A stretch of 64,000 nucleotides of DNA, from the sequence record PX104379.1. One strand, 5' to 3'. Of this stretch, positions 1-64,000 are shown one piece after another. Position numbers and translations under genes: made by a program. Each line of letters opens with the position of its first letter. The stretch's first letter is position 1. This DNA comes from a phage. The notes under the pieces were generated by a model. That model was not told where the DNA came from, made no database searches, and was given only the letters and a program-made list of their open reading frames with translations.

Positions 1-607
1 CTTCAATGTTTTCTGCCGAGCGTTTAATGTCAAGATACACATTACCGTTTTTAGCGATTTTACATGACATTCCGATGTCAGTAAATTTCTGAATATGATG
101 TTCCATCATTTTGTATCCAAAAATTCGCATATTTCCATTGTTGTTAATTTCAAAATTGCGAATTCCATGAGTACGTTTTTCTAAAATAGCAAGATAATTA
201 CTACGATAAGTTTCAACCTTTTTAAGAACAAATCCATTTTCATCTAAAAGTTTTAACATGAGGTCTTTATCTTCTTCCATATCGGAAGTAATCTCGCGAG
301 CTTTACGAGTTGCTCGTTTTTTCAGCAGTTCCGGAGCATTTTCCTGCGCATATAAAGTTGCTGCGTTTGAAATAATATCTTGCGCTTCGCCTGTGATGAT
401 TAATCCATCACCTGATTTCTCCACCAGGCCTTTTTTAATCAATACCCCAATATTACTATTAACTACTGCGTTACCTAAATCTGGATGCACCTCACGAACT
501 TCTGCGGCTGTAATGAAATCTTTCTTAGCAATAGTAATTAAAATCGCAGCGGTTTTTTCATTCAGAACATCGTTAGAAGCTTTGATGATGTAAGTTACTT
601 TAGACAT
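1..607 (-). CDS. motA: MotA middle-transcription activator, partial (last ~9 codons lie beyond window start)
   Basis: Minus-strand translation from ATG at 607 begins MSKVTYIIKASNDVLNEKTAAIL and ends ...KRSAENIE at the window edge, matching T4 MotA as I recall it; GGAG RBS upstream. Confidence 0.85.
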   Translation of the reverse strand, partial: MSKVTYIIKASNDVLNEKTAAILITIAKKDFITAAEVREVHPDLGNAVVNSNIGVLIKKGLVEKSGDGLIITGEAQDIISNAATLYAQENAPELLKKRATRKAREITSDMEEDKDLMLKLLDENGFVLKKVETYRSNYLAILEKRTHGIRNFEINNNGNMRIFGYKMMEHHIQKFTDIGMSCKIAKNGNVYLDIKRSAENIE

Positions 608-648
608 TTTCTAATCTCCGTAATTCTGTATCAGTAGTTGATAGTTGT

Positions 649-678
649 ATAGTACCACAGTATGCTTTGGTTGTAAAC
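649..678 (-). promoter_or_regulatory. T4-type early promoter (-35 GTTTACA, 17 bp, -10 TACTAT) upstream of motA
   Basis: Minus strand reads GTTTACAaccaaagcatactgtggTACTATA followed by GGAG and the motA ATG; A/T-rich UP-like tract upstream. Confidence 0.7.
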
Positions 679-710
679 CGTTTTGTGAAAAAAATTTTTG
701 AAATAAAAAA

Positions 711-730
711 GGGAGAGCCTCGGCTCTCCC
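711..730 (-). terminator. GC-rich hairpin (9-bp stem) with T-run, terminator after gene 52 operon
   Basis: gggagagcc-tc-ggctctccc perfect inverted repeat; minus strand followed by TTTTTTATTT. Confidence 0.7.
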
Positions 731-736
731 TAAAAA

Positions 737-886
737 TTACTGCATGACTGTGATAACTGTCATGATAACACGTTGAATTCCGAACGCAAGAAGACCTCCT
801 GCTACGGCTGGAACAACACCTAAACCCGCCAGTAAAATGCTACCAGATACTAATGCAGCGCTTGTAATACCAATGAATGGACTCAT
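737..886 (-). CDS. small hydrophobic protein (49 aa), start overlaps gene 52 stop (ATGA)
   Basis: MSPFIGITSAALVSGSILLAGLGVVPAVAGGLLAFGIQRVIMTVITVMQ; below ORF-track size cutoff; translational coupling to 52. Confidence 0.45.
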   Translation of the reverse strand: MSPFIGITSAALVSGSILLAGLGVVPAVAGGLLAFGIQRVIMTVITVMQ

Positions 887-2211
887 TTGATTTCCTCTAA
901 ATCTTTGGTGTATTCTGTAACTACATCAGTAGTTTTCCAATATTCGTTTTCTTCTTTTTTAGCTTTAGCTTCTTCAGCAAGTTTCTTTGCTTCATCAGAA
1001 GTCATATGAAAAATATTCATACCAACTAGTTTATCAACATAAGAAGAATACATCTCAATTTTAGAAAGTTCTTCAGTCAGTTCTTTGCGAGTTTTACCCT
1101 GTACAACGATTTCACCTGAAATTACTTTCTTAATGAAATGTGCCTTGGCAAAGGCTAAACGAAAAACTGACTCAGTTTCTTTGATTTTGTTATCAATTCG
1201 TTTTTGGACATAAGTTTTACGAACTTCAACAAAGTCTTTAATTAAATCAACTACATTATCGTAAACTTGTAGTTTTCCTTTCTCATTAATAACCGTAATA
1301 TTCTGAGAACGACGCTCAATCAACCCGAAGTCTTTCATAATTTTTGCATGGCGTTCTTCTTCATTATCGCTCAAAGAATATTCTTTACGGAATTTAATTT
1401 TAAAGCCAAAACCATGCTCACCACAAGCATCATCCCATGTAATGAAGCCTTTATCTTCAAGTGGGTCTAAGATTTTACTCACATAAGTTTCACGATCATA
1501 CTTATACGGAATCTCAGTGATATGCATTTGAGTTCGTGAAGTAAACTTATATGTTCCACGAATTTCATATTGCCCATCAATTTCAACGACTTCACCACGA
1601 AATTCTGGGAATTCTACCTTCGGTTTAGTTACTTTCTTTCCTTGAAGAGCTTGCAGTACAGCTTTCTTGACAGAAGAAACACTATGAGGAAGAATGTAAG
1701 TTGCATAGCCAGTTGCAATACCGGAAACACCATTAAGAAGAACAGTAGGAATAATAGGCAAATAGAAAGCAGGCGGAATGTGTTCTTTATCTTGATGTAC
1801 CGGAGCATATTCAGTATCTTTATATACGTTATAGAAATTTTTACTTACACGAGCAAAAATATAACGACTTGCCGCTGCTTTTTGAACGGTACGAGAACCA
1901 AAGTTTCCTTGACCATCTAACAGAGGAAAATTATTATTCCAAGTGTTAGCCATCAAAGCACCCGCGTCTTGTGCAGAGTTTTCGCCATGATGATATCCAA
2001 GGTCCGCTACACCACCTGCAATAGAAGCGAGTTTGTGAAACTTATCTTTATTTCCTCGTGCCAAATCAAGAGCTCGAGCAATAACAAATCGTTGAACTGG
2101 CTTAAATCCGTCAATCATATTTGGAATGGCACGATTTTCAACCGTGTACATAGCATAAGCCAATGCTTCATTATCAATGATACTTTTTAAATCGCGATTA
2201 TTCAGTTGCAT
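883..2211 (-). CDS. 52: DNA topoisomerase II medium subunit (GyrA-like), gp52
   Basis: 442 aa ORF, same length as T4 gp52; topoisomerase-like sequence and conserved position beside motA. Confidence 0.9.
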   Translation of the reverse strand: MQLNNRDLKSIIDNEALAYAMYTVENRAIPNMIDGFKPVQRFVIARALDLARGNKDKFHKLASIAGGVADLGYHHGENSAQDAGALMANTWNNNFPLLDGQGNFGSRTVQKAAASRYIFARVSKNFYNVYKDTEYAPVHQDKEHIPPAFYLPIIPTVLLNGVSGIATGYATYILPHSVSSVKKAVLQALQGKKVTKPKVEFPEFRGEVVEIDGQYEIRGTYKFTSRTQMHITEIPYKYDRETYVSKILDPLEDKGFITWDDACGEHGFGFKIKFRKEYSLSDNEEERHAKIMKDFGLIERRSQNITVINEKGKLQVYDNVVDLIKDFVEVRKTYVQKRIDNKIKETESVFRLAFAKAHFIKKVISGEIVVQGKTRKELTEELSKIEMYSSYVDKLVGMNIFHMTSDEAKKLAEEAKAKKEENEYWKTTDVVTEYTKDLEEIK

Positions 2212-2215
2212 AAAT

Positions 2216-2356
2216 TTACCATACTAGTGAATGTAGTGCCATAATAACATCAGAAATGAAAAGCACGACTTGAATTAATCCGAACATTATTCCGTAATAT
2301 AACGCTATCAATAAAATAGCAAGGGCTAATGAATAGCCCAAGATTTTCTTAATCAT
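2216..2356 (-). CDS. small membrane protein (46 aa), 52.1-like
   Basis: MIKKILGYSLALAILLIALYYGIMFGLIQVVLFISDVIMALHSLVW; start overlaps ac stop (ATGATTAA). Confidence 0.4.
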   Translation of the reverse strand: MIKKILGYSLALAILLIALYYGIMFGLIQVVLFISDVIMALHSLVW

Positions 2357-2504
2357 TTTTTGAACCGATACAAGCGAATAATGATAAAACTACTAATGTC
2401 CCTTGAGCTATTGACTGTAAAAATACTGAAGTTTCTCCAGTTATTATTGTTTCGGCGAATAAAAAGGACCAACAGAAAAAGGCTATACCATGAACAAATT
2501 TCAT
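2349..2504 (-). CDS. ac: Ac-like small membrane protein (51 aa; acridine sensitivity locus in T4)
   Basis: MKFVHGIAFFCWSFLFAETIITGETSVFLQSIAQGTLVVLSLFACIGSKND; GAGGA RBS; position between 52 and stp as in T4. Confidence 0.6.
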   Translation of the reverse strand: MKFVHGIAFFCWSFLFAETIITGETSVFLQSIAQGTLVVLSLFACIGSKND

Positions 2505-2511
2505 ATTTTCC

Positions 2512-2592
2512 TCACTGGCGTCCGAAGACGCCTTTAGTTTTAAGATTATTACGATAGAACTGCATCACATGTTCGTTATGGAAATTACTCAT
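2512..2592 (-). CDS. stp: Stp peptide (26 aa; PrrC anticodon nuclease activator / restriction antagonist)
   Basis: Translation [26 protein letters not shown] matches T4 Stp as I recall it; start overlaps ndd stop (TAATG). Confidence 0.8.
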
Positions 2593-3035
2593 TAATATGC
2601 CTGCAAAACAAATTTAAAGTTATCAGCCAACATACGGTTCATTTCTTCAAGTGTTTGATACTCAGAATGATGATTACGAGTAAACGCCAAAGCTAACTGA
2701 CCTTTACCAAATCCTGTCGTCAGAGGTTTCATCTTAGAAGCAGGCAGATAAAACACTGTGTATACTATATTGTTATTTGCAATAGTACGCGCAAGTTGAG
2801 ACCGGCGTTGACGAATATGACTTAGAACTGCGCTGAATCCTTGCTTAGAACGCTGATTACCCACATAAAATCGTGCAGATACGCATGAACCATCGAATTC
2901 ACTTACTAAAAAGTAAAATCCAGGTTTAGATAAAATATCTTTATGCGGAGTTCCCAAAAACCACTCACCACCCTTGATTGTACCAATAACAGTTGCGCCT
3001 GCATTGTTCAGATCAGTAACAGTCATATATTTCAT
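2592..3035 (-). CDS. ndd: Ndd nucleoid disruption protein
   Basis: ORF 2592..3083; likely start at internal ATG ([11 protein letters not shown]...) with GAGG RBS 9 nt upstream; ~147 aa versus ~151 aa for T4 Ndd. Confidence 0.7.
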
Positions 3036-3095
3036 ATTAATTTCCTCTAAATTATTTTCTACTCCAAGGCCGCATGAATACACACGGCCATTAAA

Positions 3096-3311
3096 TTAAT
3101 CGTCGCAGTCGACGCTCAATTCCCAAAACTCTTCTACAGTATAAGTTTCAGTATCATTTTCAATACAGAAACGTTCATTACTGTTATTTGCTAAAGTAGC
3201 ATTAACTGTCGGTTTCTCGCTAGTGCTCTTAAGAGGTGAAATACGAATTAACTGATCACCGTTATCTAAACAGAAAATTTCACCAACTTTTATATCTTTA
3301 AAGATTTTCAT
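3096..3311 (-). CDS. hypothetical protein (71 aa)
   Basis: ORF track; compact leftward gene array. Confidence 0.45.
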   Translation of the reverse strand: MKIFKDIKVGEIFCLDNGDQLIRISPLKSTSEKPTVNATLANNSNERFCIENDTETYTVEEFWELSVDCDD

Positions 3312-3426
3312 AATTCACCTCAAGGAGTATAAAATCCGAATGCAGTTGTTGACCATCCCATCCAATATGGAAAATTTGCACCAATGTAAAACATAAGAAT
3401 ATAAAACCAAATGTTTAGTAAATTCA

Positions 3427-3645
3427 TCATTTTACACCATTCCAAATTGTTTCAACTACGGATTTTAAACCATTTTGATGAATATCCATTCCGACTACTG
3501 CCATCAAATAGATTCCAACTACAACTGAACCTAAGGCAAAAATCAGCATAAAAATGAATAAAACCGGAAAAATATTATCGAAAAACCATTCAATAAATGT
3601 AAAAGCACTGCGTTTACGCTTCATATTTTCCTCACATAAATCCAA
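3427..3645 (-). CDS. small membrane protein (72 aa)
   Basis: Two hydrophobic helices (FPVLFIFMLIFALGSVVVGIYLMAVVG). Confidence 0.5.
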   Translation of the reverse strand: MDLCEENMKRKRSAFTFIEWFFDNIFPVLFIFMLIFALGSVVVGIYLMAVVGMDIHQNGLKSVVETIWNGVK

Positions 3646-3745
3646 AGTAAACGTTTAATACATCAATCATTAAAACGATTGGGAATATACTCAAAACTAT
3701 TAGTATTATAACTACATTCCATATAGCTTTAACAATCTTTTTCAT
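3632..3745 (-). CDS. small membrane protein (37 aa)
   Basis: ATG-started MKKIVKAIWNVVIILIVLSIFPIVLMIDVLNVYFGFM preceded by GGAGG; the longer track ORF to 3880 starts at TTG and runs through the promoter cassette. Confidence 0.4.
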   Translation of the reverse strand: MKKIVKAIWNVVIILIVLSIFPIVLMIDVLNVYFGFM

Positions 3746-3771
3746 TTTCTGTTCCTCCGTAGTTGATAGGG

Positions 3772-3802
3772 TAATAGTACCACGGAAGAACAGTCTTGTA
3801 AA
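3772..3802 (-). promoter_or_regulatory. T4-type early promoter cassette
   Basis: Minus strand GTTTACA..17 bp..TACTATTA then caactacGGAGG and ATG. Confidence 0.6.
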
Positions 3803-3810
3803 CAGCTTTT

Positions 3811-3909
3811 TTAAAAATATTCGTAATAAATGTGAATACCAACCACTACCGCTGAAACCTGTGCAACCCACCACGCACAAGCAATAAGTACAGAATTCAA
3901 AATTTTCAT
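3811..3909 (-). CDS. micro-ORF, hydrophobic (32 aa)
   Basis: MKILNSVLIACAWWVAQVSAVVVGIHIYYEYF with GAGG RBS. Confidence 0.3.
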   Translation of the reverse strand: MKILNSVLIACAWWVAQVSAVVVGIHIYYEYF

Positions 3910-3988
3910 AATAACCTCATCACAAAAGTAAATGTTAAACAAATTACTGGAATACTAATTAACCAAACAAAACACCACCATAATGAAC

Positions 3989-4270
3989 TCATAATTCAAT
4001 CTCAGCGATTTTCATTTCATTACTATTAATAGCCTCTTTAAGACTATCTGAAAGAATTACATTCCAGTGGTCATTCATATGACCATTAACTAAGCGTGTA
4101 ATTTCTTCAGGAGTTGAAAAATAAGGCTGATCAGACTCCCAATGCGATAATCCTAAGCGAGTATAAATCATGCCTTCATCATCGCTCGAATATTCAACTG
4201 ACACAAACTCATCAGTTATTTTATGTTTAGCGTAATAAAATTTAAATTTCATTTTATTCTCCAAATCCAT
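3989..4270 (-). CDS. hypothetical protein (93 aa)
   Basis: ORF track; immediately downstream of an early promoter. Confidence 0.5.
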   Translation of the reverse strand: MDLENKMKFKFYYAKHKITDEFVSVEYSSDDEGMIYTRLGLSHWESDQPYFSTPEEITRLVNGHMNDHWNVILSDSLKEAINSNEMKIAEIEL

Positions 4271-4286
4271 ATCAGTTGATAGTTGT

Positions 4287-4316
4287 ATAATACCACGGTC
4301 CTTGTGGTATGTAAAC
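4287..4316 (-). promoter_or_regulatory. T4-type early promoter
   Basis: Minus strand GTTTACAtaccacaaggaccgtggTATTAT. Confidence 0.6.
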
Positions 4317-4332
4317 CGTTTTGTGAAAATTT

Positions 4333-4890
4333 TTAAATGGAAAGATACCAGCCGTTGTAGTTGCTTTTTCTTACAACCTTACGAAGGTCTTCTCTATCAC
4401 CGATGAACTTCGGAGTGTACTGGATGACACCTGGATGAATTTCTTTAGTGTTGAATATAATTATACAGTCCGCGACCTGGTGATTTAGAATGGGCCCTAG
4501 ATTTATTCCAGAACCATATGGATACTCTCCGCTGCATCCCGTTGTTACCGAAATCCAACGCGAGTCAGTTTGATGTGTCTTAACTTCTACACGGAGCCCA
4601 CAGTATTTTGGATGTGCTAAAACATCCCATGCATACGTGTACGGATCATCGGCATCTTCTTGACCTTTGTTAACATATCCACTCAACCAATCTGCTACCA
4701 CATACTCGGCATACACAGCAATACGGCATCTTTCGATAACTTCTGCCTTATCCTGATTTGGATTTTGTTTTAAAGAGTATCTTGCAGTATCAGCAATTTT
4801 GGCCTTCATTTCACTAGTCAAGTCACTGTTAGATAGTGTAAATGACGGAATCTGAAATAGTCTCTGCAAACCCGGATTCGTTTTCTGCAT
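4333..4890 (-). CDS. denB: DenB endonuclease IV
   Basis: 185 aa, same length as T4 DenB; position between rIIB and ndd. Confidence 0.75.
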   Translation of the reverse strand: MQKTNPGLQRLFQIPSFTLSNSDLTSEMKAKIADTARYSLKQNPNQDKAEVIERCRIAVYAEYVVADWLSGYVNKGQEDADDPYTYAWDVLAHPKYCGLRVEVKTHQTDSRWISVTTGCSGEYPYGSGINLGPILNHQVADCIIIFNTKEIHPGVIQYTPKFIGDREDLRKVVRKSNYNGWYLSI

Positions 4891-4934
4891 TTAAACTTTC
4901 CTTTATGTCGAAATCATAATTTCTCTTAAAACAA

Positions 4935-4950
4935 AAGGGCCGAAGCCCTT
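4935..4950 (-). terminator. GC hairpin with UUCG loop on the minus-strand RNA
   Basis: aagggccgaagccctt inverted repeat. Confidence 0.55.
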
Positions 4951-4952
4951 AT

Positions 4953-5147
4953 TTATTTGAATTGTGCAATTCTTTTCTCTAAACATTCAGCATAAGATTT
5001 CATTGAGATGAACTGTGAAAGTAGCAGTTCTTGCTCAACTGCACTAACCGTTAGAAACTTTGTGCTTTCTAAAAATTTACTCAGTGCATTAATTTTGAGC
5101 ATTAATTGATCGTATTCTTCTTTTACTCGTGCTTGATAACCTAACAT
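4953..5147 (-). CDS. hypothetical protein (64 aa, helical)
   Basis: ORF track; between two hairpins. Confidence 0.45.
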   Translation of the reverse strand: MLGYQARVKEEYDQLMLKINALSKFLESTKFLTVSAVEQELLLSQFISMKSYAECLEKRIAQFK

Positions 5148-5175
5148 AATTTTCCTTAGTTAAGGGCCGAAGCCC

Positions 5176-6114
5176 TTATTTAAATTGTTCAGTAACGTCT
5201 TCAACTACTTCGTATTGGCAGGTACGCATTTTAGCATCGTTGTAATCAATCGGAATTGATACTACATCGCGTGGATGTACTTTAACTTTTACAACTCGGC
5301 TGGTTGAACCACCGAAGTGACGAATATAAGATTTAGAACACACATGCAGACCACGAGAACAAGTTTGTGTATCATCGTCATTCACACGAGTACGTGGCAT
5401 TTTAACTACTTTACCAGGACTGTTATCAAAGGTGTTTGAGTGACAGTCAAAGTAATTGCTGCGAACTACTTTCCAAGCATAGAAGTAACCATCTTCTGTA
5501 ATTTCAATATCGTTTGCTACCAAGAAATCAAAGAGTCGAGATACCGCTTTTTGGCTTGGGTTTTCCAGCAGATTTTCCAAGAACGGAAAATAAAATTCAA
5601 AGTTTTCGCCTTTTTCCATCGAGTCAAGAATACGATCAACCAAACCAGACCGCAATTCGATATTTTGATAGAACAAGCTTCCACCTTCAATTCGAACATC
5701 GCCGGAAATATATTTTTCAACAGCACGGCGAACATTAATTTTTTGTGCAGCTTCTTCCAGCTTATCCGCTACAAGCAGATTAAGAATTTCCTGGAAGTTT
5801 GAATGAGTATTAGGAGTTGCGTTATAAGTTACACCGTCAACAGTAATTGAAATGAATTTTTTAGAAGCATTCCAAATAATATCAGATTTAGCAACTGGAG
5901 CAATAACTGCATCGCTATTAACTTTAACTGTAATATCACCGCTAATAGTAACTTTAGAGCGTTTAGCTTCTTCAGCATTTTTCAAAACACGACGGATTGT
6001 GTCAACCGATACACCTTGCCAATCAGCCAATTCCTGTTGGGTGTAATTACCACTTGAATACAGTTTAACAATTTCAGCTTGTTCGTTTTTGGTCAGGCAT
6101 TTAATATTGTACAT
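5176..6114 (-). CDS. rIIB: RIIB lysis inhibition/exclusion protein
   Basis: 312 aa as T4 RIIB; directly follows rIIA. Confidence 0.85.
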   Translation of the reverse strand: MYNIKCLTKNEQAEIVKLYSSGNYTQQELADWQGVSVDTIRRVLKNAEEAKRSKVTISGDITVKVNSDAVIAPVAKSDIIWNASKKFISITVDGVTYNATPNTHSNFQEILNLLVADKLEEAAQKINVRRAVEKYISGDVRIEGGSLFYQNIELRSGLVDRILDSMEKGENFEFYFPFLENLLENPSQKAVSRLFDFLVANDIEITEDGYFYAWKVVRSNYFDCHSNTFDNSPGKVVKMPRTRVNDDDTQTCSRGLHVCSKSYIRHFGGSTSRVVKVKVHPRDVVSIPIDYNDAKMRTCQYEVVEDVTEQFK

Positions 6115-6125
6115 AATTTTCCTTA

Positions 6126-8303
6126 TTAGGCCGCAAGGGCCTTCATAGTTTTAGCGATTTGAGAAACTTCATCATCACTTAAAGAGTTGCGATATCCGAT
6201 GAAGTCGGAAACAATACGGAATTTCTTGGTAAACTCAGCAACCATTTTATCACTATTTTTTGAAGCATTATTTGATAATACATCAAAAAGATTAGTTACT
6301 GTCCAGATGTCATGACCGATGGTATCTTTTCCACCATTAAAATATACACCGCGCATTGAACTAACTATATTAGCGAGTCGTGTATATTCTTCAGAAACTT
6401 CATCTGTACTGAAGTACTTCATCATAAAATCTAGTTCAGGATGCTTGATAATTTTATCAATATATCGTTGAGCTGAACTTGAATAACCTACATACTTATC
6501 ATAATCTACATCATCAAAAGCATCTACATATAAATCACGCAAAGATTCAAAAATACATTGGCACTGACCGAGTTCTTTTACCTTTTTCTGTAAAAGCGGA
6601 CGAATAACATAAAATTCATTAATGCCAATAAGATTAGCCATACGAATCAAAATATTCATAGATGGATGACAAAGTGATGTAGTACCATCCATAGAGAAAA
6701 TATCAGAACGATGCATATACGCTACATAACCAGTAATTTCATCTGCTTCTGACGTGAGTGTAAATAGTTCCTCTTTTTCCCATCGCCCATCTTTAATTTC
6801 AAATTTAAATGCTGTAGCAGCTTTAGGACGAGGAGCTTTACTTTTAACTACCTTTGGAATATAGCTTTTAACCAAAGCTTCAATTTCTGACAAATAATGA
6901 ATGTTAACTTCATCACTTTCAAACATTGCCATAATATCAGGTAGTAAATCAATCTGCGATTCTACTTCCGGATTAATAAACAGAAGACGCTCATTGTGAT
7001 GAATATTTAAGGTGTTATTAAATTCACTATCATCTAATGCACGTGCTAATCCACGGACAATATTAACACGATTTTTAATATTATCAATAACAATATTAAT
7101 TTTTGTCGTATTAATACCAAACAGACGATAACTTGATGCAACGGCTGAAGTTTCATGACTTTGCTTAATACGCTTCAGTCGAGGGTCAAGATTTACTTCA
7201 TACACCACGCCTGCATTACATAACTTACTGTCAGGTTCAAACATGCTCTGCATTTTCTTATATGACAGATTTTTAGTCGTGAATTTGACTGAATTACTAA
7301 TCATATAATCTCGAGCAGAATACCCCATCTTCATCAATTCACGATATGTATGACGAGGAGATGTAGATTCTTTAAATCGTTTTACATCTTCATTAAATGC
7401 TTTCTCACTGAGTTCTTTAACTCGTTCAATGATATTTTTACGAGTGCGATCATCTAGTGAAAGAGCCTCGCGAGATGGAGCAATATCAAGTGAACCCATT
7501 GGAAACTTAATGTAATTCACTTCATTGCGAATGCTTAGCCAGTTACGGTCTCTAATAACACCATCGATAGGATAAACAATACCGCCATAGATAGCATATA
7601 ATCCACCACGATCAGGCCAGTATCTTTCTGGATTTACACCATAATAATCATCAAAATCAGGAAAATAATCAATTTCGCGGTCAAGACCATTAATGATAGC
7701 CAAATCTTTGAACGGTCGCATGATATAAGAAACTTCATAAGCAAAGTTTCTAAAGTCTTTTTCTTCAACTGGAACTACGATTTCAATACCAGTTTTATCA
7801 TTTGGACCCATTTCTTTTACGAATGTAGGTTTAATTTGTGGACCATCGCCATCCATGTAAGCTACATAACCACGAATTTCACCTTTATGATACGAAGTAA
7901 TACTAAACGTATCAGTATAACTAAACGGAGATTTAGAACCTAAACCAAATCCGCCAATGAAATCATTAGATTCAGCCTTAGATGAACTGAAGTATGAATT
8001 ATACAAACCAGGAGAATTATCATCACCCTGAATATCAAAATCACTCATACCGGGACCAAAATCTCGGCAAACAAATCGTGGATCTAAACGTCCAGGAACT
8101 TGAATGATAAATTTTTCAGGATTTCCATTGAGAGCATGGGCATCAATCATGTTGGTAATCAATTCACGGACTACTGCGCGAATTTTGTTTGTATACAAAT
8201 CAGATGACAGAATTTTAAATACTTTAGGATTTGCTGCGATGCTAAATGCTTTTGATTTAGAACCATTACCAAGAATTGTTTCTTTTTCAGTGGTGATAAT
8301 CAT
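6126..8303 (-). CDS. rIIA: RIIA protein
   Basis: 725 aa as T4 RIIA; N-terminal GHKL-like region; a hairpin overlaps the last codons just upstream of the rIIB RBS. Confidence 0.9.
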
Positions 8304-8313
8304 AATTTCCTCA

Positions 8314-8517
8314 TTAATTCATATTACGCTTAATAACTTCAGCAACTTCTAGTAGTTCGTCTTTAGTTGCGGTGTCGGATTGAATTTTATCTCTAATATC
8401 TTTAAAGCGGTTTTTAAATTCTTCGGCTTCTCCCATATCGAAAAAGCGTTGAATGATTCTATATTCTCGATGAACTGCTTTATCAAAAAGTTCTAAATTT
8501 ACTTTATATGATTTCAT
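8314..8517 (-). CDS. hypothetical protein (67 aa)
   Basis: ORF track; own early promoter. Confidence 0.5.
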
Positions 8518-8543
8518 TCCAATATCCTCATTTGCCCAATTAA

Positions 8544-8572
8544 TTATACCACATCCTTGTGGTAAAGTAAAC
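8544..8572 (-). promoter_or_regulatory. T4-type early promoter (-10 TATAAT)
   Basis: Minus strand GTTTACTttaccacaaggatgtggTATAAT; overlaps the 3' end of gene 39. Confidence 0.6.
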
Positions 8573-10392
8573 TACTGGCTCATCCATTCTTTACGAAGAT
8601 CAGCATTATCTCCCATGAGCATTTCAAAAAGCTCTTTCCAGTTCTCAGGAAGTTTAACAACATCATATACCGGATTTTGAATCATCTCACGATATTCAGA
8701 TTTTTCCAAAGAGCCAAGTCCCTTAATATAACGGATGCTATGTTTAGGTAGAGCATCTTTAGCACTCTCATATTCAGCGACTGTATAAAACCATTCTTGT
8801 TTTTTACCGACCTGAGCGATGATTACAGGAGTTTTGACAAAGCGAATTCGTCCTTGCTCAAACAATTCTGGCCAATTACTAAAAAACCCGAGCAGAGAAG
8901 GATAAATGCTTCCTAAACCATCATGGTCAGCATCGGTCATAATAGCAATATTATGATAATTCAAGTTTTCAGCTTTTTCACCAAGAACTAATCCAGTGAT
9001 TGCGCAAATATCAAACAGTTCTTTGTTTTTAAGCATATCAGCATATGACATACCCCAACTGTTGAGAACTTTACCACGCAATGGATAACCACCATGAAGT
9101 TCTTTATCACGAACATCAATAAGATATCCGATAGCAGAATCACCCTCAGTCAAGAAAAGAGTAGTATCAGCATCTTTACCACAAAGATTCGCTTTGATAT
9201 GTTTATGAACCTTAGCTTTAGAAGCCTTTTTAGCTGCTTTAGTTTCTGCTGCTTTTTCTGCTGCCAATTTACGGGCCAAAGCAGCTTCAATAATCGGCAT
9301 TAAAATTGCTTCATTATTTAGAATAGCGCGTGAAATCTTTTTAGCATCAAGTTGAATATGACTACGAATTTCACCAAAAGGAGAAGTAAGTCGTTCTTTA
9401 GTTTGAGAATCAAATCGCATGTTTTTCATATCACGGACAAACATAACGATAGTCAAACATTCTTTAACGCGTGCTTTAGTTACATCAATTTTGAACTTAC
9501 GTTTGATTTGTGGAATAAGGTCTTCACAAATATCATCCATAACACAGTCAATGTGATGGCCACCATTCTTAGTGTGAATGTTATTCACATAAGTTAATTG
9601 GCGAAATCCATCCGGTGAACGACCAACCGCAATAGAACAATTTTCTTGTTCTTGAACAATAGCATGTTCATCATACTGTCGTGCATATTTCTTAAAATTG
9701 CCCTGAACCTTTTTACCATTAAAGGTAAATTGAATATCAGGATAAACAACAGCAAGTGTCTGGAGACGATCTAGTGTAATGTCAAGATAAACTTGGGACA
9801 GCTCATTAGTTTCAAATGACATAAAATCTGGAATGAAAGTAACACGAGTTCCTTTCCATTTTCCAGGAATAGTTTCCCAGGATTTATTTTCCATGCCATT
9901 TGAACAACGAACTACAATATTATTTTGACCATCGCCAGTTTCACCGACAAACATCACAGAAAAAATGTTAGTTAAACTAGAACCAACACCATTCATACCA
10001 CCGGTGACGCGTTCTTTATCATCACCGAAGTTACCACCTGCTTTTGGAATAGTCCAAGCAGCAACTGGACCAGGAATTTCTTCACCGGTAGGTGTTTTAA
10101 CCATCGCTTGTGGAATACCGCGACCGTTATCTTCAACTGTTACCTGATTATTTTTAATGGTAACATTAATTTTATTCGCGAATTTAAACTTAGTACGAAT
10201 ACCTTCATCGACTGAGTTATCGATAATTTCATCAATAAGCTTAACAAGACCAGGTACATACTGAACACTTTCCCATTTACCAAACAGAAAGCGCTCATGC
10301 ATTTCATTAGCAGAAGAGCCAATGTACATGCCACTACGCTTTTTGATATGTTCAATATCGCTCAGAATTTTAATTTCATTCTTAATCATCAC
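8572..10392 (-). CDS. 39: DNA topoisomerase II large subunit (GyrB-like), uninterrupted gp39 including the region that is gp60 in T4
   Basis: Single 606 aa ORF with GyrB/GHKL ATPase N-terminus; in T4 this is split into 39 and 60. Confidence 0.9.
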   Translation of the reverse strand: MMIKNEIKILSDIEHIKKRSGMYIGSSANEMHERFLFGKWESVQYVPGLVKLIDEIIDNSVDEGIRTKFKFANKINVTIKNNQVTVEDNGRGIPQAMVKTPTGEEIPGPVAAWTIPKAGGNFGDDKERVTGGMNGVGSSLTNIFSVMFVGETGDGQNNIVVRCSNGMENKSWETIPGKWKGTRVTFIPDFMSFETNELSQVYLDITLDRLQTLAVVYPDIQFTFNGKKVQGNFKKYARQYDEHAIVQEQENCSIAVGRSPDGFRQLTYVNNIHTKNGGHHIDCVMDDICEDLIPQIKRKFKIDVTKARVKECLTIVMFVRDMKNMRFDSQTKERLTSPFGEIRSHIQLDAKKISRAILNNEAILMPIIEAALARKLAAEKAAETKAAKKASKAKVHKHIKANLCGKDADTTLFLTEGDSAIGYLIDVRDKELHGGYPLRGKVLNSWGMSYADMLKNKELFDICAITGLVLGEKAENLNYHNIAIMTDADHDGLGSIYPSLLGFFSNWPELFEQGRIRFVKTPVIIAQVGKKQEWFYTVAEYESAKDALPKHSIRYIKGLGSLEKSEYREMIQNPVYDVVKLPENWKELFEMLMGDNADLRKEWMSQ

Positions 10393-10416
10393 TTATCCTC
10401 GTTTGGTTTCGGGAAT

Positions 10417-10441
10417 ATTATACTCCGGTAATCATAAAGCT
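10417..10441 (-). promoter_or_regulatory. MotA-box middle promoter for gene 39
   Basis: Minus strand AGCTTTA, 12 bp, TATAAT, then GAGGA and ATG. Confidence 0.55.
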
Positions 10442-10459
10442 AAAGGCCCGAAGGCCTTT
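10442..10459 (-). terminator. GC hairpin (UUCG loop)
   Basis: aaaggcc-cgaa-ggccttt. Confidence 0.5.
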
Positions 10460-10728
10460 TATTTAAAACGAATAGTTGAATCCTTAAAGAACAGCCCAGA
10501 ACATACTGTTCCTTCTACTTTCTGCCCGGTAGGTCCAATAGCACGAAATCCAGTATGTTGGAAATCATTTTCAGAGCAACCGAACCAGTTATATCCAGTG
10601 ATTTCAATATTAGTAAAACCACTTGAAGACAAAACTTTAGTTGCATTATCAGCATCAGTACATCCTACTAAAGACACTGCTAATACTAATGCTGCGATAG
10701 AACGATTAATATATTTCATAATTTTCAC
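10459..10728 (-). CDS. putative lipoprotein (89 aa)
   Basis: Signal peptide with lipobox LVGC. Confidence 0.55.
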   Translation of the reverse strand: MKIMKYINRSIAALVLAVSLVGCTDADNATKVLSSSGFTNIEITGYNWFGCSENDFQHTGFRAIGPTGQKVEGTVCSGLFFKDSTIRFK

Positions 10729-11096
10729 TTAAATTTAATGGCTTGAAGAAGACTAATAACTCTCAAGCGGCTTCTTTCATCTTTAACTGTAAAAGAAAGA
10801 GGATCGCCAGATTTCATAGTGATAGTGCATTCAAAATCAAAATCTTCTGTAACTTCTTCGAATAGGTCAAATTCTTCATCATAAATTAGAACATTACTCT
10901 GAAAACTGTGAAGAATTTTTCCATCATTTCCAGATGCTGTACTAATCATTGTGACATTATTACCTTTCATATCTTCAACGATAAATTCGCTTGTAGATAT
11001 TACATTACTAATAGAACCATTCCTATAAATAGCAGAAAATAGATATTTCTTTTCTTCACCTTCGCGAATGCGATATTTCTTACCGATTTTAAACAT
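10725..11096 (-). CDS. hypothetical protein (~123 aa)
   Basis: ORF track; ATG at 11096 preferred over the GTG at 11102. Confidence 0.5.
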   Translation of the reverse strand: MFKIGKKYRIREGEEKKYLFSAIYRNGSISNVISTSEFIVEDMKGNNVTMISTASGNDGKILHSFQSNVLIYDEEFDLFEEVTEDFDFECTITMKSGDPLSFTVKDERSRLRVISLLQAIKFK

Positions 11097-11098
11097 AA

Positions 11099-11275
11099 TC
11101 ACCCTTTAAGTAAGTCGTAAAAACCACCATTCACATGCTTAGGAGCAGAAGGCCGACGAGTAGACAAACGATGACATTTAGGGCAAACATCATTTTCTCG
11201 TTCAGAAATCTTTTTAATTTTTTCATATTCATGCCCACAATCTTCGGATTGGCATTTATAATCATACATTGGCAT
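11099..11275 (-). CDS. zinc-ribbon protein (58 aa), FmdB-like CxxC...CxxC
   Basis: MPMYDYKCQSEDCGHEYEKIKKISERENDVCPKCH...; not in the ORF track. Confidence 0.5.
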   Translation of the reverse strand: MPMYDYKCQSEDCGHEYEKIKKISERENDVCPKCHRLSTRRPSAPKHVNGGFYDLLKG

Positions 11276-11277
11276 AA

Positions 11278-11697
11278 TTATTCCTTAAAGTGTGCTTTCA
11301 ACATCTGATACAAGGACCATGCATGTTCATTATTTTCAATAGTAACTTTCATGACTGGGAATTCTGTGAAATCTTCTATTTGTTCTTGCTCTTTCTCTTC
11401 CTGCTCTTCAGCTGCCTGGTATGGATTTTCCACTTCATCAAAGAACACAGCTTCACTCGTTGAAAGCCAAATAAAATCTTCATCCAAAATATCTTTACCA
11501 GAAGATAACGCCAATTTTCCACTAGATGTCACAAGTTTAGTAGGACGACCAAGATAGTCAATATCTGTAACTCTAAAAGGTTCCATACCAAGACGTCGTG
11601 CATAAATTCCGTTTTCGGTATGGTCCTTGATAAAATCTTCTTGAGCTTGTTTATTTTTAAATTGATACCATTTATTAACTTCAAATTTAATAGCCAT
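11278..11697 (-). CDS. hypothetical protein (139 aa; possibly GoF-like by position and size)
   Basis: Acidic Glu/Gln-rich centre; positional argument only. Confidence 0.45.
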
Positions 11698-11912
11698 TAA
11701 TAAGTTTCCTTCCAGTAAGTTGTGCCATCTTCAGTAATTTCACGAAATACACCGTAAATTGGTTGTTTATCACCAACCTTTTCATACACATAAACCGAAG
11801 TCAAGTGAGTAAACTTAACGGTATGTTCTTTTTGAACTACTACCAAATCTGGATCGAATAATACATCTTCAAATTCGTCATTAGTGCAATTCTGAACAAT
11901 TTTACGTTTCAT
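11697..11912 (-). CDS. hypothetical protein (71 aa; Cef-sized)
   Basis: ORF track; same size as T4 cef at a comparable position. Confidence 0.4.
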
Positions 11913-11925
11913 TACAATTTCCTCA

Positions 11926-12207
11926 TTAATTGAACAGTGGAGCGATGCGTTTCAGAAGAGTAGCAGCACCTTTAGCGAATTTTACATCATGAAAAACAGT
12001 TTCTTCTTCCGTTATAACACGAGCTTTAATGTTTTCACAATCCCAATTTTTGCGAACAATCTTCAAAAGCTGCAGTAAATCTTTACATTCAGCAATATCG
12101 ATAACACATCCACGAGAATCTTCCATTATCGCACGATAACCATAAGCCATACCGTAATCGTTGAAAGATTGCTCGATGATAATTAAGTTTTCCATTTTAT
12201 TCTCCAA
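11926..12207 (-). CDS. hypothetical protein (93 aa)
   Basis: ORF track. Confidence 0.45.
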   Translation of the reverse strand: MENKMENLIIIEQSFNDYGMAYGYRAIMEDSRGCVIDIAECKDLLQLLKIVRKNWDCENIKARVITEEETVFHDVKFAKGAATLLKRIAPLFN

Positions 12208-12302
12208 GTTGTTTTCTGTATCAGTAGTTGATATTGATATAGTACCATAATCAACTACTGATGTATATAGTTTTATGAAAAAATTTTAAACTTTATGCAA
12301 AT

Positions 12303-12722
12303 TTATGCTAAAGCTGCTTCGCACCATTTTTTAATTTGGAATTCAGGAACTACCATGAACTGGCCTGCAAAAACAATATTGTAGAGCTTGACGCCATCTT
12401 CTACCCAACGGTCCGAAATAAAACCAGCGACTTGATTCGTTGTCCATGGAGTTCCATCTGTTGCCGCCGCAATTGTGAATTTATGGTCTTTTACAACTAA
12501 AACTGAAGAACAAAGTTTCCATTTAAATGCGCTTTCTTCTGGCTCAATGAACTGACTTGAGACATAACCAATGTTACCATCAGCGTCACGAACTTTAACC
12601 TCGTTACGACCAAAAACTGGATCACTTACAGAAAGAACTTCAACCAGCTTTCCTGCAACTTTAGAACGAGAAGCAACAGATACATATACGTAATCACCAG
12701 TAGAGAGATTTACAATATTCAT
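12303..12722 (-). CDS. MotB-region paralog 1 (139 aa)
   Basis: Shares C-terminal block GFISDRWVEDGVKLYNIVFAGQF and N-terminal ASRSK.AG.LVEV with the two neighbours. Confidence 0.55.
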   Translation of the reverse strand: MNIVNLSTGDYVYVSVASRSKVAGKLVEVLSVSDPVFGRNEVKVRDADGNIGYVSSQFIEPEESAFKWKLCSSVLVVKDHKFTIAAATDGTPWTTNQVAGFISDRWVEDGVKLYNIVFAGQFMVVPEFQIKKWCEAALA

Positions 12723-12731
12723 AATAATTCC

Positions 12732-13208
12732 TTAAGCTTTACGAGGAGAAGCATAACGAGTGATTTCAGATTCTTCAACAACCCGGAAGTCACCTAAGAA
12801 TACGATATTGTATAGCTTTTTACCGTCTTCAATCCATTGGTCTGTGATGAAGCCACACATCCTATCAGTTTTACTTGGACCAGCGAAATCATCAATATAA
12901 TCGAATTCTTCATCAGTTACAAATTCAACGCCTTTACACAACGCCCATTTAAATTGTGCATTAGACTCAGTGGATTCAACTTCTTCAACAGAAGCAAAAT
13001 GAGAGCTAACACGAGTTTCCAGAAATTTAGGACTTACGTAAGCGTACTGAGTTTCAGTTTTTCCAGAACTAGGAATGATTCGAACTTTAACTTCTTTAAC
13101 ACGACCAGTACCATTAGTACGAAGTCCTACCACTTCAACTAGACGACCTGCAGCTTTAGAACGAGATGCAGATGATACACGCTTAATTTCACCAATATTA
13201 ATAATCAT
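12732..13208 (-). CDS. MotB-region paralog 2 (158 aa; likely the MotB equivalent)
   Basis: GFITDQWIEDGKKLYNIVFLGDF block; size close to T4 MotB. Confidence 0.55.
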   Translation of the reverse strand: MIINIGEIKRVSSASRSKAAGRLVEVVGLRTNGTGRVKEVKVRIIPSSGKTETQYAYVSPKFLETRVSSHFASVEEVESTESNAQFKWALCKGVEFVTDEEFDYIDDFAGPSKTDRMCGFITDQWIEDGKKLYNIVFLGDFRVVEESEITRYASPRKA

Positions 13209-13242
13209 AGTTATCTCTCACTTGTTAAAAAGATTTTATACT

Positions 13243-13272
13243 CCACGGGACCATTATACTCTGGTCCCAAGA
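13243..13272 (-). promoter_or_regulatory. T4-type early promoter with dyad symmetry around -10
   Basis: Minus strand GTTTACAaactcttgggaccagagTATAATggtccc; GGGACC/GGTCCC inverted repeat spans the -10. Confidence 0.6.
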
Positions 13273-13281
13273 GTTTGTAAA

Positions 13282-13719
13282 CTAGCTTACACGAACATTA
13301 ATCACTGCGCTGCGAGGAACTACAGAGTACTCTCCAGCATGAACTACGTTCAGAAGTTCAACACCATCTTCAATCCACTGATCAGTCACCCATCCACCCA
13401 CAGGATTCGCGAATGGACGACGAATATAAACTGCCTTACACAGCAGATCAGTTGGATCTTCAGGTTTTTCAATTTCTGTCAATAGACTAAAATCTTTTTC
13501 ATAAATAATAAGCGGTGATACCATTCCATAATAGTTTCTAATTTCAATATACATCATACCGATAAGAATTCCGCTATTAACACTAATAACAGTAAAAGGA
13601 TATCCGCCAGTTAAACCAAGAAGTTCACAAAACTTATTATGAGCTGTATTAGACAGTACCGAAAAATTCTTAATTTCATCAAATTTTTTCAATTGATAAA
13701 CAGCATTATTTTTAATCAT
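13282..13719 (-). CDS. MotB-region paralog 3 (145 aa)
   Basis: GWVTDQWIEDGVELLNVVHAGEY block. Confidence 0.5.
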   Translation of the reverse strand: MIKNNAVYQLKKFDEIKNFSVLSNTAHNKFCELLGLTGGYPFTVISVNSGILIGMMYIEIRNYYGMVSPLIIYEKDFSLLTEIEKPEDPTDLLCKAVYIRRPFANPVGGWVTDQWIEDGVELLNVVHAGEYSVVPRSAVINVRVS

Positions 13720-13729
13720 AATTTTCTCT

Positions 13730-14242
13730 TTAATCTAAGGTAATAAAGCCTTTTAATTCGGCATGGGATTTACGGAACATTACTTGGTGCCCGCCAATGA
13801 TAACTTGATCATCTGGCACTTCATAAATCGCAATGTACATTCCACGTTCTTTTAAGTCTTCACGCTCTTCTCGAGTGAACCATCTCATCATATCATATTC
13901 ACTAGAGAAAGCAAAATGATATAATGCAATAAACCACAATGGAATATAATTTTCAATTCGTGAATAATCTTTATTCCATTTAGTTTTAATAACATCATTA
14001 GCATTTTCAACTAATAACTTATCATCGTGTGGAATAGGAATACTTTCATGACTTTCATAATTATCGCTATGATGATGAAATGATGATGAATTAATACCAC
14101 AAAATTTTAACCAAGTTCGAGTTTTCATAGAATCAAATCCACGATAAGGAGTCGATTGGACGCATAACTCTTGCCTAATTTTCATTATACCACTATCATC
14201 ATTTAATGCGCTAAATGATGATTCAACACGATAAATTTTCAT
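13730..14242 (-). CDS. hypothetical protein (170 aa)
   Basis: ORF track. Confidence 0.5.
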   Translation of the reverse strand: MKIYRVESSFSALNDDSGIMKIRQELCVQSTPYRGFDSMKTRTWLKFCGINSSSFHHHSDNYESHESIPIPHDDKLLVENANDVIKTKWNKDYSRIENYIPLWFIALYHFAFSSEYDMMRWFTREEREDLKERGMYIAIYEVPDDQVIIGGHQVMFRKSHAELKGFITLD

Positions 14243-14269
14243 TTTATTATCCTCAGTAGCTATGGTGTT

Positions 14270-14299
14270 ATAGTACCATAACTAACCGAGGAAGTAAAC
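14270..14299 (-). promoter_or_regulatory. T4-type early promoter
   Basis: Minus strand GTTTACTtcctcggttagttatggTACTAT. Confidence 0.6.
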
Positions 14300-14305
14300 A
14301 ACTTT

Positions 14306-14989
14306 TTATCGTTTTGTTGGAAGAGACAGAGGATCGCATTCTTCCTCTGATGGAGCGTCTTCAAGACCCATAGCATAGCGCAAAGCATACTTCATCATCA
14401 GGATGTCTTTCGCACAGTCATGAATGGAATCATGCGCAACGAATCCATTTAAAGTTCCCTTTGGAAGAGGACACGTGGTCATATCACGAACAAGTAGAAG
14501 TGCTTCAATTCTAGTACGAATGTCGCGTTGATTCCAGAATTTACATGGTTCTAACTTAAATGTGTCAAGCTCATTCTCAGAAACGCCGTTAAGACGTTGA
14601 ATATCGCGAATGAGATCGACTAAAATTGGAAAATCAAACGACATTCCACGGCACCAGCCTTGAGATTTCCAAGGATCGATATTATGCGCATTGATGTAAT
14701 CATTAAATTTTGCAATACCATCGATAGTGCTTACATCTTCATCTGATGGTGCAATATTTTTTCTAGCTTCAGGTGATTGATTTTTCCACCATTCGATAGT
14801 GCTTTTAGTAAAAAGACGGTGTCCTTTTTGACTTTTTAAGTCAAATTTAATTTTAATGCCACGTGAAACTAATTCATCAAATGTTTCAACGACTTCTGGA
14901 TTAGGGTCAAAAGCAATTACAGCCAAATCAATAACAGCTGCTTTTTCACCGCTTCCCATTGTTTCAAAATCTATAATAAAATCAAACAT
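14306..14989 (-). CDS. dexA: DexA exonuclease A
   Basis: 227 aa as T4 DexA; DEDD-like N-terminus FDFIIDFET. Confidence 0.8.
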   Translation of the reverse strand: MFDFIIDFETMGSGEKAAVIDLAVIAFDPNPEVVETFDELVSRGIKIKFDLKSQKGHRLFTKSTIEWWKNQSPEARKNIAPSDEDVSTIDGIAKFNDYINAHNIDPWKSQGWCRGMSFDFPILVDLIRDIQRLNGVSENELDTFKLEPCKFWNQRDIRTRIEALLLVRDMTTCPLPKGTLNGFVAHDSIHDCAKDILMMKYALRYAMGLEDAPSEEECDPLSLPTKR

Positions 14990-15246
14990 TAAACTTTCCT
15001 CGCTAAATCGCGAATTTGGCCTACAGTATAGTCTTGAATATAAACTTTATTAATAGGCTCATCAATAAATTTTGCCATAGATTCAATATCTTTTTGTATC
15101 TCTTTAAGACTGTATACTATCTTTGAAGCTTTTTCGCGAATAGTAATATTTTCAGGACCTGGATTTTCTTCAATGACAGCTTTAACATTTGTCATAAGAG
15201 ATTTAAACTGGTACCAACTCAACTCAATCATTAATAATCGCCTCAT
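14989..15246 (-). CDS. hypothetical protein (85 aa), paralog of next ORF
   Basis: ORF track; similar residue pattern to 15224..15484. Confidence 0.45.
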   Translation of the reverse strand: MRRLLMIELSWYQFKSLMTNVKAVIEENPGPENITIREKASKIVYSLKEIQKDIESMAKFIDEPINKVYIQDYTVGQIRDLARKV

Positions 15247-15484
15247 AAAGATAGCTAATTTCGCCTAAAACGTAATCATTGATTGTAACAGTTTTCACTT
15301 CACCGCAAAAGAATTCTAACGCAATTAAATCTCGTTCAATTTCTTCTAATTGAAGCATCAACTTATTAGATTCAATTTTTACAGTTTCACGATTTTTACC
15401 ATGAGCAATTTCATAAATTTCGCTCACTTTATCTTGAAGCAGATAAAACTGATCTTTAGTTATTTCCACGAATAGCTTCCTCAA
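15224..15484 (-). CDS. hypothetical protein (86 aa)
   Basis: ORF track. Confidence 0.45.
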   Translation of the reverse strand: MRKLFVEITKDQFYLLQDKVSEIYEIAHGKNRETVKIESNKLMLQLEEIERDLIALEFFCGEVKTVTINDYVLGEISYLYEAIIND

Positions 15485-15716
15485 ATTTAATTAGTAATTT
15501 ACAGACACTTTCATCTAGTGTAATTACCGTATCTGTATTACTGTGATATGATTGTTTTTCAATTCGTTTAATTGCTAATATAGTATCACTTATAAGATAA
15601 AGCTTATGAAGGAGCTCAGCTCCTGTTACCATAACATCGAGATTATCTTGCTTATTAGTATGCTTCCTTATACCATCTATTAGACGATTTAAATATTTTG
15701 AATTGATGTTAATCAT
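15456..15716 (-). CDS. hypothetical protein (86 aa)
   Basis: ORF track. Confidence 0.45.
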   Translation of the reverse strand: MININSKYLNRLIDGIRKHTNKQDNLDVMVTGAELLHKLYLISDTILAIKRIEKQSYHSNTDTVITLDESVCKLLIKFEEAIRGNN

Positions 15717-15722
15717 ATAGCC

Positions 15723-17042
15723 TCACACATAAAACACATCATAACGACCACGGGTGACACCAACATAAAGAAGTTGTTGGGCCAATTCAGCATCTGCATA
15801 ATGAATACAAGGCGTATAAATGAAAGCACGGTCTACAGACATACCCTGAGCTTTATGGAATGTTGATGCAGGAAGTGCTTTCACTTTACTAAACTGTGAT
15901 TTAGCATCCCAAAAATCACTCCATGGAGCTTTTCCGCCTTTGTTCCAATTTTTATAAGTTTCTGCCGTTTTACCTAAAAATAGGTTAAACTTATACAATT
16001 CTTCATCAGATGAAATTATTTTAATCTTTTCACGATAATATTCATCATCGCCGTAAGTTTCTACTGTTAAATCCCAATGACGAATTAAGTATTCTCCAGG
16101 AACACCACGAGCTTTAACAAACGTTGATGTATACTCTGCTTCTATAATACGAACTAATTGTCCGTTATTAAAAATAATTTCTGACACAGGCTTTCCATCA
16201 ATTTTATATGTTTTAATTAATGGTTCCTGCATTACAATAATTTCACCAACAATAAAATCTTTATCAGTTTCAAAAATCTTTTTACGAATAATGCTATTTA
16301 ACTTGTCAACAGATTTATTCGTAAATGCCATTACGCGATTTTCAAACAAATCATCTAAAGATTTGACGATTGAAAAATAATTTACCATAAAATCGCGTAA
16401 AGCGGTATCACCAGTAAATCCACGTACTCCATGCCCGTCAACAACTTTATCATAAATCCACTTACCGTTACGAACATCAGTAGCTACATCAATAATAGGA
16501 GCATTACTGCGTTTAACTTCAGTAAGTTCACACTGATAAAAATCTTTGTGTGTAAAGAATGGACTGATATAAGCAGTATTTTCTCCTGGGTCAACAGGTC
16601 TAATTTGCTTATTATCGCCTATTCCAATTATAGTACACCACGGTGGGATAGTTGAAAGCAAAATTTTGAAGAGCTTTCTATCATACATTGACACTTCGTC
16701 GCAGATTAATACCCTGCATTTAGCTAAATCTGGTACTTCTTTTTGTTCAAAAAGAACGTTTTCTTCATACGTAACTGGGTTAATTTTAAGAATACTGTGA
16801 ATAGTACTCGCTTCTTTCCCCGACAGTTTTGAAAGAATCTTTTTAGCTGCATGAGTAGGAGCTGCTAAAATAATACCAGTTTCACCCGTAGATATTAAAG
16901 CTTCAATGATGAATTTTGTAAGAGTAGTCTTACCAGTACCAGCAGGTCCATTAATAGTTACATGATGTTTCTTTTCTTTAATAGCCCTCATAACGATGTT
17001 AAAGGCATTTTTCTGGCCTTCTGTCAAATCATCAAATGTCAT
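15723..17042 (-). CDS. dda: Dda DNA helicase (SF1)
   Basis: 439 aa as T4 Dda; Walker A GPAGTGKT; helicase motifs. Confidence 0.92.
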   Translation of the reverse strand: MTFDDLTEGQKNAFNIVMRAIKEKKHHVTINGPAGTGKTTLTKFIIEALISTGETGIILAAPTHAAKKILSKLSGKEASTIHSILKINPVTYEENVLFEQKEVPDLAKCRVLICDEVSMYDRKLFKILLSTIPPWCTIIGIGDNKQIRPVDPGENTAYISPFFTHKDFYQCELTEVKRSNAPIIDVATDVRNGKWIYDKVVDGHGVRGFTGDTALRDFMVNYFSIVKSLDDLFENRVMAFTNKSVDKLNSIIRKKIFETDKDFIVGEIIVMQEPLIKTYKIDGKPVSEIIFNNGQLVRIIEAEYTSTFVKARGVPGEYLIRHWDLTVETYGDDEYYREKIKIISSDEELYKFNLFLGKTAETYKNWNKGGKAPWSDFWDAKSQFSKVKALPASTFHKAQGMSVDRAFIYTPCIHYADAELAQQLLYVGVTRGRYDVFYV

Positions 17043-17350
17043 CGGAAAGTCCCTGCAATTGGAATACTAACAATACGCCCAGTATCTAGAATTCGTTGAT
17101 ATAATCTTTGTGTATCTACATCAGGCTTAACATGTTTAACTTCTATTTTATTAAACCAAAACTTGCGTGGAGTCTCAACTAGTCTTGGAATTCCCATACC
17201 TAAAGCTAGTTTATATTGGTCTTTGAGAGTAGTAAAAACTCTATCAGCAATCTCTCTTTCAAAAAATACAGCAGGACGATGTTCATCAAGTGGAACTGGC
17301 GCAGTAAATCCATCTTTGTCTCGGTAAACTATCGCATATACATAAACCAT
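17039..17350 (-). CDS. hypothetical protein (103 aa)
   Basis: ORF track; overlaps dda start by 4 nt. Confidence 0.5.
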   Translation of the reverse strand: MVYVYAIVYRDKDGFTAPVPLDEHRPAVFFEREIADRVFTTLKDQYKLALGMGIPRLVETPRKFWFNKIEVKHVKPDVDTQRLYQRILDTGRIVSIPIAGTFR

Positions 17351-17351
17351 A

Positions 17352-18122
17352 TTATCCTCGGATAAGTTTAAAAATTGAACAATTTAGCGGGTATCCTCTT
17401 TTCAGTTTAAGTTTATCAATAAAAGACAAGTTTTGATACCGCTCTACACCTTGAATAATTTTATCACACATATCATATTGCATTTCTGCTTCTGACAACT
17501 TTTTCACAATTTTCCAATCCGAGCCTTTAAGAAGAACGTTCAGTTTAACAACTTCAGCGCCTTCTGCTATGCGAGAACCATCAATACGAGCTTTAAGTGC
17601 TATAATCCTTAGCTTAATGTCAGAGGTCTGTTTTGATTTAGAAAGCTGAGAAATGTGTTCAATTCGATTTTCACGTTTTTTCTGTATAGCTTTAATTTGA
17701 TTATAAGTCTTTTTGATTTTAGCCCATTTCTTTTCATCTAAATTTAGTTTATGAACTTTTTTCGCAGATGAACGACCAATTCGCAAAGCAAATAAATCAC
17801 GCTTTTCAATCAACTCTTCTAAAGTATAATCAGAACGAAATGTATTATACTTTTTCTTTACTGCAATAACATTCCCTTTAATGTATCCAACGTTATTATC
17901 AAAACGTTCTAATGATAATTTCTCTCCTTCAATACGATTATCAAAAGGTTCTCCCGAGTAAGCGCAAACTTTCTGATCTAAAATGTTCTTAATGTAATTG
18001 AAGTCTAAGTTAAAATCTTTAGAACGTCTTTTAGCAGATGCCTGAGTGTGCTCTAAACGACGTTTAATTTTACGAATTTGATTATTAGACAGTTTCATAT
18101 TTTTCTCACATCTTACGGACAA
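17352..18122 (-). CDS. Srd-like protein (256 aa)
   Basis: Position between dda and modA as T4 srd; basic and lysine-rich. Confidence 0.45.
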   Translation of the reverse strand: MSVRCEKNMKLSNNQIRKIKRRLEHTQASAKRRSKDFNLDFNYIKNILDQKVCAYSGEPFDNRIEGEKLSLERFDNNVGYIKGNVIAVKKKYNTFRSDYTLEELIEKRDLFALRIGRSSAKKVHKLNLDEKKWAKIKKTYNQIKAIQKKRENRIEHISQLSKSKQTSDIKLRIIALKARIDGSRIAEGAEVVKLNVLLKGSDWKIVKKLSEAEMQYDMCDKIIQGVERYQNLSFIDKLKLKRGYPLNCSIFKLIRG

Positions 18123-18133
18123 TTGACTACTAT

Positions 18134-18163
18134 ACTATAACATTTTTACCTTAACTTGTAAAC
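18134..18163 (-). promoter_or_regulatory. T4-type early promoter for the srd-like gene
   Basis: Minus strand GTTTACAagttaaggtaaaaatgtTATAGT. Confidence 0.6.
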
Positions 18164-18178
18164 AACTTTATGCAAAAA

Positions 18179-18203
18179 TGCTTTAAAACTTTCGTGGTAT
18201 AAT
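18179..18203 (+). promoter_or_regulatory. plus-strand MotA-box middle-promoter-like element (TGCTTTA, 12 bp, TATAAT), antisense to modA
   Basis: Plus strand aaaaaTGCTTTAaaactttcgtggTATAATg; exact match to the middle promoter consensus, also an extended -10. Confidence 0.4.
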
Positions 18204-18220
18204 GAATCTAAGTCCTTCCG

Positions 18221-18823
18221 TTATAGATTAAATCCTTCAAAATCAAGAGTATAGATAGTATATGTTGAATACTTTTTATACTCATATCTATCTGCAATTC
18301 TAAATACACTTCCAGCTGGTATCATTACTTCTTGTTCATCTGAAACTAATTCCATATTACGATAACGATGGCTATCCGGAAACTTAAAGTTTGGATTGTA
18401 TTCTTTACAGCGTAGAGCTTTTATGGCATACTCCTGGAAATTGAATACCATAGGAGCTTTGAATTCAAAAATAACCTGTGTGTTATACTCTAAACCGGAA
18501 GCAAAATGTAGAGCTATATTTTTATCATATGAAGCTGATACGACTTTATCAAATGTAATAATATCAATTCCTTGATTTAATACTTGCTTAGTCTCAGCTG
18601 GAACACCTCTCCAAAGAGGTTTATCGTTTGGTTCCAAACGATATTTGATTATTTCATTTAACCAAGTATGGTCATCTGGCTTATTAGTAATACAATGAAT
18701 TAAAAGTTCAATTTCAGATAAATTAAACCCTTCAGAAAGCAATTCTTCACGAATAGAAGCACGCACCGATGCATCCATTGATTTTATTTTAAAATCTTTT
18801 AGTTGCATTACTGAGTATTTCAT
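18221..18823 (-). CDS. modA: ModA ADP-ribosyltransferase
   Basis: 200 aa as T4 ModA; R-S-E motif (LWRG, SAS, EQEVMIP). Confidence 0.7.
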   Translation of the reverse strand: MKYSVMQLKDFKIKSMDASVRASIREELLSEGFNLSEIELLIHCITNKPDDHTWLNEIIKYRLEPNDKPLWRGVPAETKQVLNQGIDIITFDKVVSASYDKNIALHFASGLEYNTQVIFEFKAPMVFNFQEYAIKALRCKEYNPNFKFPDSHRYRNMELVSDEQEVMIPAGSVFRIADRYEYKKYSTYTIYTLDFEGFNL

Positions 18824-19443
18824 TCAACTACCTCAATATCATAAACTTTAAATGTTCCAAATGAATCGTGTAATTTTTCTTTTGAAATAGAAGTTATTTT
18901 ATACTTTCCAATTGGAATCATCCATTCTTGTTCATGCACAATCATCATTAAGTTATCAGTACGCTCTGAATCTAGCCCATCAGTATCTTCATACGTGTAC
19001 TTAAACTCAGTATTAGGAGAAGAAAGTATAATATCGCTGATATGGTCAGAGTAATTAAAAGCTTTATCAGTTTTTAAACGAAGTATTGTTTCAGTGAAAT
19101 ATTCAGCATAAGAAAAAGAACATGCTGTATGCAAACTAGTAGTAAATGAATCTACCCTGTTCGTTGAAAACACTTCTCCAACTTGTAAATCTTTAATAAG
19201 TTCTTTTGTCGATTTTGATATACCACGATATAACTGATAAGGCGATTTAGTTAAATGCTTTTTAATGATTTTATTCAACTGCCGATGAAGAGCTTCATTC
19301 TTTTTAGCTTCCATACATTGCCAAAGAATTGACTGCTCGAAGTCAGTAAATTTTTCACAGACCTTTTTATACATATCATATTGAAAATCAACGCTTTCAG
19401 CTTTTATAGATAACTGTTCAACATCTGCAAGATTAATAATCAT
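18820..19443 (-). CDS. modB: ModB ADP-ribosyltransferase
   Basis: 207 aa as T4 ModB; R-S-E motif (LYRG, FTTS, HEQEWMIP). Confidence 0.7.
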   Translation of the reverse strand: MIINLADVEQLSIKAESVDFQYDMYKKVCEKFTDFEQSILWQCMEAKKNEALHRQLNKIIKKHLTKSPYQLYRGISKSTKELIKDLQVGEVFSTNRVDSFTTSLHTACSFSYAEYFTETILRLKTDKAFNYSDHISDIILSSPNTEFKYTYEDTDGLDSERTDNLMMIVHEQEWMIPIGKYKITSISKEKLHDSFGTFKVYDIEVVE

Positions 19444-19469
19444 GATAGCCTCCGTATACTTCAGAAGCT

Positions 19470-19499
19470 ATCATATCATCGTTAGAAAGGAAAGTAAAC
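19470..19499 (-). promoter_or_regulatory. T4-type early promoter for modB
   Basis: Minus strand GTTTACTttcctttctaacgatgaTATGAT. Confidence 0.55.
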
Positions 19500-19510
19500 A
19501 ACTTTTTGAA

Positions 19511-19693
19511 TTATTTTGCCCAGGGAGCCCAAGGCGGAGGGTCAAGATGGTATGAAGCTAGTTCTTCTAGAAGAGCATCTGGGGCTTCAATTCCATAATT
19601 CTGTAATACTATACGGTACTCTTTCTTATAATCACTAGAATCATTCTGGATATTCGTAGAATGATTATCTTCTAACATCTCAAATAAATCCAT
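19511..19693 (-). CDS. hypothetical protein (60 aa)
   Basis: ORF track. Confidence 0.4.
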   Translation of the reverse strand: MDLFEMLEDNHSTNIQNDSSDYKKEYRIVLQNYGIEAPDALLEELASYHLDPPPWAPWAK

Positions 19694-19701
19694 ATTAATT
19701 C

Positions 19702-20184
19702 CTAGCGATAAAAACCAAAATGACGATTAGCTTCAGCAATCTTTCTTTCTTCTTCGGACATTCTCCAGCGTAGTCCAACATCAAAATGAGCCCAGACCAT
19801 CTTAACAAATGCATTTATATCTTTAATATCTTCAATAATGAATGTTTTACTTTTAGAAGGCTGACTCGCTAAATTAAGTGCTAATTTAACGTTATCATCT
19901 TCAAACAGGTCAAAAAGACCATATTCATGAGCTCTTTTATAGCCTTTAATAGTTAAAGCTTCGGAAGAAGAAAACGGTGAATCAGTATTTTGCAAAATAT
20001 CTTCAGTATGCTTTATAATTAGAATAATATTTTCTGGATATTTTCTTTCTTTTATATCTTTAATTAAAAAATCCGGATTTTCTGCTAAAGGAATAATTAA
20101 TGAGCATTTTTTATCAAGTGTATTTACTGATTTACCTTCTTTAGACATAAATTCTATTGAATATAGTTTTGCTACTTCAATCAT
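19702..20184 (-). CDS. hypothetical protein (160 aa; Mrh-sized)
   Basis: Size and position correspond to T4 mrh. Confidence 0.45.
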
Positions 20185-20329
20185 GGGATTTCCTTTTACC
20201 TACTAATGGACCATCAGGAATTTTGTTTTCCTGGATATATTTCTCATTTTCTTCCATCATTTTACTACCTATTTTAAGAAGCAAATCCATTGCTTCATTT
20301 GCTTTTGCTTTAGCCTCTTCCAATGTCAT
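20177..20329 (-). CDS. micro-ORF (50 aa, helical)
   Basis: [50 protein letters not shown]; overlaps the downstream start. Confidence 0.35.
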
Positions 20330-20337
20330 ATCTTTGT

Positions 20338-20541
20338 TCATGATTTATCACCATAGATGTCTCTCATCAATTTAAGCGCTGAGCGTTCTAATTTCTTTTC
20401 TTTCTCAGCACTAATCATTGATTTCATCCATTCTTCCGATTCGTTCTGCATTTCTTTATTTGCCTGTTCAACCCAACCATCATCAATATACATTGAGTTT
20501 GGTCTATTGAACCATTCAAACATTTTCTTCAGAACTTTCAT
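20338..20541 (-). CDS. hypothetical protein (67 aa)
   Basis: ORF track. Confidence 0.45.
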
Positions 20542-21013
20542 TTGTTTTACCTAAAACAATAGTAGGATTATCATCAAATTCATGAATTTTGAGTAAATTT
20601 GGATTTAAACTATTCCATACAGAAGAAATAAAGTATGATAAAGCATCTTCACTCACAATTATAAATTTATTTCCTTTATCTATTTTCCAACTATATACTG
20701 AATCATATGAATAGAAAGATAAAGGTTTATCATTATATTTTTCTGTGTTAACATTAATGTATTCGGATTTAGTAAATGCTTCAATTGCTCTAAATGGAAT
20801 ATTTGGTACAGTTTCAATAATACCAATCTTTTTAAGTTTTATTTCAGCATCTTCTGGAACTGGCATTGAAACGAAATTTTCTACGAGATACATTGGGTCA
20901 CAATAACCCTTATCAATCATTACGGCTACAGTAATTGGAACATCTTTAGCAAACGACATGTTATTACTGCTAATATACATTTCAAACAAAATCGCTTCCA
21001 TAATTTTCCTCAA
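20516..21013 (-). CDS. hypothetical protein (165 aa)
   Basis: ORF track. Confidence 0.5.
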
Positions 21014-21342
21014 TCACAAGATGTAGATGAACAACCAGAATCACAAGAACTTCCACATGAATCGCCTGCCCATACATGAACAGGAACATTCGTATCATAT
21101 GAATCAGAACTAGACTGTGTATTAGATGATGTAGTAGGTACTGACCAGCGCCAAGGATTTTTATAATATTCTTGGGCTTCTTCATAAGTCATAGTGACTG
21201 CTTCTACTGTTCCATCTCCCATATAAACATACTCAACTACAGTTAAAGGAAGGTAGTCATTTGAAATAGGAACTACACCTTCCCCAGGAGTCGTAGAGAA
21301 AAAATCCGTAAAGAAACTTTTAAACCAATTAAAGATAAACAT
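21010..21342 (-). CDS. hypothetical protein with Cys/Ser-rich C-terminal tail (110 aa)
   Basis: Ends ...[20 protein letters not shown]; 4-nt overlap with the downstream gene. Confidence 0.5.
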
Positions 21343-21548
21343 TACAAAAAGCCTCTTTTGAATTCAACTTGTTTATCGCCATAATCATATCGAATCTCTG
21401 CATTAAATTCAACAGAACCATCTGCGTACATCATAAATGAATGCACAACAACTTCTGTAGACCATGGTTGTAGTTCATATTTCTTCATTACATGCCGTGA
21501 AATGATAATATCTAAATCTTCATTTGGTTTAATCCAACGATTTAACAT
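21342..21548 (-). CDS. hypothetical protein (68 aa)
   Basis: ORF track; RBS AGAGGAGAG. Confidence 0.5.
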   Translation of the reverse strand: MLNRWIKPNEDLDIIISRHVMKKYELQPWSTEVVVHSFMMYADGSVEFNAEIRYDYGDKQVEFKRGFL

Positions 21549-21574
21549 AGTGCTCTCCTCTATAAGATAATTCT

Positions 21575-21604
21575 ATTATACCATACTCATTTTGATATGT
21601 AAAC
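21575..21604 (-). promoter_or_regulatory. T4-type early promoter
   Basis: Minus strand GTTTACAtatcaaaatgagtatggTATAAT. Confidence 0.6.
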
Positions 21605-21619
21605 CATTTAAATGAAAAA

Positions 21620-21637
21620 GGACTCCCGAAGGAGTCC
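21620..21637 (-). terminator. GC hairpin (UUCG loop) after soc
   Basis: ggactcc-cgaa-ggagtcc. Confidence 0.55.
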
Positions 21638-21643
21638 TTGAAT

Positions 21644-21889
21644 TTATTCACCAGTTACTTTCCACAAATCTTCGTTTGCAGTAATCCATTCAGTACGTTG
21701 ATTTTCTTCATATACTGTAGAATATGCTGCTTTTTCTGAAGGGAATGTCTGGTAATGAGCACCAGAAATTTTATGAACGTCAGAATAAAGAGGGAAAGCT
21801 ACGGAAATTTCCTTTCCTTCAATTTTCTTATTTCCATCTAATTTCTGCTCAAATGTTTTGATATTAACATAACCGCGAGTACTAGCCAT
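21644..21889 (-). CDS. soc: Soc small outer capsid protein
   Basis: 81 aa ORF MASTRGYVNIKTFEQKLDGNKK..., recognisable as Soc (T4 Soc ~80 aa). Confidence 0.85.
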   Translation of the reverse strand: MASTRGYVNIKTFEQKLDGNKKIEGKEISVAFPLYSDVHKISGAHYQTFPSEKAAYSTVYEENQRTEWITANEDLWKVTGE

Positions 21890-21919
21890 GTAATTCTCCT
21901 TTTATTTAAATTACATGAT

Positions 21920-21927
21920 TATTTATA
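21920..21927 (-). promoter_or_regulatory. T4 late promoter TATAAATA upstream of soc
   Basis: Minus strand ttatTATAAATAatc about 30 nt upstream of GGAG and the soc ATG. Confidence 0.6.
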
Positions 21928-21957
21928 ATAAATTCTCGCGGCTTTTAAGACGAGCTG

Positions 21958-22476
21958 TTAATAACCTCGGTCCTGACGAGCAAAGTTCTCGGCATTTTTC
22001 AGATAATAAAGTTTAAAGATTTCTTCTGCTGTAAGACCAAGACCCTGGAACATATTCAGAACGAAATGAAGAATATCAATCATTTCAAATTTAATTTCTA
22101 ACTGGTCTTGTGGAGACAAATCAGTAATCAGAGTTTCACGACGTTCACCATGCTGCGACTTCCAAGGTTTCCATACAGCAGATGCGTCTTTTTCACCATT
22201 ACTCATACCACCAAGAGAAGTCAGAAGTTCACGGAATTCATCGTCAATATAATCTTTCTGATTACGCAACCAATCAACAACTTCACCGGCAGTAGCCAAG
22301 TCATCAGGATGACGATTATATTCAGGTTTATCTTTAGCTAAACGAATCTGCAGAGATTTCTGCATGTCAAGCATTACCTGCAGCGGGTCTTTTTCATCAC
22401 CGAGAATATCCCAATATTCATTTTGAGCTTTATCAGCGCCTTCGATCAGTTGACTACATTCGTTGAAATGTGGCAT
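21958..22476 (-). CDS. 56: dCTPase/dCTP pyrophosphatase gp56
   Basis: 172 aa versus 171 aa for T4 gp56; MazG-like. Confidence 0.85.
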   Translation of the reverse strand: MPHFNECSQLIEGADKAQNEYWDILGDEKDPLQVMLDMQKSLQIRLAKDKPEYNRHPDDLATAGEVVDWLRNQKDYIDDEFRELLTSLGGMSNGEKDASAVWKPWKSQHGERRETLITDLSPQDQLEIKFEMIDILHFVLNMFQGLGLTAEEIFKLYYLKNAENFARQDRGY

Positions 22477-22477
22477 G

Positions 22478-23128
22478 TTATTTTTCCTTTCTTATGAAGT
22501 TTTCTATCATATGTCTATAGCAGATATTAGGATAACCTGCCTTGACAGCTATTTTATTAAATTTTGTGCGCTTAGGTCTATTATTATAAACCCATAATTC
22601 ATAAAGCGCATCATAACTATTCCATATTTCTCCTCGCCTAGGATTTGGTAAACCATATCGAGGTGAATTTTTACCGCTAAATCTTCCTTTTCGGGCTTTA
22701 CTCATATTAGCCTTGGCTTCATCGGATATAATTTTACCTTTATGAGCTAGACGCATTTTGGCTTTAGTTTCTTCTGGGGTCTTTTTGCCTTTAATCCATG
22801 ACGGCTTGCCATATCTAGGATTATTTTCACCCGAGAAAAGAACAGAGTTTTGGATTTTAAGGGTTTCTATTAATCTACTTGTTAATTTAACACCTTTATT
22901 ATATCGCATTAAATTTACAGCATAATGCAATCCTCTCACATCTGGATATATTTTAGTTAATAATCTATGAGCTATAAAATGCTCACGCGCAGTTAACTCA
23001 ACAAGATTGTTTTTGTCATCTGCTCCTCCTATACATCTAGGAATTATATGATGGCGTTCTTTATATCCGCCAAGATGCCGGCATTTAGCTTTTGTAATTA
23101 AAGCCGAGTAAATTTTTTGGTAATTCAC
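22478..23128 (-). CDS. free-standing HNH homing endonuclease (216 aa), GTG start
   Basis: HNH motif YKERHHIIPRCIGGADDKNNLVELTAREHFIAH; repeated NPRYG(K/L)P modules; GTG start with AAGGA RBS. Confidence 0.75.
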   Translation of the reverse strand: MNYQKIYSALITKAKCRHLGGYKERHHIIPRCIGGADDKNNLVELTAREHFIAHRLLTKIYPDVRGLHYAVNLMRYNKGVKLTSRLIETLKIQNSVLFSGENNPRYGKPSWIKGKKTPEETKAKMRLAHKGKIISDEAKANMSKARKGRFSGKNSPRYGLPNPRRGEIWNSYDALYELWVYNNRPKRTKFNKIAVKAGYPNICYRHMIENFIRKEK

Positions 23129-23161
23129 ATATATCCTTTCAATTCATGGGTTAGTAGATTA

Positions 23162-23185
23162 ATTATACAATAAATATATAAAGCA
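23162..23185 (-). promoter_or_regulatory. MotA-box middle promoter upstream of the HNH gene
   Basis: Minus strand TGCTTTA, 11 bp, TATAAT. Confidence 0.45.
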
Positions 23186-23198
23186 ATAAGGAGGATAT

Positions 23199-23399
23199 AT
23201 GGTACAAAAATTAATGGCACTTGTTAATGCCATAAAAGGTAATAAAAAACGTATAGCTTTTACTATTTCTGCTATGGTAGGAATTTTACTCTGGAACTTT
23301 ATTTTATCACCAATTGCAATTGCGCATGGTGTTAATATTCCAGTAGTTACTCTTGATACATTCGTAGATCTAGCATTTGCTTTAGTTGGGTTAATTTAA
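23199..23399 (+). CDS. plus-strand small membrane protein (66 aa), convergent with gene 61
   Basis: Strong SD AAGGAGG 7 nt before ATG; two hydrophobic segments; one of the only plus-strand ORFs that does not overlap another CDS. Confidence 0.5.
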   Translation: MVQKLMALVNAIKGNKKRIAFTISAMVGILLWNFILSPIAIAHGVNIPVVTLDTFVDLAFALVGLI

Positions 23400-24424
23400 A
23401 TCTTGGCATATTTAGATAGCCGCATTTTAGCCATTAACCCCTGGGCAATATTATTTTTCATATATTCCATAATTTGTTCAGGGGTTGCACCTTCCTTTCT
23501 AATCATATCATTGACATCTTTTGATTTCCAGGGAGATTTATCCCAAAACATAACCCTTTCTCCTGCATCAACTAATTTAGTCATTCGTTTGATAGTGTCA
23601 GGGTGACGAGGTTCATTATCTAAAACCCACACTCGTCTATCTTTAAATGGAACAATTTCTAGGTCTAATTGACCACCCGTAATAGCTATACCATTTTCAA
23701 TAAAAAGTGAATCTATAGGTCCTTCTAGAACATATACATCACCATCTTTAACTCGTTCGACTCCATATATTTTTGTTGCCTCAGGATAAGCTTTGATGGT
23801 GATATATTTTTGAGGAGCATCTTTCTTTAATGCACGTCCTTGAAAAGACTCAGCTTTTCCATTAGCATTATAAATTGGAATAACAAGACGAGGCTCAGAA
23901 ATTTCCTTTTTGTATGTTCCCGGTGCTATGCTATTAACTAATTTAGGCCATTCAGTTGTAAACCAAAGATATTTCCATTTATCCTTTGGAATACAACGAG
24001 CTTTTACATATTTTATAATTGGATGGTCTTCCGCCAGTTTATCTAATCTAACACATGACGGAAGAGATTTAATTATTTTCTTCTCAAGTTGTTTAGGAAG
24101 TTCTTTAGGTTTTTCTACTGGACGACTTTTACCTTTTTCTTTTCTTATTTCAAAGATATACTCACGATATAAATCAGGTTCAAACTCCTTTAAATATATT
24201 CCGATTGGTGCATGATAGTTACAGTTATAACAATGAATATTTCCTTCATTATTATCACCATAATACCATCCACGAGCTTTATTCTGGTCGGTTTTTGAAT
24301 CTCCACAAACAGGGCATCTAAACCGTAATTTAAAAGTTGAACTATTATTTACTTGTGTGAATTTAGGTAAATGAGCTAATGCACGATACGCAAACTCATT
24401 ATCAATCCAAGGTATTGATGACAT
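23396..24424 (-). CDS. 61: DNA primase gp61
   Basis: 342 aa as T4 gp61; N-terminal zinc-binding Cys cluster; Toprim-like centre. Confidence 0.9.
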   Translation of the reverse strand: MSSIPWIDNEFAYRALAHLPKFTQVNNSSTFKLRFRCPVCGDSKTDQNKARGWYYGDNNEGNIHCYNCNYHAPIGIYLKEFEPDLYREYIFEIRKEKGKSRPVEKPKELPKQLEKKIIKSLPSCVRLDKLAEDHPIIKYVKARCIPKDKWKYLWFTTEWPKLVNSIAPGTYKKEISEPRLVIPIYNANGKAESFQGRALKKDAPQKYITIKAYPEATKIYGVERVKDGDVYVLEGPIDSLFIENGIAITGGQLDLEIVPFKDRRVWVLDNEPRHPDTIKRMTKLVDAGERVMFWDKSPWKSKDVNDMIRKEGATPEQIMEYMKNNIAQGLMAKMRLSKYAKI

Positions 24425-24426
24425 TT

Positions 24427-24591
24427 TTACTCTTCTTTTTCTTTAGATTCCTCTTTTTTCTTTTTAGGAATCTGTTCAGGACCTTTATTTACTACAGCAC
24501 CTGATGTTGTTCCAGTAGAGATATTTTCAGGATTACCACCTGAATCTCCAGCAACCATATCTTCTTTAATAAATTCTTTATATGTTTTCAT
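24427..24591 (-). CDS. hypothetical acidic/basic protein (54 aa), 61.1-like
   Basis: MKTYKEFIKEDMVAGDSGGNPENISTGTTSGAVVNKGPEQIPKKKKEESKEKEE; not in the ORF track. Confidence 0.45.
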   Translation of the reverse strand: MKTYKEFIKEDMVAGDSGGNPENISTGTTSGAVVNKGPEQIPKKKKEESKEKEE

Positions 24592-24592
24592 A

Positions 24593-24949
24593 TTAACCTC
24601 TATTCATAAAAGCATTAAAAATTTGGTCATCAATAGATGGCACAGTAATATTTTCTGCATCATTTAGCAAATCATTAATTTCATCGGATAGCATAACACA
24701 TGTACCTTTATTTCCTGTAATTGTTACTGCGCAATTACGAACGTTTTCTTTATTAAATTTTAGGTTAATATTTTCGTAATGAAAATCCTTTAATGCTGAA
24801 TATATTTTTAAAATAAAATTGTCTTTTACTACAATAAACCCAACCTCACTATTAAAACGTGGTTCATGGAAACTGTAATAAACCTTTTCATCTATAAAAT
24901 CGTATGAAATTTTTTCCATTTTTAAATATGAAAATTCAGAACTATACAT
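24593..24949 (-). CDS. hypothetical protein (118 aa), shares C-terminus with the next ORF
   Basis: Ends SIDDQIFNAFMNRG; 3' end lies inside a ~48-bp direct repeat. Confidence 0.5.
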   Translation of the reverse strand: MYSSEFSYLKMEKISYDFIDEKVYYSFHEPRFNSEVGFIVVKDNFILKIYSALKDFHYENINLKFNKENVRNCAVTITGNKGTCVMLSDEINDLLNDAENITVPSIDDQIFNAFMNRG

Positions 24950-24950
24950 A

Positions 24951-25577
24951 TTAACCTTTATTCATAAAAGCATTAAAAATTTGGTCATCAATAGAAACAT
25001 TTACTTTAGACTGTTTTTCTGATGGTAATTCATATCCACATATTACAATTTTGTGATCAATATCAAAATACACAGAAGCAATATGATTAATGATGTTTTC
25101 AGTAAAGTCTAAATCAACATCAATATCTTTTTGACCACAGCCCAAAGGATAAATAATGCGAGTAATTCGATTATCTTTAACAAATATTCCACCGACATAC
25201 TCTGTGCTGCGTTTAAAGTCTACACGCCGACGAAATGAAAAATATTCAGGCTCTCTATGAGCTCGGCTCATAGGACACAACGAGTAACTAGAATAAGAGA
25301 TGTCAAATCCTACACCTTCGATATGAGCCAAAGTGTTATGATTAAACCAATTATAATCGTACGCCAAATCCATTAGATTATAATATGTAAAAGGCACCGG
25401 ATTAACATCATTAGTCACAAGCATGTAATTAGCAACTGCTATAATTTCATTGTTTTTAACGAATACAAACCGTGATTGATGCGAATGACCTGGACCCGCG
25501 TTTTCACGATTAATGATATAACACTGGGCACCTTTATATTTGTATGTATCTCTGCACTTGTGCATTTGATAGAGCAT
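24951..25577 (-). CDS. hypothetical protein (208 aa), 61.2-like
   Basis: Ends SIDDQIFNAFMNKG. Confidence 0.55.
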   Translation of the reverse strand: MLYQMHKCRDTYKYKGAQCYIINRENAGPGHSHQSRFVFVKNNEIIAVANYMLVTNDVNPVPFTYYNLMDLAYDYNWFNHNTLAHIEGVGFDISYSSYSLCPMSRAHREPEYFSFRRRVDFKRSTEYVGGIFVKDNRITRIIYPLGCGQKDIDVDLDFTENIINHIASVYFDIDHKIVICGYELPSEKQSKVNVSIDDQIFNAFMNKG

Positions 25578-25870
25578 TATTCACCTACCACTTCAGCGAT
25601 GATATTTTTATTATTAAAGTTTTTATCACAATACAGAACATAATTATACTGCATTACACCACCAGACTTAAGCTGTTTTTGTACTTCAGCTTTCATTTCA
25701 GGACGATCACGCTCAACGATATTCATAATATCCGCTTCAATTTGAGTTTCAACTTCAGTCTGATCTGCAGTCATAGACCATTCGCACAAATCTTTATCAT
25801 AACCTGCCATAGCAGGCTGAGCAGCACAAGAAGCTAAAGCAAAAATTGTGGCAAAGATAAATTTTTTCAT
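25577..25870 (-). CDS. sp: Sp (spackle) periplasmic protein
   Basis: 97 aa as T4 Sp; signal peptide MKKFIFATIFALASCAAQPAMA. Confidence 0.75.
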   Translation of the reverse strand: MKKFIFATIFALASCAAQPAMAGYDKDLCEWSMTADQTEVETQIEADIMNIVERDRPEMKAEVQKQLKSGGVMQYNYVLYCDKNFNNKNIIAEVVGE

Positions 25871-25898
25871 GATAATCTCCTCAGTAGTTTATGTTTAT

Positions 25899-25928
25899 AT
25901 AATATCTCAATTTCCAACAAAAGTAAAC
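25899..25928 (-). promoter_or_regulatory. T4-type early promoter
   Basis: Minus strand GTTTACTtttgttggaaattgagaTATTAT. Confidence 0.55.
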
Positions 25929-25930
25929 AG

Positions 25931-26188
25931 TTATTTTAAAACTTCTGCGTAATCACATGTTACAAACTGTTTCTCTAGCTTGACGATTTTACGAAAGTAT
26001 CTTTTGCATTGGCGAATCTGCCGCTTCGTAGGGCGAACAGCAAACTTAATAAATTCCACTCGACCAAATGGAGGGCTTTCTTCTGATGGAATATCTAACA
26101 CCAATTCCCACGTATCTGCAATAAGTGCTTTGAATTGCGTATTTTTCCTGACATTATACGGAGTAGGTTTAAATAAAACAATATGCAT
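25931..26188 (-). CDS. hypothetical protein (85 aa)
   Basis: ORF track. Confidence 0.5.
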   Translation of the reverse strand: MHIVLFKPTPYNVRKNTQFKALIADTWELVLDIPSEESPPFGRVEFIKFAVRPTKRQIRQCKRYFRKIVKLEKQFVTCDYAEVLK

Positions 26189-26189
26189 A

Positions 26190-26372
26190 TTATCCTCGGC
26201 AATCTACTTCACATACTTTCTTGTCATCAATGAAAGCTTTAACTAATGCTTTATTAACTTCAGCATATTGAGTAGTAGCCCATTGAACGTCATCTTTCAT
26301 CATTGTGGTTTCTTTAGTAAACATGCTTTCATTCTTAAACCACCCCATAAAAACTACCTTTACCAATTCCAT
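26190..26372 (-). CDS. dmd: Dmd (antitoxin against RnlA/LsoA)
   Basis: 60 aa; sequence and position just upstream of gene 41 as T4 dmd. Confidence 0.8.
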   Translation of the reverse strand: MELVKVVFMGWFKNESMFTKETTMMKDDVQWATTQYAEVNKALVKAFIDDKKVCEVDCRG

Positions 26373-26401
26373 AACAATCTCCTCATTTAACCAACAAGAC
26401 T

Positions 26402-26431
26402 ACTATACCATAGTCTTGTCAGCTTGTAAAC
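26402..26431 (-). promoter_or_regulatory. T4-type early promoter for dmd with dyad symmetry
   Basis: Minus strand GTTTACAagctgacaagactatggTATAGTagtcttg. Confidence 0.6.
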
Positions 26432-27858
26432 TAAAATTTTAATTCATTTGCCAAAGCATCTAACTGAGCTCGAGTGGATTCATTTCTTTGATAGCGATTC
26501 TGCTCAGCCTGAATCTGTTGTGAACCTGCTACTTCACTCACTTCAGTTGGAGTAGAATCTTGTTCAATTTCTACCCATTTTTGATTTCCTTTTTGAACAC
26601 CCATCAAAAACTTATTCCACTTATTCTTATCACCATATCGTGATTTGATTTGCTTAATGAGTTGTTGTTCAGCAGCTGCTAGCTCCTCGGTTTCAATGAC
26701 CGCAAGCATAAAATCAGCTGTTGCTGGAAGACCAGCAGATTCTGCAATATCGCTCATGTTAACATCGGAAGAGTCCCAAGCTTGTTTACCAACCTGTGCT
26801 GCAGTCCAAAGAACAGTTTCGGTTTCAACAGCCAGAGCACGCAATTCCTCTGCGATAGCTTTAACAGTTGTGTAACTATTTTCTGAATAAACTCTAATGC
26901 GGCAAGATTTACAAATACCTAGATAGTCGACAATAATGATTGTTGGAACAAAATTCTTCTTGAGCTTTAATTCATTTAAAAGTGATCGAAATGTATTAGC
27001 GTCTGCTCCACCAGTAGGATATTGCTTAACGATTAAACGACCAAGGGTAGATTTCTCACGCCATTTTTCCATTTTTCCTTTATACTCAGCGTAAGAAATA
27101 TGTCCATCATCAATGTCATCAAGAGAAACATCAAGCATGTTAGCGTCAATACGCTTAGCACAGACTTCTTCTGCCATTTCCATGGAGATATAAAGAACGT
27201 TATGACCAAGCTGCAAATAATCTGCTGCTAATGAACAAAGTCCTAATGATTTACCAACGTTAACGCCAGCCATTAAAACGTTCAGTGTTCCAATTTCAGC
27301 TCCGCCTTTAGTAATTTTGTTTAGAATTCTGAGTTTAAATGGAACCTTACGAGCTTTATTCATATAAGATAGCCAACGCGCTTCATAGTCATCCATCCAA
27401 TCATGACCAACGTAGCTATCAAATGAAATTGATAATGCTTGGCGCATGATGTCAGGAATAGCACCTACATCTGGCATTTTCTTATTTCGTTTTTCCGGAG
27501 GAAGCTCAGCATTAGTTTGAATTTCGATTATTTTAGATGTAGCATTAAACATCGCCCTTTGCTGAACATATTTTTCTGTTTCTTTTACTAACCAGCTGTG
27601 GTCTTCTGGAGAATCAGCCAGTTTTGAAATAAGTGTTTTTACACCAGAATATTCTGTTTCAGTAAATGAACTATTTTCTAATGCAACATTTAACGCATTA
27701 ATAGATGGAACGCTATGATACTCATTAACATGAGATTTAATTAATTTGAATGTATTTTTAGCTGGACCACTTTCAAAATATTCTGAATCCATATATGGCC
27801 AAACTTTTGAAAAATAAGCTTGATCAAATATGAGATGAGAAAGAATAATTTCTACCAC
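26431..27858 (-). CDS. 41: replicative DNA helicase gp41 (DnaB-like)
   Basis: 475 aa as T4 gp41; Walker A GVNVGKS. Confidence 0.92.
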   Translation of the reverse strand: MVEIILSHLIFDQAYFSKVWPYMDSEYFESGPAKNTFKLIKSHVNEYHSVPSINALNVALENSSFTETEYSGVKTLISKLADSPEDHSWLVKETEKYVQQRAMFNATSKIIEIQTNAELPPEKRNKKMPDVGAIPDIMRQALSISFDSYVGHDWMDDYEARWLSYMNKARKVPFKLRILNKITKGGAEIGTLNVLMAGVNVGKSLGLCSLAADYLQLGHNVLYISMEMAEEVCAKRIDANMLDVSLDDIDDGHISYAEYKGKMEKWREKSTLGRLIVKQYPTGGADANTFRSLLNELKLKKNFVPTIIIVDYLGICKSCRIRVYSENSYTTVKAIAEELRALAVETETVLWTAAQVGKQAWDSSDVNMSDIAESAGLPATADFMLAVIETEELAAAEQQLIKQIKSRYGDKNKWNKFLMGVQKGNQKWVEIEQDSTPTEVSEVAGSQQIQAEQNRYQRNESTRAQLDALANELKF

Positions 27859-27867
27859 ACTTACTCC

Positions 27868-28230
27868 TTAAAAGAATTTAAATTTTTTCTTTGACCTTTT
27901 ATTAAATGCATCTTGCAGTTGCATTGTAATACATTTTTCTACATGAGGAGCTAACTCAGCTTTTCTTTCTTGGTCAAGAACAGCAAAGTCCATTACAACC
28001 TTTCCATCAACCCAATCCAGTTTAGTTACATACACTATATGTGTAGAACCATCTTCTAGTTTAATGACAATCTCCTGGATAACATTTTCCATAGCGGATT
28101 TAATTATCTTAAGAGACTCATTAAAAAGACGTTCTTTTCTTTCTTCTTCCCCCTCCAAAGAGGGGGATTCATCGATAATTTCTAGATCTAAATCTAAATC
28201 ATCTTTATTCATTAAATTCTTCCATATCAC
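27868..28230 (-). CDS. 40: gp40-like protein (120 aa)
   Basis: Size and position between 41 and uvsX. Confidence 0.6.
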   Translation of the reverse strand: MIWKNLMNKDDLDLDLEIIDESPSLEGEEERKERLFNESLKIIKSAMENVIQEIVIKLEDGSTHIVYVTKLDWVDGKVVMDFAVLDQERKAELAPHVEKCITMQLQDAFNKRSKKKFKFF

Positions 28231-29386
28231 TTAACTGCTCGAGGTCAGTTTCTAAATCAGCAGCTGATTTACTTTTACTTTCTGGAGATTTAAATTTTTC
28301 AACCTTTGAGTTAATCAATTCATCGACTTCAGCTTCAACAATTTCATTACTATCAATAGCACCTAACTGATAAGCACGTTTAATAGCATCTCGGAATGGT
28401 TGATGCTTAAATAAAGGACCCCAGAATGTAGTGCAGTTGGTATCTTTTGCACGCCAAGATTTTTCTTCGCGAATCATCTCGCCGGTTTCTTCATCAAGAA
28501 ATTCACGAGCATACCAGCCATTTTTAGGTTTTACCACGAATCCTAATTCTAGAGCCATATCTAACAATCCAGAATAAGGATCGATACCACCGTCAAATTT
28601 AACATCAATAAAGAATTTACTTTTTTCTTTAACGGTACGAGATTTTTCTACATTTAGAACAAATTGATACCCCTGAAGATCAGAACCATCTTTAATCTGA
28701 CGCTTACCGATAATGAATACAGTATCAGCCGAATACATTACGCCTGTACCACCTGTCATCACGGTTTTACTAAACATTTCAATTGTTTCAATTGTATGGT
28801 TAACCGCAACACATGGAATATTTTTAATGCTAAAGTAAGGAGTAACAATACGGAATAATGACTTCAGTGATTTAGCACGAGTCATATCTGCCACAGATTT
28901 TTCATTCAAGGCATCTTCAGTTTCTTTCTTAGAAGCCATATTACCGATTGAGTCGATGAATACAATAACTTTTTCACCGCGCTCAATAGCTTCAAGCTGA
29001 TTCACCATATCAATTTTTAGCTGTTCAACTGACTGAATCGGCGTATGAATTACTCGTTCCGGGTCAACTCCCATGGATCGCAAATAAGCTGGAGTAATAC
29101 CAAATTCGCTATCATAGAATAGACAAACCGCGTCAGGATATTTGTTCAAATATGCCGCAACCATAGTCAAAGACATATTTGATTTAAAGTGTTTAGAAGG
29201 CCCTGCGAAAATAGTTAAACCAGACTGCATGCCGCCATCAATCGCACCAGAAATAGCAATATTAAGCATTGGGATTTTTGTACGGATTACATCCTTTTCA
29301 TTAAAGAATTTAGATGTAGTCAGTTCAGCAGTCATTTTAGAAGTGGAAGCTTTAATCAAACGGGATTTTAAATCTGCAATAGACAT
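28205..29386 (-). CDS. uvsX: UvsX recombinase (RecA-like)
   Basis: 393 aa; RecA fold P-loop GPSKHFKS. Confidence 0.9.
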   Translation of the reverse strand: MSIADLKSRLIKASTSKMTAELTTSKFFNEKDVIRTKIPMLNIAISGAIDGGMQSGLTIFAGPSKHFKSNMSLTMVAAYLNKYPDAVCLFYDSEFGITPAYLRSMGVDPERVIHTPIQSVEQLKIDMVNQLEAIERGEKVIVFIDSIGNMASKKETEDALNEKSVADMTRAKSLKSLFRIVTPYFSIKNIPCVAVNHTIETIEMFSKTVMTGGTGVMYSADTVFIIGKRQIKDGSDLQGYQFVLNVEKSRTVKEKSKFFIDVKFDGGIDPYSGLLDMALELGFVVKPKNGWYAREFLDEETGEMIREEKSWRAKDTNCTTFWGPLFKHQPFRDAIKRAYQLGAIDSNEIVEAEVDELINSKVEKFKSPESKSKSAADLETDLEQLSDMEEFNE

Positions 29387-29463
29387 TCATTTTTTCCATA
29401 GGCATCATTATATTTTCCTCACTGGTTAAAGATAGAGTAATTATAACACAATAAATTTAGGCA

Positions 29464-30312
29464 TTAATCAACTGCTATCGGATGAATAGCATTAAACTTA
29501 TGAAATGCTTCTGATTTTTCTTTGCGCGAAACACACATGCGAAGAACCTTTAATGGCTCGTCTTCTTCACCCAACGATTTTCGTTTTTCAATATTAGAAG
29601 TTTTCCAACGAGCTTGCTCTGGAAACTCTCTATTGATTTGCTCAAGCGCTCTATTATGTTTAGAATTACTACGAATTGAACTACACCCGCCAGGAGCTTG
29701 CGCTTTACCTGATACAACCAGATATTTGAACAAGGCCAAATGCGGATAACCTTGATTAATTAAATTGAGAAATGCATACATATCTTCGCACAAATCAATT
29801 TTTCCATACCCAATTTGTTCTGTCGTAAGTTTTCCAAGGTCATACCATGTATTCGTGAATCCATATGAATTTTCACGATAATTACCCCAAGATGAAGTAA
29901 TTTTAAAAATAGGTAGACGAGCATGACCGTGATAATACCCGCAATCCATAGCATCTTCAACGTATTGAATCAATTCGTAGAATTGTTCACGGGTTAATTG
30001 ATTGACTTTATCTACACAGCGACGATCATCTCTTTTTCGCATTGAGCTCATACGAATCGTAGTATCATCGTCAATCATCCAGATTCGTTGACCTGCATAC
30101 ATATCAGTAATTGCTTTACGAGTACCGGCAATTCCGTTTACATCATCAGGAATAGTTACAATTTTAGCTCTAGACCCGTAAGCGTCATAATAAGCTTTTT
30201 CTTCGTGTTCACGCACTACAATATGGGGTTCATAATCAGTTGGAAACATATCAAGGGCAGAAACTGCCCCAACACGCTGATAGCTTGGAATTACGAATTG
30301 AATCATTTCCAC
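29464..30312 (-). CDS. putative GT-A glycosyltransferase at the beta-gt locus (282 aa), not T4 beta-gt
   Basis: FVIPSYQR and DxD-like MIDDDTT motifs; lies between uvsX and 42; T4 beta-gt is 351 aa with a different sequence. Confidence 0.55.
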   Translation of the reverse strand: MEMIQFVIPSYQRVGAVSALDMFPTDYEPHIVVREHEEKAYYDAYGSRAKIVTIPDDVNGIAGTRKAITDMYAGQRIWMIDDDTTIRMSSMRKRDDRRCVDKVNQLTREQFYELIQYVEDAMDCGYYHGHARLPIFKITSSWGNYRENSYGFTNTWYDLGKLTTEQIGYGKIDLCEDMYAFLNLINQGYPHLALFKYLVVSGKAQAPGGCSSIRSNSKHNRALEQINREFPEQARWKTSNIEKRKSLGEEDEPLKVLRMCVSRKEKSEAFHKFNAIHPIAVD

Positions 30313-31043
30313 TCACCGTTATAATCTTTTTTCACAATATGAGTTTCGCCAGTATTCCACCAATGATCAACCAAGTAAAAATGACGAGAATATACATGAA
30401 GACTTCCAACATTCCATATAATAGAACCTGCTTTATACTGACGAGTTGAATCGCCTGCATTCAAATCAGATACTAATTTATCTAATACGTATTTTTGCCA
30501 TGCATAATCATTACGGAATCCGAAGACCACGTCATTTGAACGCATGCTTACTACTGCATTGACTTTCTTATCACGAATCAGGTACTGTACTGTATTAGTA
30601 CACATGAAATCTGACATACCATCTTTATTGTAGTCAAATTGCATGGATGGACGAGTATAAATCATGATACCACGTCGAGAATCAGGATTTTGACCAAGTT
30701 CAGCTAAACACATATCATACTGGGCATAGTTATCTTCTGACCAAATAGCCCAACCATAATTCGAGTTAATTTCGCCTTTAGAAGATGCTACCTGCTGCCA
30801 AATCTTTGGTGTTTCACCTGGAATATCTTTAACAAACAAGCTCTTAGATTTATACCATTCAAGTTCGCGCTGAATGTATTCATCATTAAGAGCGCCAAAA
30901 ATAAACGGTTCATCTGCTACAAATGATGCGCCAATAATTTCAATAGTTTTAACACCGGTTTTATCAACTACGAAATCTTTTTCTTTTAATGCAAGCCCCA
31001 AATGAAGACGGATTTCTTCAACTGTCATAGAGTCACTAATCAT
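30303..31043 (-). CDS. 42: dCMP hydroxymethylase gp42
   Basis: 246 aa as T4 gp42; thymidylate-synthase-like fold. Confidence 0.9.
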   Translation of the reverse strand: MISDSMTVEEIRLHLGLALKEKDFVVDKTGVKTIEIIGASFVADEPFIFGALNDEYIQRELEWYKSKSLFVKDIPGETPKIWQQVASSKGEINSNYGWAIWSEDNYAQYDMCLAELGQNPDSRRGIMIYTRPSMQFDYNKDGMSDFMCTNTVQYLIRDKKVNAVVSMRSNDVVFGFRNDYAWQKYVLDKLVSDLNAGDSTRQYKAGSIIWNVGSLHVYSRHFYLVDHWWNTGETHIVKKDYNGEWK

Positions 31044-31050
31044 TTAAACC

Positions 31051-31200
31051 TCAATTGATACATTCATATTTAACTTGTAACAGTAATAAACTCCACCCTA
31101 AAATAATAGTTGGAATCATAAGAGGAACCGTTACGCTATAGTATATACTTATTATAATCATCAAGATTAAAAGCAACACTGTTATAATTTTGCTTTTCAT
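31051..31200 (-). CDS. small membrane protein (49 aa), start overlaps imm stop
   Basis: MKSKIITVLLLILMIIISIYYSVTVPLMIPTIILGWSLLLLQVKYECIN; not in the ORF track. Confidence 0.4.
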   Translation of the reverse strand: MKSKIITVLLLILMIIISIYYSVTVPLMIPTIILGWSLLLLQVKYECIN

Positions 31201-31448
31201 TCCTTCTCTCTGATGATAATTACTTGATTTTGTTGTGCAGACTTTTTAGTTTCACCCGCAATTGACCAAATAAATGTAATAAACCAACCAATAATTGACC
31301 AGTTAAACAGTAAAGATGTGAAAAAGATTCCTACTGTCGATTTTGACCCACGCATCAAGGCGATAAACCATGGAAGCATGTATATAATAATAGCCAACAC
31401 ACCTGAAACTAAAACCATAAAAATTGAACCTGCTACTAAAGTTTCCAT
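31197..31448 (-). CDS. imm: Imm superinfection immunity membrane protein
   Basis: 83 aa as T4 Imm; two TM helices. Confidence 0.75.
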   Translation of the reverse strand: METLVAGSIFMVLVSGVLAIIIYMLPWFIALMRGSKSTVGIFFTSLLFNWSIIGWFITFIWSIAGETKKSAQQNQVIIIREKE

Positions 31449-31455
31449 GTTTTCC

Positions 31456-31836
31456 TCACTTAGTCAAATTTTTTACGCATGAATTATAAGAATTCACTAC
31501 ATACTCCATCGGAGCATTTTTACCAGTACGCCATTGGTAATTATTAGCCCAATTAGCCCAAAGCTCGGCGCAGTAATTTTCAATTTTTTCTTCGCGTGTA
31601 ATTACATCAGAATTACGATATGCTTGAGCAGATTCATCTGGACGAATAGCTTCGTCAAAATTCGCCTGCATTTGTTCGACTGTTTGCTTTGGAGCTTCTT
31701 TATAACACTTGACATTAGGATTATAAAATTTGCTTGAACAGTTTACAATTTTTCCTACATCAGACTGATTTACTACCGGTCCTTGAGCTACACAACCAGT
31801 AAGACCTAATGCAATAACCAAAATAGCGATTTTCAT
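31456..31836 (-). CDS. putative lipoprotein (126 aa)
   Basis: Signal peptide with lipobox LTGC. Confidence 0.5.
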   Translation of the reverse strand: MKIAILVIALGLTGCVAQGPVVNQSDVGKIVNCSSKFYNPNVKCYKEAPKQTVEQMQANFDEAIRPDESAQAYRNSDVITREEKIENYCAELWANWANNYQWRTGKNAPMEYVVNSYNSCVKNLTK

Positions 31837-31848
31837 AATAATTTCCTC

Positions 31849-32100
31849 TTAAAACTTAACAAATAACTTTAAAGCATCTTCAGTTTTAATTCCTTTTCTT
31901 ACACCCATAACAGAAATTGGCTGTGACTGAAATTTTCCTTTACCATTATAAATTTCTAATCCAGTAACCATTCCATTTTGTTCTATAATACCGTAAGTAT
32001 TACCTTCATTTTCAAACTCTTTAACTTTAAAGAGTTTATTAGCTTTTTCTGCGTTAACAACTTTTAAATTTTGAATAAAATTAGTTTGAATATTTTTCAT
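31849..32100 (-). CDS. hypothetical protein (83 aa)
   Basis: ORF track; GGAGG RBS downstream of an early promoter. Confidence 0.5.
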   Translation of the reverse strand: MKNIQTNFIQNLKVVNAEKANKLFKVKEFENEGNTYGIIEQNGMVTGLEIYNGKGKFQSQPISVMGVRKGIKTEDALKLFVKF

Positions 32101-32128
32101 TTTGTGTTCCTCCGTAGTTGATAGTTGT

Positions 32129-32158
32129 ATAGTACCATGGAAGAACAGTCTTGTAAAC
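32129..32158 (-). promoter_or_regulatory. T4-type early promoter
   Basis: Minus strand GTTTACAagactgttcttccatggTACTAT. Confidence 0.6.
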
Positions 32159-32245
32159 AGTTTTGTGAAAATTTTTTAGGGAATTCTAAATGTCCAGAAT
32201 CATCTGTTTTTCATAAGTATAGATTTATATTACTTGTATGAAAAA

Positions 32246-32261
32246 GGGACCCGGAGGTCCC
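32246..32261 (-). terminator. GC hairpin
   Basis: gggacc-cgga-ggtccc. Confidence 0.5.
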
Positions 32262-32274
32262 TAGATTTATTCTA

Positions 32275-34971
32275 TCAGCCAAACAGGAAGTCTAACGAAG
32301 CTTTTTCTTCATAGTCCATACCAGCCGATTCACACATGCCTGCAAGCGGTTTAACAAACGATTTTTGGAACAAAGTTGAGTAGTCAATCCAAGACAGTAC
32401 GTCAGAACGAATTTCTTTTGGAAGTTCTGTACCCGACGGCCAAGCAATGCATTTGTCACCAAATGGATTTCCTTCACGCAATGGAAGAACCATTACTTTA
32501 TTTCCATCCAAAATTGGAGCTACACCTAAACCGCTAACAGCTCGACGATAAGTTAGCACCCCACGAATATGGAACGGACATTTAAATCCTGGCCAACCTT
32601 TATCATCATATTTCGCTATATCGTTCGCAGTTTTTACTTCAGCAATAACTTTATAGTCAAGTTGACGATATTCTTTCTCAAAGTTCTTGTAATATTCTTG
32701 AACAGACTCTTCACCTTCCTGAAGAATACGACGAATACTTTCTTCGAGAGCTTCTTGGACCGCTTTAGGCGTTGAACTCTGCTGAGTTTCCATACCCATG
32801 ATTTTTAGATGTGGTTCAGCAAAACGCTTATCTTCCATATCATAAACGTTCAGAGCATAACGCTTTTTCGCTTTCCAAAATCCGCCAACGCCCTTTGAAC
32901 CAAGTGGAGGGCAAGAAATAGCTTCACGGTCCATATGCATCAGATGCTCGCGGTTATTCATATAATCACATAACTCACGATATGCAACATCAATCATAGG
33001 TTCCATCTTTTTCTTACCGAACTGATTCATGAATTCAACTAAATCGTTCTGCTCTTTGAATCGGTCAAGACCAACTTTTTCAATAACTTTATCTACACAA
33101 ACATATACCGAATCAGTATCACCTGCTGCAATGAAATCTTCGCCATTAGTTCCGCATACTTTATTCAGATATTCATTAATTTTACGAGCAATCCACTGAA
33201 TACCAACTTGGCCGAAAATTGTGATAGCAGTAGCATTTCGCAAATCATAGTAACGGAAATGAATATTACCAAGAGCACCATAAAGACTGTTAATAAGAAT
33301 TTTACGGTTCAGCTGATTTGTGTTAGCAAGTGTAGCCGCTTTTTCACATTCTTCGATCAGACTATTAAGAACAGATTCAGTATAATTCGATAGTTCATTT
33401 AAGAAATCATCACTGAACTTAACATATCGTTCAACTTCAGGTTTAGTTGAACAAGACCCTGCGCCTTTCATAATAATCTTTTTAATAGCTTCGGCATTCA
33501 TTTCTTCAGCGAACATTTTCTTTTTCCAATCTTTACGCTGGAAAAATACTTTAGCGATTTCCTTTGGAATGATACCTTCTTGATGCTTATCGTACATCCA
33601 TCCATTCGGAGAACAAGAATATTCATCACTCGGTTTAGGAGCTGTTCCTGCGATATATTCATGAATTGGATGAACTTTAAACTGACCACGAATAGTCTCA
33701 GGACTAATGTTAACCTGACGAATAATGCTCGGATACAGAGACGTCAAGTCAAAACTCATAATATATCGACGAGCAATTGGTTTAGGTTCAAATACGAATG
33801 CACCCGGAAAACTCTGTTTAACGTGCGAACCTTGTTGAGGAATAACCTTATGTTCACCTTTCAATGAGTTAAAAATAATAGCATCCCAGGTTTTAATAGG
33901 ACTCATTACACCGGAAAAAGGCATTTTAGCGTAATAAGACATACTTAAAACTAGATCGATAAACCCGCGAATTTTATCAATTGCTTGAACTGATTCTACG
34001 TCAATGATGTTATAACTAATGTATCGTTGATGATTAGTCTCACGAAGTTTATTAATAGGACCGTCGTATGGTAATTTACCTTTTTTGGTTTCATGCTGAG
34101 CAACTGATTCCAAAGAGAATGACGGCAAATTAGTAAATGCGAATTTCTTATACAAATCTAAATAATCAAGAATAGATACGCCATCAATAGAATAAATTTC
34201 TTTGCTACCGTACATATTTTGGATAAGTTTAGATTTTACTCGACCGATTGGAGAGAAGCGTTTCATACTACGTTCACCGAGAACCATTTTAACGCGATTC
34301 ATGATATACGGAACGTCAAATCCCTCAATATTCCAACCAGTAAAAATAGCAGGTCGTTTCTGTTCCCAAAGATTAATATATTCCATGAGCATATCACGCT
34401 CATTATCGAATGGCATATAAATTACTCGGTCAAGAATTTCTTGAGGAACTTCATCACCACCTTCACAGTCAAGCTTAGCAGCTAACTTTGCATCCCATTT
34501 TGATACTGAACCGTACATTGAATTCAAAAGGTCGAAAACATAAAAACGATCATCAATTGAATCGTAATGAGTGATAGCATCAATTTCATATTCAGCTTTC
34601 ATTGGGTCAGGAAATTTATCACCAGTAACCTCAATGTCACAGTTAGCTACACGAACAAATTTTCGGTCATAAACAATTTCTGAACCGTATGTATCACTGA
34701 TATAAGCGAGTTTAAAATCGTTCATACCGAGAGCTTCGAGACCGATGTCTTCCATTCGTTTCATCCAATCTCGAGCATCTTTCATTGATGGAAATTTTTG
34801 AGGAGCGCAGTTTTTACCATAGATGTCTTTGTACTTTGACTCTTCCTTACAATGCCTAAACATAGTTGGAAGATATTCTACTTCACGAGTACGTTCCTTT
34901 CCATTTTCATCAATATAACGTTCAACAATATTATTTCCGACTGTTTCAATAGAGATATAAAATTCTTTCAT
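32275..34971 (-). CDS. 43: DNA polymerase gp43 (family B)
   Basis: 898 aa as T4 gp43. Confidence 0.95.
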   Translation of the reverse strand: MKEFYISIETVGNNIVERYIDENGKERTREVEYLPTMFRHCKEESKYKDIYGKNCAPQKFPSMKDARDWMKRMEDIGLEALGMNDFKLAYISDTYGSEIVYDRKFVRVANCDIEVTGDKFPDPMKAEYEIDAITHYDSIDDRFYVFDLLNSMYGSVSKWDAKLAAKLDCEGGDEVPQEILDRVIYMPFDNERDMLMEYINLWEQKRPAIFTGWNIEGFDVPYIMNRVKMVLGERSMKRFSPIGRVKSKLIQNMYGSKEIYSIDGVSILDYLDLYKKFAFTNLPSFSLESVAQHETKKGKLPYDGPINKLRETNHQRYISYNIIDVESVQAIDKIRGFIDLVLSMSYYAKMPFSGVMSPIKTWDAIIFNSLKGEHKVIPQQGSHVKQSFPGAFVFEPKPIARRYIMSFDLTSLYPSIIRQVNISPETIRGQFKVHPIHEYIAGTAPKPSDEYSCSPNGWMYDKHQEGIIPKEIAKVFFQRKDWKKKMFAEEMNAEAIKKIIMKGAGSCSTKPEVERYVKFSDDFLNELSNYTESVLNSLIEECEKAATLANTNQLNRKILINSLYGALGNIHFRYYDLRNATAITIFGQVGIQWIARKINEYLNKVCGTNGEDFIAAGDTDSVYVCVDKVIEKVGLDRFKEQNDLVEFMNQFGKKKMEPMIDVAYRELCDYMNNREHLMHMDREAISCPPLGSKGVGGFWKAKKRYALNVYDMEDKRFAEPHLKIMGMETQQSSTPKAVQEALEESIRRILQEGEESVQEYYKNFEKEYRQLDYKVIAEVKTANDIAKYDDKGWPGFKCPFHIRGVLTYRRAVSGLGVAPILDGNKVMVLPLREGNPFGDKCIAWPSGTELPKEIRSDVLSWIDYSTLFQKSFVKPLAGMCESAGMDYEEKASLDFLFG

Positions 34972-35030
34972 AGATATTCCTTAGTTTATAGCCCGAGTTA
35001 TTAGGCTCTTGATATATTATACTCCAAATA

Positions 35031-35046
35031 AGGGGCCGAAGCCCCT
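35031..35046 (-). terminator. GC hairpin (UUCG loop) between regA region and gene 43
   Basis: aggggccgaagcccct; a TATAAT follows on the minus strand upstream of 43. Confidence 0.5.
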
Positions 35047-35051
35047 TTGCT

Positions 35052-35288
35052 TTAAATTTCTATTGTACGACGCGATATAACGGACTTGCCATCTGTATTT
35101 GTGGTTTTGATAATCGCATGAAATGCGCGTTGGCGTGGGTAAACTAATCGTTGGAATTCTTTTTGGAATTCTATTTGTTTATCTTCAGGGAGGTCAAAAA
35201 CCAGTTGGGTAGAAGACAGACCATATGTTTGTTTTAGATTTTCGAATATTAGAAAAGCTTCGGTAAACTGAATCTCTGATTGTGTCAT
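35052..35288 (-). CDS. hypothetical small protein (~78 aa)
   Basis: ORF track 35052..35339; internal ATG avoids overlap with regA. Confidence 0.3.
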   Translation of the reverse strand: MTQSEIQFTEAFLIFENLKQTYGLSSTQLVFDLPEDKQIEFQKEFQRLVYPRQRAFHAIIKTTNTDGKSVISRRTIEI

Positions 35289-35298
35289 ATAATTTACC

Positions 35299-35667
35299 TT
35301 AATTACCAATCGTATATTTAGGAACGAGTTTCCATTCATGTTTTTGTTTAAAAGAAATAACTCGGAAGTTATTAGTTAAATCTTTCATAAAAGTTCTTTG
35401 ACCAGGAACGATTTCAATCAGTCCCCAATCTTCTAATAGCCATGCAATCGAATCACGACGAACTTCATCTTCTTCTGTCATTTCAACTTGGCGACCATCC
35501 ATACGAAGCATTTCTTTAAAATGAACGATATAGTATAGTCCTTTTTTCTGAAGAATATGACAGGACTGATACAGAACTTTATCTTTATTATTAGCAATTC
35601 CCATACGAGTCAAAGTTTCTTTTACTTTCAGAAAATCTTCAGGTTTTTTAAGAGTAATTTCAATCAT
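35299..35667 (-). CDS. regA: RegA translational repressor
   Basis: 122 aa as T4 RegA. Confidence 0.88.
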   Translation of the reverse strand: MIEITLKKPEDFLKVKETLTRMGIANNKDKVLYQSCHILQKKGLYYIVHFKEMLRMDGRQVEMTEEDEVRRDSIAWLLEDWGLIEIVPGQRTFMKDLTNNFRVISFKQKHEWKLVPKYTIGN

Positions 35668-35668
35668 T

Positions 35669-36232
35669 TTACCATTCCAATGCTAGTTTTTTGAGTTGTT
35701 TCTGTTCTTTTACGTTCTTAGTCACTTCTTTTAAAAAATCATCCGTGACTAATCCTTTAAGTTCTTTTAATACTAAAGGTAGTTTTCCATTTTTAGTAAG
35801 AATTGATTTATAGTTAATTGCATCATTTGTATTAACTTGATACCGCTTAGCAAGTAACTTAATAATCAATACTTCGGTGGAATCTTCAACTAGTTTTGCC
35901 CATTTACCATATCTTTTACCACGAGGAACTGCAGCCATTAGATAATTAAAATGAGCTTCATCACTTAAGCCTGATCCAATTAAATTCATAGCATATACAG
36001 CTGGCATGCACTCTGGAAATTGTGATAATGCATTTTCAACCATGAATTTTGAATAATCTTTTTGAGCAATAGAGCATTTAGTTTTATTATTAATAGCTCC
36101 AATTATTTCAAAAAATTCATTTTCAGCTTTTTCTTTAAAAGTATCAGCAGCAGATTGGACAGCTGTCCAATCTTTAGAATACCAAGCAACTTGATGCTCG
36201 TTTAATTGAATATCATCTTCAAATAAGCTCAT
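35669..36232 (-). CDS. 62: clamp loader small subunit gp62
   Basis: 187 aa as T4 gp62. Confidence 0.88.
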
Positions 36233-36233
36233 A

Positions 36234-37193
36234 TCACTTCCACTGCATTTCGCATGCTAATTGAATGAAAAGATAAGCTAAATGCAATTCAGTATTAGCT
36301 GCAATACCATGATACTGATTATTTTCGCCGACAATTTCGTACATACGAATAATACTCTGTGGAGTTACACGTGAATAGATTTCTTCGGCAAGTTTACCCA
36401 CGAACCACGAATAATCGGCTGCATATTTTGGTGCTAAAGCTCTGAGTTGTTTAACATCTTTATTTTTGAGAGACTCAAGAACATCATCAATAGCACCACG
36501 ATCGTTAGTAACCAGTGATAAAATACCAGCATCCAAAACACCTTTAGATGAATAACTATCGAGCTCGCCAATAGTTTTACGAAAATCAGGAAAATTCTTT
36601 TTAACCAAAGCTGCTACAACTTTCATATCAGCTATAGCAATACCTTCATGTTTACAGATTTCAGTCAATCGACGAATCATCTGCTTCATCATTTCAATTT
36701 TATCTTCATCGGTCGGTTGACCGAACGTAATAACTCGGCAGCGTGACTGAAGTGGTTTAATAATACCATCAATATTGTTAGCAGTAATAATAATACTACA
36801 GTTTGAACTATAAGCTTCCATAAAAGAACGAAGATGTCGCTGAGATTCTGCTAAACCTGAGCGGTCAAATTCATCAATAACGATTACTTTTTGACGACCA
36901 TCAAATGAAGCTGCACTCGCAAAATTAGTTAAAGGACCACGAACGAAATCAATTTTACAGTCTGATCCATTTACAAACATCATATCAGCATTTACATCAT
37001 GACACAATGCTTTTGCTACAGTTGTTTTACCTGTTCCTGGAGAAGGAGAATGAAGAATAATATGTGGAATCTTACCTTTACTTGTAATAGATTTAAAGGT
37101 TTCTTTATCAAAGGCGGGAAGAATACATTCATCGATAGTAGATGGACGATATTTCTGTTCAAGAATGTGTTCTTTTTCATTTACGGTAATCAT
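36234..37193 (-). CDS. 44: clamp loader large subunit gp44 (AAA+)
   Basis: Start at MITVNEKE (319 aa, as T4 gp44); Walker [11 protein letters not shown]. Confidence 0.9.
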
Positions 37194-37225
37194 AATTTCC
37201 TCATTCAAGTTTTAGTGTAAATTAT

Positions 37226-37239
37226 AAAGGGCCGAAGCC
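37226..37239 (-). terminator. GC hairpin (UUCG loop)
   Basis: agggccgaagccct. Confidence 0.45.
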
Positions 37240-37244
37240 CTCTA

Positions 37245-37931
37245 TTAAAAATCGTGGGTAGAATCAGCTTCAAGAGCTACTACATAATTCGCATGTTCAC
37301 CTTCAAATTTAGCAGCACCTTGTTTACCTTTTGCCCAGAGCAGAAGTTTATAATTTCCTGGTTGCATTTTCATATTTGCCATATTGATAATGAAATTAAA
37401 TGTATTTTCACCATCATAATCACCAAGAGTCAAAGAATATTTAACACGGGTCAGAGCAGAATCTTCTACTTTATTAAAACCGTTAATTACGATTTTACCT
37501 TCTTTTACCGTGATAGCAATTGTATCAATTTGCAGACCACGAGATACACGCAACAGTTGTTGAAGGTCTTCAGCTTTAATTTCAGTAACAACAGATGCTA
37601 CCGGGAATGGAATTGGTTTATTAGGAGCAACTACTGTACTCGGATCGGCTGCTGGCCAAAAAATTGTTGAACGGGCATCAGCAATTTTAATATTTCCATC
37701 TTCTGACTGTGAAATTTCTGCATCATCATTAACTAGAGACAGAATACCGAGAAAACCGTTCAAATCGTAAATTGCTACATCAAAATCAATAACGTCAGAA
37801 ATATTTGCTTCCGCATAAGTTGTACCATTAACTGCGCGAGTCATAATAAATTGACCGGATTTAAGCATAATACCGGAGTTAATAGTAGCGAAATTTTTAA
37901 GCAGAGCGGTAGTATCTTTAGACAGTTTCAT
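37245..37931 (-). CDS. 45: sliding clamp gp45
   Basis: 228 aa as T4 gp45. Confidence 0.92.
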   Translation of the reverse strand: MKLSKDTTALLKNFATINSGIMLKSGQFIMTRAVNGTTYAEANISDVIDFDVAIYDLNGFLGILSLVNDDAEISQSEDGNIKIADARSTIFWPAADPSTVVAPNKPIPFPVASVVTEIKAEDLQQLLRVSRGLQIDTIAITVKEGKIVINGFNKVEDSALTRVKYSLTLGDYDGENTFNFIINMANMKMQPGNYKLLLWAKGKQGAAKFEGEHANYVVALEADSTHDF

Positions 37932-37960
37932 GTAATTTCCTTCAATTCAAATGAGATTTA

Positions 37961-37985
37961 ATTTTATAACTAATTTAATAAAGCA
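37961..37985 (-). promoter_or_regulatory. MotA-box middle promoter for gene 45
   Basis: Minus strand TGCTTTA, 12 bp, TAAAAT. Confidence 0.5.
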
Positions 37986-37986
37986 A

Positions 37987-38376
37987 TTAACGATTAAAAT
38001 CAGCTGCGATTGTTTCGGCAACAATTTGAGCAGCAACAATCAGACGTTCATCTGCATTGCCGCAATATTCATCTTCAAGGCGTTCACCACATGAAGTCAT
38101 AATAAATTTAGCACCGGCGTTTAGGGATTCTGTAGTATGTTTGCGCATTAGTTCAATCCATTTATTACTTACTTCACGATCGATAGCTTCATAATACACA
38201 TGACGAGCAGGTGCAGATTTAATTTTGTTCTGAATAACTTCCATTGCGTTATCAGAAAGAGACAAAACCCATGCTCGACGAATTTTATTTTGGTTTTGTG
38301 GATTTGATTCAGAACGCACGTGTTTTGGCTGAATATCTTTTACATCAACAGTATAATTCACAGTAATTTTAGTCAT
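37987..38376 (-). CDS. rpbA: RpbA RNA polymerase binding protein
   Basis: 129 aa as T4 RpbA; position upstream of 45. Confidence 0.7.
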
Positions 38377-38385
38377 AATACACCT

Positions 38386-38574
38386 TTAGTCATAATAATC
38401 AGTAACAGTCCAAGCTTCATTTCTATTGGACATTATTTTTGTATATTCTGCTTTAAATGCATTCCTAAGCATAGATTCAGTAACTATATGCTCTTCATTA
38501 GAAAAATTATTTCTCAGAATATATCGTTTTATTTCAGGAAAAGTTAATAAATGCTGTCCAGTTGAATATTCCAT
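38386..38574 (-). CDS. hypothetical protein (62 aa)
   Basis: ORF track. Confidence 0.45.
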   Translation of the reverse strand: MEYSTGQHLLTFPEIKRYILRNNFSNEEHIVTESMLRNAFKAEYTKIMSNRNEAWTVTDYYD

Positions 38575-38629
38575 GTTTTTCCTCCATAGAGATTATACTC
38601 TAATAAATTAAAGCATAATCTCTTATAAA

Positions 38630-40312
38630 TTAAACCATTACAGTAAATCGACCAACTTTTTTCATTTGAAGATGCTGACCGTATGCTTGTGGGTCATGGT
38701 CTCTATGCGAAATAACAAAAACATTAGTATTTTTTAAACTATCTAAAATAGTTGAAATAGCTTTTACACCTTCAACGTCGGTCGCTGAATCAAAAACTTC
38801 ATCAAGAATTAGTGTGTTTATTTTAACACCTGAAACTTTTTCAGCAATATCACGCCAAGTAAATAAAAGAGCAATATCAATTCGCGCTTTTTCACCTTGA
38901 CTGAATGAAGCATAACTAAAATCTTCACGACCACGGGATTTAATTGTCTCATTAAATTCTTCATCTAATGTAAACACATAATCCGCTTCCATTATTTTAA
39001 GATAATGGTTAATCTGCTTATTAAATAATGGAATGTACTTTTTAATAATAGCGCCTTTAATACCAGAATCTTTGAGCATATCAGTCAAAATTCCTCGGTG
39101 GTATTTTTCCATTACTAAATTAGTTTTTGTCTTAACAATTTTATCAAGTTCTTCTTGAAGCAGTGCTATTTCATCAGCATGGTCAATAAACTCAGAAGAT
39201 GCTTTTTCTATAGCTGCTTTAACTTTTTTAGCTTTATCTACTGTCGTGATTAGAGATTGCTTTTTATTGCGAATATCATTTGCCAACGACTGCTGGGTTT
39301 TAATATTATCTCGGTATTCATCAACAAGAACTTTTAAATTATCACGGTGTGTTGAAAGCTGTTCAAACGAATGCGTGCATTCAGAAACTTTATCTTTAAT
39401 TTTAGAAACAACTTTATCACCGGAACTCAATTGTGACAAACAGGTTGGACATAATCCACCTTCGTGATACATATTAATGACTTTATTATACGAGTCAATT
39501 TTTGATTTAATTAAAACTGCTTCTTGACCGATTTTATTAAATGCATCAGTCGGGTCTTCGTCTAAAACAATATTAACTAATCTTTCATTAGCTTCTTCTA
39601 TTTCCGATTTTAGCGTTCTAGCTTCTTTTGCCAAATCATCATACATATTTTGCAGACGAGTAAGATTGTCACCCGTTAATTTTTTCTGGCGTTCAACGTT
39701 ATCATTATATATTTTAATTTGTTGGATAATACTATCTTTTTTAACATCAAGCACTTGGTTTTGTGAATTTAATTCACGTATTAGTGCTTTATTAAGCTTA
39801 TCCATTTCAGCTAATGTTCCTACCTCAAGCAGGTCTTCCACAAGCTTTCTTCGTGCAGGGGTCGACAAACCCATGAAAGGGGTATACCCTGCTGTACCAA
39901 GGACAACAATCTGCTTGAAACTGGCATATGACATTCCGATAAGCTGTTCAAATTCTGCTTGGAAATCTTTACTGCTGGCAGATTCATTAAGACGTGTACC
40001 GTTAACGGTGATTTCGAAAACGTTTGGTTTTTGTCCTCTTTTGATATAGTACTTTTTCTCATCATATTCCATCCACAGTTCAACTAAAAGTTCTTTCTTA
40101 TTTGTGCTGTTTATTAATTGACCTTTCTTTACATCACGAAATGGCTTGCCAAAAAGCCCAAATGTGATGGCTTCTAACATAGTAGACTTACCACCGCCAT
40201 TTCGGCCAGTAATAAGAGTTTTTTGAACCTTATCTAATTGAATGTCAACTCCATTTTGACCAACTGACATTATATTTTTATATTTTACTCTATTAAGTTT
40301 AAATGATTTCAT
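38630..40312 (-). CDS. 46: recombination nuclease subunit gp46 (Rad50/SbcC-like ATPase)
   Basis: 560 aa as T4 gp46; Walker A GRNGGGKST; coiled-coil middle. Confidence 0.9.
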   Translation of the reverse strand: MKSFKLNRVKYKNIMSVGQNGVDIQLDKVQKTLITGRNGGGKSTMLEAITFGLFGKPFRDVKKGQLINSTNKKELLVELWMEYDEKKYYIKRGQKPNVFEITVNGTRLNESASSKDFQAEFEQLIGMSYASFKQIVVLGTAGYTPFMGLSTPARRKLVEDLLEVGTLAEMDKLNKALIRELNSQNQVLDVKKDSIIQQIKIYNDNVERQKKLTGDNLTRLQNMYDDLAKEARTLKSEIEEANERLVNIVLDEDPTDAFNKIGQEAVLIKSKIDSYNKVINMYHEGGLCPTCLSQLSSGDKVVSKIKDKVSECTHSFEQLSTHRDNLKVLVDEYRDNIKTQQSLANDIRNKKQSLITTVDKAKKVKAAIEKASSEFIDHADEIALLQEELDKIVKTKTNLVMEKYHRGILTDMLKDSGIKGAIIKKYIPLFNKQINHYLKIMEADYVFTLDEEFNETIKSRGREDFSYASFSQGEKARIDIALLFTWRDIAEKVSGVKINTLILDEVFDSATDVEGVKAISTILDSLKNTNVFVISHRDHDPQAYGQHLQMKKVGRFTVMV

Positions 40313-40327
40313 TTTGTATCCAATTGT

Positions 40328-41182
40328 TCACAATGAAGAAAATTCTTTAACTAAAGCCTGTAATGAAGCCTCTATTGGATATCCATTCTTAACTAACATT
40401 TTCCTAAACATCACATGTTTAGGACGATTATATGATATCCACAATTCATACAATTTATCTTTATTATCCCAATGATAGCCTTTTCGTCTAGATGCTATAT
40501 GAGCTTTTCTAATCTCCGGATTTTTCCAACTAGCAGCTACTGAATTTGATATAGCTATTTTATATTCAGGTTTTGATAAAGCAGCACGAACAGCCTTTTG
40601 GTGTTTAATTTTATTTTCTTCGTTATTAAACCATTCCCTTGAAGCCATTGAAATTTTTTGTTTTGTTTTAAAATTATTTAATCTTTCTTTGTTATCTTTC
40701 CTATTTTTTGCTACTGAAAAATATTTTAATGCCCTTTCTCTAGCAGCATTTCTATTTTGCGGATTTGAATAATACTGTTGAAGCCTTTTTGATATTGTGT
40801 CACTTACATCTTGTTTTATAAAACTATATTCAGCAGCTATTAAATCAACTTCGGCTAAAGATAAATTTTTATATGTTTTTCCTGACATCATTCTATTTAA
40901 AGCATTTAGCATTTTTCCATTTTTACCTTTTGCTAATAAGAAGTGTGCTTTAAAATGATTAAAATGACTTAAATTAACTAAATTCCATGTAGATTTTAAA
41001 TATTCAGGAAATATTGATTTAGGAAGCACGTGGTGTGCTTCCGTTTTACCTGGAGTTTTAACAGTTGAATTCATAGAAATAAAATTAATGTAAGACTTGG
41101 CGTCTTCTTCACTCAACGCTAATTTTTCAACTAATTCCTTTATTAAAAATTCATCATTAATGTCAAGTTTAAAATTCTTCAC
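40328..41182 (-). CDS. free-standing HNH homing endonuclease (284 aa) inserted between 46 and 47
   Basis: HNH motif EAHHVLPKS...NLVNLSHFNHFKAH; C-terminal block shared with the other HNH gene. Confidence 0.75.
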   Translation of the reverse strand: MKNFKLDINDEFLIKELVEKLALSEEDAKSYINFISMNSTVKTPGKTEAHHVLPKSIFPEYLKSTWNLVNLSHFNHFKAHFLLAKGKNGKMLNALNRMMSGKTYKNLSLAEVDLIAAEYSFIKQDVSDTISKRLQQYYSNPQNRNAARERALKYFSVAKNRKDNKERLNNFKTKQKISMASREWFNNEENKIKHQKAVRAALSKPEYKIAISNSVAASWKNPEIRKAHIASRRKGYHWDNKDKLYELWISYNRPKHVMFRKMLVKNGYPIEASLQALVKEFSSL

Positions 41183-41394
41183 AAAAGATTCCTTTTAATG
41201 TATCTTTTAGACCATTCTATCATATCATCATAATCTAAAAAGTATTCATCAAATTTAGCCATGCAAACAACACCTTGTGCTGCTTTTGATGTGATATAAA
41301 TTATTCCAACATATCTAGAATCTTCTTCGGTATAATCAATATTTGCTATGAATTCATCATTAATGTCAAATGTCGAAAACTTCACAGTATGCAT
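41179..41394 (-). CDS. hypothetical protein (~72 aa from ATG at 41394)
   Basis: MHTVKFSTFDINDEF...; 5' end duplicated at the start of the HNH gene. Confidence 0.4.
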   Translation of the reverse strand: MHTVKFSTFDINDEFIANIDYTEEDSRYVGIIYITSKAAQGVVCMAKFDEYFLDYDDMIEWSKRYIKRNLL

Positions 41395-41629
41395 CCTTAA
41401 TACAAGATACAGCCATATCTCGTAATGATTTAGGTGTGTCATTATCTAAAATGTTGAAGTTAAAAGATACAGCCCAGTCAGTGCAGACTGTAACCTTTTT
41501 AATACAATTATCTTCAACCTCTAGCGGTTCAAACCAATATTCAATAATTTCTTTATGACCAATATCATCTTTTACTTCGCATTCAAAATGCTGACTCATC
41601 ATAACATTTTTAAATTCATCAAAAGTCAT
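41366..41629 (-). CDS. hypothetical protein (87 aa)
   Basis: ORF track. Confidence 0.5.
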   Translation of the reverse strand: MTFDEFKNVMMSQHFECEVKDDIGHKEIIEYWFEPLEVEDNCIKKVTVCTDWAVSFNFNILDNDTPKSLRDMAVSCIKDAYCEVFDI

Positions 41630-42645
41630 TGTGTTGCCTCTACATATAGCTGATTCGCATATTGAATAAGTGCTTCACGGTCAGAATCAGTGATGTCTGG
41701 AATTGCATTAATGTATTCTTCCATCAACGTCTGAAGAGATTGAACTTCAACTTCTTCACTTTCATCTGACTCGACAGAGTTATCAATTTTTGACACAACT
41801 CGTAATGAATGCACAACTTTTTCTAGTTCAGATTCGAACTTCGTCAGATTTTTGTCTACCTCAGTTACTATAACACGTACTGATAGATTTGTAAAATCTT
41901 TATAGTCAATTTTTCCTTTAAATGGATAATGAATTCTACGATGCCAGGTAGTATTGTTTGGAATAAATTCCATTCGTTCTGTTTCTGTATCAAACATCCA
42001 GAACCCACGAGGGTCATTCTCGTCACCTGCAGTTAGTGTCCATGGTGTCCCAATATATCTGACGTTAGCAGCCTCAGAGATAGTATGGAAGTGACCAGAC
42101 CACACTTCCTTATAAGTCTTAAGGAAATCAGGTTCAAGACCGTGAGATTTCATTCCTTTATAAAAATAAAATCCGTTCAGTTCCCAGTGACCAACGCAAA
42201 AAGAAGCAGATGAAGTTTTGATGTGTTCAAGAATTTCACCAGTATTTTCTTCACACATCCAAGGAATTAAATCAATTAAACATCCGTCAAAATCTACTGT
42301 AGTAGGCTTATCATATACTTTAACATTAGGATATTTAGCCAAAAGCTCAGTAGAGGCATTTGGAGTTAAAGTATTTTTAAAGTGCATATCATGGTTTCCT
42401 ACAACAGTATGTAGGGTAATACCAGCATCATCAAGCATTTGAACTATTTCACGAGCGAACTCCATAGTTTTATGCGTGATTGCTTTTCGCACATCAAAAA
42501 TATCGCCGTATTGAATCCATGTAGTAATTCCATTTTTCTTAGAATATTCTATTGCTTGTTTAATTCCATCCAACTGAATGGATTGAACCCACTCATCATC
42601 GGCTTTAACACCTAAATGCCAATCACCTAAATTTAAAATTTTCAT
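41626..42645 (-). CDS. 47: recombination nuclease subunit gp47 (Mre11/SbcD-like)
   Basis: 339 aa as T4 gp47; calcineurin-like phosphoesterase motifs GDWHLG, GNHD. Confidence 0.9.
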   Translation of the reverse strand: MKILNLGDWHLGVKADDEWVQSIQLDGIKQAIEYSKKNGITTWIQYGDIFDVRKAITHKTMEFAREIVQMLDDAGITLHTVVGNHDMHFKNTLTPNASTELLAKYPNVKVYDKPTTVDFDGCLIDLIPWMCEENTGEILEHIKTSSASFCVGHWELNGFYFYKGMKSHGLEPDFLKTYKEVWSGHFHTISEAANVRYIGTPWTLTAGDENDPRGFWMFDTETERMEFIPNNTTWHRRIHYPFKGKIDYKDFTNLSVRVIVTEVDKNLTKFESELEKVVHSLRVVSKIDNSVESDESEEVEVQSLQTLMEEYINAIPDITDSDREALIQYANQLYVEATQ

Positions 42646-42782
42646 ATATCAAGAACCGTCATTGAAATGCAAAATAAAATTATTGAAATAAACCCATCTG
42701 GTGTGCTAAAGAACCCAATCCAACATGCTCTAGTGAATAGATAAAATGCAAGAAAAAGTATCACATATCCAAAAAATATCAT
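42642..42782 (-). CDS. small membrane protein (46 aa), stop overlaps gene 47 start
   Basis: MIFFGYVILFLAFYLFTRACWIGFFSTPDGFISIILFCISMTVLDI; CGGAG RBS. Confidence 0.45.
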   Translation of the reverse strand: MIFFGYVILFLAFYLFTRACWIGFFSTPDGFISIILFCISMTVLDI

Positions 42783-42805
42783 TATATCAAACTCCGTATA
42801 AAGCT

Positions 42806-42823
42806 AAAGGGCCGAAGCCCTTT
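42806..42823 (-). terminator. GC hairpin (UUCG loop) after alpha-gt
   Basis: aaagggccgaagcccttt. Confidence 0.5.
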
Positions 42824-44024
42824 ATTTTGTAATAATGTCAAACTGTTCTTTAAAGCAGAAGCTTGAATCTTGATGCTGATACAAAAATTCATAAGCTTTT
42901 TCGCGTTCGCGGTCATAAAGAGTTCGGTCAGATGACAGTTCTTTAATACGTTCAAATGTTGATTCCATGTCATTTTCATCAAACCAAATGATACCGCTAT
43001 CATGCGAGGTCAAAGGAGTATTATCAACACGGAATTTTAAATTTTCGCCAGTAGATTTCCAAAATACCGGAATTGTTCCACATGCACCAAGCTCGAGATG
43101 AGTATATTCTAAAGAACGTTGTAGATATTTTTTATCCAACTTACTCAGCTGATAACCAAAACCGGATTTACTCATACGTTCAAGCATTTCGCTATTTACA
43201 TAACGGTCAAGAATTTGCGTTGGCAAATTAGGAGCAATTTTAATTTGGTCTACTTGATGAAGACGATAATACTCGTATGGAATTCCTTTTTCTTTAATAG
43301 GAATGAACGCTGGAGAACGTTCCAGACCTTCCATAATAGTACTTAGTCCTGCAGGTTTAAGATGTTTTTCATGAAAATCAAACATCTGATAAAAACCTTT
43401 CCATGTAGTCGTACGACCAATCCAACGGTTGATATTCATGTTAATTTCAGAAACATCTTTCCAGTAGGTTGACCGAACCTTCGCAATATCCATAGGAGGC
43501 TGAAAGTTATATACTGTCGGTGCTTCTTCAATATCATCAAACAGAGAAACTGTTTCAGGATACCATTCTTTCATCAGAACTTTATTAAAATCACCATTAT
43601 CAGAATGGCTAAAAATAACATCAGCTCGACGAACAGTTTCTTCTAATCCCAAATTTCGGCGCAAAGAAAGAGAAGAATGGTCATGTTGATAAACTACAAC
43701 ACGAACAGAAGGTTTAATGTTATCAATAATTTTTTTATAGTTATTAATAGTGTCTTCTTCAACCGAAGTAGCAGGAACTGAATTGATAATTAGAATATCA
43801 CAATCATTTACCAGCTTAAGTGTTTTATCATATTCTTTTGCCAATAAAACCGGAATTGAAAATGATTTATAATCATGCGCGCAATTACGAGTAAATGATT
43901 TATCTTTAGCATAAACCAAAGTTACTTCATGACCATTTTTAATAAACCAATCACGTTGCTCGAGTGAGAATTTTGTTACACCACAACCTTCAAGACCTCG
44001 AGCCATAAAAATACATACTTTCAT
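42822..44024 (-). CDS. a-gt: alpha-glucosyltransferase (hmC DNA)
   Basis: 400 aa as T4 alpha-gt; near-colinear with the T4 sequence as I recall it. Confidence 0.88.
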   Translation of the reverse strand: MKVCIFMARGLEGCGVTKFSLEQRDWFIKNGHEVTLVYAKDKSFTRNCAHDYKSFSIPVLLAKEYDKTLKLVNDCDILIINSVPATSVEEDTINNYKKIIDNIKPSVRVVVYQHDHSSLSLRRNLGLEETVRRADVIFSHSDNGDFNKVLMKEWYPETVSLFDDIEEAPTVYNFQPPMDIAKVRSTYWKDVSEINMNINRWIGRTTTWKGFYQMFDFHEKHLKPAGLSTIMEGLERSPAFIPIKEKGIPYEYYRLHQVDQIKIAPNLPTQILDRYVNSEMLERMSKSGFGYQLSKLDKKYLQRSLEYTHLELGACGTIPVFWKSTGENLKFRVDNTPLTSHDSGIIWFDENDMESTFERIKELSSDRTLYDREREKAYEFLYQHQDSSFCFKEQFDIITK

Positions 44025-44047
44025 TTAATATCCTCTTTGTTTTGGTT

Positions 44048-44072
44048 TATTTTACCAAAAATTTATAAAGCA
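44048..44072 (-). promoter_or_regulatory. MotA-box middle promoter for alpha-gt
   Basis: Minus strand TGCTTTA, 11 bp, TAAAAT. Confidence 0.45.
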
Positions 44073-44074
44073 AT

Positions 44075-44094
44075 ATAGGAGCCGAAGCTCCTAT
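44075..44094 (-). terminator. GC hairpin (UUCG loop)
   Basis: ataggagc-cgaa-gctcctat. Confidence 0.5.
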
Positions 44095-44264
44095 CCACAT
44101 AATACGCCATACAGAGGCTCATTAGAACTTTTAAATTTTATGCGCTTATATTTTATAGTTCCTTCTGCTTTAGCTTTATCATGAGACTCTTTAAAGAGTC
44201 TCATCATTTCCTCTTTAGAGGAACGAATTTTATTATAATCTATTTCAGAAGTCTGGGTGTTCAT
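44091..44264 (-). CDS. micro-ORF (57 aa) containing a 24-bp perfect palindrome
   Basis: MNTQTSEIDYNKIRSSKEEMMRLFKESHDKAKAEGTIKYKRIKFKSSNEPLYGVLCG; weak support. Confidence 0.3.
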   Translation of the reverse strand: MNTQTSEIDYNKIRSSKEEMMRLFKESHDKAKAEGTIKYKRIKFKSSNEPLYGVLCG

Positions 44265-44267
44265 CTT

Positions 44268-44474
44268 TCATAACTGCCACCATTTTTTGACTTGATAAGA
44301 ATCAACCCACACTTTCATATTAGGGTCTGCTCTTACAATAGGAGGATTAACTTCTTTAATTGAACTATCATGGTATTCTTTTTCAGAAATTTTCACACAA
44401 AGATGACCATTCAAAGATTCAGTAAATCCTGCATTAATTTTAAGACGCTTGAATTTTACGTGTGTAAGCATCAA
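44268..44474 (-). CDS. hypothetical protein (68 aa)
   Basis: ORF track. Confidence 0.4.
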   Translation of the reverse strand: MMLTHVKFKRLKINAGFTESLNGHLCVKISEKEYHDSSIKEVNPPIVRADPNMKVWVDSYQVKKWWQL

Positions 44475-44757
44475 TCATATCCTCAATTTGCGATCTAGTA
44501 GTCTTCCAAAGAATACTGATGAGTTCATCGTTATATGGCTGTTTTAGAATATCCCGACTTTTCTTGATAGCATATTCGTATTGAGCAAAATTATTGTTTT
44601 CAGCTGCGATCTGAGCGTGCTTATAAAGACGATTCAGTTCGCGTTTGTTTTTAGACAATAACTTATTTGCTTTTCTTTCTGCTTCAAGACGGTTCTTTTC
44701 TTCAATAGAAGAAATAAGCTTTTCCACTTCATCATTAATTTCGGGTTTATCAGTCAT
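44440..44757 (-). CDS. hypothetical protein (105 aa)
   Basis: ORF track. Confidence 0.5.
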   Translation of the reverse strand: MTDKPEINDEVEKLISSIEEKNRLEAERKANKLLSKNKRELNRLYKHAQIAAENNNFAQYEYAIKKSRDILKQPYNDELISILWKTTRSQIEDMIDAYTRKIQAS

Positions 44758-44758
44758 A

Positions 44759-44977
44759 TTATTTCTCTAATATAAAATAAAAATCATCATCTGTTAAATG
44801 ATACCTGTAATTTAATTCTACACCATTAGATTTAAAAGCGGTATCATACGGATTTTCTGGATCAATATCAATGTCAAGAGCTAAAACTTCCCTGAGATAC
44901 ATTTTAAGTAAATAGGGAATAGCTTCAACTTCAGGTATTTCTTCCAAGAATCCGGAGAGGTTAATCGTTAGCCTCAT
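44759..44977 (-). CDS. hypothetical protein (72 aa)
   Basis: ORF track. Confidence 0.5.
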
Positions 44978-45518
44978 ATAAAAAATCCAAACTAGGAGAA
45001 TCGTCTACAACACTTTTCTTTTCAGCCCCCGGTGTTCTATAGGTTGATTCTTCGTAATGCGTCATTTTATCGTAGATGTCTTGAATAAAAGTTTCATCTA
45101 CTAACGCAACCATATCGTCGTCACGGCTGTCATAGACATTGTGAACGAAGTAACTATATTTCTTTGCAACTTCCTTACGTTCTTTTTTAATACGCTGGAC
45201 GAATGCATTAAAACAAGCTTGAGTTATATACGCATGTGGGTTTTTATATTTCGTTTCATCAAAATTATGAAGCCCCTTAATAGAAGCTTCTATACCATCT
45301 GCAATCATTTCTTGTTTCCAAGACTGGGTGTATCCTGAAAAGTTGAAACGTTTAGATAAGCCTTCTGCAATAAGCATAATGGCTAATCCAATAGTATCAT
45401 TTTGACGAACTACTTTATTTGGGTCTTTATTATTTGCTAATTCTGTTTTCCAATCAATAATAGCTTGTAAAAGCTCTTTATTGTTTACGTAATTATATTT
45501 AGGCTTAGTTTCTGACAT
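44961..45518 (-). CDS. 55: late sigma factor gp55
   Basis: Start at [14 protein letters not shown] (185 aa, as T4 gp55). Confidence 0.9.
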
Positions 45519-45595
45519 TTTCACCTCTTAGCTCAATTCATAGATCTATTATATCATATATTTGAAGATCTATCTTAAAGCATAGAGAATATCAG

Positions 45596-45865
45596 TTATC
45601 TAAGTAAACAGTATGCTTGGAATACTTTCTCCATCATCTTTTTAAATTCATGAATATCTATATAATGACTAGTTAGATCAGCATGATATAAAAAGTCTAA
45701 AAACTTTTCATGTGTACTAACATATTCACTTTCATTTAATTCAGAAACATGGCTTTCCCAATATCCAACACCAGTCTTATTTGGGAAAAATGAAATTTTC
45801 ATGTATTGGTCAACATAGAAAATGCCATAATTTTCAATAGTAATAGAAATATTAATAAATTTCAT
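45596..45865 (-). CDS. hypothetical protein (89 aa)
   Basis: ORF track. Confidence 0.5.
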   Translation of the reverse strand: MKFINISITIENYGIFYVDQYMKISFFPNKTGVGYWESHVSELNESEYVSTHEKFLDFLYHADLTSHYIDIHEFKKMMEKVFQAYCLLR

Positions 45866-46077
45866 ACATTCATCAACTTAGCCGCTTCAAGAGCTGCATC
45901 TAGTGAATCAAATTGGTCAACGTATTCAATTAATTCGCCATAATTGGCATATAACCACCATTGGCTAAATTCATACTCAAGGATGAATCCGTTTCCTTCA
46001 ATTTGAGTTAAACCAATGCCATTTGTATTTACTTCATATCCAGCAAGACGCAAATCGTTAATAAGAGCTTCGTTCAT
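45862..46077 (-). CDS. hypothetical protein (71 aa)
   Basis: ORF track. Confidence 0.5.
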   Translation of the reverse strand: MNEALINDLRLAGYEVNTNGIGLTQIEGNGFILEYEFSQWWLYANYGELIEYVDQFDSLDAALEAAKLMNV

Positions 46078-46079
46078 AA

Positions 46080-46406
46080 TTATACCTTAGTAATTTTCAG
46101 GTCTGCAAATTTTTTCTTGCGTTGATTTTTCATGCGACGAATAGTTTTATCGGAAATTTCATGCTTTTGATAAGCTTTAGATTCTACACCAAAAGCTTTA
46201 ACATCAAATTCTGACAAGATATATTGAACCAACAATTCACGGACAGTATTGCGTCCAATCTTCTGATCATTCTGTTTCATCGTTTGATGAAGCTCTTTTT
46301 CCCATTTATCCAAACTTTGAGGAGTTACAATATCGCCTTTTTCTAGCAAAGAAACTACTTTATCATATGCGTAAGAATTAATGACGTTTTTAATTTGAAT
46401 AGTCAT
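46080..46406 (-). CDS. hypothetical protein (108 aa)
   Basis: ORF track. Confidence 0.5.
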   Translation of the reverse strand: MTIQIKNVINSYAYDKVVSLLEKGDIVTPQSLDKWEKELHQTMKQNDQKIGRNTVRELLVQYILSEFDVKAFGVESKAYQKHEISDKTIRRMKNQRKKKFADLKITKV

Positions 46407-46444
46407 ACATTATCCTCAATTACGTTAAAATTTTATTATCCAAA

Positions 46445-46460
46445 AAGGGCCGAAGCCCTT
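46445..46460 (-). terminator. GC hairpin (UUCG loop)
   Basis: aagggccgaagccctt. Confidence 0.5.
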
Positions 46461-46659
46461 AGCTAAACTTTTTGGCACCCTTCCAGCCTTCATACATCAT
46501 TGCGGCTGATATTAATATTGCTCCTGAGCAACTTGAATATTTGTGATTCCAAAACCAGTTTAGAAAAACTTCGTCATCAATACCTTGGGCTATCATATTT
46601 TCAAAGAACTGACGACGAGATTCGGCAATTCGTTGTGATAATTTAGATTCAGGATTCAT
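46459..46659 (-). CDS. hypothetical protein (66 aa)
   Basis: ORF track. Confidence 0.45.
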   Translation of the reverse strand: MNPESKLSQRIAESRRQFFENMIAQGIDDEVFLNWFWNHKYSSCSGAILISAAMMYEGWKGAKKFS

Positions 46660-46791
46660 TTAAATTTTCCAGTTACCGTTTTCATCAATAAATTTAATCC
46701 AGTCATTTACTGACCACTTAGTTGTATCACCTTTTGGAGTAACATTTAAAGTGTATAACCCCTGCTTAAAAAGCATTCGTTTGATATTCAT
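46660..46791 (-). CDS. hypothetical small protein (~43 aa from internal ATG)
   Basis: ORF track 46660..46875; GAGGA RBS precedes internal ATG (MNIKRMLF...). Confidence 0.35.
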   Translation of the reverse strand: MNIKRMLFKQGLYTLNVTPKGDTTKWSVNDWIKFIDENGNWKI

Positions 46792-46813
46792 AATTTCCTC
46801 AGCTGTAACGATA

Positions 46814-47092
46814 TCACTCGTTTGATTTACGTTTAGCAACTCGTTGAGAAGTATTATAATCAAAATCATCGTCAATGTAAACTGATTTTTTCAACTTTCT
46901 TACTTCACCACGTAATTGGCGATTTAGCTCATCTTTAACTTCTGAATCAATGCCTTTCATTCTACGCCATTTATCTGAGCGAAAAATGTTTTCAACCATA
47001 TCTTTATGACTTACCCCATCAGGAGCTTTACGCTTTCCGAAATAGTCATAATCACGTACTTTTAAATCTTTACGACGATACGTTTTACCCAT
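46814..47092 (-). CDS. hypothetical basic protein (~92 aa)
   Basis: ORF track 46814..47131; start uncertain. Confidence 0.4.
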   Translation of the reverse strand: MGKTYRRKDLKVRDYDYFGKRKAPDGVSHKDMVENIFRSDKWRRMKGIDSEVKDELNRQLRGEVRKLKKSVYIDDDFDYNTSQRVAKRKSNE

Positions 47093-47267
47093 GGAGTTTA
47101 ATTTCCTTAGCAACTGAACTAAATGCAGCACGATCGCAAATCATGCGTTTATGTAACTTGAGTATAATATAGCAAACTTCAAAACTATTTACATGAGTAA
47201 CGCGAACAGCATTACCATTAATAAGATAATACTGTCCCTTTTTAATTTCTTTATCAATCATAACCAT
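47085..47267 (-). CDS. hypothetical protein (60 aa)
   Basis: ORF track; downstream of an early promoter. Confidence 0.45.
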   Translation of the reverse strand: MVMIDKEIKKGQYYLINGNAVRVTHVNSFEVCYIILKLHKRMICDRAAFSSVAKEIKLHG

Positions 47268-47297
47268 ATCAATTCCTCAAAGGCAATTCATGTGTTA

Positions 47298-47327
47298 ATA
47301 ATACCACGGTTTGAACTTGTTGTAAAC
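47298..47327 (-). promoter_or_regulatory. T4-type early promoter
   Basis: Minus strand GTTTACAacaagttcaaaccgtggTATTAT. Confidence 0.6.
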
Positions 47328-47408
47328 AACTTTGTGAAAAATATTTTAGGGAATGATAAGAAAGGAACGATAGCTTAGAATGGTAATATACAGAATGTAA
47401 GAAAGAAA

Positions 47409-47421
47409 GGCCCAGAGGGCC
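47409..47421 (-). terminator. GC hairpin after nrdH
   Basis: ggccc-aga-gggcc. Confidence 0.4.
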
Positions 47422-47425
47422 CATC

Positions 47426-47749
47426 TTAGTCTTCTATGATATCTCTATCATATCCAAGTGAAATGAGAGTTTCTTTGAAGTGTTTAATGTTCTTTTGTCT
47501 GGAATCATTAATGAAAATGACTGGATAACGAATGTTAAGAGATGTGAATCCAGCGCGTTTAGCAAGAGATACAATCAGTTGACGATCATACTCAATCTTA
47601 CCATTATTAGTAAGAACTTTATAAAAAGTAAAAGGAGCATTGAGCTCCTTTAGAAGTTTTGTAACTGATTGACATCCAGGACAACGACCTACTTCATCTG
47701 GAATTCCATAGACTTCAATCTTATTCTTTAAGTTCGAGTTTTGTTCCAC
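47426..47749 (-). CDS. nrdH: NrdH-like glutaredoxin (CPGC)
   Basis: Probable GTG start at 47749 with AAGGA RBS; the upstream part of the track ORF overlaps the neighbouring gene. Confidence 0.55.
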   Translation of the reverse strand: MEQNSNLKNKIEVYGIPDEVGRCPGCQSVTKLLKELNAPFTFYKVLTNNGKIEYDRQLIVSLAKRAGFTSLNIRYPVIFINDSRQKNIKHFKETLISLGYDRDIIED

Positions 47750-48032
47750 GAGAAATAATTCCTTGGTAAGCCCAATAAGGAGGATTAACAGAATCCTCAC
47801 CAGAGTTTTCTTCAGGAAAATAAACCTGGATAACGAAGCCGGATTCATCAAAGGTAAAATAAACCGTAGGCAGTTCACCTAACAAATCGGCACGAGCGTT
47901 GATTTCTTCGAGGTCTTGTTCACGTCCAGCCCAGAAGCTTGGGTTCAGACTACATTCATAGAAATAATAGTCATTACCGAACATATCAAAACCATTCCAA
48001 CTCTCTACTACATACCGCTCAAAACTAATCAT
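47721..48032 (-). CDS. hypothetical protein (103 aa)
   Basis: ORF track. Confidence 0.5.
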   Translation of the reverse strand: MISFERYVVESWNGFDMFGNDYYFYECSLNPSFWAGREQDLEEINARADLLGELPTVYFTFDESGFVIQVYFPEENSGEDSVNPPYWAYQGIISRGTKLELKE

Positions 48033-48034
48033 AA

Positions 48035-48250
48035 TTAATCCTTTTTATCAAGAACCGCATTCAGCTTGTTAGTAATTTTATCCAGACGCTCATTGAACTC
48101 ACTAGAAGATAAGCCCTTTTCTGGAGAAATTAAACTAATCACGAAAAATACAACAATAAAAGGAATAAGAAAAATAGCTCCAACTGCCATAAACATAAAG
48201 AACGTTACAGTTGTAAGAAAATCAGCTAAACCTTTACGAAATTTATACAT
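48035..48250 (-). CDS. small membrane protein (71 aa)
   Basis: Hydrophobic FLTTVTFFMFMAVGAIFLIPFIVVFFVISLI. Confidence 0.5.
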   Translation of the reverse strand: MYKFRKGLADFLTTVTFFMFMAVGAIFLIPFIVVFFVISLISPEKGLSSSEFNERLDKITNKLNAVLDKKD

Positions 48251-48365
48251 ATTTTACCCTTAATTGATTAACCAAGCATTGATAAGCACTAAACTATATT
48301 GCGAATAAAATTCTGGACCAAAATGAAAAATCATATCATTTATAGTGTCCATAATATAATTCAAT

Positions 48366-48836
48366 TTAATCATGTTTCCACACCCCATCGGTATTTGACC
48401 AAAGTCGCTGATTATCTGATCCTCGCCACAGCTTTTTAGTCGGAAGATTTTTCTCATACTTCCCATCAATAATAACATCAACATATTTAAGCATTTCTAG
48501 TTGTTTAATATCTTCAAACTTATATCCTGTCCACAACCAAATGCTTTTATTGGGATAAAGATTTTTTACTGTTTGAACCACAGAGTGAATCACGTCTCTG
48601 TTATCAGGATAAAGAGGGTCACCTCCGGTTATAGTTAATCCTTCTATATAATCATTATTCAAACATTCAATTAATTGTTCTAGTGTTTCACCAGTGAATG
48701 GAATACCATTTCTAGCATTCCATGTTGATTTATTATAACACCCTTCGCATTTATGCAAACAACCTGTAACGAAAAGAACGACCCTGCATCCAGGGCCATT
48801 CACAAAATCGCAAGGATAAAATCTATCATAATTCAT
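48366..48836 (-). CDS. nrdG: anaerobic ribonucleotide reductase activating protein NrdG (radical SAM)
   Basis: 156 aa as T4 NrdG; Cys cluster CLHKCEGCYN. Confidence 0.85.
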   Translation of the reverse strand: MNYDRFYPCDFVNGPGCRVVLFVTGCLHKCEGCYNKSTWNARNGIPFTGETLEQLIECLNNDYIEGLTITGGDPLYPDNRDVIHSVVQTVKNLYPNKSIWLWTGYKFEDIKQLEMLKYVDVIIDGKYEKNLPTKKLWRGSDNQRLWSNTDGVWKHD

Positions 48837-50650
48837 TGGTGTTTAACCCTATGCATGATTTCTTTATTTTTACCGAGATTAAATCCACGTTCGTTCGGAT
48901 TTCCCAAATAACCACATGTTCTTCTTATTGTGTTCATCTTTTTAGGATCAGTTTCTCCACAAATAGAACAAACAAATCCGTTTTCAGTAGGAGTCATTTC
49001 ATGGGTACTTCCACATGTAAAACATTTATCTACTGGCATATTAACACCAAAATAATCTAAATGTTGTGCAGCATAATCCCATACGGCCTCAAGGCCTTTC
49101 AAGTTATTTTTCATATCAGGAAGTTCAACATAAGAAATGTGACCACCTGTCGCAATGAAATGATATGGTGCTTCACGAGAAATCTTTTCAAACGGAGTAA
49201 CATTTTCTTCTACTGAAACGTGGAAACTGTTAGTGTACCAGCCTTTATCAGTAACATCCTTTACACTTCCATATTTTTCTGTATCAAGTTTACAGAAGCG
49301 ATAACAAAGGTTTTCAGCAGGAGTAGAATACAAACTAAAAGCAAACCCAGTTCTTTCAGTCCACTGTTTAAGACGAGCATTCATTTTAGTTAAAATTTCT
49401 CGTCCAATATCACGACCGACAAGAATATTCAATTCGTGAATACCAATGTATCCTAGAGACACTGAACTTCTACCATTTTTAAATAACTCAATTATATCGT
49501 CATCAGGTTTAAGACGAACCCCGAATGCACCTTCTTGGTAAAGAATAGGAGCAACAGTCGCTTTAACTCCTTTTAAGGAACTAATTCTACACATCAATGC
49601 TTCAAAACACAGATCCATTCGTTCATTAAATAGCTCAACAAATTTCTGTTCATTGAATTGTGTTCCAATATAAGAATCTAACGCGATACGAGGAAGATTC
49701 AGTGTTACAACACCGAGATTATTACGTCCATCAAGAATTTCATTGCCAGTCGAATCTTTCCACACACTCAAGAAACTACGACAACCCATTGGAGAAACAG
49801 GAATAGATGAGCCGGTGATAGCTTTATTGTTCTTAGCTGAAATAATATCAGGATACATTCTTTTGCTTGCGCACTCTAGAGCAAGCTGTTTAATATCATA
49901 GTTCGGATCGTCTTTATAAAGATTAACACCTTCTTCAACAAACATAACAAGCTTAGGGAAAATAGGAGTTATTCCATCACGACCAAGACCTTTAATACGA
50001 TTTTTCAGAATTGCTTTCTGAATCATTCGTTCAGTCCAGTCAGTTCCCGTACCAAATGTAATTGTTACAAAAGGCGTTTGTCCGTTTGAACTAAAGAGAG
50101 TATTTACTTCATATTCATAAGCTTGGAATGCATCGTATACATCTTTTTCTGTTTTAGATTGAGCATAATTCAATGCATCAGCGATTTGCCATTTTTCTGC
50201 ATCCTCAATATGTTTTGCATAGGTGCGTTTAACATAAGGAGAAAGTACTTTATCTACATTAGCAAAAGTCGTTCCGCCGTATTGGTGGGAAGCAACCTGT
50301 GCAGTAATTTGTGCCATAATTGCAGTAGCAACACCGATTGATTTAGGAGTTTCAATCTGCGCATTACCTAGCTTAAATCCGTTCTCAAGCATTCCTTTTA
50401 AATCTACTAAACAACAATTAGTAAATGGAAGAGCAGGGGAATAATCAATATCGTGGAAATGAATAATTCCGCTTTCATGCGCTTTCATAATAAAAGACGG
50501 GACCATATTTTTGGCAATGTGTTTAGACACAATACCAGCCATAAGGTCCCGTTGAGTTGGAAAAACACGAGAATCTTTATTAGCATTCTCGTTTAAAAGG
50601 TCTTTATTAGTTTTATGAATCAATCCTTCAATTTCTTTTTCAATTGTCAT
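48833..50650 (-). CDS. nrdD: anaerobic ribonucleotide reductase NrdD, uninterrupted
   Basis: 605 aa; C-terminal glycyl-radical region and zinc ribbon; single continuous ORF. Confidence 0.9.
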   Translation of the reverse strand: MTIEKEIEGLIHKTNKDLLNENANKDSRVFPTQRDLMAGIVSKHIAKNMVPSFIMKAHESGIIHFHDIDYSPALPFTNCCLVDLKGMLENGFKLGNAQIETPKSIGVATAIMAQITAQVASHQYGGTTFANVDKVLSPYVKRTYAKHIEDAEKWQIADALNYAQSKTEKDVYDAFQAYEYEVNTLFSSNGQTPFVTITFGTGTDWTERMIQKAILKNRIKGLGRDGITPIFPKLVMFVEEGVNLYKDDPNYDIKQLALECASKRMYPDIISAKNNKAITGSSIPVSPMGCRSFLSVWKDSTGNEILDGRNNLGVVTLNLPRIALDSYIGTQFNEQKFVELFNERMDLCFEALMCRISSLKGVKATVAPILYQEGAFGVRLKPDDDIIELFKNGRSSVSLGYIGIHELNILVGRDIGREILTKMNARLKQWTERTGFAFSLYSTPAENLCYRFCKLDTEKYGSVKDVTDKGWYTNSFHVSVEENVTPFEKISREAPYHFIATGGHISYVELPDMKNNLKGLEAVWDYAAQHLDYFGVNMPVDKCFTCGSTHEMTPTENGFVCSICGETDPKKMNTIRRTCGYLGNPNERGFNLGKNKEIMHRVKHQ

Positions 50651-51120
50651 TTTAAACTCTTTCTAAGCTGCTTCTTAAATGAAGCTATTAACTGTGTTTT
50701 GGTGTCAGATTCATTATATTCAAATCCTCTTTGAAGCATCTCGGCCATCATTTCCTCTTTTCCTAAACGAGAAAATTCCTTTGATTTATCTCCAACAAAG
50801 TTAGGGTGAATATTATTTTGGGTGTAATCGGATTTTAAATAAGTAAGTAAATTTTCTAACCATTCAAGATAATCAACACCTTGTCCCTTTAAGCCAGAAC
50901 GATTAAATTTATGCTTCATTTGACCTTCTGCGGCATTGCATAGATTACAAAGCAATCCACGCACCTTTCCTGCTTTTGGTCCATTTAATTCATGGTCATG
51001 GTCGAGGTGATTAGCTTGAACATCAGGATTTAGTTCTCGTTGGCAAATTAAGCATTTACCGTTTTGTGCATTATAAAATTTTTGTTTTTCTTCTTTGTAT
51101 AATTTGCCAGTCAATAACAT
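50647..51120 (-). CDS. 49: endonuclease VII gp49 (Holliday junction resolvase)
   Basis: 157 aa as T4 gp49; zinc-binding Cys and His motif. Confidence 0.85.
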   Translation of the reverse strand: MLLTGKLYKEEKQKFYNAQNGKCLICQRELNPDVQANHLDHDHELNGPKAGKVRGLLCNLCNAAEGQMKHKFNRSGLKGQGVDYLEWLENLLTYLKSDYTQNNIHPNFVGDKSKEFSRLGKEEMMAEMLQRGFEYNESDTKTQLIASFKKQLRKSLK

Positions 51121-51162
51121 AATAAAACCCTTACCTTAAATAGATAAGGGTATTTATTATTT

Positions 51163-51666
51163 TCAAGTATTGTAAAACATTTGATTCAATCGCTTATATT
51201 GCCGAATCTTTTGGTCAGAAAAAGAAATTTGAGTTTCAAGCCATTCAATGTATTCTGCGGCAGCTTGCATCAGGTTACCTTCATAGCCATCGTTATTTTC
51301 TTGCGCAGCTAATTTAGCTAATGCGTATGAAATACGTTCACCTTGAAAATCGGCTTTAGGCTTCTGAACAACTTGATTAGTTCGCTCTACAACTTCTTCA
51401 ATTTCGCCATTTTCGACTGATTCAGTATTCCACAAGCACCAATACGTAATTGGCTTATCATAGATGTTAATAATCTTTCCATCAGAAAGTTCAATTTCAA
51501 TAATTCCAGTATCAGGCTCTATATCATCTTCACATTCTTTTGCAAGTTCACGAACTTTAAAGACAGTACCTGCACTAAGTTCCGGCCAGTAATTACACAG
51601 CCCTGTATCAGCACGATTAATTCTAAACCACTTATCTACTGCAATCATGTCCCATCTCCATATCAA
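51163..51666 (-). CDS. hypothetical protein (167 aa; Pin-like by position)
   Basis: Positional argument only. Confidence 0.4.
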   Translation of the reverse strand: MIWRWDMIAVDKWFRINRADTGLCNYWPELSAGTVFKVRELAKECEDDIEPDTGIIEIELSDGKIINIYDKPITYWCLWNTESVENGEIEEVVERTNQVVQKPKADFQGERISYALAKLAAQENNDGYEGNLMQAAAEYIEWLETQISFSDQKIRQYKRLNQMFYNT

Positions 51667-51771
51667 TTAAGTCATTTATCGTTGGTTCATTATACACCGT
51701 TTCTTCATCAGTGTAAACCGGTTCTTCCGGCTCTGGCTCTACAATTTCCCATCTAGCCGCCCACCAAGGTT

Positions 51772-52092
51772 TTATAGCGTAATCCATTCTCTTACTGTCT
51801 GAGTTACTACACGTTCTCGAAGCTCAACCAGTTCAACGGTAGGAACTGCATAATACCAATCAGAATGGTAAGAACCTGAGCGAGATTCATTTACAGCCAC
51901 ATGTACATTATGTTTTGGACTAAAATAAACACACTGACGATATTGGCATTTACCATCTTGCACCCAGTCTTCTATTTCGACAGGTTTAAGATAATCGGAA
52001 AAATCGAAATCATAGTTTTCTGAAAATGCATCATGGTCTTCAATGATTTCACTCAGAACTGCATCAACATCTAATTTATTTTCAATAGTCAT
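51772..52092 (-). CDS. hypothetical protein (106 aa)
   Basis: ORF track. Confidence 0.5.
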   Translation of the reverse strand: MTIENKLDVDAVLSEIIEDHDAFSENYDFDFSDYLKPVEIEDWVQDGKCQYRQCVYFSPKHNVHVAVNESRSGSYHSDWYYAVPTVELVELRERVVTQTVREWITL

Positions 52093-52102
52093 TTTTCACC
52101 AA

Positions 52103-52312
52103 TTAATTTCGCAATTTATTAAGTTCTTCATCATCAATCCAGGATTCTAGTCCTGTTGGCAGGTCACATTCAATTTCCCAAAGAAGTTCTTCAATTTTAT
52201 GAAGACGATCTAGTTCTTCAGCAGGAATAGTAACCATTGACGGAGCTCTTGCTACATTAATATCGTAAATCATATTTACCCCAGTTTGACCATACAATCG
52301 CCGTATTTCCAC
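52103..52312 (-). CDS. hypothetical protein (69 aa)
   Basis: ORF track. Confidence 0.45.
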   Translation of the reverse strand: MEIRRLYGQTGVNMIYDINVARAPSMVTIPAEELDRLHKIEELLWEIECDLPTGLESWIDDEELNKLRN

Positions 52313-52491
52313 TTAGAAATAGACTTTTCACCATTAGAATAATAAACTTCAAGTTTAGCACGATTATTTTTAATTTGAATAACCTTTGCTGTCATCAAAG
52401 TTCCATACCCATAATAAACTGCAACTTCATCACCTACATATACCGCGCTTCCGCGGTAATCGTGAATATAGTCAGTTCCTTCGAGCATCAT
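52276..52491 (-). CDS. hypothetical protein (71 aa)
   Basis: ORF track. Confidence 0.45.
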   Translation of the reverse strand: MMLEGTDYIHDYRGSAVYVGDEVAVYYGYGTLMTAKVIQIKNNRAKLEVYYSNGEKSISKWKYGDCMVKLG

Positions 52492-52751
52492 TTAAAATAT
52501 TCTCGCAGTTGGTCAAATCCACCAATATGACTTCCATCAGGAGCAAATACTTGTGGCATTGTCAAACCAATTTGAGTATCACGACCTAGTTTAGTCAGAA
52601 GCTCAGCGATTTTCTCATCATCAAAAACACCTTTTTCCGGCATAATGTTGATAAATTCAAACGGCTGTTTCTTCACGGTCAAAAGACGTTTTGCATTATC
52701 GCAATACACACATTTATGAATGTTGCTATCATAACCATATACTTTAAACAT
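52488..52751 (-). CDS. nrdC: thioredoxin/glutaredoxin NrdC
   Basis: 87 aa MFKVYGYDSNIHKCVYCDNAKRLL..., recognisable as T4 thioredoxin. Confidence 0.85.
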   Translation of the reverse strand: MFKVYGYDSNIHKCVYCDNAKRLLTVKKQPFEFINIMPEKGVFDDEKIAELLTKLGRDTQIGLTMPQVFAPDGSHIGGFDQLREYFK

Positions 52752-52752
52752 A

Positions 52753-52995
52753 TTATTCCTTAATTCCTAGTACTTGTTTAAAAGTCTCGTCGTAATCAAG
52801 ACTTTGGCCCGTTTGTTCTTTATGTTTGTATATAATATCACTTACTTCTGATAGCATATTTTTGTATGAACGAGTTACAGCAGATTTAAGCACGCTGTAT
52901 CTATCAGGAAATTTACCATGTTCATTATAATAAGCTATTGCTAATTCACGGACTGCCTTTTCAGCAGTCTCCATATATTCTTTACGCTTGGTCAT
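52753..52995 (-). CDS. hypothetical protein (80 aa)
   Basis: ORF track. Confidence 0.5.
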
Positions 52996-52997
52996 TT

Positions 52998-53387
52998 TTA
53001 ATCCAAAATATTATTAGGCATTGGTTGAACACTCACAAGTTCTTTAAAGAACTCAGTAGAGTCAGGCAATTTAACCATTTCCGGAGCATGCTTACTGAAT
53101 TTATGTTTACATTGACGGCATTTATATTCAAGCTCTGGTTTACGCCAGTTAATCAATTGAACTTGTTCAGTACCGCATTCAGGGCAATTAGGAACGTTTT
53201 TAGAAGCTCTTTCACGTCGTTCAACCATAACCATAATAGCATCCCATGCTGGAGGTTTAAAATCTAAATCGTCGCAGCCGTGAATCTTTCCACGCATTTC
53301 CATATCATCTTCCTCACCAGCCATAATAATTTTAATTAAACTGGAATTACTTGAAGCTGCAATGTCTTCTAATAAACGCTTTTTCAT
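52998..53387 (-). CDS. hypothetical Cys-containing protein (129 aa)
   Basis: CPECG...CRQCKH zinc-ribbon-like pairs. Confidence 0.5.
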
Positions 53388-54313
53388 TTCAATACCTCAA
53401 TAGCATTACGTAAACCATTTGCTTTTGCATTAAGAGCTTTTAACAATTTGGTGTGTTCTGCAATTTGGGCTTCAACTTCAATCAAACGGGCATTGAGATA
53501 TTCACGTTCTTCGCTCAGATTATCAACCTTTTCTACTTTAGGCTCTTTTACAACTGTCTTATATGTATTAGGGTTCTTCAGTTTAATTAGAATGCGTGAA
53601 CTGTATAACATTGAACCATTATCTTCGGTTTCGTCATACATTTCCACTACGTCCATAATTTTTAACATCATGCGGAGTTTATAAGACAACGAACGAATAG
53701 TTTTGTTATGCTTATTAATTTCTTTAGCTGTCATGGTGCCGAGATTACGTGAGTAATAATAAGGAACCTGGATATTAATTAATACTGATGAACCACCTGG
53801 CTTGTGTGTTACTTCATCAGCAATAACCCAGTCCTTAACATGAACTGTATTTGTACGGTCATCACCCGCGGTAAACAGTTTTCGAGCATGCTTAAAAAGC
53901 ATATTCACTTGGTCATTGAATTGACAAGCAAATTTATCAGCAAATTTAGTTTCAGGAATGGTAGATAACCAATCAGCCAAATGAGTCTTTTTAACATCGT
54001 TAACAATAGTAAATTCAACCAAATCGGTTATAGATGTCTCAGATTTAATAAAGCTCGGCTTCATAAAGTTTTTAATGTTATCGTGAGCTACAGTAGAAGA
54101 TAACATACGAGAACGTTTAAACCATTCAAGCAAATTACCTAACGAATGAGAATAAGCGTTTTGAGTATCTTTACAGATATGATTTTCCTGGCCAACATAT
54201 TGAAGGAAATCACGAAGAATATTATTGATTACTGCTCTGTGTCCGATCTGATAATTACGATGTTTAGTAATAAGACTGTCAAAATAATCAATGTAATGTT
54301 TACGAGTTTTCAT
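53384..54313 (-). CDS. coiled-coil-tailed paralog family member A (309 aa)
   Basis: N-terminus MKTRKHYIDYF; mid-region IMDVVEMY; C-terminal heptad-rich segment. Confidence 0.55.
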   Translation of the reverse strand: MKTRKHYIDYFDSLITKHRNYQIGHRAVINNILRDFLQYVGQENHICKDTQNAYSHSLGNLLEWFKRSRMLSSTVAHDNIKNFMKPSFIKSETSITDLVEFTIVNDVKKTHLADWLSTIPETKFADKFACQFNDQVNMLFKHARKLFTAGDDRTNTVHVKDWVIADEVTHKPGGSSVLINIQVPYYYSRNLGTMTAKEINKHNKTIRSLSYKLRMMLKIMDVVEMYDETEDNGSMLYSSRILIKLKNPNTYKTVVKEPKVEKVDNLSEEREYLNARLIEVEAQIAEHTKLLKALNAKANGLRNAIEVLK

Positions 54314-54365
54314 GTTCTTCTCACTTGGTTAATGATTTATGCTCCGAGCCATCCTTGGCTTTAAA

Positions 54366-55367
54366 TTACTTAATTAACTGTAAAGCTTGTTCAAGACGAT
54401 CCAAGCGATTGACAGATTCTTCCCAAATCTTTTTAGCCTGCTCATATTCTTTCTGCGCTTTATTAGAAATTTCTAGAACTTCTTTATAAGCTTTTTCTAA
54501 TGCAATAACTTCTGGACGAATTTCTGCCGGTTCAGGCGAATCATCAAGATTATCCATTAGTTCCTCAAGGGTAGTTTCTTCTTTAGGAGTATTCACAATT
54601 TCCTCACATTTTTGTTGATAAATTTCTTTATCAGTAGGTGAATAAGCACATTTCACTTCACGAAGACTAATTACAATTTTATATCCTTCCCATCCGCATA
54701 TATTCTTAAAAGGATATGTATGAATATTTTCTACTGTTTCCATACAAAGTAATGCAGTCTCTAACTGACGAGTTATAGTGCTAGCAATTGAGAAAAATTT
54801 ATTAATATTCTTTTGGTTAGCGTTTGGTGTAAAAAATCCATAATTCACAAAAATAGCTACTTTATTTTCATCAAGCTCATATTCTTTTACAATAATCATA
54901 TCAGAAGCCAAAGGATGAATTTGACGATAATCGCCATAACATAATTTAGAAGCTGATTTTAGAATTTGTCCTTTGAAAAGTCTGAAATTACTAATCCAAC
55001 GACGAGTAAAAATATTCTCAGGGTCTTCTTTATTATTAAGATGATAAGAATTAACATCACCGAACCAATTATATCCTACTACATCTTTGGTTCGTTTAAT
55101 TTCTTTCCCAAAATTACCAAGAATATCCCGATTAACCAAATATGAAAGAAGACGAGACTCTTTAAAAGTTTTTTTGATAACATCTTTATCTACACGGCTA
55201 GAAATTTTACGAATTTCATGAATAAATTTAGTAGAAGAAACAATACTTGCATCAACACTATTGAGCCATTGATTGATAATAGAAAGAACGATATTTTGAC
55301 CAAACATCGGTATAGCTTTATCATCAATAACGCTGTTGAACGATTTAATATATTCGTTGCGAGTCAT
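54366..55367 (-). CDS. coiled-coil-tailed paralog family member B (~333 aa)
   Basis: Internal ATG (MTRNEYIKSF) preceded by GAGGAG; the track ORF starts 10 codons upstream. Confidence 0.5.
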   Translation of the reverse strand: MTRNEYIKSFNSVIDDKAIPMFGQNIVLSIINQWLNSVDASIVSSTKFIHEIRKISSRVDKDVIKKTFKESRLLSYLVNRDILGNFGKEIKRTKDVVGYNWFGDVNSYHLNNKEDPENIFTRRWISNFRLFKGQILKSASKLCYGDYRQIHPLASDMIIVKEYELDENKVAIFVNYGFFTPNANQKNINKFFSIASTITRQLETALLCMETVENIHTYPFKNICGWEGYKIVISLREVKCAYSPTDKEIYQQKCEEIVNTPKEETTLEELMDNLDDSPEPAEIRPEVIALEKAYKEVLEISNKAQKEYEQAKKIWEESVNRLDRLEQALQLIK

Positions 55368-55424
55368 ATTAATCTCCTCAGTAGAAAGTAAGAACATTAT
55401 ACCACATCCTTGTGGCGAAGTAAA

Positions 55425-56444
55425 CTAGTTTAGTGCATTTAGTGCGTTGTTCAGTTTAGAACGTTGCTTCGTGAGATTTTTGACTTTTTCTTGTGCTTTT
55501 TCTAGCATCTTTTCAGCTTCTAACACTTCATTGGTCGCTTTAACGAGTTCATCATCTACTGCCTTAAGAGACTTCTCAATCGCATCCGCGTGCCATTTTT
55601 CAACAGGTTTAAGACTCGGATTTTCAATAGGAAGAAAATTCGCTTTATTAAATTTCCATGCATCTTTATTACCTGAGCTATACATCCAAAATTTAGGATC
55701 GTTTGATGAGCAATTAGATAAATTTAAGTTATCTTGCACTTCCTGCTTTTTCTCTTGCGTGACTTCGTCTTTTCTCAAAAAATCATATTTAAATGAAACG
55801 ATCATATCAAGTTCATATGTTGTTGTATGTTCCCAATTTCGCTCAAAACGAGGTAAAATCTTAGACTGAACAGCGGCAACAACATCCATATACTTAAATG
55901 CTTCTGTCAACTGTGATTTAAGGCATTCACAAATTGAAAGAGAATTTTTTGTATTAGGTTTAAAGCTAATTCGTGCAGTTCTATTATTTTCTTTTAACGG
56001 TCTTACTTCCATCTGAAGAGTATAACCATCAAATTTCAGATTCTTTAAGTTAATATCAGAGCCTTTTAATCGACTAGCAGTAGACAAAATTTGCTTTAAT
56101 TGTTTACGAAATAGAGCAATAAATCTCCATTCAATACGATAATGATTTGGATTAAAAAATCCTGTTGATAAATCAACCTTACTCTGACCAACGCCTTGAA
56201 CAAATAGAGGATTTTTATAATCAATAGTTTTACAGAAATCGGTGAGCTGCTCACGAGCAGTCATTTGTGTAATATATCCCGCTTTACTAAAATGACGTAA
56301 CCATTCACTGCTATTCATATACTTAAAGTGAATGGAACTATTAACTCTATCAGGGTCTAAATTATTTTGGCACAAAAATGTCATAACATTACGGGTATAG
56401 CTGGCATTACGAACCATATCTTCAATTTGAGAACGAGTTTTCAT
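55425..56444 (-). CDS. coiled-coil-tailed paralog family member C (339 aa)
   Basis: N-terminus MKTRSQIEDM; YMDVVAAV block; C-terminal coiled coil. Confidence 0.55.
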   Translation of the reverse strand: MKTRSQIEDMVRNASYTRNVMTFLCQNNLDPDRVNSSIHFKYMNSSEWLRHFSKAGYITQMTAREQLTDFCKTIDYKNPLFVQGVGQSKVDLSTGFFNPNHYRIEWRFIALFRKQLKQILSTASRLKGSDINLKNLKFDGYTLQMEVRPLKENNRTARISFKPNTKNSLSICECLKSQLTEAFKYMDVVAAVQSKILPRFERNWEHTTTYELDMIVSFKYDFLRKDEVTQEKKQEVQDNLNLSNCSSNDPKFWMYSSGNKDAWKFNKANFLPIENPSLKPVEKWHADAIEKSLKAVDDELVKATNEVLEAEKMLEKAQEKVKNLTKQRSKLNNALNALN

Positions 56445-56452
56445 AGTGTTCC

Positions 56453-57361
56453 TTAAGATTTAAGTAAATCAACAATTTTAATTAATTTTTCACGCTCAGA
56501 TTTAGCTTTACTACTCAATCCAGATAGTCTGAAAATTTCATCGTCATACTGTTGAATAGAAATATTCAGCTCTTCAATTTGCTTATTAAAATAATCAATT
56601 TGCTCAGAATGTTTTTCATTACTGCGAACTGGTACAGGTTTTGTAGGCAATTTAGTTAAACTGGATTCATCCGGACGATAAATTAAAATACAACTTGAAC
56701 CAATCGGGCATTTAGCACCAGACACATATTCTAATGTTCCGGCTTCTTTTAAAACTTCAAAAGCTAAACAGAGATGATGCCCCATATTAACATAATCTGT
56801 AGAGCGAGCTCTGACGTAATAATCATCGCCGCGAATACTAAATTTAAAGCATTTAAGGTCTTCTGTATTATTGGTCTTAAAAATCATTTGTTTATCTAGA
56901 CCTTTAGCTAATCGAGCGCCTAATGCTAATAATCGTCGTTGATTTTCCCACAAATCTGCGATCATTTGGTCAAATGATAATTTCGGCATTAGTCGACCGT
57001 AAAGATCATAGCCTTTATTATAATTGCGAAGAATTTCACTCGCGTTAATACGAGACAACGCTCCAATTTTATTAAGGGCTTTCATGATGCGATTAGATAA
57101 ACCCATTCCAGACCCGTTTGTTCGTTGTAAATGTTTATCTAATCCAAACCCAATATCAACTTTAAATTTATCTAAAATTTCAGCATGAACATCTCTGTCA
57201 ATAACATTCAAATCCAAAGTTGGGTTAAATCTATGAAAAAATTTATCTGGCTCTCCACGACGAAGTACAGTCCATTCATTCAATTTTTTATTAACTAAAG
57301 ATTTAATTACTGCATTGACATTATTAATTACTACTGACATATTTTCCTCACTCAATTTCAA
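56453..57361 (-). CDS. coiled-coil-tailed protein D (302 aa)
   Basis: C-terminal heptad segment; weaker similarity to A, B and C. Confidence 0.5.
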   Translation of the reverse strand: MKLSEENMSVVINNVNAVIKSLVNKKLNEWTVLRRGEPDKFFHRFNPTLDLNVIDRDVHAEILDKFKVDIGFGLDKHLQRTNGSGMGLSNRIMKALNKIGALSRINASEILRNYNKGYDLYGRLMPKLSFDQMIADLWENQRRLLALGARLAKGLDKQMIFKTNNTEDLKCFKFSIRGDDYYVRARSTDYVNMGHHLCLAFEVLKEAGTLEYVSGAKCPIGSSCILIYRPDESSLTKLPTKPVPVRSNEKHSEQIDYFNKQIEELNISIQQYDDEIFRLSGLSSKAKSEREKLIKIVDLLKS

Positions 57362-57755
57362 TTTTACTAAATACGCAGAATATGATGGAAAAGACTATAT
57401 AAGCACCGCATACAGATTGAACTAATACCATTCCAAAGAACCAAACAATATTATCAAACAATGTCTGTTTTACGTCGAAAGGACGTAAACTTACAGTAAT
57501 ATTATCGCCTTTTTCTATTGATGAATACATCTCTGGTGAAATATATTCGCTAAATCTATAACCATCATTCAGCTCATATACAGCAATAAACGATAAACTA
57601 GACCCCTTTCCTTGTGTTCCTGTAAAGGTATTAACCACAGTAACATCATAATCTTTATAATGCATATAATCATTAATTGCGTAATAACCATATGCAATTA
57701 CTATACATAAACAACATATCAATAAATTCAATCTTTTAATTATCAACTGTTTCAT
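57348..57755 (-). CDS. membrane protein (135 aa)
   Basis: N- and C-terminal TM helices. Confidence 0.5.
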   Translation of the reverse strand: MKQLIIKRLNLLICCLCIVIAYGYYAINDYMHYKDYDVTVVNTFTGTQGKGSSLSFIAVYELNDGYRFSEYISPEMYSSIEKGDNITVSLRPFDVKQTLFDNIVWFFGMVLVQSVCGAYIVFSIIFCVFSKIEIE

Positions 57756-57810
57756 AATAATCTCAATTAAAAGGGCTTAGAACCATTATACCATCCTTGG
57801 TATAAAGCGG

Positions 57811-58338
57811 TTATGCGAGTACCGTCTTTAACCGTTCTTCAAACTTCCGAAGAGTATTCTGGCGTTCAGCTCTTTGCTTTTTGTAAGTTTCAATACGCTC
57901 TGAAATGAGAGTGTATCGTTCATTTACTGATTCTTTCATAAAATCAGGAATTTCACGAGAAGCTTTAATCTCGTCAAATTTATCAATAACAGCTTGCTCT
58001 TCAGCAATTAAGTTATCATACATCAAAATATCTTTCTTGATGAACTCAATATCTTCTTGAGTTACACGAGATAATTTAGATGCTTTATCCTTTTTGTACT
58101 GTTCGTTAGTATCACGAGACCAGTGTAATGTACGATTTTTATTCGTATTTTTGTAAATTTCTACAATACCAATCTCATCGATGATAACAATCCAATTCCA
58201 ACGAGATTTATAAATTTGTCCTCCATCAACCGTGATTTCACCTCCAATTGAGATGTCATTAAAGAACTTGCTTTGTGCTTCAGATTTAAATTTACCATCG
58301 TTGTAATTTACCAAGTTGAAAATATCTTTAGCATTCAT
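57811..58338 (-). CDS. hypothetical protein (175 aa) with C-terminal coiled coil
   Basis: ORF track; GGAGG RBS after early promoter. Confidence 0.5.
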   Translation of the reverse strand: MNAKDIFNLVNYNDGKFKSEAQSKFFNDISIGGEITVDGGQIYKSRWNWIVIIDEIGIVEIYKNTNKNRTLHWSRDTNEQYKKDKASKLSRVTQEDIEFIKKDILMYDNLIAEEQAVIDKFDEIKASREIPDFMKESVNERYTLISERIETYKKQRAERQNTLRKFEERLKTVLA

Positions 58339-58366
58339 TTTCTGTTCCTCCGTAGTTGATAGTTGT

Positions 58367-58396
58367 ATAGTACCACAGAGGAACAGTCTTGTAAAC
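58367..58396 (-). promoter_or_regulatory. T4-type early promoter
   Basis: Minus strand GTTTACAagactgttcctctgtggTACTAT. Confidence 0.6.
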
Positions 58397-58398
58397 CA

Positions 58399-58713
58399 CT
58401 AAAAGAAACTTCTTTCACAATTTTTTCCACTGAACCACGCGCTCACTGCTTTCTTAGTCTCAGGAGCAGTGTTATCCATAAACCATTCAAAGGCAGCCTT
58501 TTTATGATTCTGGAGGGCTTCTCGGGCTTTAATCTGCTCACGGTCTATTAACACTAACATATGAGCCTTTCTTGTCACCATGGGCTTCTTATGATTTTTT
58601 GAATACTCCCAGTCATTTGTCCATCGCATCGTTGTTGCGAACTGATGAACCGCGTCTTTAATTTTAGTTTCGTAAATTTCACGAGCCTTTGAGTATAACA
58701 TCATTACCTCCAT
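58399..58713 (-). CDS. hypothetical protein (104 aa)
   Basis: ORF track. Confidence 0.5.
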   Translation of the reverse strand: MEVMMLYSKAREIYETKIKDAVHQFATTMRWTNDWEYSKNHKKPMVTRKAHMLVLIDREQIKAREALQNHKKAAFEWFMDNTAPETKKAVSAWFSGKNCERSFF

Positions 58714-58802
58714 TTACCAGTTTAATTCTAGTCATCTTTTTGATGGCAGTCCATATAATCTATTTCTGAACTGCCTTTTTATCTTAGAAGGCCTCTTATG
58801 AA

Positions 58803-59771
58803 TTATTTCAGAAGAGTAACCTCAGCGATTTCTTCCCAACCGTTTTTGTCGGTCATAATAAAGTCAGCAAGATAAAGAGCAGTACGCAGTGAAACATTGC
58901 GTAAACGATTAACATTGACTTTCATCCATGATAATGCTTTATAAGTTTCTTCATCAGAAAGACCGCGCTTTTGCATCATGTCAGTTGAAAGAATAACATC
59001 TTCAACCCTGACCATAATTTCTTCATTAGTGTGAACACCCAAATCCAAATAAACTGAGCGGGACACTAATGCTTGTAAATGTGGAGCAAGTTTAGTACCA
59101 CGGTCTAATTCGCGGTCAATATCAACGTTTGTGATAAAAACAATAGTTCCTTTAAATTCAAACTCGCGCTCAATGCCTTTTTCTTCTAAGTAAGAAGATG
59201 CAGTGCTCCAGCAGACTTTACGGGTCTCTCCAGTGTCCAGAGCAGCTTTTAGAAGATTAAGAATGTCCATATCAGAGAAAACATCCACATCATCAATCAA
59301 AAGGACAGAATTCTCTTCACGATTATTCCAAAGCTGTTCATAAAGACCGATACCAGAGATTTTACCATTAATGCTTTTATACTCAATGTATCCAATATCA
59401 TTTGCTTTATTTAAAGCTTTATCTAAAGAATACGTTTTACCAATACCCGCCGCACCAGAGATAATTAATGAACGAATGTTTCCGTTAATAATACCATTCG
59501 TCATCATTCCCATAACATTAAATCTTTTATTAATGCGGGTTTTCATATCTTCATACGATTCTTTAACTTCTTCAACTTTTACACCATCATATGAAATGTC
59601 TGATTTGTAAACCCAAACACCGCGACGTTTACCGTCAATTTCAACAAAAACTTTACCATCTCCTTGTGCATCTACCGGAGCATTATCTGGGAACCATTCG
59701 CCTAAGAGCTCAAAAGTTCCAGAGATTTCTTTACCGAAGTAAATACCCTTATTGATAGTTACAGTTTTCAT
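58803..59771 (-). CDS. P-loop NTPase (322 aa)
   Basis: Walker A GAAGIGKT and Walker B LLIDDVD. Confidence 0.6.
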   Translation of the reverse strand: MKTVTINKGIYFGKEISGTFELLGEWFPDNAPVDAQGDGKVFVEIDGKRRGVWVYKSDISYDGVKVEEVKESYEDMKTRINKRFNVMGMMTNGIINGNIRSLIISGAAGIGKTYSLDKALNKANDIGYIEYKSINGKISGIGLYEQLWNNREENSVLLIDDVDVFSDMDILNLLKAALDTGETRKVCWSTASSYLEEKGIEREFEFKGTIVFITNVDIDRELDRGTKLAPHLQALVSRSVYLDLGVHTNEEIMVRVEDVILSTDMMQKRGLSDEETYKALSWMKVNVNRLRNVSLRTALYLADFIMTDKNGWEEIAEVTLLK

Positions 59772-59828
59772 TTTATTCTCCTTTGATTTGATAGGACTAC
59801 TATAACATAGTCTTATCAGTTTGTATAC

Positions 59829-60029
59829 TTATTTTGACATTTCTTCGATGTCACGACGATACCCGTCACGAACTTCACGAAGAGCTTCAAGGCCACACAT
59901 AGGCTCGATACCAGTAATGTGAACTTGATTAATCTGATACTCTACATCTTCTAACTGAGCGAAAACATAACGACGTTCAGCTGCACACCCAGATTTAGCT
60001 TTACCGAAACGTTTATTCAAAGTAGTCAT
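59829..60029 (-). CDS. hypothetical protein (66 aa)
   Basis: ORF track. Confidence 0.45.
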   Translation of the reverse strand: MTTLNKRFGKAKSGCAAERRYVFAQLEDVEYQINQVHITGIEPMCGLEALREVRDGYRRDIEEMSK

Positions 60030-60067
60030 TTTGTATCTCCAATTTACTCATTTGTTTTGATAGTTGT

Positions 60068-60097
60068 ATAGTACCATAAAGCTTTATGCTTGTAAAC
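60068..60097 (-). promoter_or_regulatory. T4-type early promoter
   Basis: Minus strand GTTTACAagcataaagctttatggTACTAT. Confidence 0.6.
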
Positions 60098-60127
60098 AGT
60101 TTTGTGAAAAATTTTTGAAATAAAAAA

Positions 60128-60146
60128 GGGAGCCCGAAGGCTCCCT
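60128..60146 (-). terminator. GC hairpin (UUCG loop) with T-run
   Basis: gggagcc-cgaa-ggctccc followed on the minus strand by TTTTTTATTT. Confidence 0.6.
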
Positions 60147-60147
60147 A

Positions 60148-61158
60148 TCATTTATAATAACTTCGGTGGTTTTCAAGATAGACCTTCTCAAGGAAGTCAT
60201 CCCAGAAACTCATGTCTACTGTTTTAGGCATACCGTTCTTAGAAGCTTCAGTAGATGCTGCTTCTACTTGATCGACCACATCTTCCAAAAACTCTTGAAC
60301 TGTTTTAAATGGATGTTTACCCAACTTCACGTCGAGAATAAATGGAGCATCTTGGAGTGGATAGACTAAGTCACCAGTTTTGTAAATTTCCAATAGTTGG
60401 AGTCCACCACGACAAGCATGACTTAGTGCTTTCCAATCAATGCCTTCATTGGCTTCGGCCTTACGAGCACGTTCACCGTATTCAGCATCTAATTTGTTCA
60501 GTGACTGCTTAAGCTCAATAAGAGAAAGCGTTGTCTGATATTTACGACCCAACACAGTGTAGAACGTTTGTGGGCCTGTTTTCTCATGATTATGGAACAC
60601 CCATTCACAGAATTCGTTTTCTGGAAGACGATGCTTAATATCTTCAACTTTAGTACGACGCTGCTTAATGGAACCGTCTTCTTGGTAATCAACCCATTGC
60701 TCAGGGATTTGATTAACTACTTTCAATACATCACGTAATGCAGCCAAACGAGAACCCTTGACGCCGTATTTAGAAGCTTGCTTGCGGACATATCCTAAAT
60801 ATGATTTCATGTTAGTCGTATAAAAACGAGAACGGTTGTCTTGAATAAACTTCCACACATCAGGCAAATCGGATTTAACCACTAGTTCAGGTGGAGTGTG
60901 AAGCATATCCAACGCTACAGTTTCACCATCTGCTGCTAATTTAAAGAAATATTTAAGACTGTATAGTTCATGGTCAATATCATCTTTAGTGTTTTTAGAT
61001 GATGTATTGTTAGTATTTTTACTCATATGCTCTTTAACATTTCCGATAAGAATATCGCGAGCAGGAGGAACAAAGATTTCTTTAAAATCTACATCAGATT
61101 CTGGGGTAGAAGTTCCATAAAGATGACTACCAAAATAGCTTTTCATTACTGTTTTCAT
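60148..61158 (-). CDS. putative Pol-beta-superfamily nucleotidyltransferase (336 aa)
   Basis: N-terminal GS...YG...SDVD motif (YFGSHLYGTSTPESDVDF). Confidence 0.5.
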   Translation of the reverse strand: MKTVMKSYFGSHLYGTSTPESDVDFKEIFVPPARDILIGNVKEHMSKNTNNTSSKNTKDDIDHELYSLKYFFKLAADGETVALDMLHTPPELVVKSDLPDVWKFIQDNRSRFYTTNMKSYLGYVRKQASKYGVKGSRLAALRDVLKVVNQIPEQWVDYQEDGSIKQRRTKVEDIKHRLPENEFCEWVFHNHEKTGPQTFYTVLGRKYQTTLSLIELKQSLNKLDAEYGERARKAEANEGIDWKALSHACRGGLQLLEIYKTGDLVYPLQDAPFILDVKLGKHPFKTVQEFLEDVVDQVEAASTEASKNGMPKTVDMSFWDDFLEKVYLENHRSYYK

Positions 61159-61613
61159 TTAACATCCTTAAATTCTATCATAGGGCAGATTTTAGATTTA
61201 CTAGCTTTAAGGTATTCAACGATTACACTCTTAGGATGTTCAATACCGTTTTCTTCGTCTTGTTGACGCTTCCACGCTCTATCATACCTGACTCCTTCCC
61301 ATAAACCTGAAATCTTAGCTACAATATATGCTATACCTACTGCAATAACGACAATCGTAGCAAATATCAGTACACCAAATACGGTTCCGCCTGCGTGTAG
61401 AAGCCAGAATCCTGTAACACCAAATTGACTTAAAATAGCTTGTCCTACCACCCAACTACCTAATAGCCCCGATGTGCAAATAACACCGATAACTAAGAAC
61501 GTCCACGCCATTTTCCAGAAATATTTACACAAAGAATTCGGACGCTGCCAGTAAAAGAAATCATGCATACGAACGTGCCAAGAGTTTTTGTTAATAATCA
61601 TAATTATAATCAT
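61155..61613 (-). CDS. multi-pass membrane protein (152 aa)
   Basis: Several hydrophobic helices. Confidence 0.5.
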   Translation of the reverse strand: MIIIMIINKNSWHVRMHDFFYWQRPNSLCKYFWKMAWTFLVIGVICTSGLLGSWVVGQAILSQFGVTGFWLLHAGGTVFGVLIFATIVVIAVGIAYIVAKISGLWEGVRYDRAWKRQQDEENGIEHPKSVIVEYLKASKSKICPMIEFKDVK

Positions 61614-62131
61614 CCTTTCATTGAAGGCGTAACGGTTGTTAAATATTTAATCATAGCTTCAGCTTCTGATTTTGATAATGAAATTTCTCCATTGTTTTGA
61701 CGAATAGAAATAAAATCCGGATGACGGTCACCACCAGCTTTTAAAACACACATATAAGTATCAACTTCGCCTTCAATATTTGAAATGATTGAAGCAGTTC
61801 CACATGAATGCGGTTTTTGATAAATCAATACAGCTTTTCTTCCACCATTTGAATGTTCATAGGCTTTTAATACATCAAACAAATCAGTTCTTTTATCAAT
61901 AGCTAAAATGTTATTTTCATCTTCAATGTTAAATCCTTCGGATACTTCATAAAGCGTTACCCATAAATCACCAATGTCAATAACAGCATTTACTTTTCCA
62001 CGGCTTTCAAGAGTATGACAAATTTTCTTGATTTCGTCATAACTCATTTTAATAATATCATCTCCTTGGCTAAGAAAGATGTCATTTTTAAATTCAACAC
62101 GAATTAAACCGCTTCCACTTGAAATAAACAT
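61610..62131 (-). CDS. hypothetical protein (173 aa), paralog of next ORF
   Basis: C-terminus SKSEAEAMIKYLTTVTPSM resembles TKDEAIALKTYLDSVIPTM of the neighbour. Confidence 0.5.
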   Translation of the reverse strand: MFISSGSGLIRVEFKNDIFLSQGDDIIKMSYDEIKKICHTLESRGKVNAVIDIGDLWVTLYEVSEGFNIEDENNILAIDKRTDLFDVLKAYEHSNGGRKAVLIYQKPHSCGTASIISNIEGEVDTYMCVLKAGGDRHPDFISIRQNNGEISLSKSEAEAMIKYLTTVTPSMKG

Positions 62132-62137
62132 ATTTCC

Positions 62138-62692
62138 TCACTTTGAAATCATAGTTGGAATAACAGAATCAAGATAAGTCTTTAGTGCAATAGCTTCGTC
62201 TTTGGTAAATGTGACAATATGTGCTCGAGAATCATCAATTTGGCGAACAAGTACGACATCGCCATCTTCATAAGAAGTCTTGACATCCAAAGTCGTAGTA
62301 TAATTTGCAGCTACTGGATTAATAATGCTAGCACCGCGATCTTTAGCCCATTGAAGTTTAGCCTTTTCGGGTGTTTCGACTGTTTCACATTCCAAGAATT
62401 CTTTCACCTTGGCAACGAATGTTGCCCAATTGTTGATAGAAAGACACATAAATTCAGTTTCAATATTACCGCCGTAAAGGCCACGATAAAAACGAACTTG
62501 GAGGTCGCCTGTAATATTAGTTACACCGGTAACTCCTGAGGGAGCATAAGATAAAATCGCAGCCAGTTCCATAGGAAGAATAGTAATACTATCATCTTCC
62601 TGCGTCAGAACGTATACATTATCACGTTTTTCGATAACCAGGTCACCGAACAAATCAGTTGTTTCAATTACAGCTTTCATATTATGTACCAA
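62138..62692 (-). CDS. hypothetical protein (184 aa)
   Basis: ORF track; paralog of 61610..62131. Confidence 0.5.
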   Translation of the reverse strand: MVHNMKAVIETTDLFGDLVIEKRDNVYVLTQEDDSITILPMELAAILSYAPSGVTGVTNITGDLQVRFYRGLYGGNIETEFMCLSINNWATFVAKVKEFLECETVETPEKAKLQWAKDRGASIINPVAANYTTTLDVKTSYEDGDVVLVRQIDDSRAHIVTFTKDEAIALKTYLDSVIPTMISK

Positions 62693-62867
62693 TTAAAGTT
62701 TCAATATAAGAATCAAGATTTACTTTAGCTTCTTCCATAAGAGTTTTGTATTTAATCTTGTTAGCATGTCCGGAGAAAGCTGATTCATCAATAACTGTTG
62801 ATGTATGAACAGCTCTACTATACGTCTCAATTAATTCTCTTAATTTAAAAGCCTGCTCACTTGTCAT
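62682..62867 (-). CDS. small helical protein (61 aa), family member
   Basis: MTSEQAFKLRELIETYSRAV... pattern shared by three neighbours. Confidence 0.45.
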   Translation of the reverse strand: MTSEQAFKLRELIETYSRAVHTSTVIDESAFSGHANKIKYKTLMEEAKVNLDSYIETLIGT

Positions 62868-63031
62868 TACATACTCCTTTGAATAATATCAATAATGTTA
62901 TTTACCAAATTATAAGTAAACATTGGGTAATTATATTGAATCATCACATATATAACAAACAAAACTTTCATTCTCTTCTCCTTGGCAGTTGACAAGATTA
63001 CTATACCATAACCTTGCCAACTTGTAAACCA

Positions 63032-63205
63032 TTAAATGACGTTTTCGATAAAATTCTGAAGCTTTGTATGAGCATCAACCATGATTTTCATTTCTTCCTT
63101 TGCGAAAGCTGTACCTCTTTCACGAGAAGAACATTCATAGTCAGAAACTGCATTAGCATATTCTTCAATTAGCTTCATTAAAAACATCTGCTTTTCAGTT
63201 TTCAT
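63032..63205 (-). CDS. small helical protein (57 aa), family member
   Basis: MKTEKQMFLMKLIEEYANAV...; start embedded in the stop region of the upstream ORF; not in the ORF track. Confidence 0.4.
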   Translation of the reverse strand: MKTEKQMFLMKLIEEYANAVSDYECSSRERGTAFAKEEMKIMVDAHTKLQNFIENVI

Positions 63206-63389
63206 TATTCCACCTAATCATTTCAAGATATTGAACTAACTTAGCTTTGGATTTATCCAAATCCTTTTTAGCTGCTTCTATACCGTCGTATGAATATCCT
63301 TCACAATGCTCAACTGCCAATTGATATGAATCTATTTCAATATCACGTGCTAATTTAATGATTTTTTCAAACTGTTCACGTGTTAGCAT
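63195..63389 (-). CDS. small helical protein (64 aa), family member
   Basis: MLTREQFEKIIKLARDIEID... Confidence 0.45.
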   Translation of the reverse strand: MLTREQFEKIIKLARDIEIDSYQLAVEHCEGYSYDGIEAAKKDLDKSKAKLVQYLEMIRWNNEN

Positions 63390-63391
63390 AA

Positions 63392-63631
63392 TTAAACTCT
63401 CGTATTATGATCGATAATTTCATCAAGAAACATATCTAACGCTTCTACAGCATTGTTAACTTTATCTTCAAATTCTTCAATACTTTTATTTGCAATGCCT
63501 GACGAAAACCAAGCAAAGTCACTAAGTTCCTCATCTGCTTTACGAATTAAAGCTACCAATTCCTTAATTTTATCAGCTTGTTCGATACTAATCATTATTC
63601 CACCACATATGAAAGAGAGAATATTGCACAC
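63392..63631 (-). CDS. small helical protein (79 aa), family member
   Basis: ...[20 protein letters not shown]... Confidence 0.45.
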
Positions 63632-63828
63632 GCCATGTGAGTTGCAACTTCATCACACATATTATAACGTTTCTTAAGAAGTTCTACAAGTTCTTCACTA
63701 GTAACTTCATCCATGTCGACGAAAAAATCACCATTAATGATGACGTAGATATTTCCTTCTTGATTGAGTGCTTCAATTTTCATGATGTTCTCCTCTTTAT
63801 CCGATAGTTGTATAGTATCACAGCTCAA
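63595..63828 (-). CDS. hypothetical protein (77 aa)
   Basis: ORF track; downstream of an early promoter. Confidence 0.45.
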
Positions 63829-63841
63829 ACGGAAAGTAAAC
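63812..63841 (-). promoter_or_regulatory. T4-type early promoter
   Basis: Minus strand GTTTACTttccgtttgagctgtgaTACTAT. Confidence 0.55.
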
Positions 63842-63857
63842 CGGTAAAATGAAAAAA

Positions 63858-63873
63858 GTCTCCCGAAGGAGAC
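63858..63873 (-). terminator. GC hairpin (UUCG loop)
   Basis: gtctcc-cgaa-ggagac. Confidence 0.5.
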
Positions 63874-64000
63874 TAATGTTATTCGAGGGAAAGAAGATAC
63901 TTACTCTGGTAAAACATTCCAGTAATATCATCTATCGTGCTTTGGATGGCTGGAGGCATTTCTTTATAAATGCTGTTAGATTGGTCTAGTATGCGATCAA

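Follow-up and report, generated by a model that had tools for sequence, protein, structure and literature searches.

A run of four adjoining open reading frames, all on the minus strand (53384..57361) of the 64,000-nucleotide stretch of phage DNA analysed here (sequence record PX104379.1, hereafter the window), raises the question of whether these genes form a single family and of what their products do. The preliminary description of this DNA had taken them for diversified tandem paralogs ending in coiled coils, with possible host-range or anti-defence functions, and had recommended a comparison with the nrdC.x genes of T4. The window stems from a Tequatrovirus, a close T4 relative (98.8% identity to Escherichia phage 310Ecol104PP), and the four ORFs proved to be the orthologues of T4 nrdC.3, nrdC.4, nrdC.5 and nrdC.6 themselves, with the gene order nrdC.6-nrdC.5-nrdC.4 identical to that of T4 (NC_000866). 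The program-made ORF starts were wrong for two genes. The true start of nrdC.4 is ATG 55367 (MTRNEY; RBS GAGGAG), whereas the program-made ORF extends to ATG 55397, which falls within the -10 box of a T4-early-type promoter-like site; nrdC.6 starts at ATG 57340 (MSVVINN; RBS GAGGAAAAT) and not at TTG 57361. With corrected lengths, the features are:

53384..54313, minus strand: nrdC.3 orthologue, 309 aa (phrog_1435, E 2e-116)
54366..55367, minus strand: nrdC.4 orthologue, 333 aa (phrog_1435, E 2e-169; 96% identical to T4 NrdC.4)
55396..55424, minus strand: T4-early-type promoter-like site before nrdC.4 (GTTTAC / TTTACT, N17, TATAAT, TG extension; consensus match)
55425..56444, minus strand: nrdC.5 orthologue, 339 aa (DUF7235; 92% identical to T4 NrdC.5)
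56453..57340, minus strand: nrdC.6 orthologue, 295 aa (phrog_2257, E 2e-152)

The genes lie within the nrd neighbourhood. Many GenBank records label such proteins as thioredoxin or glutaredoxin; we rejected this label since neither Pfam nor NCBIfam returned such a family at E up to 1, and the "thioredoxin" labels appear to have spread from the adjoining gene nrdC.

The nrdC.5 protein matches the Pfam family DUF7235 (PF23882) from end to end (residues 1-339, model positions 1-307 of 307; 413.7 bits for a cut-off of 30). Both nrdC.3 and nrdC.4 match the phrog_1435 profile over their full length, and PF26897 was found on every retrieved homologue of their family. The full length of nrdC.6 is covered by phrog_2257, and PF26899 (Phage_T4_Y05B) was found on 105 of 105 retrieved homologues; the PF26899 model was missing from the local Pfam copy used, hence the Pfam scan of nrdC.6 itself gave no family. 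PF26897/phrog_1435 and PF26899/phrog_2257 are curated separately, with no function given, and our literature search found no mention of the PF26897 and PF26899 families. As the preliminary description had noted, no enzyme motif stands out: for the four proteins nothing significant of this kind was found in Pfam, NCBIfam, PADLOC or PDB sequences. A tyrosine-recombinase N-terminal SAM-like domain in nrdC.3 was also rejected, because the matches of residues 30-86 to Phage_int_SAM_1 of Pfam (E 0.076, 13.7 bits, cut-off 22.3) and to the XerD N-terminus of NCBIfam (E 0.002, 17.3 bits, cut-off 279) lie below the cut-offs and occur in one of 11 family members.

Direct BLASTP among the four proteins detects the nrdC.3/nrdC.4 pair only (25% identity over 226 aa, E 3e-6), which hhalign aligns with 98.2% probability (E 3e-14); hhalign further connects nrdC.4 with nrdC.5 (92.2% probability, E 6e-7, 251 columns). 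Compared directly with the other three, nrdC.6 gives hhalign E-values of 0.001 to 0.05, below significance, and it is reached through intermediates, namely three relatives present as single copies on metagenomic T4-like contigs, whose matches to the profiles of both nrdC.6 and nrdC.5 lie at 96–99%. The intermediate profile FB3 matches nrdC.6 at 98.8%, nrdC.5 at 98.3% and nrdC.4 at 94.2%, against 0.1–0.2% for the negative controls nrdC.10, nrdC.11 and nrdC.8; its direct match to nrdC.3 is 6%, nrdC.3 being linked solely via nrdC.4. Positions 83-151 of the nrdC.6-extended profile align with nrdC.5 46-132 (E 3.5e-9) and positions 79-201 with nrdC.4 58-213 (E 1.8e-6), and these significant alignments fall in the globular region, outside the coil. 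Proper alignment had been set beforehand as the test of the supposed tandem family, and it found homology, for nrdC.6 by way of the intermediates. Judged by these profile comparisons, the four genes are tandem paralogs of one superfamily confined to T4-like phages (Straboviridae). We thus propose a superfamily linking DUF7235, PF26897 and PF26899, of which nrdC.6 is the most divergent member. The preliminary description had also set nrdC.8 beside the four on account of its coiled-coil end; the heptad-like C-terminal helix is there, but no homology of nrdC.8 to the four proteins was detected (0.2% as control).

The N-terminal MKTR/MTR start, first thought common to all four, is present in nrdC.3 (MKTR), nrdC.4 (MTR) and nrdC.5 (MKTR), with the nucleotides ATGAAAACTCGT common to the nrdC.3 and nrdC.5 starts, but nrdC.6 begins with MSVV. 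The mid-region MDVV/METV block behaves likewise: it occupies aligned columns in nrdC.3 (IMDVVE), nrdC.4 (CMETVE) and nrdC.5 (YMDVVA), where it sits in the helix of a beta-beta-alpha-beta-beta unit of the nrdC.5 AF2 model, but nrdC.6 carries AFEVLKE at the equivalent helix. Two further motifs were recognised, and in the second of them G145, D146 and R148 are invariant across the nrdC.3/4 family and GARLA.G.DKQM across the nrdC.6 family. The positions are as follows:

55878..55889 (nrdC.5), 53645-53656 (nrdC.3) and 54732-54743 (nrdC.4), minus strand: MDVV block, aligned by hhalign
56744-56761 (nrdC.6), minus strand: MDVV-equivalent FEVLKE, aligned by hhalign
56265..56279 (nrdC.5), minus strand: motif 1, GYITQ..A..QL..F.K, in aligned hhalign columns
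54098-54112 (nrdC.3), 55143-55157 (nrdC.4) and 57050-57064 (nrdC.6), minus strand: motif 1 equivalents in aligned columns
56049..56063 (nrdC.5), minus strand: motif 2, helix end R..hL..A.Rh..G(D/S), from the alignment
53855-53866 (nrdC.3), 54924-54935 (nrdC.4) and 56888-56902 (nrdC.6), minus strand: motif 2 equivalents from the alignment

Each protein has a three-part architecture in which the globular domain is accompanied by a partly disordered variable linker and, at the C-terminus, by a conserved heptad helix some 50 residues long. The heptad-rich C-termini reported at the outset are borne out by their scores, since among the 84 minus-strand window ORFs of at least 80 aa nrdC.5 ranks first, nrdC.6 third, nrdC.4 fourth and nrdC.3 fifth, followed by nrdC.8 in sixth place, and by the long helices of the AF2 models, which cover nrdC.5 (pLDDT 68) and nrdC.6 (pLDDT 76.8):

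53387..53530, minus strand: nrdC.3 C-terminal heptad helix, about residues 262-309 (score 0.79, one continuous register)
54369..54512, minus strand: nrdC.4 C-terminal heptad helix, about residues 286-333 (heptad score 0.85)
55428..55604, minus strand: nrdC.5 C-terminal heptad helix, residues 281-339 (heptad score 0.94, top of the 84 ORFs)
55605..55769, minus strand: nrdC.5 variable linker, residues 226-280 (pLDDT 25-44)
56456..56617, minus strand: nrdC.6 C-terminal helices, residues 242-295 (two helices in AF2; heptad score 0.86)

In the nrdC.5 model the C-terminus is a single helix (281-338, pLDDT 84-92), preceded by a linker that is the least conserved part between close orthologues; in that of nrdC.6 it consists of helices 242-271 and 277-294. 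Before the nrdC.4 helix lies an acidic linker (residues 246-285, pI 4.05). In three of the four families the C-terminus is the segment best conserved across distant orthologues, and in nrdC.3 its helix is the most conserved block between distant orthologues (93%). Both models follow the same order of helix-helix, strand-strand-helix-strand-strand, low-confidence linker and long helix, and their common BFVD neighbours (probability 0.95-1.00) are uncharacterised Straboviridae proteins of 309-374 aa from phages Mineola, Cronus, PM2 and Merlin. In all four proteins the globular domain is strongly basic (pI 9.2-9.65; net charge between +7.5 and +12.8) and shows an HTH-like sequence pattern, features that are also compatible with nucleic-acid binding.

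Evolution of the block outpaces that of its flanks and of most adjoining genes, in line with the "diversified" character first ascribed to it. Between the window phage and T4, dN/dS is 0.16–0.30 for nrdC.3, nrdC.4 and nrdC.5, against 0.04–0.13 for the other compared genes save nrdC.7 (0.23); it exceeds 1 in none of the compared genes, which thus give no direct evidence of positive selection. For nrdC.6 the value is 0.09, and within Tequatrovirus its sequences are mostly 95-99% identical; this conservation looks less like that of an arms-race gene. The nrdC.3 protein of the window phage is 61% identical to T4 NrdC.3 and 76% to its Mosigvirus homologue, with flanks at 96–100%, and its dS to T4 is about 1.0 versus 0.05-0.22 in all other compared genes. 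There are two nrdC.3 allele classes, about 60% identical, and the window phage carries the non-T4 class. Across genera the genes are syntenic, with four copies in Tequatrovirus, three in Mosigvirus, Dhakavirus and Gaprivervirus, and one, at the syntenic site, in Jiaodavirus, Karamvirus, Tegunavirus and metagenomic T4-like contigs.

The closest known system is T4 NrdC.5 (Srikant, Guegler and Laub, eLife 2022, PMC9391042), of which the third ORF, with its full-length DUF7235 match at the same position, is the orthologue, about 8% of residues differing between the two alleles; the remaining three are remote paralogs of it. In that study, complementation with T4 nrdC.5 allows a T4 deletion mutant to plate again on E. 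coli MG1655 carrying dsr1, the Dsr1 in question originating from ECOR17; T4 nrdC.5 is the only one of these genes tested there, no mechanism is given and kinship to nrdC.3, nrdC.4 or nrdC.6 is not mentioned (PMC9391042). The anti-defence role first suggested for the array is therefore published for the T4 allele of nrdC.5, the only family member with a studied function. The nrdC.5 protein of the window phage, 92% identical to that of T4, presumably also blocks Dsr1, and nrdC.3, nrdC.4 and nrdC.6 are, by homology, good candidate counter-defence genes because they belong to one family with the anti-Dsr1 nrdC.5. The nrdC.1-6 block can be deleted from T4 (PMC9825161), and the array is probably expressed early and dispensable in laboratory hosts.

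With moderate confidence, we read the four products as non-enzymatic counter-defence proteins. They would bind host immune sensors directly and neutralise them stoichiometrically, the variable globular domain determining which target is bound and the conserved coiled coil driving oligomerisation, and gene duplication would have led to three or four specificities in T-even phages of E. coli and one in other genera. A functional analogue is DSAD1 (anti-DSR2) of SPbeta-like Bacillus phages, likewise a non-enzymatic protein, for which counteraction or repression of a defence-associated sirtuin has been reported; it occurs in another group of phages, and DSR2, the protein it targets, differs from Dsr1 in its sensor. 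The PDB holds DSAD1 in DSR2 complexes, and queries of PDB sequences with the nrdC.5 protein and the nrdC.5, nrdC.3/4 and nrdC.6 profiles revealed no similarity to it, giving only chance coiled-coil matches. Further counter-defence loci of T4, namely gp49.2 (against OLD), TifA (against ToxN), IPIII and AdfA, cluster in the midst of early accessory genes; they are likewise non-essential, small to mid-sized, encoded in hyperplastic regions and relevant to host range, but the passages considered do not describe them as tandem families, whereas nrdC.3-6 form a tandem family of three to four members that share a coiled-coil tail.

It might instead be that nrdC.5 alone acts in counter-defence and that nrdC.3, nrdC.4 and nrdC.6 have taken on different accessory tasks, for instance in host takeover or as scaffolds for the nucleotide-metabolism enzymes encoded close by, or are drifting to loss. 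The paralogs share less than 25% identity with nrdC.5, so that its function need not persist in them, the array lies in the nrd gene neighbourhood, and natural damage occurs: a 1-nt deletion in the T4 reference nrdC.6 causes a frameshift and loss of the C-terminal helices, the nrdC.5-like gene of phage SP18 is broken into two ORFs, and one metagenomic contig carries a fused nrdC.5/nrdC.3 ORF without nrdC.4. We consider this fairly unlikely, however, because all four genes are intact in the window phage and each is present in about 550-740 phage records, dN/dS values of 0.09-0.30 indicate selection that maintains the four genes, the allele swapping of nrdC.3 is typical of host-interaction loci, and the non-nrd neighbours 49.2 and nrdC.5 are counter-defence genes, gene 49.2, about 1.3 kb from the array, encoding a published OLD inhibitor (PMC13096335).

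The four proteins, all with basic globular domains, could also be nucleic-acid-binding proteins dimerised by the coiled coil: the basic domain, with an HTH-like motif, would act on DNA or RNA of the phage or the host, be it in early regulation or in shielding a nucleic-acid trigger, and the anti-Dsr1 effect of nrdC.5 would be indirect. The conserved motif 1 (G-h-S/T-x-x-x-A-x-x-x-L-x-x-F) is placed in a helix-turn-helix arrangement in the nrdC.6 model (between helices 81-91 and 94-106), and residues 30-86 of nrdC.3 weakly resemble the tyrosine recombinase N-terminal DNA-binding domain; but this resemblance, in one of 11 members, is far under the curated cut-offs and no HTH family of Pfam or NCBIfam matches any of the four proteins at E up to 1, which makes such a role improbable in our view. 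That the four are unrelated proteins, each with an acquired coiled-coil tail and with short motifs shared by chance, is barely credible and already largely refuted: BLASTP links nrdC.3 and nrdC.4 alone, nrdC.6 against the others (E 0.001-0.05) is not significant alone and coiled coils inflate similarity scores, but the significant alignments (E 3.5e-9 and E 1.8e-6) lie in the globular region and outside the coil, the controls nrdC.10 and nrdC.11 stay at 0.1-0.2% and nrdC.8, with a similar helical tail, at 0.2%, the nrdC.5 and nrdC.6 models share their secondary-structure order, and the genes are syntenic across genera.

Returning to the reading of the array as counter-defence proteins that neutralise immune sensors, we add a speculative extension to which we give a low likelihood. 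The conserved C-terminal helix may be a common docking or hetero-oligomerisation module through which the paralogs, singly or jointly, form a multi-specificity counter-defence complex; or each paralog may plug a different TPR-sensor immune receptor among the relatives of Dsr1 and Avs7. If true, the T-even array would be a set of diversified receptor antagonists whose fold lacks a close relative among solved structures, comparable with the effector families of eukaryotic pathogens.

The window keeps the T4 gene order (nrdD, 49, pin, 49.x, nrdC and nrdC.1 to nrdC.11), and the region of the array matches 743 T-even-type phage records, with Escherichia phage 310Ecol104PP being 98.8% identical to it over 5.4 kb. 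The four minus-strand ORFs at 53384-57361 are therefore the orthologues of T4 nrdC.3, nrdC.4, nrdC.5 and nrdC.6, so that comparing them with the T4 nrdC.x genes, as the preliminary description had proposed, leads back to those very genes. nrdC.3 to nrdC.6 have long been known as ORFs of T4. Their positions are as follows:

53384-54313, minus strand: nrdC.3 orthologue, gene order as in T4
Annotated start ATG 55367, minus strand: nrdC.4 orthologue, beginning MTRNEY, preceded by GAGGAG
55424..55396: predicted strong match to a T4-early-type promoter before nrdC.4, TTTACT-17-TATAAT with TG extension
55425-56444, minus strand: nrdC.5 orthologue, gene order as in T4
Annotated start ATG 57340, minus strand: nrdC.6 orthologue, beginning MSVVINN, 295 aa, preceded by GAGGAAAAT

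Two mechanically assigned ORF starts, those of nrdC.4 and nrdC.6, are false; the upstream ATG of nrdC.4 (55397) falls within the -10 box of the promoter match. Since 8 nt separate the nrdC.6 stop from the nrdC.5 start, these two genes are probably on a common transcript. Compared with the window, nrdC.6 of the T4 reference lacks 1 nt (GAAGAGCTG-ATATT; T4 locus NC_000866, 10067-10145, aligned with window 56453-56540), and the resulting frameshift replaces the C-terminal coiled coil, giving an annotated protein of 275 aa, not 295. Another T4 frame still encodes the complete C-terminus, and the deletion reflects a sequencing error or else a mutation of the laboratory strain.

Direct BLASTP among the four proteins found a single pair, nrdC.3 and nrdC.4 (25% identity over 226 aa, E 3e-6), and these two share a PHROGs family (phrog_1435), nrdC.5 belonging to phrog_2351 and nrdC.6 to phrog_2257. 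Family profiles were built with orthologues from ten loci in four genera and with three large protein searches, and were compared by hhalign, a profile-profile method. nrdC.3 matched nrdC.4 (98.2%, E 3e-14), nrdC.4 matched nrdC.5 over 251 columns (92.2%, E 6e-7) and nrdC.3 matched nrdC.5 more loosely (65%, E 6e-5). In this first comparison, made with small alignments, nrdC.6 matched the other three without significance (at most 20%, E 0.001-0.05), with offsets that agreed with one another, and it became significant only after intermediate sequences had been joined. Word-indexed homologue searches retrieved T-even relatives only and added little diversity. When the nrdC.6 profile was run exhaustively with HMMER against 1.84 billion representative proteins, only 14 were returned at E <=0.001, among them three distant full-length proteins from T4-like metagenomic contigs: P0286 and P0289, single copies in the syntenic position on long contigs, and P0288, on a 1.9-kb contig too short to show context. 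All three match the profiles of nrdC.6 and nrdC.5 alike (P0288, 96.0% and 96.1%; P0289, 97.5% and 95.6%, respectively). The intermediate profile FB3 consists of these three sequences only, all from the nrdC.6 search alone; it replaced a mixed six-sequence "bridge" profile, dropped as partly circular, with sequences close to different families. FB3 matched nrdC.6 (98.8%, E 5e-17), nrdC.5 (98.3%, E 1e-14) and nrdC.4 (94.2%, E 1e-7), gave 6% (E 0.006) with nrdC.3, and 0.1-0.2% with the controls nrdC.8, nrdC.10 and nrdC.11. When the intermediates were added to the nrdC.6 alignment, it matched nrdC.5 (96.1%, E 3.5e-9) and nrdC.4 (89.7%, E 1.8e-6) through the globular part and not the coil. At the level of profile comparison, these matches indicate that nrdC.3 to nrdC.6 form one superfamily, with nrdC.3 attached via nrdC.4; the paralogy first seen by eye is thus real, and the profiles with their intermediates unite all four members. 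Two motifs are shared, G-h-S/T-x-x-x-A-x-x-x-L-x-x-F/Y-G/N-K and a helix ending R..hL..A.Rh..G(D). No DNA-level repeats were found between the paralogs apart from common start codons, and there is therefore no sign of recent gene conversion.

AlphaFold2 models of moderate quality (nrdC.6, pLDDT 76.8 and pTM 0.65; nrdC.5, pLDDT 68) have the same order of elements, given here in residues:

Helix pair: nrdC.5 104-126, nrdC.6 123-144
Beta-beta-alpha-beta-beta unit: nrdC.5 143-218, nrdC.6 165-221
Low-confidence linker: nrdC.5 226-279, nrdC.6 222-241
C-terminal helix: nrdC.5 281-338, nrdC.6 242-294

The MDVV/METV block, described earlier as common to all four, is the helix within the beta-beta-alpha-beta-beta unit; it aligns in nrdC.3, nrdC.4 and nrdC.5, but nrdC.6 has AFEVLKE there. 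In BFVD, both models match the same uncharacterised Straboviridae proteins of 309-374 aa (Mineola, Cronus, PM2, Merlin). The C-terminal heptads are borne out by a simple score over 84 ORFs of the window, in which nrdC.5 ranks first, nrdC.6 third, nrdC.4 fourth and nrdC.3 fifth, and the four globular domains are basic (pI 9.2-9.65). In agreement with the reported lack of an enzymatic motif, nothing significant was found by sequence in Pfam, NCBIfam, PADLOC or PDB chains: the PDB searches, for which one protein and the profiles of three families served as queries, gave chance coiled-coil matches only (Myc zipper, SMC, keratin), and PADLOC gave nothing beyond weak coiled-coil noise from BrxC and BrxF.

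The number of members found varies among genera:

Tequatrovirus: four members
Mosigvirus, Dhakavirus, Gaprivervirus: three members
Jiaodavirus, Karamvirus, Tegunavirus and metagenomic T4-like contigs: one member, in the same place

The single-copy member lies just upstream of nrdC.2 wherever nrdC.2 is recognisable, and no member was detected within the stretches fetched from a Pseudotevenvirus, Klebsiella phage Roth88 and an Acinetobacter phage. Several rearranged or interrupted copies were encountered. The nrdC.6 homologue of Shigella phage Sf25 (P0001, 378 aa) contains an internal tandem duplication of ~83 residues that takes in the latter half of the globular domain and the beginning of the coil. 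In P0179 (299 aa, from a 167-kb metagenomic or phage contig), the middle of nrdC.5 is fused to nrdC.3 from about residue 138; this contig therefore carries a natural deletion that removed nrdC.4 and parts of both neighbours. The annotation divides the nrdC.5-like gene of Shigella phage SP18 (locus L007, 6038-6942) between two ORFs, gp093 and gp092; in the related Gaprivervirus TH55 (locus L004, 6980-7861) it is a single intact ORF of 293 aa.

Most flanking genes of this phage share 96-100% identity with their T4 counterparts, the exceptions being nrdC.7 (91%) and nrdC.2 (79%); nrdC.5 is 92% identical, and nrdC.3 is nearer the Mosigvirus gene (76%) than that of T4 (only 61%). Across phage records, 358 nrdC.3 sequences are at least 90% identical to that of the window, 241 are at 60-80% and 51 below 60%, with T4, RB18 and PST at ~60%. 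Within Tequatrovirus there are two nrdC.3 allele classes, ~60% identical at the amino-acid level. The dN/dS values against T4 are 0.30 for nrdC.3, 0.23 for nrdC.7, 0.21 for nrdC.5, 0.16 for nrdC.4 and 0.09 for nrdC.6, the remaining genes compared lying at 0.04-0.13. At ~1.0, the dS of nrdC.3 stands above that of all other genes compared (0.05-0.22), which points to a divergent allele acquired through recombination, that is, a recombinational mosaic. Distant orthologues within the nrdC.3, nrdC.4 and nrdC.5 families are most alike in the C-terminal helix, and the N-terminal parts and the linker are the most variable.

The further coiled-coil protein grouped with the array in the preliminary description, the next but one (57811-58338), is nrdC.8. 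It ranks sixth of the 84 ORFs on the heptad score, but no homology to the nrdC.3-nrdC.6 family was detected, and it is far more conserved than the array (at least 99% identical in 403 records). Its conservation is unusual for the block (84-85% in Mosigvirus; dN/dS 0.04). One paper found nrdC.8 down-regulated in T4 infections of DRT1-expressing cells and grouped it with 'nucleotide reductases', a grouping without support from its sequence. Likewise, many GenBank records label nrdC.3 to nrdC.8 'thioredoxin' or 'thioredoxin, phage-associated'; the sequences give no grounds for this label, which seems to have been carried over from the adjacent gene nrdC. In Jiaodavirus, Karamvirus, Tegunavirus and metagenomic T4-like contigs (L011 13814-14602, L012 14875-15648, L013 15559-16350, L018 5145-5924, L019 4301-5071), a conserved ~260-aa family with no Pfam match is found on the upstream side of the single-copy member, immediately next to it at three of the five loci; this family has no homology to the nrdC.3-nrdC.6 superfamily or to nrdC.8. 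The nrdC.2 product (52998-53387) has 129 aa and that of T4 has 104 aa, the two being 79% identical across 78% of the length. Several zinc-ribbon families match nrdC.2 weakly, with scores that stay below the cut-off, and it is also matched by a separate PHROG family labelled 'NrdC-like thioredoxin'. nrdD (48833-50650) is a single uninterrupted ORF of 605 aa; the T4 reference gene is interrupted by a group I intron with I-TevII, and mobC adjoins.

One gene of the array already has a published role. According to Srikant, Guegler and Laub (eLife 2022, PMC9391042), a T4 clone with deletions no longer plated on ECOR17, disruption of dsr1 in the host brought plating back, and the anti-Dsr1 activity belongs to nrdC.5. 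The nrdC.1-6 block is dispensable and can be lost from T4 (PMC9825161). The TPR-based sensor domain that Avs7 has in common with Dsr1 is reported to recognise the major capsid proteins of phages (2026 preprint, PMC12803255). About 1.3 kb from the array, window 51772-52092 is the orthologue of T4 gene 49.2 (98% identical). Its product, assayed as the phage T6 protein, is reported to inhibit the OLD defence nuclease (2026 paper, PMC13096335), and the stretch from pin to nrdC.6 therefore looks like a counter-defence island. Our literature search found very little on these genes: nothing besides the 2022 paper on a renamed nrdC.5 or a published mechanism, and no mention of the three Pfam families or of any relationship among the four genes nrdC.3 to nrdC.6.

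The best-supported reading is that the array is a family of non-enzymatic counter-defence proteins, and the early suggestion of host-range or anti-defence functions was largely right. The homology, architecture and faster evolution observed here, together with the anti-Dsr1 activity demonstrated for the T4 orthologue of one member, argue for it. The variable basic globular domain would recognise the target, presumably by direct binding, and the conserved coiled coil would serve for oligomerisation or docking; the family grew through tandem duplication within the T-even lineage of E. coli phages. The nrdC.5 allele of this phage is probably active, and a counter-defence role may extend to nrdC.3, nrdC.4 and nrdC.6. 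There are two main rivals. The paralogs could have functionally diverged away from counter-defence. They could also bind nucleic acid, as the basic charge and an HTH-like motif would suit, but the only lead from the databases, the N-terminal domain of tyrosine recombinases in nrdC.3, did not recur across the family.

No phage has been studied better than T4, and paralogy with the anti-Dsr1 gene nrdC.5 turns its orphan genes nrdC.3, nrdC.4 and nrdC.6 into specific, testable counter-defence candidates; this nomination and the superfamily link behind it are what is new here. The two allele classes of nrdC.3 may represent naturally occurring variants of specificity. Since the globular-domain fold has no strong match among solved structures, the structure of an NrdC.5-Dsr1 complex could show a new way to inhibit SIR2-based immunity. 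A binder module that is duplicated and then diverges would offer a simple model for host-range widening in T-even phages.

Follow-up and report, generated by a model that had tools for sequence, protein, structure and literature searches.

The Locus and Its Transcription Signals

The window, by which we mean the whole 64,000-nucleotide stretch of phage DNA analyzed here, is that of a T4/T2-like Tequatrovirus. At 97% identity, the region of interest matches many Tequatrovirus genomes, and it corresponds to the nrdC–mobD interval of T4. An ORF listing of the window confirms two ORFs on the minus strand at the coordinates given in a first-pass annotation. They are the orthologues of two neighboring early genes of T4, nrdC.10, encoding an ATPase, and nrdC.11, encoding a nucleotidyltransferase (NTase). 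The ATPase shares 99% identity with T4 NrdC.10; the NTase has matches at 95–100% in hundreds of Tequatrovirus records, and its counterpart carries the name nrdC.11 in T4 and in phage ZZ1. Searches with tblastn matched 1,519 phage genome records for the NTase and 1,312 for the ATPase, and relatives were gathered as 3,494 and 1,007 representative clusters, respectively. Because relatives and phage records are so numerous for both ORFs, these are genuine genes, and an origin as chance ORFs is ruled out. The features of the locus are as follows.

58803..59771, minus strand: nrdC.10 orthologue, encoding a 322-residue, phage-restricted AAA+ ATPase
59799..59827, minus strand: second promoter-like site (TATACA, 17 nt, TATAGT, with TG), just 5' of the ATPase gene; weak, from a consensus scan alone
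59829..60029, minus strand: ORF of 66 residues between the NTase and ATPase genes (phrog_6200, E=1.1e-35)
60068..60096, minus strand: early-promoter-like site (TTTACA, 17 nt, TACTAT, with TG ahead of the -10 hexamer), from a consensus scan
60127..60146, minus strand: intrinsic terminator, AGGGAGCCTTCGGGCTCCCT then TTTTTTATTT, just 3' of the NTase stop codon (8-bp stem with 6 G-C pairs, tetraloop, T run)
60148..61158, minus strand: nrdC.11 orthologue, encoding a 336-residue RlaP-family (PF10127) Pol-beta nucleotidyltransferase (ORF, Pfam, PHROG, conservation, AF2)
61155..61613, minus strand: ORF for a 152-residue membrane protein (phrog_944, 'membrane protein')

The stop codon of the membrane-protein ORF overlaps the start codon of the NTase gene (ATGA), and the two form one transcription unit; a gene homologous to the membrane-protein ORF precedes that of the NTase in 42 of 78 viral loci. 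T4 carries an identical terminator after nrdC.11, and the GTTTACAAGCATAAAGCTTTATGGTACTATAC of the early-promoter-like site is kept in T4, directly upstream of nrdC.10. This site may start a new transcription unit comprising the 66-residue ORF and the ATPase gene. The small ORF has no match in Pfam, NCBIfam, or PADLOC. It is missing from T4, where the gap between nrdC.11 and nrdC.10 is only 114 bp.

The first-pass annotation had described a P-loop NTPase gene followed by an NTase gene. That order holds in plus-strand coordinates but is reversed in the direction of transcription, in which the NTase comes first. Nor are the two genes contiguous, since the 66-residue ORF, the terminator, and the promoter-like sites lie between them. 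T4 NrdC.11 (NP_049709) and NrdC.10 (NP_049708) are encoded at the same nrdC–mobD position, with the terminator and a promoter between the genes in common. The window phage differs from T4 in having the additional ORF and the second promoter-like site, in lacking mobD upstream, and in an ATPase C-terminus that is three residues shorter.

Novelty of the two genes is not supported. nrdC.10 has been annotated as ATPase-like and nrdC.11 as a nucleotidyltransferase since 2006 (PMC1524935), and NrdC.11 of T4 has been named as a member of the RlaP family (PMC12776372, a 2025 preprint). The 2006 comparative-genomics paper was the only literature found on nrdC.10 (PMC1524935). The window adds no new kind of system, and the RNA-repair idea for NrdC.11 has already been published as a prediction. 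A viable T4 deletion spans nrdC.11 to mobD.3, so nrdC.11 is dispensable on laboratory hosts (PMC9825161). Dispensability is compatible with an accessory counter-defense gene, although it does not prove that function.

Family and Predicted Structure of NrdC.11

The NTase begins with MKTVMKSYFGSHLYGTSTPESDVDFKE, and conservation of its GS and DxD motifs bears out the earlier assignment to the Pol-beta superfamily. It matches the Pfam RlaP family, PF10127, with 43.8 bits against a cut-off of 23 (E=3.4e-11), over residues 6–134 only, which correspond to profile positions 23–142 of 249. The same family is matched by all 40 diverse NTase homologues that were scanned, with a best E of 2.2e-19, and the window protein matches phrog_388, 'nucleotidyltransferase', at E=1.7e-137. 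Among 40 homologues of 34–54% identity, G10, S11, D22, D24, and D62 are invariant and D84 is nearly so. Alignment by hhalign with 11 canonical RlaPs (92.9% probability, E=3.6e-7) pairs the GS, DxD, and third-Asp positions with S24/G25, D37, D39, and D73 of the canonical proteins, in which D37, D39, and D73 are invariant, and pairs D84 with E95. The catalytic aspartates on whose conservation the first-pass annotation had made its assignment depend, D22, D24, and D62, are therefore both invariant and aligned with their RlaP counterparts.

The description of the protein as a "minimal" nucleotidyltransferase (MNT) has to be abandoned. Scores against NTP_transf_2 (PF01909; 13.6 bits, cut-off 21) and MntA (13.2, cut-off 60) fall below threshold, whereas that against PF10127 is well above it. 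A single domain would be expected of an MNT, and this is contradicted by a protein of 336 residues with further domains. The HEPN partner expected for an MNT gave no Pfam match among the neighboring ORFs. Interference with host nucleotide signaling, which had also been raised, gained no support: a CD-NTase/cGAS-like or other defense-signaling enzyme was rejected after PADLOC returned no match at E up to 0.1, and Pfam and NCBIfam scans of the NTase revealed no defense-signaling NTase family. Neither PADLOC nor NCBIfam yielded an informative match.

The AF2 model (pLDDT 93.1) predicts an NTase domain at about residues 1–112, a helical linker, a β-rich insert at about 154–208, and a C-terminal helical domain at 213–335. 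Pseudomonas RlaPs and NrdC.11 share one Pfam family and the GS...DxD...D core, and they may share a two-lobed design of NTase plus C-terminal helical domain, the two lobes of RlaPs forming the substrate cleft. Whether the Pfam model or the canonical RlaPs are taken as reference, only the N-terminal 130 residues align; the helices at 213–335 are modeled with high confidence, and the C-terminal half aligns with neither. NrdC.11 exceeds the 255-residue canonical RlaPs by about 80 residues and, unlike them, has the β-rich insert and a non-aligning C-terminal domain. NrdC.11 represents a diverged RlaP subfamily, and because of these added and distinct regions its substrate and product could differ from the canonical ones. 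In a sequence similarity network (SSN), NrdC.11 falls in cluster 5 and canonical RlaPs in cluster 1a (PMC12776372). Sequence searches of the PDB with the single NTase and ATPase proteins and with family profiles gave nothing useful for either.

A Proposed Link to RNA Repair

Biochemical evidence comes from the RlaPs of P. fluorescens and P. aeruginosa (PfRlaP and PaRlaP), which extend RNA 3'-OH ends by one or two NMPs, favor mimics of nicked tRNA as substrate and Mn2+ as metal ion, and do not use DNA or protein as substrates (PMC12776372). They also rescue aminoacylation of a tRNA that is missing one anticodon-loop nucleotide (PMC12776372). RlaPs have been predicted to restore nucleotides taken out by RloC-type nucleases (PMC7824862). 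By analogy, NrdC.11 is predicted to share this chemistry, the addition of one or two NMPs to an RNA 3'-OH ahead of ligation, although it is phage-encoded and lies outside an rtcB operon, unlike the Pseudomonas RlaPs. Of the substrates proposed earlier, namely nucleotides, RNA, or proteins, RNA is the best supported.

Genomic context points the same way among cellular homologues of the NrdC.11 type, of which 22 of 80 loci have an RNA-repair gene within 4 kb. A canonical RlaP lies immediately downstream at 13 loci; Pnkp (6 loci), RtcB (5), Hen1 (4), and Ro60/TROVE (4) are also found within 4 kb. In phages, clustering of neighbors at the viral NTase loci revealed no RNA ligase or Pnk within 5 kb of the NTase. 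The RNA-repair link in T4 therefore rests on the cellular homologues and the literature, and phage context provides no independent support.

The AAA+ ATPase NrdC.10

The claim that the 322-residue protein is a P-loop NTPase with Walker A and B motifs is upheld and can be refined to an AAA+ ATPase. Walker A (GAAGIGKT, 106–113), Walker B (LLIDD, 156–160), N215 (sensor 1), R238, and R296 are invariant in 24 homologues with identities down to 55%. The chain comprises an N-terminal β-rich domain (about 1–62), a long helix (73–95), an AAA+ core, and a helical lid; both Walker motifs, sensor 1, an arginine finger, a lid sensor-2 arginine, and the AAA+ fold are all present. Membership in the clamp-loader clade (gp44/RFC/DnaX) was considered and rejected: hhalign of the NrdC.10 family against the phage's own gp44 (36234–37208) gave 0.4% probability (E=0.14), and PHROG clamp-loader matches reach only about 1e-4 in E and cover the P-loop region. 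The SRS and SLRTA motifs of the ATPase resemble SRC and sensor 2, a likeness judged by eye only. MoxR-type AAA+ ATPases (NorQ, CbbQ) and σ54 activators are among the closest known systems, and NrdC.10 may belong to the MoxR/NorQ/CbbQ clade, for which a vWA-domain partner would be expected.

A search from a jumbo-phage homologue of the ATPase found phage-like contigs only and no named cellular relative. Beside diverged ATPase homologues lie an SF2 helicase gene (UvsW-like; downstream at 21 loci), a UvsY-like gene (upstream at 8), and nrdB (upstream at 8); in Vibrio phage D510, genes for the clamp, clamp loader, and dUTPase are nearby. These neighbors in distant T4-like phages weakly favor a role in the replication or recombination of DNA over one in RNA repair, the argument being weak because T4-like early regions are dense in genes of DNA metabolism.

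Relation between the Two Genes and Alternative Functions

The pairing implied by the first-pass annotation was judged from record counts and from 10-kb flanks. Of 78 viral NTase loci, just 35 have the ATPase within 10 kb and 43 lack it there; of 69 viral ATPase loci, just 9 have the NTase within that distance and 60 lack it. Linkage is confined to two subfamilies of T4-like phages, Tevenvirinae and Twarogvirinae. In Aeromonas phage UP87 and Vibrio phage PVA23 the two genes are not adjacent, and the numbers of records diverge in both directions (ATPase 149 and NTase 286 for Klebsiella phages; 121 and 59 for Vibrio phages). In a comparison of six phages, Nolan et al. found nrdC.10 in three, whereas their table lists orthologues of nrdC.11 for every one (PMC1524935).

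These data bear on the proposal that the NTase and ATPase form one module, in which, for example, the ATPase would remodel or deliver a damaged tRNA or host nuclease complex and the NTase would modify the RNA end. The ATPase gene does lie downstream on the same strand in all 35 loci that have both genes, with gaps of about 0–2.3 kb, and Acinetobacter phage ZZ1, a member of another subfamily, retains the block. Since this order is fixed, some functional tie is conceivable and may exist. T4 terminators are often read through. Against a module stand the terminator and early promoter that separate the genes in the window and in T4, the variable genes inserted between them, three close relatives that have an NTase of 82–83% identity but no nearby ATPase, the frequent absence of either partner within 10 kb, the six-phage comparison, and the lack of a NrdC.10-like ORF near any of the 80 cellular NTase homologues. 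NrdC.10 is probably not the partner of NrdC.11, and a joint module seems very unlikely. A related scheme, which we regard as quite unlikely, would make the conserved block of membrane protein, NrdC.11, and NrdC.10 a dedicated counter-defense module of T4-type phages in which NrdC.11, with a β insert specific to its subfamily, rebuilds the wobble nucleotide excised by RloC-type anticodon nucleases for Pnk/Rnl1 and NrdC.10 assists, for example by pulling out damaged tRNA or taking the nuclease apart; in its alternative form, NrdC.10 would be an unrecognized near-core recombination or replication factor acting with UvsW and UvsY.

Other alternatives concern the target of the NTase. T4-like phages encode their own tRNAs. 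The enzyme might extend RNA 3' ends in another process, rebuilding an eroded tRNA 3'-CCA or tailing phage or host transcripts and phage tRNAs; in phages no ligase partner is encoded near it, and the Pseudomonas RlaPs, which show little preference among NTPs, label single-stranded RNAs as well as species of rRNA and full-length tRNA size (PMC12776372). CCA-adding enzymes and other template-independent RNA 3'-nucleotidyltransferases belong, like NrdC.11, to the Pol-beta superfamily and extend RNA 3'-OH ends untemplated in tRNA repair. However, the class I and II CCA-adding families show no sequence match to NrdC.11, and RlaPs, in comparison, discriminate little among NTPs and stop after one or two additions (PMC12776372), which is poorly suited to CCA synthesis. 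On a mimic of cleaved tRNA, RlaPs also use the acceptor end less readily than the 3' end exposed at the nick (PMC12776372), and ligases, Pnkp/Hen1, and RtcB are the associates of the family. Such a role is unlikely. A target other than damaged RNA, whether a small molecule or antibiotic, as for ANT(4'), a host protein, or an immune-signaling nucleotide or oligonucleotide, as for HalB and CD-NTases, is suggested by the best Foldseek matches of the NTase model in the PDB: 3c18 (an uncharacterized NTase-like protein), Hailong HalB, and kanamycin nucleotidyltransferase. In these, as in NrdC.11, a helical domain follows the Pol-beta NTase domain at the N-terminus, and the C-terminal half of NrdC.11 is unlike that of canonical RlaPs. 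The matches are weak, however (E >= 2e-3, TM about 0.25, in a PDB set apparently without the PfRlaP crystal structure), and reflect the common Pol-beta fold; identity is 8–15%, no genomic context is shared, and the ANT(4')- and HalB-type substrates are different ones (aminoglycosides, dATP oligomerization). With the family at sequence level being RlaP, NTase homologues in RNA-repair operons, no PADLOC match, and characterized RlaPs that label RNA but neither DNA nor protein (PMC12776372), a target other than damaged RNA is very doubtful.

Proposed Role and Implications

The reading that we favor, and consider reasonably probable, is that NrdC.11 is an RlaP-type RNA 3'-end NTase for tRNA repair and NrdC.10 an independent AAA+ ATPase, the two being expressed from separate transcription units. 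RNA repair was first discovered in T4, where the Pnk/Rnl1 pathway reverses tRNA cleavage by PrrC; Pnk, Rnl1, and Rnl2 are encoded elsewhere in the T4 genome. That pathway should be ineffective where the nuclease takes out a nucleotide as well, as RloC does. What RloC removes is the wobble nucleotide, and its excision could defeat the T4 repair enzymes (PMC2610378). By homology to the Pseudomonas RlaPs, NrdC.11 most likely uses NTPs to add one or two NMPs to the 3'-OH of damaged RNA, and catalysis would proceed through a two-metal DxD...D site formed by D22, D24, and D62. Its main substrate may be tRNA halves left short of a nucleotide by a host anticodon nuclease such as RloC. Once the nucleotide was restored, T4 Pnk and Rnl1, and possibly Rnl2, would heal and seal the ends to yield a functional tRNA. 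NrdC.10 is presumably an oligomeric, ATP-driven remodeling machine that acts independently of NrdC.11.

Nucleotide restoration by NrdC.11 is a published prediction that is partly backed by the biochemistry of bacterial relatives. If it is correct, NrdC.11 would supply a third enzyme that has so far been missing from tRNA repair in T4, and this role would explain the retention of nrdC.11 in more than 1,500 sequenced phages.

Gene identity and organization

Hundreds of Tequatrovirus (T4/T2-like) genomes match the region from 58000 to 62000 at about 97% identity; the G+C content of the window is 32–37%, with its predicted genes on the minus strand. The two open reading frames of the first-pass annotation are present exactly where it placed them:

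58803–59771, minus strand, ATPase, 322 aa
60148–61158, minus strand, nucleotidyltransferase (NTase), 336 aa

As both lie on the minus strand, the NTase precedes the ATPase in the direction of transcription, the reverse of the order that annotation had given. Comparison with annotated relatives places both in the T4 nrdC–mobD interval. The 322-aa protein is the orthologue of T4 NrdC.10 (“36.7 kDa protein”; 99% identity over 316 residues), and the 336-aa protein that of NrdC.11 (“38.9 kDa protein”; RefSeq name “nucleotidyltransferase”). Both families are large: tblastn matched 1,519 phage genome records with the NTase and 1,312 with the ATPase, and NTase relatives form 3,494 representative clusters at 50% identity. 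These are T4 ORFs known for long, and the family and probable function of the NTase are already in the literature; Nolan et al. 2006 (PMC1524935) described nrdC.10 as AAA-like and assigned nrdC.11 to the COG3541 nucleotidyltransferases.

Several features surround the two genes:

53384–57361, minus strand, four consecutive ORFs of 302–343 aa, corresponding to T4 nrdC.3 to nrdC.6
59799–59827, promoter-like site belonging to the 66-aa ORF segment
59829–60029, minus strand, 66-aa ORF between nrdC.11 and nrdC.10 (phrog_6200, no other family match)
61155–61613, minus strand, 152-aa membrane-protein ORF
61610–62131 and 62138–62692, minus strand, tandem paralogues, both phrog_1502

The 66-aa ORF segment is an insertion at the place of a 114-bp gap in T4, and relatives therefore often align here in two pieces. 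The membrane-protein stop codon and the start codon of the NTase overlap (ATGA), suggestive of translational coupling; in 42 of 78 viral loci a homologue of this membrane protein precedes the NTase. The mobD homing-endonuclease gene is absent here, its T4 place being filled by the phrog_1502 pair; the paralogue tested (61610–62131) has Pfam T4_y05I_N and T4_y05I_C “putative transcription factor” domains. Counterparts of nrdC.3–nrdC.6 in related phages fall in a single BLAST cluster of 45 members spread over 20 loci, several copies to a locus, one of the proteins matching DUF7235; they look like an expanded paralogue family with coiled-coil-like C-termini.

A longer RlaP subfamily

The NTase motifs of the first-pass annotation are real. 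All 40 aligned representatives (34–54% identity) share G10, S11, D22, D24, and D62, while D84 and a C-terminal basic/aromatic set (K130, K134, R137, R230, K243, H247, and R250) are invariant or nearly so. Loss of catalytic residues had been named as the observation that would count against an NTase; since the carboxylates D22, D24, and D62 are kept in all 40 sequences, that objection does not arise. The fold classes assigned to the two proteins and the possibility of an RNA substrate likewise stand; the NTase subfamily was assigned wrongly. A “minimal” nucleotidyltransferase identity was rejected, as MNT-type models score under threshold (NTP_transf_2, 13.6 bits against a cut-off of 21; MntA, 13.2 against 60).

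The protein instead matches Pfam PF10127, “RlaP, RNA repair pathway DNA polymerase beta family”, at 43.8 bits (curated cut-off, 23), a cut-off also passed by all 40 aligned homologues. Profile–profile comparison with 11 canonical 255-aa RlaPs gives a probability of 92.9%, and the GS motif, D22, D24, D62, and D84 align with the invariant SG, D37, D39, D73, and E95 of the canonical proteins. This similarity is confined to the N-terminal ~130 residues of the 336, and the AF2 model (pLDDT 93) has four parts: an NTase domain, a helical linker, a β-rich insert (~154–208), and a C-terminal helical domain. NrdC.11 thus belongs to a distinct, longer RlaP subfamily. Its structural neighbours in the PDB (3c18, Hailong HalB, and kanamycin NTase) are weak and fold-generic, with TM ~0.25.

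Genomic context of NTase homologues

Full-length NrdC.11-type homologues (32–54% identity) were collected from 80 bacterial and archaeal loci; neighbours within 4 kb were clustered, and Pfam confirmed all of the recurrent families. A canonical RlaP lies directly downstream on the same strand in 13 loci, and Pnkp kinase-phosphatase-ligase (six loci), RtcB (five), Hen1 (four), and Ro60/TROVE-vWA (four) recur within 4 kb. At least one of these classic bacterial RNA-repair genes accompanies the homologue in 22 of the 80 loci.

Locus L035 (8001–11158) and 12 further bacterial loci (e.g., L006, L018, L028, L055, and L061) encode a ~320-aa NrdC.11-type RlaP followed by a canonical 255-aa RlaP, often with RtcB, Ro60, Hen1, or Pnkp. 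Such tandem pairs suggest that the two subfamilies are non-redundant within one repair operon.

The local phage context is uninformative. Clustering of neighbours in the viral loci revealed no RNA ligase or Pnk; the neighbours are tk, a macro-domain protein, DUF5856, the membrane protein, and NAD-salvage genes. Two NAD-salvage genes occur no more than 5 kb from the NTase in viral loci (L128–L149; e.g., L129 7084–8157 and L138 13565–15046): an NMN adenylyltransferase–Nudix fusion in 11 loci and a nicotinamide phosphoribosyltransferase in nine; a similar NMNAT–Nudix ORF is found near the homologue in a Flagellimonas locus (L003). Several contigs labelled as bacterial MAGs (L008, L009, L014, and L020) encode, besides the NTase, a 516-aa UDG-containing protein and a SNF2/ResIII helicase in conserved order; they resemble DNA of phages or mobile elements that was binned with bacterial MAGs.

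NrdC.10 and its relation to the NTase

The Walker motifs noted in the ATPase hold up: Walker A (G106–T113) and Walker B (D160, D161) are invariant in 24 homologues with identity down to 55%, as are the sensor-1 asparagine N215 and arginines R238 and R296. The layout comprises a β-rich N-terminal domain of ~60 residues, a long helix, an AAA+ core, and a helical lid; Pfam gives generic AAA matches, all sub-threshold. NrdC.10 is a phage-restricted AAA+ protein, its homologues having been found only on T4-like and jumbo-phage-like contigs.

The first-pass annotation implied that the two genes form a pair. Their order and strand are constant wherever both are present, a pattern expected from synteny inherited within Tevenvirinae and Twarogvirinae. 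The NTase stop codon is directly followed by a G+C-rich hairpin of 8 bp and its T run, and then by an early-promoter-like GTTTACA-N17-TACTAT element; both are conserved in T4. The spacer is 114 bp in T4 and 376 bp here with the 66-aa ORF; in ZZ1 it holds a 97-aa ORF, and elsewhere it reaches 2.3 kb. Of 78 viral NTase loci, 35 have the ATPase within 10 kb; it is not nearby even in some close NTase relatives (L092, L094, and L125), and an NrdC.10-like ORF is absent from all 80 cellular loci. Conversely, only nine of 69 viral ATPase loci have an NTase nearby, all with ATPase identity of at least 66%, and in Aeromonas phage UP87 and Vibrio phage PVA23 the ATPase is found by itself, in other early regions. 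Host distributions differ strongly as well (ATPase versus NTase records: Klebsiella, 149 and 286; Vibrio, 121 and 59; Aeromonas, 48 and 75). With a terminator and a promoter-like element between the genes and linkage absent in most loci, the pairing is unsupported; the ATPase is probably not a partner of the NTase, and a functional link specific to some lineage has a low probability.

The ATPase gene of diverged environmental T4-like contigs (L182–L221) sits inside a recombination gene cluster: it immediately precedes an SF2 (UvsW-like) helicase gene in 21 loci and immediately follows a UvsY-like gene in eight (for example, L212 4202–8785 and L208 753–2374). In eight loci nrdB lies upstream of it. 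In Vibrio phage D510 it is found among clamp, clamp-loader, dUTPase, helicase, and RNase H genes. These settings hint at a role in DNA replication or recombination, weakly, because T4-like phages pack such genes together. NrdC.10 is an orphan ATPase with wide conservation.

A possible role for NrdC.11 in tRNA repair

As recounted in PMC7824862 and PMC12776372, the name RlaP comes from Burroughs and Aravind, whose prediction, in the account of the former, was that RlaP restores RNA-end nucleotides before ligation, for example a wobble base lost to RloC. Davidov and Kaufmann (PMC2610378) demonstrated excision of the wobble nucleotide by RloC, by which, they argued, phage tRNA repair could be defeated. 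In a December 2025 preprint, Carruthers, Fatma and Huang (PMC12776372) characterized two Pseudomonas RlaPs, which add one or two NMPs to RNA 3′-OH ends, do not use DNA or protein as substrates, work best with Mn2+, act preferentially at the nick in a cleaved-tRNA mimic, and partly restore aminoacylation of a tRNA missing one anticodon-loop nucleotide. The assays there are on the Pseudomonas enzymes; T4 NrdC.11 is listed as an RlaP member in similarity cluster 5.

The earlier suggestion of interference with host signalling is unsupported. From the family membership, catalytic residues, and RNA-repair neighbours of homologues, we infer an activity, substrate, and in vivo role for the phage enzyme. 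T4 with a deletion from nrdC.11 to mobD.3 is viable (PMC9825161), and NrdC.11 would be an accessory early enzyme, most likely one that transfers one or two NMPs onto 3′-OH ends of damaged RNA. Under attack by anticodon nucleases that excise a nucleotide, its action may allow T4 Pnk and Rnl1 to regenerate a fraction of functional tRNA.

Follow-up and report, generated by a model that had tools for sequence, protein, structure and literature searches.

Four small open reading frames (ORFs) on the minus strand of the mobD.1–mobD.5/rI region, here designated A, B, C and D (Table 1), are genuine paralogs of the DUF7438 family, best read as small acidic immediate-early hairpin proteins that would act by binding host or phage partners, a reading whose chances of being correct are put at about even. 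The 64-kb stretch of DNA that was analyzed, hereafter the window, is part of a Tequatrovirus (T4-like phage) genome, and its mobD region is syntenic with that of T4, G4498, Kha5h, TH54 and JQD51. The comparison with the T4 mobD/rI region that the initial annotation had proposed as a check gave exact agreement, and all four ORFs were present on the minus strand with the N-termini quoted there. The four genes are already known T4-type genes and their family is catalogued in Pfam without an assigned function.

Table 1. Features of the mobD.1–mobD.5/rI region, in window coordinates and listed in the order of transcription.
Feature	Coordinates	Strand	Details
Intrinsic terminator	63857..63874	-	AGTCTCCTTCGGGAGACT and a T run after it; terminates the rI.-1 unit lying upstream
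T4-type early promoter upstream of mobD.5	63812..63841	-	GTTTAC 63841..63836; TG-n-TACTAT, -10 hexamer 63817..63812
mobD.5 orthologue	63595..63783	-	62 aa, acidic; first cistron of the unit; phrog_3024, E 2.2e-44
D (mobD.4 orthologue)	63392..63595	-	67 aa, pI 4.3; DUF7438, 57.8 bits; pN/pS 0.20
C (mobD.3 orthologue)	63195..63389	-	64 aa; DUF7438, 64.1 bits; pN/pS 0.15
B (full-length mobD.2a)	63032..63205	-	57 aa; DUF7438, 56.5 bits; pN/pS 0.12
Second early promoter, between B and mobD.2	63000..63029	-	GTTTAC, 17-nt spacing, TG-n-TATAGT
mobD.2 orthologue	62867..62971	-	34 aa, hydrophobic; AAGGAG ribosome-binding site; named mobD.2 in relatives
A	62682..62867	-	61 aa; DUF7438, 57.5 bits; phrog_4859, 3.7e-38; without T4 equivalent
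Two tandem mobD.1 paralogs	61610..62680	-	62138..62680 (180 aa from ATG) and 61610..62131 (173 aa)

The initial description of these ORFs as four tandem genes holds for D, C and B, which are strictly tandem, but not for A, which is set apart from B because the unrelated mobD.2 ORF and an early promoter intervene. There is little or no space between the cistrons, whose junctions take the form of TAATG, a 2-nt gap or an 11-nt overlap, so that coupling of translation is likely. Thus, the ATG of D overlaps the stop codon of mobD.5 within TAATG, C starts 2 nt past the stop of D, and the ATG of B (63205..63203), which is preceded by AGGTGG, lies 11 nt within the 3' end of C (stop TGA, 63197..63195), as the initial annotation had recognized. 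The additional remark that the ORF track had missed a member does not reflect a property of the sequence, as an ordinary ORF scan lists B. For A, the ATG overlaps the mobD.2 stop, again within TAATG, and a mobD.1 paralog starts 1 nt past the A stop. The protein lengths had been given as 57 to 79 aa; the lower end stands, while the true range is 57–67 aa and the value of 79 aa stems from a GTG-extended reading of D. The homologous position and the start annotated in relatives place the start of D at ATG 63595 and not at GTG 63631.

The neighboring small genes belong to other families. The DNA of the mobD.5 orthologue is identical to T4 mobD.5, and its product matches no Pfam family, shows no similarity to A–D and falls outside DUF7438. 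The mobD.2 orthologue, which interrupts the array, has no Pfam match and is unrelated to the DUF7438 family. Both mobD.1 paralogs, the downstream cistrons of the early unit that contains mobD.2 and A, carry the Pfam domains T4_y05I_N and T4_y05I_C and share 29% identity (E 2e-8).

Membership of A–D in one family is based on profile comparisons. Each protein matches Pfam DUF7438 (PF24219) end to end with E-values from 1.4e-15 to 1.5e-17 and scores of 56.5–64.1 bits, against a gathering cut-off of 25 bits, covering profile positions 1–56 or 1–57 of 57. These matches bear out the proposal that the four ORFs are paralogs. An HMM built from family members and run against the whole window recovers exactly A–D and nothing more below E = 3. 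Pairwise similarity is significant for A–B (z 6.1) and A–D (z 5.3; 0/1000 shuffles in each case), and alignments of C with A, B or D do not reach significance. C is joined to the others via profiles: hhalign pairs it with D (P 2.5e-4 over 59 columns), phrog_653 is common to both, and intermediate sequences bridge the subfamilies. In T4, DUF7438 comprises mobD.2a, mobD.3 (Y05K), mobD.4 (Y05L), tk.1 and tk.2, and A is a fourth copy in the mobD cluster; when HMMs are built without tk.1 or tk.2, these two are still found at 4.2e-10 and 5.6e-4, respectively. The paralogs are ancient, given that DNA similarity between copies is lacking and that other T-even genera have separate lineages of the A, B, C and D types. 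A recent duplication is ruled out: similarity between copies at the DNA level amounts to one 13-nt junction repeat, and orthologues specific to each paralog type exist in other genera. Arrays are conserved in other genera, with three members in a row and one near tk in TH54 and two plus two in JQD51.

In comparison with the DUF7438 genes of T4, B, C and D are direct orthologues with 93–100% DNA identity outside the mobD.4 loop, and locus, size, fold and early timing agree, whereas the phage studied here has the extra gene A, an intact mobD.2a and a mobD.4 of 67 aa (60 aa in T4). The alignment to T4, which does not carry A, breaks exactly at the TAATG junction of mobD.2 and A. A is carried by ~204 of ~511 close relatives and is thus missing from most, and diverged orthologues are present in TH54 and JQD51. 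Its pN/pS of 0.57 derives from only 9 variable sites and is inconclusive at that number, so that the coding evidence for A is weaker within Tequatrovirus and consists mainly of ORF conservation across genera. For B, a 1-nt deletion in the T4 reference splits mobD.2a into pieces of 38 and 33 aa, each of which matches the family HMM; the T4D annotation in the HIDEN-SEQ preprint lists an intact mobD.2a of 174 nt. The C orthologue mobD.3 is present in 586 phage records, and within Tequatrovirus it is at least 95% identical in 472 of the 586; the characterization of the proteins as diversified therefore applies between the ancient paralogs and not within Tequatrovirus. This strong conservation of mobD.3 could fit a housekeeping role in phage physiology, invisible to laboratory screens, equally well. 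From phage to phage, mobD.4 takes forms of 60 to 70 aa; its hairpin loop is hypervariable, and among 41 cluster representatives the variation clusters at residues ~23–47. All four proteins are acidic, with pI values of 4.3–5.5 and net charges of -2 to -9 (-9.4 for mobD.4).

Several observations indicate that these ORFs are functional genes. Purifying selection acts on B, C and D (pN/pS 0.12–0.20), with an excess of third-position variation, and the ORFs are kept across genera at 20–45% identity. Translation, on which the initial annotation had made its proposal depend, has support from T4, where mass spectrometry detected the orthologues of C and D, MobD.3 (P39238) and MobD.4 (P39237), both of the early-RNA/early-protein class, and also Tk.1 and Tk.2, as middle proteins (PMC9697503 supplement). 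It is therefore scarcely credible that these are, in part or altogether, chance ORFs or non-functional leftovers in a hyperplastic region, a reading that is also at odds with the full-length family matches and the confident fold predictions. It could draw on the dispensability of all members, on the frameshift of mobD.2a in the T4 reference and its truncated forms in several relatives, and on the patchy presence of A, but for C and D it is largely refuted.

The genes are organized into two back-to-back immediate-early units, the first consisting of promoter-mobD.5-D-C-B and the second of promoter-mobD.2-A followed by the two mobD.1 paralogs. The terminator of the rI.-1 unit was found by a terminator scan, is annotated in relatives and has an identical copy in T4. 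The promoter upstream of mobD.5 differs from its T4 counterpart by 1 base, and the transcript from the T4 promoter was detected by primer extension (PMC1702504). The second early promoter is the top match of the promoter scan (10/12, with an extended -10) and is ~93% identical to T4, with 2 of 30 bases differing. Judged by its coordinates, it would correspond to Pe57954/Pe57.9 of T4, early promoters upstream of genes that rise in a dksA mutant (PMC6024815).

This response to host DksA, together with the immediate-early timing, raises the question of whether A–D act as modulators of host transcription or translation. Like a number of other small T4 early proteins, they might bind, for instance, RNA polymerase or a factor associated with it, maybe in concert with the adjacent MobD.1. 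MobD.1 (T4_y05I) is a constant neighbor that Pfam labels a putative transcription factor, and in TH54 a DksA/TraR-type zinc-finger gene directly follows the array. However, this line of reasoning is pure guilt by association, the MobD.1 label is itself a prediction, no growth phenotype is known, and A–D resemble neither AsiA, DksA nor any Pfam family other than DUF7438, RNA-polymerase binders included. Overall, such a role is considered unlikely.

Structure prediction provides a common architecture for the family. The AlphaFold2 (AF2) models of A (helices 3–28 and 34–60, pLDDT 79.8) and C (helices 4–30 and 34–63, pLDDT 94.6) are both two-helix hairpins, even though C lacks significant pairwise similarity to the other members, in line with the shared helical fold expected from the initial annotation. 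A and C are thus modelled as acidic antiparallel two-helix hairpins of ~7 kDa. B and D, which can be aligned with A and C over their full length, can be assigned the same putative fold from family membership and alignment. Homologues in BFVD from other T-even genera superpose at TM 0.86–0.93. Foldseek searches of the PDB with the models of A and C returned generic hairpins only (best E 0.3–0.4, none at E ≤ 0.001), a profile search of PDB sequences gave nothing below E 0.16, and no characterized family beyond generic Rop-like hairpins matches DUF7438 members.

The best superposition of A onto a solved structure is obtained with Rop/ROM of ColE1 plasmids (4do2_A, TM 0.85–0.90), likewise an antiparallel two-helix hairpin of ~60 residues. 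Rop binds RNA by a basic face. Size and topology would hence allow A–D to be Rop-like nucleic-acid binders whose hairpin dimers regulate phage genes through RNA or DNA structures, but this is very improbable: Foldseek gives an E-value of 0.3, with dozens of unrelated hairpins at similar scores, A–D are acidic, a sequence relation is lacking (no Rop match in the Pfam scan up to E 1), the biological context differs, and no Rfam element (0 matches in 61500..64000 on both strands) or notable RNA feature lies nearby. What the analogy with Rop does suggest is dimerization, which would be expected to yield a four-helix bundle. Another comparison is offered by Aqs1 of Pseudomonas phage DMS3 (6v7w chain C), a small early helical hairpin that the model of A matches at TM 0.65–0.72, although the match is not significant (Foldseek E 1.8), sequence similarity is absent, and phage and host lineage differ. 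Aqs1 works purely via host-protein binding and may serve as a functional analogy for the mode of action proposed for DUF7438.

The distribution of the family is narrow. Searched exhaustively with a profile, 1.84 billion representatives yielded 25 clusters, of which all examined short ones are T-even-type; those traced to contigs lie on phage-sized contigs of 165–172 kb. DUF7438 is confined to T-even-type enterobacterial phages (Tevenvirinae), where its genes lie to either side of rI in the mobD or tk small-gene clusters, and this range fits a function bound to enterobacterial hosts. Mimicry of a bacterial or host homologue was rejected, since the search gave only T-even-type short proteins and a few long proteins (942–3120 aa) that match over short stretches and are taken as coiled-coil noise. 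The sole apparent domain fusions were a case in which mobD.2a reads through into mobD.2 and a contig that is probably chimeric.

Two database labels attached to these genes are misleading. A is described as a gp59-type helicase loader (phrog_4859 and some RefSeq records), and Pfam finds only DUF7438 in this 61-aa protein, and neither the N-terminal nor the C-terminal gp59 domain. T4 gp59 has ~217 aa, and the label on A looks like annotation carry-over. Similarly, mobD.4 and mobD.5 are listed as 'molybdopterin-guanine dinucleotide biosynthesis protein MobD', for which no Mob-type Pfam or NCBIfam match was found; the T4 gene name mobD designates a mobile endonuclease, and a clash with this name appears to be the origin of the label.

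The initial annotation considered small diversified helical proteins a common anti-defense architecture, and A–D would accordingly be dedicated anti-defense proteins, each paralog inhibiting or decoying a different bacterial immune system. This role is plausible from the neighborhood: A–D are small, early, non-essential and multi-copy, the presence of A varies among close relatives, and the mobD.4 loop is hypervariable. DNA-mimic anti-restriction proteins are very acidic, as is mobD.4. Within the same hyperplastic nrdC-mobD-tk-vs stretch, counter-defense has been proven for T4 nrdC.1, which inhibits Septu, and for the Bas37 gene at the nrdC.8 position, which inhibits Druantia III (preprint 10.1101/2025.11.20.689424); the ORF at this position in the window shares 99% identity with T4 nrdC.8. 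An Acb2-family gene is also located nearby in phage TH54. The Acb2/Tad1 hairpin sponges (T4 vs.4 family) are themselves small helical phage proteins with a Pfam 'hairpin' domain, encoded a few kb away in the same stretch, but a relation to this family (PF24729) was rejected, given that Pfam shows no cross-match and hhalign gives P 0.12 and a probability of 0.5%.

Beyond the neighborhood, the anti-defense proposal found no support. Scans with PADLOC, Pfam and NCBIfam linked A–D to no PADLOC-associated or known anti-defense family, and B and C are strongly conserved. On the genetic side, the nrdC.11-mobD.3 deletion is viable (PMC9825161). Transposon screens of T4 and Bas37 class all insertions in mobD.x and tk.1/.2 as non-essential, and insertions in T4 mobD.2a/.3/.4 and Bas37 0211–0213 are tolerated in E. 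coli K-12. In the first host comparison for each phage (T4, Bas37), out of the seven in the HIDEN-SEQ tables, DUF7438 insertions show no significant change (log2FC -0.5 to +0.2, q = 1), and DUF7438 members are not named among the conditionally essential hits of the T4 and Bas37 screens on clinical isolates; these screens cover single-gene insertions and a few hosts. No functional study and no known phenotype emerged from a search of the literature on mobD.x, tk.x, Y05K/Y05L and DUF7438. Here, redundancy among up to six paralogs could mask single-gene phenotypes. Taken as a whole, a dedicated anti-defense function of A–D is regarded as possible but doubtful.

A more specific version is rather unlikely, though worth formulating. 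In it, the DUF7438 hairpins, of which a genome has up to six, placed in two clusters on either side of rI, would constitute a T-even-specific immediate-early toolkit of inhibitors or decoys, with each paralog or mixed four-helix pair counteracting its own enterobacterial target among immunity or stress proteins. The mobD.4 loop would then be an arms-race interface, and redundancy would explain why single-gene screens remain silent.

The preferred reading of A–D as partner-binding hairpins makes fewer commitments about the target. Since the proteins lack catalytic features and a single chain is too short for a stable core, the hairpin would most likely pair with itself or with another paralog to form a four-helix bundle. 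The paired hairpins may then bind a host or phage protein stoichiometrically during host takeover, which would make them accessory, host-specific modulators and not factors for replication or structure. Paralogs probably differ in their binding surface, as the mobD.3 loop carries the conserved motif EGYSY and the mobD.4 loop is hypervariable.

DUF7438 represents one of the larger paralogous small-gene families of T-even phages, with 5 members in T4 and at least 4 in the phage studied here. Its proteins are made within minutes of infection and kept in several genera, and they are without an assigned function, a structure or a literature of their own, at a locus adjoining genes recently shown to inhibit Septu and Druantia. 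The genes themselves are known and little is added to their description; the value of the analysis lies in pointing to about six 'dark-matter' genes that could be assigned a role together.

Members A to D, four small ORFs of 61, 57, 64 and 67 aa, are ancient paralogs of a catalogued family; B, C and D are mobD.2a, mobD.3 and mobD.4, and A has no T4 equivalent. Each gives a full-length match to Pfam DUF7438 (PF24219), scoring 56.5-64.1 bits (cut-off 25 bits), which bears out the paralogy proposed in the initial annotation, and the four are the sole matches to a family-built HMM in the 64-kb window. In PHROGs, C and D both fall into phrog_653, A into phrog_4859 with weaker matches to phrog_653 and phrog_2758, and B into phrog_2758 with a match to phrog_4859. 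In Smith-Waterman comparison against shuffles, the pairs A-B (z 6.1) and A-D (z 5.3) reach significance, and C shows no significant similarity to A, B or D. Shallow profile-profile alignment links C-D (P 2.5e-4, 59 columns), A-B (8e-4) and A-D (2.5e-3), and all DUF7438 subfamilies align end to end once intermediates from other phages are included. At DNA level the copies are dissimilar apart from a 13-nt repeat at the B and D starts, and the duplications are therefore old. This exact repeat, GGTGGAATAATGA on the coding strand (63202..63214 and 63592..63604), covers ribosome-binding site plus ATG in both genes and sits in different reading frames of the genes upstream; it may serve B and D as a common translation-initiation module, or may be microhomology exploited in gene shuffling.

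The 2 kb around the array are 97-98.6% identical to many Tequatrovirus phages, with 516 matching phage records. Comparison with annotated relatives and with T4 assigns this stretch to the early region nrdC.11 - (mobD) - mobD.1 - mobD.2 - mobD.2a - mobD.3 - mobD.4 - mobD.5 - rI.-1 - rI - tk, confirming the suspected synteny with the T4 mobD/rI region; in the window, all of these genes are encoded by the minus strand. The previously noted start at 63205 within the stop region of the upstream ORF holds, while the end coordinate 63631 reflects a GTG-extended reading within mobD.5 and gives way to the homologous ATG of D at 63595.

Features of the mobD/rI locus in order of transcription
Feature	Coordinates	Strand	Remark
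Terminator, end of rI.-1 unit	63874..63857	-	read from sequence
T4-type early promoter	GTTTAC 63841..63836; TG-n-TACTAT, -10 hexamer 63817..63812	-	read from sequence
mobD.5	63783..63595	-	read from sequence
Member D (mobD.4)	63595..63392	-	ATG overlaps mobD.5 stop as TAATG
Member C (mobD.3)	63389..63195	-	start 2 nt past D stop
Member B (mobD.2a)	63205..63032	-	ATG 11 nt inside C; AGGTGG ahead of ATG
Second early promoter	63029..63000	-	10/12 consensus matches, extended -10
mobD.2, 34 aa, hydrophobic	62971..62867	-	read from sequence
Member A	62867..62682	-	second TAATG overlap (with mobD.2)
Two tandem mobD.1 paralogs	62680..62138 and 62131..61610	-	downstream of A

At 63812..63874 (minus strand), an early promoter comes immediately after a terminator stem-loop. 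In T4-type hyperplastic regions, 'promoter-early stem-loop' cassettes are proposed mediators of modular shuffling, and this pair appears to resemble them. The promoters and terminator are nearly identical in T4, where primer extension showed the mobD.5 promoter transcript (PMC1702504) and the early promoters Pe57954 and Pe57.9 were reported at a position matching the second promoter (PMC6024815), which, judging by coordinates, is probably their counterpart. The tandem mobD.1 paralogs (Pfam T4_y05I_N and T4_y05I_C, 'putative transcription factor') are mutually only 29% identical; T4 has a single copy, which makes this locus rich in paralogs even apart from the hairpin genes. Compared with T4 56429..57208, the window lacks the HNH homing endonuclease gene mobD. 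Between the mobD.1 paralogs and nrdC.11 (60148..61158, RlaP nucleotidyltransferase domain) lies a 152-aa ORF with hydrophobic stretches (61155..61613, minus strand) that matches no Pfam family, a layout shared with the phages G4498, Kha5h and Bas37.

Comparison of eight Tequatrovirus alleles yields pN/pS values of 0.12 (B), 0.15 (C) and 0.20-0.21 (D), and third-position variation is in excess; the value for A, 0.57, derives from nine variable sites only, and A-type ORFs are kept at 30-45% identity in TH54 and the Mosigvirus-like JQD51. Translation is supported for the T4 orthologues of C and D, since mass spectrometry identified MobD.3 (P39238) and MobD.4 (P39237), both assigned to the early-RNA/early-protein class, with Tk.1 and Tk.2 assigned to early-RNA/middle-protein (PMC9697503 supplement). 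That A-D are non-functional ORFs is, beside these data, hardly credible. The supplement lists no mobD.2a protein because the T4 reference copy (38 aa; positions 5994..6166 of L003, the locus from T4 NC_000866) is a frameshifted fragment of the gene found at 63032..63205 in the window. A single base is deleted relative to the window and most relatives, and the second half, read in another frame, is still recognised by the family HMM. The T4D annotation in the HIDEN-SEQ preprint has mobD.2a intact at 174 nt; the frameshift reflects variation between strains or else an error in the reference sequence. The genes are individually non-essential: a T4 deletion of nrdC.11-mobD.3 is viable (PMC9825161), and the T4/Bas37 transposon study classes insertions in T4 mobD.2a, mobD.3, mobD.4, tk.1 and tk.2 and in Bas37 0211-0213 as non-essential, with log2FC of -0.5 to +0.2 (q = 1) in the one host comparison considered for each phage.

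AlphaFold2 models A as an antiparallel hairpin of two helices (3-28 and 34-60; pLDDT 79.8) and C likewise (helices 4-30 and 34-63; pLDDT 94.6), although C lacks significant pairwise similarity to the others; the expected shared helical fold thus appears in both models made. A conserved M-x-T-x-E-Q motif opens helix 1, and its codons differ among the four genes, therefore conservation acts at the protein level. We interpret the motif as a helix N-cap that leads into an amphipathic heptad pattern. The proteins, products of immediate-early genes, are all acidic (pI 4.3-5.5; net charge of D, -9.4). Foldseek against the PDB reached E-values of 0.3-0.4 at best, headed by Rop and other generic hairpins, and Rop-like nucleic-acid binding is very improbable; modulation of transcription or translation is somewhat less so, if still unlikely. 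There is perhaps an even chance that the hairpins pair into four-helix bundles and work, during takeover, by binding host or phage proteins stoichiometrically. The labels 'helicase loader', propagated on homologues of A (62682..62867), and 'molybdopterin-guanine dinucleotide biosynthesis protein MobD', carried by mobD.4 and mobD.5 homologues (63392..63783), look wrong and find no support in Pfam or NCBIfam; 'starvation-inducible transcriptional regulator' on rI.-1, a Pfam DUF5856 match, looks wrong as well.

Only enterobacterial T-even phages carry the family. Searched exhaustively with a profile, 1.84 billion representative proteins yielded only 25 clusters, and the short ones examined are all DUF7438-type. 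Two word-indexed searches returned 88 and 119 clusters; where the contigs are long, they are phage-sized (165-172 kb). BFVD fold matches are uncharacterised 57-61 aa proteins of further T-even genera, Merlin, EcS1, VR25, PM2 and MX01 among them. T4 tk.1 and tk.2, beyond rI and tk just past the window end, are also members, confirmed by our HMM built without them. mobD.3 occurs in 586 phage records and is at least 95% identical in 472 of these, and its EGYSY loop is conserved across genera, unlike that of mobD.4, which is hypervariable (residues ~23-47) between nearly invariant helices among otherwise nearly identical phages, yielding forms of 60, 62, 63, 65, 67 and 70 aa. Member A is present in ~204 of ~511 close relatives, its boundary falling exactly at the TAATG junction. 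TH54, a more distant T-even phage, has a different gene order: an unclassified 67-aa ORF that matches no Pfam family occupies the mobD.5 position, and after it come the A-like, D-like and C-like members, a DksA/TraR zinc-finger gene, then DUF7189 and mobD.1; one more DUF7438 copy sits near tk. The zinc-finger protein (85 aa; positions 5562..5819 of L004, Escherichia virus TH54, MT446420.1) directly follows the three-gene array; T4 Pe57954/Pe57.9 respond to host DksA (PMC6024815), a link that may be coincidental.

The array was initially read as anti-defence architecture. Genomic context, the mobD.4 loop variation and the variation of A between phages speak for this. Proven counter-defence genes occur in the neighbourhood: nrdC.1 is reported to inhibit Septu, and bas37_0203, which takes the nrdC.8 position in Bas37, to inhibit Druantia type III (preprint 10.1101/2025.11.20.689424). 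In the window, one ORF (57811..58338, minus strand, 175 aa) is 99% identical to T4 nrdC.8 and another (52753..52995, minus strand, 80 aa) matches nrdC.1 by size and synteny only; likely counter-defence genes therefore lie a few kb from the array. The reading itself was not supported: PDB sequence-profile, PADLOC and NCBIfam searches were negative, as was Foldseek against the PDB beyond generic hairpins, so that neither a characterised family nor a solved structure nor a defence-related profile matches; no relation to the Acb2/Tad1 hairpin was found, and the anti-defence hits that the transposon study reports include none of these genes. A specifically anti-defence role is plausible but doubtful. 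The genes themselves are already known, having been annotated in T4 for decades and their family in Pfam; of greater interest, if true, would be that the paralog set forms a redundant anti-defence toolkit.
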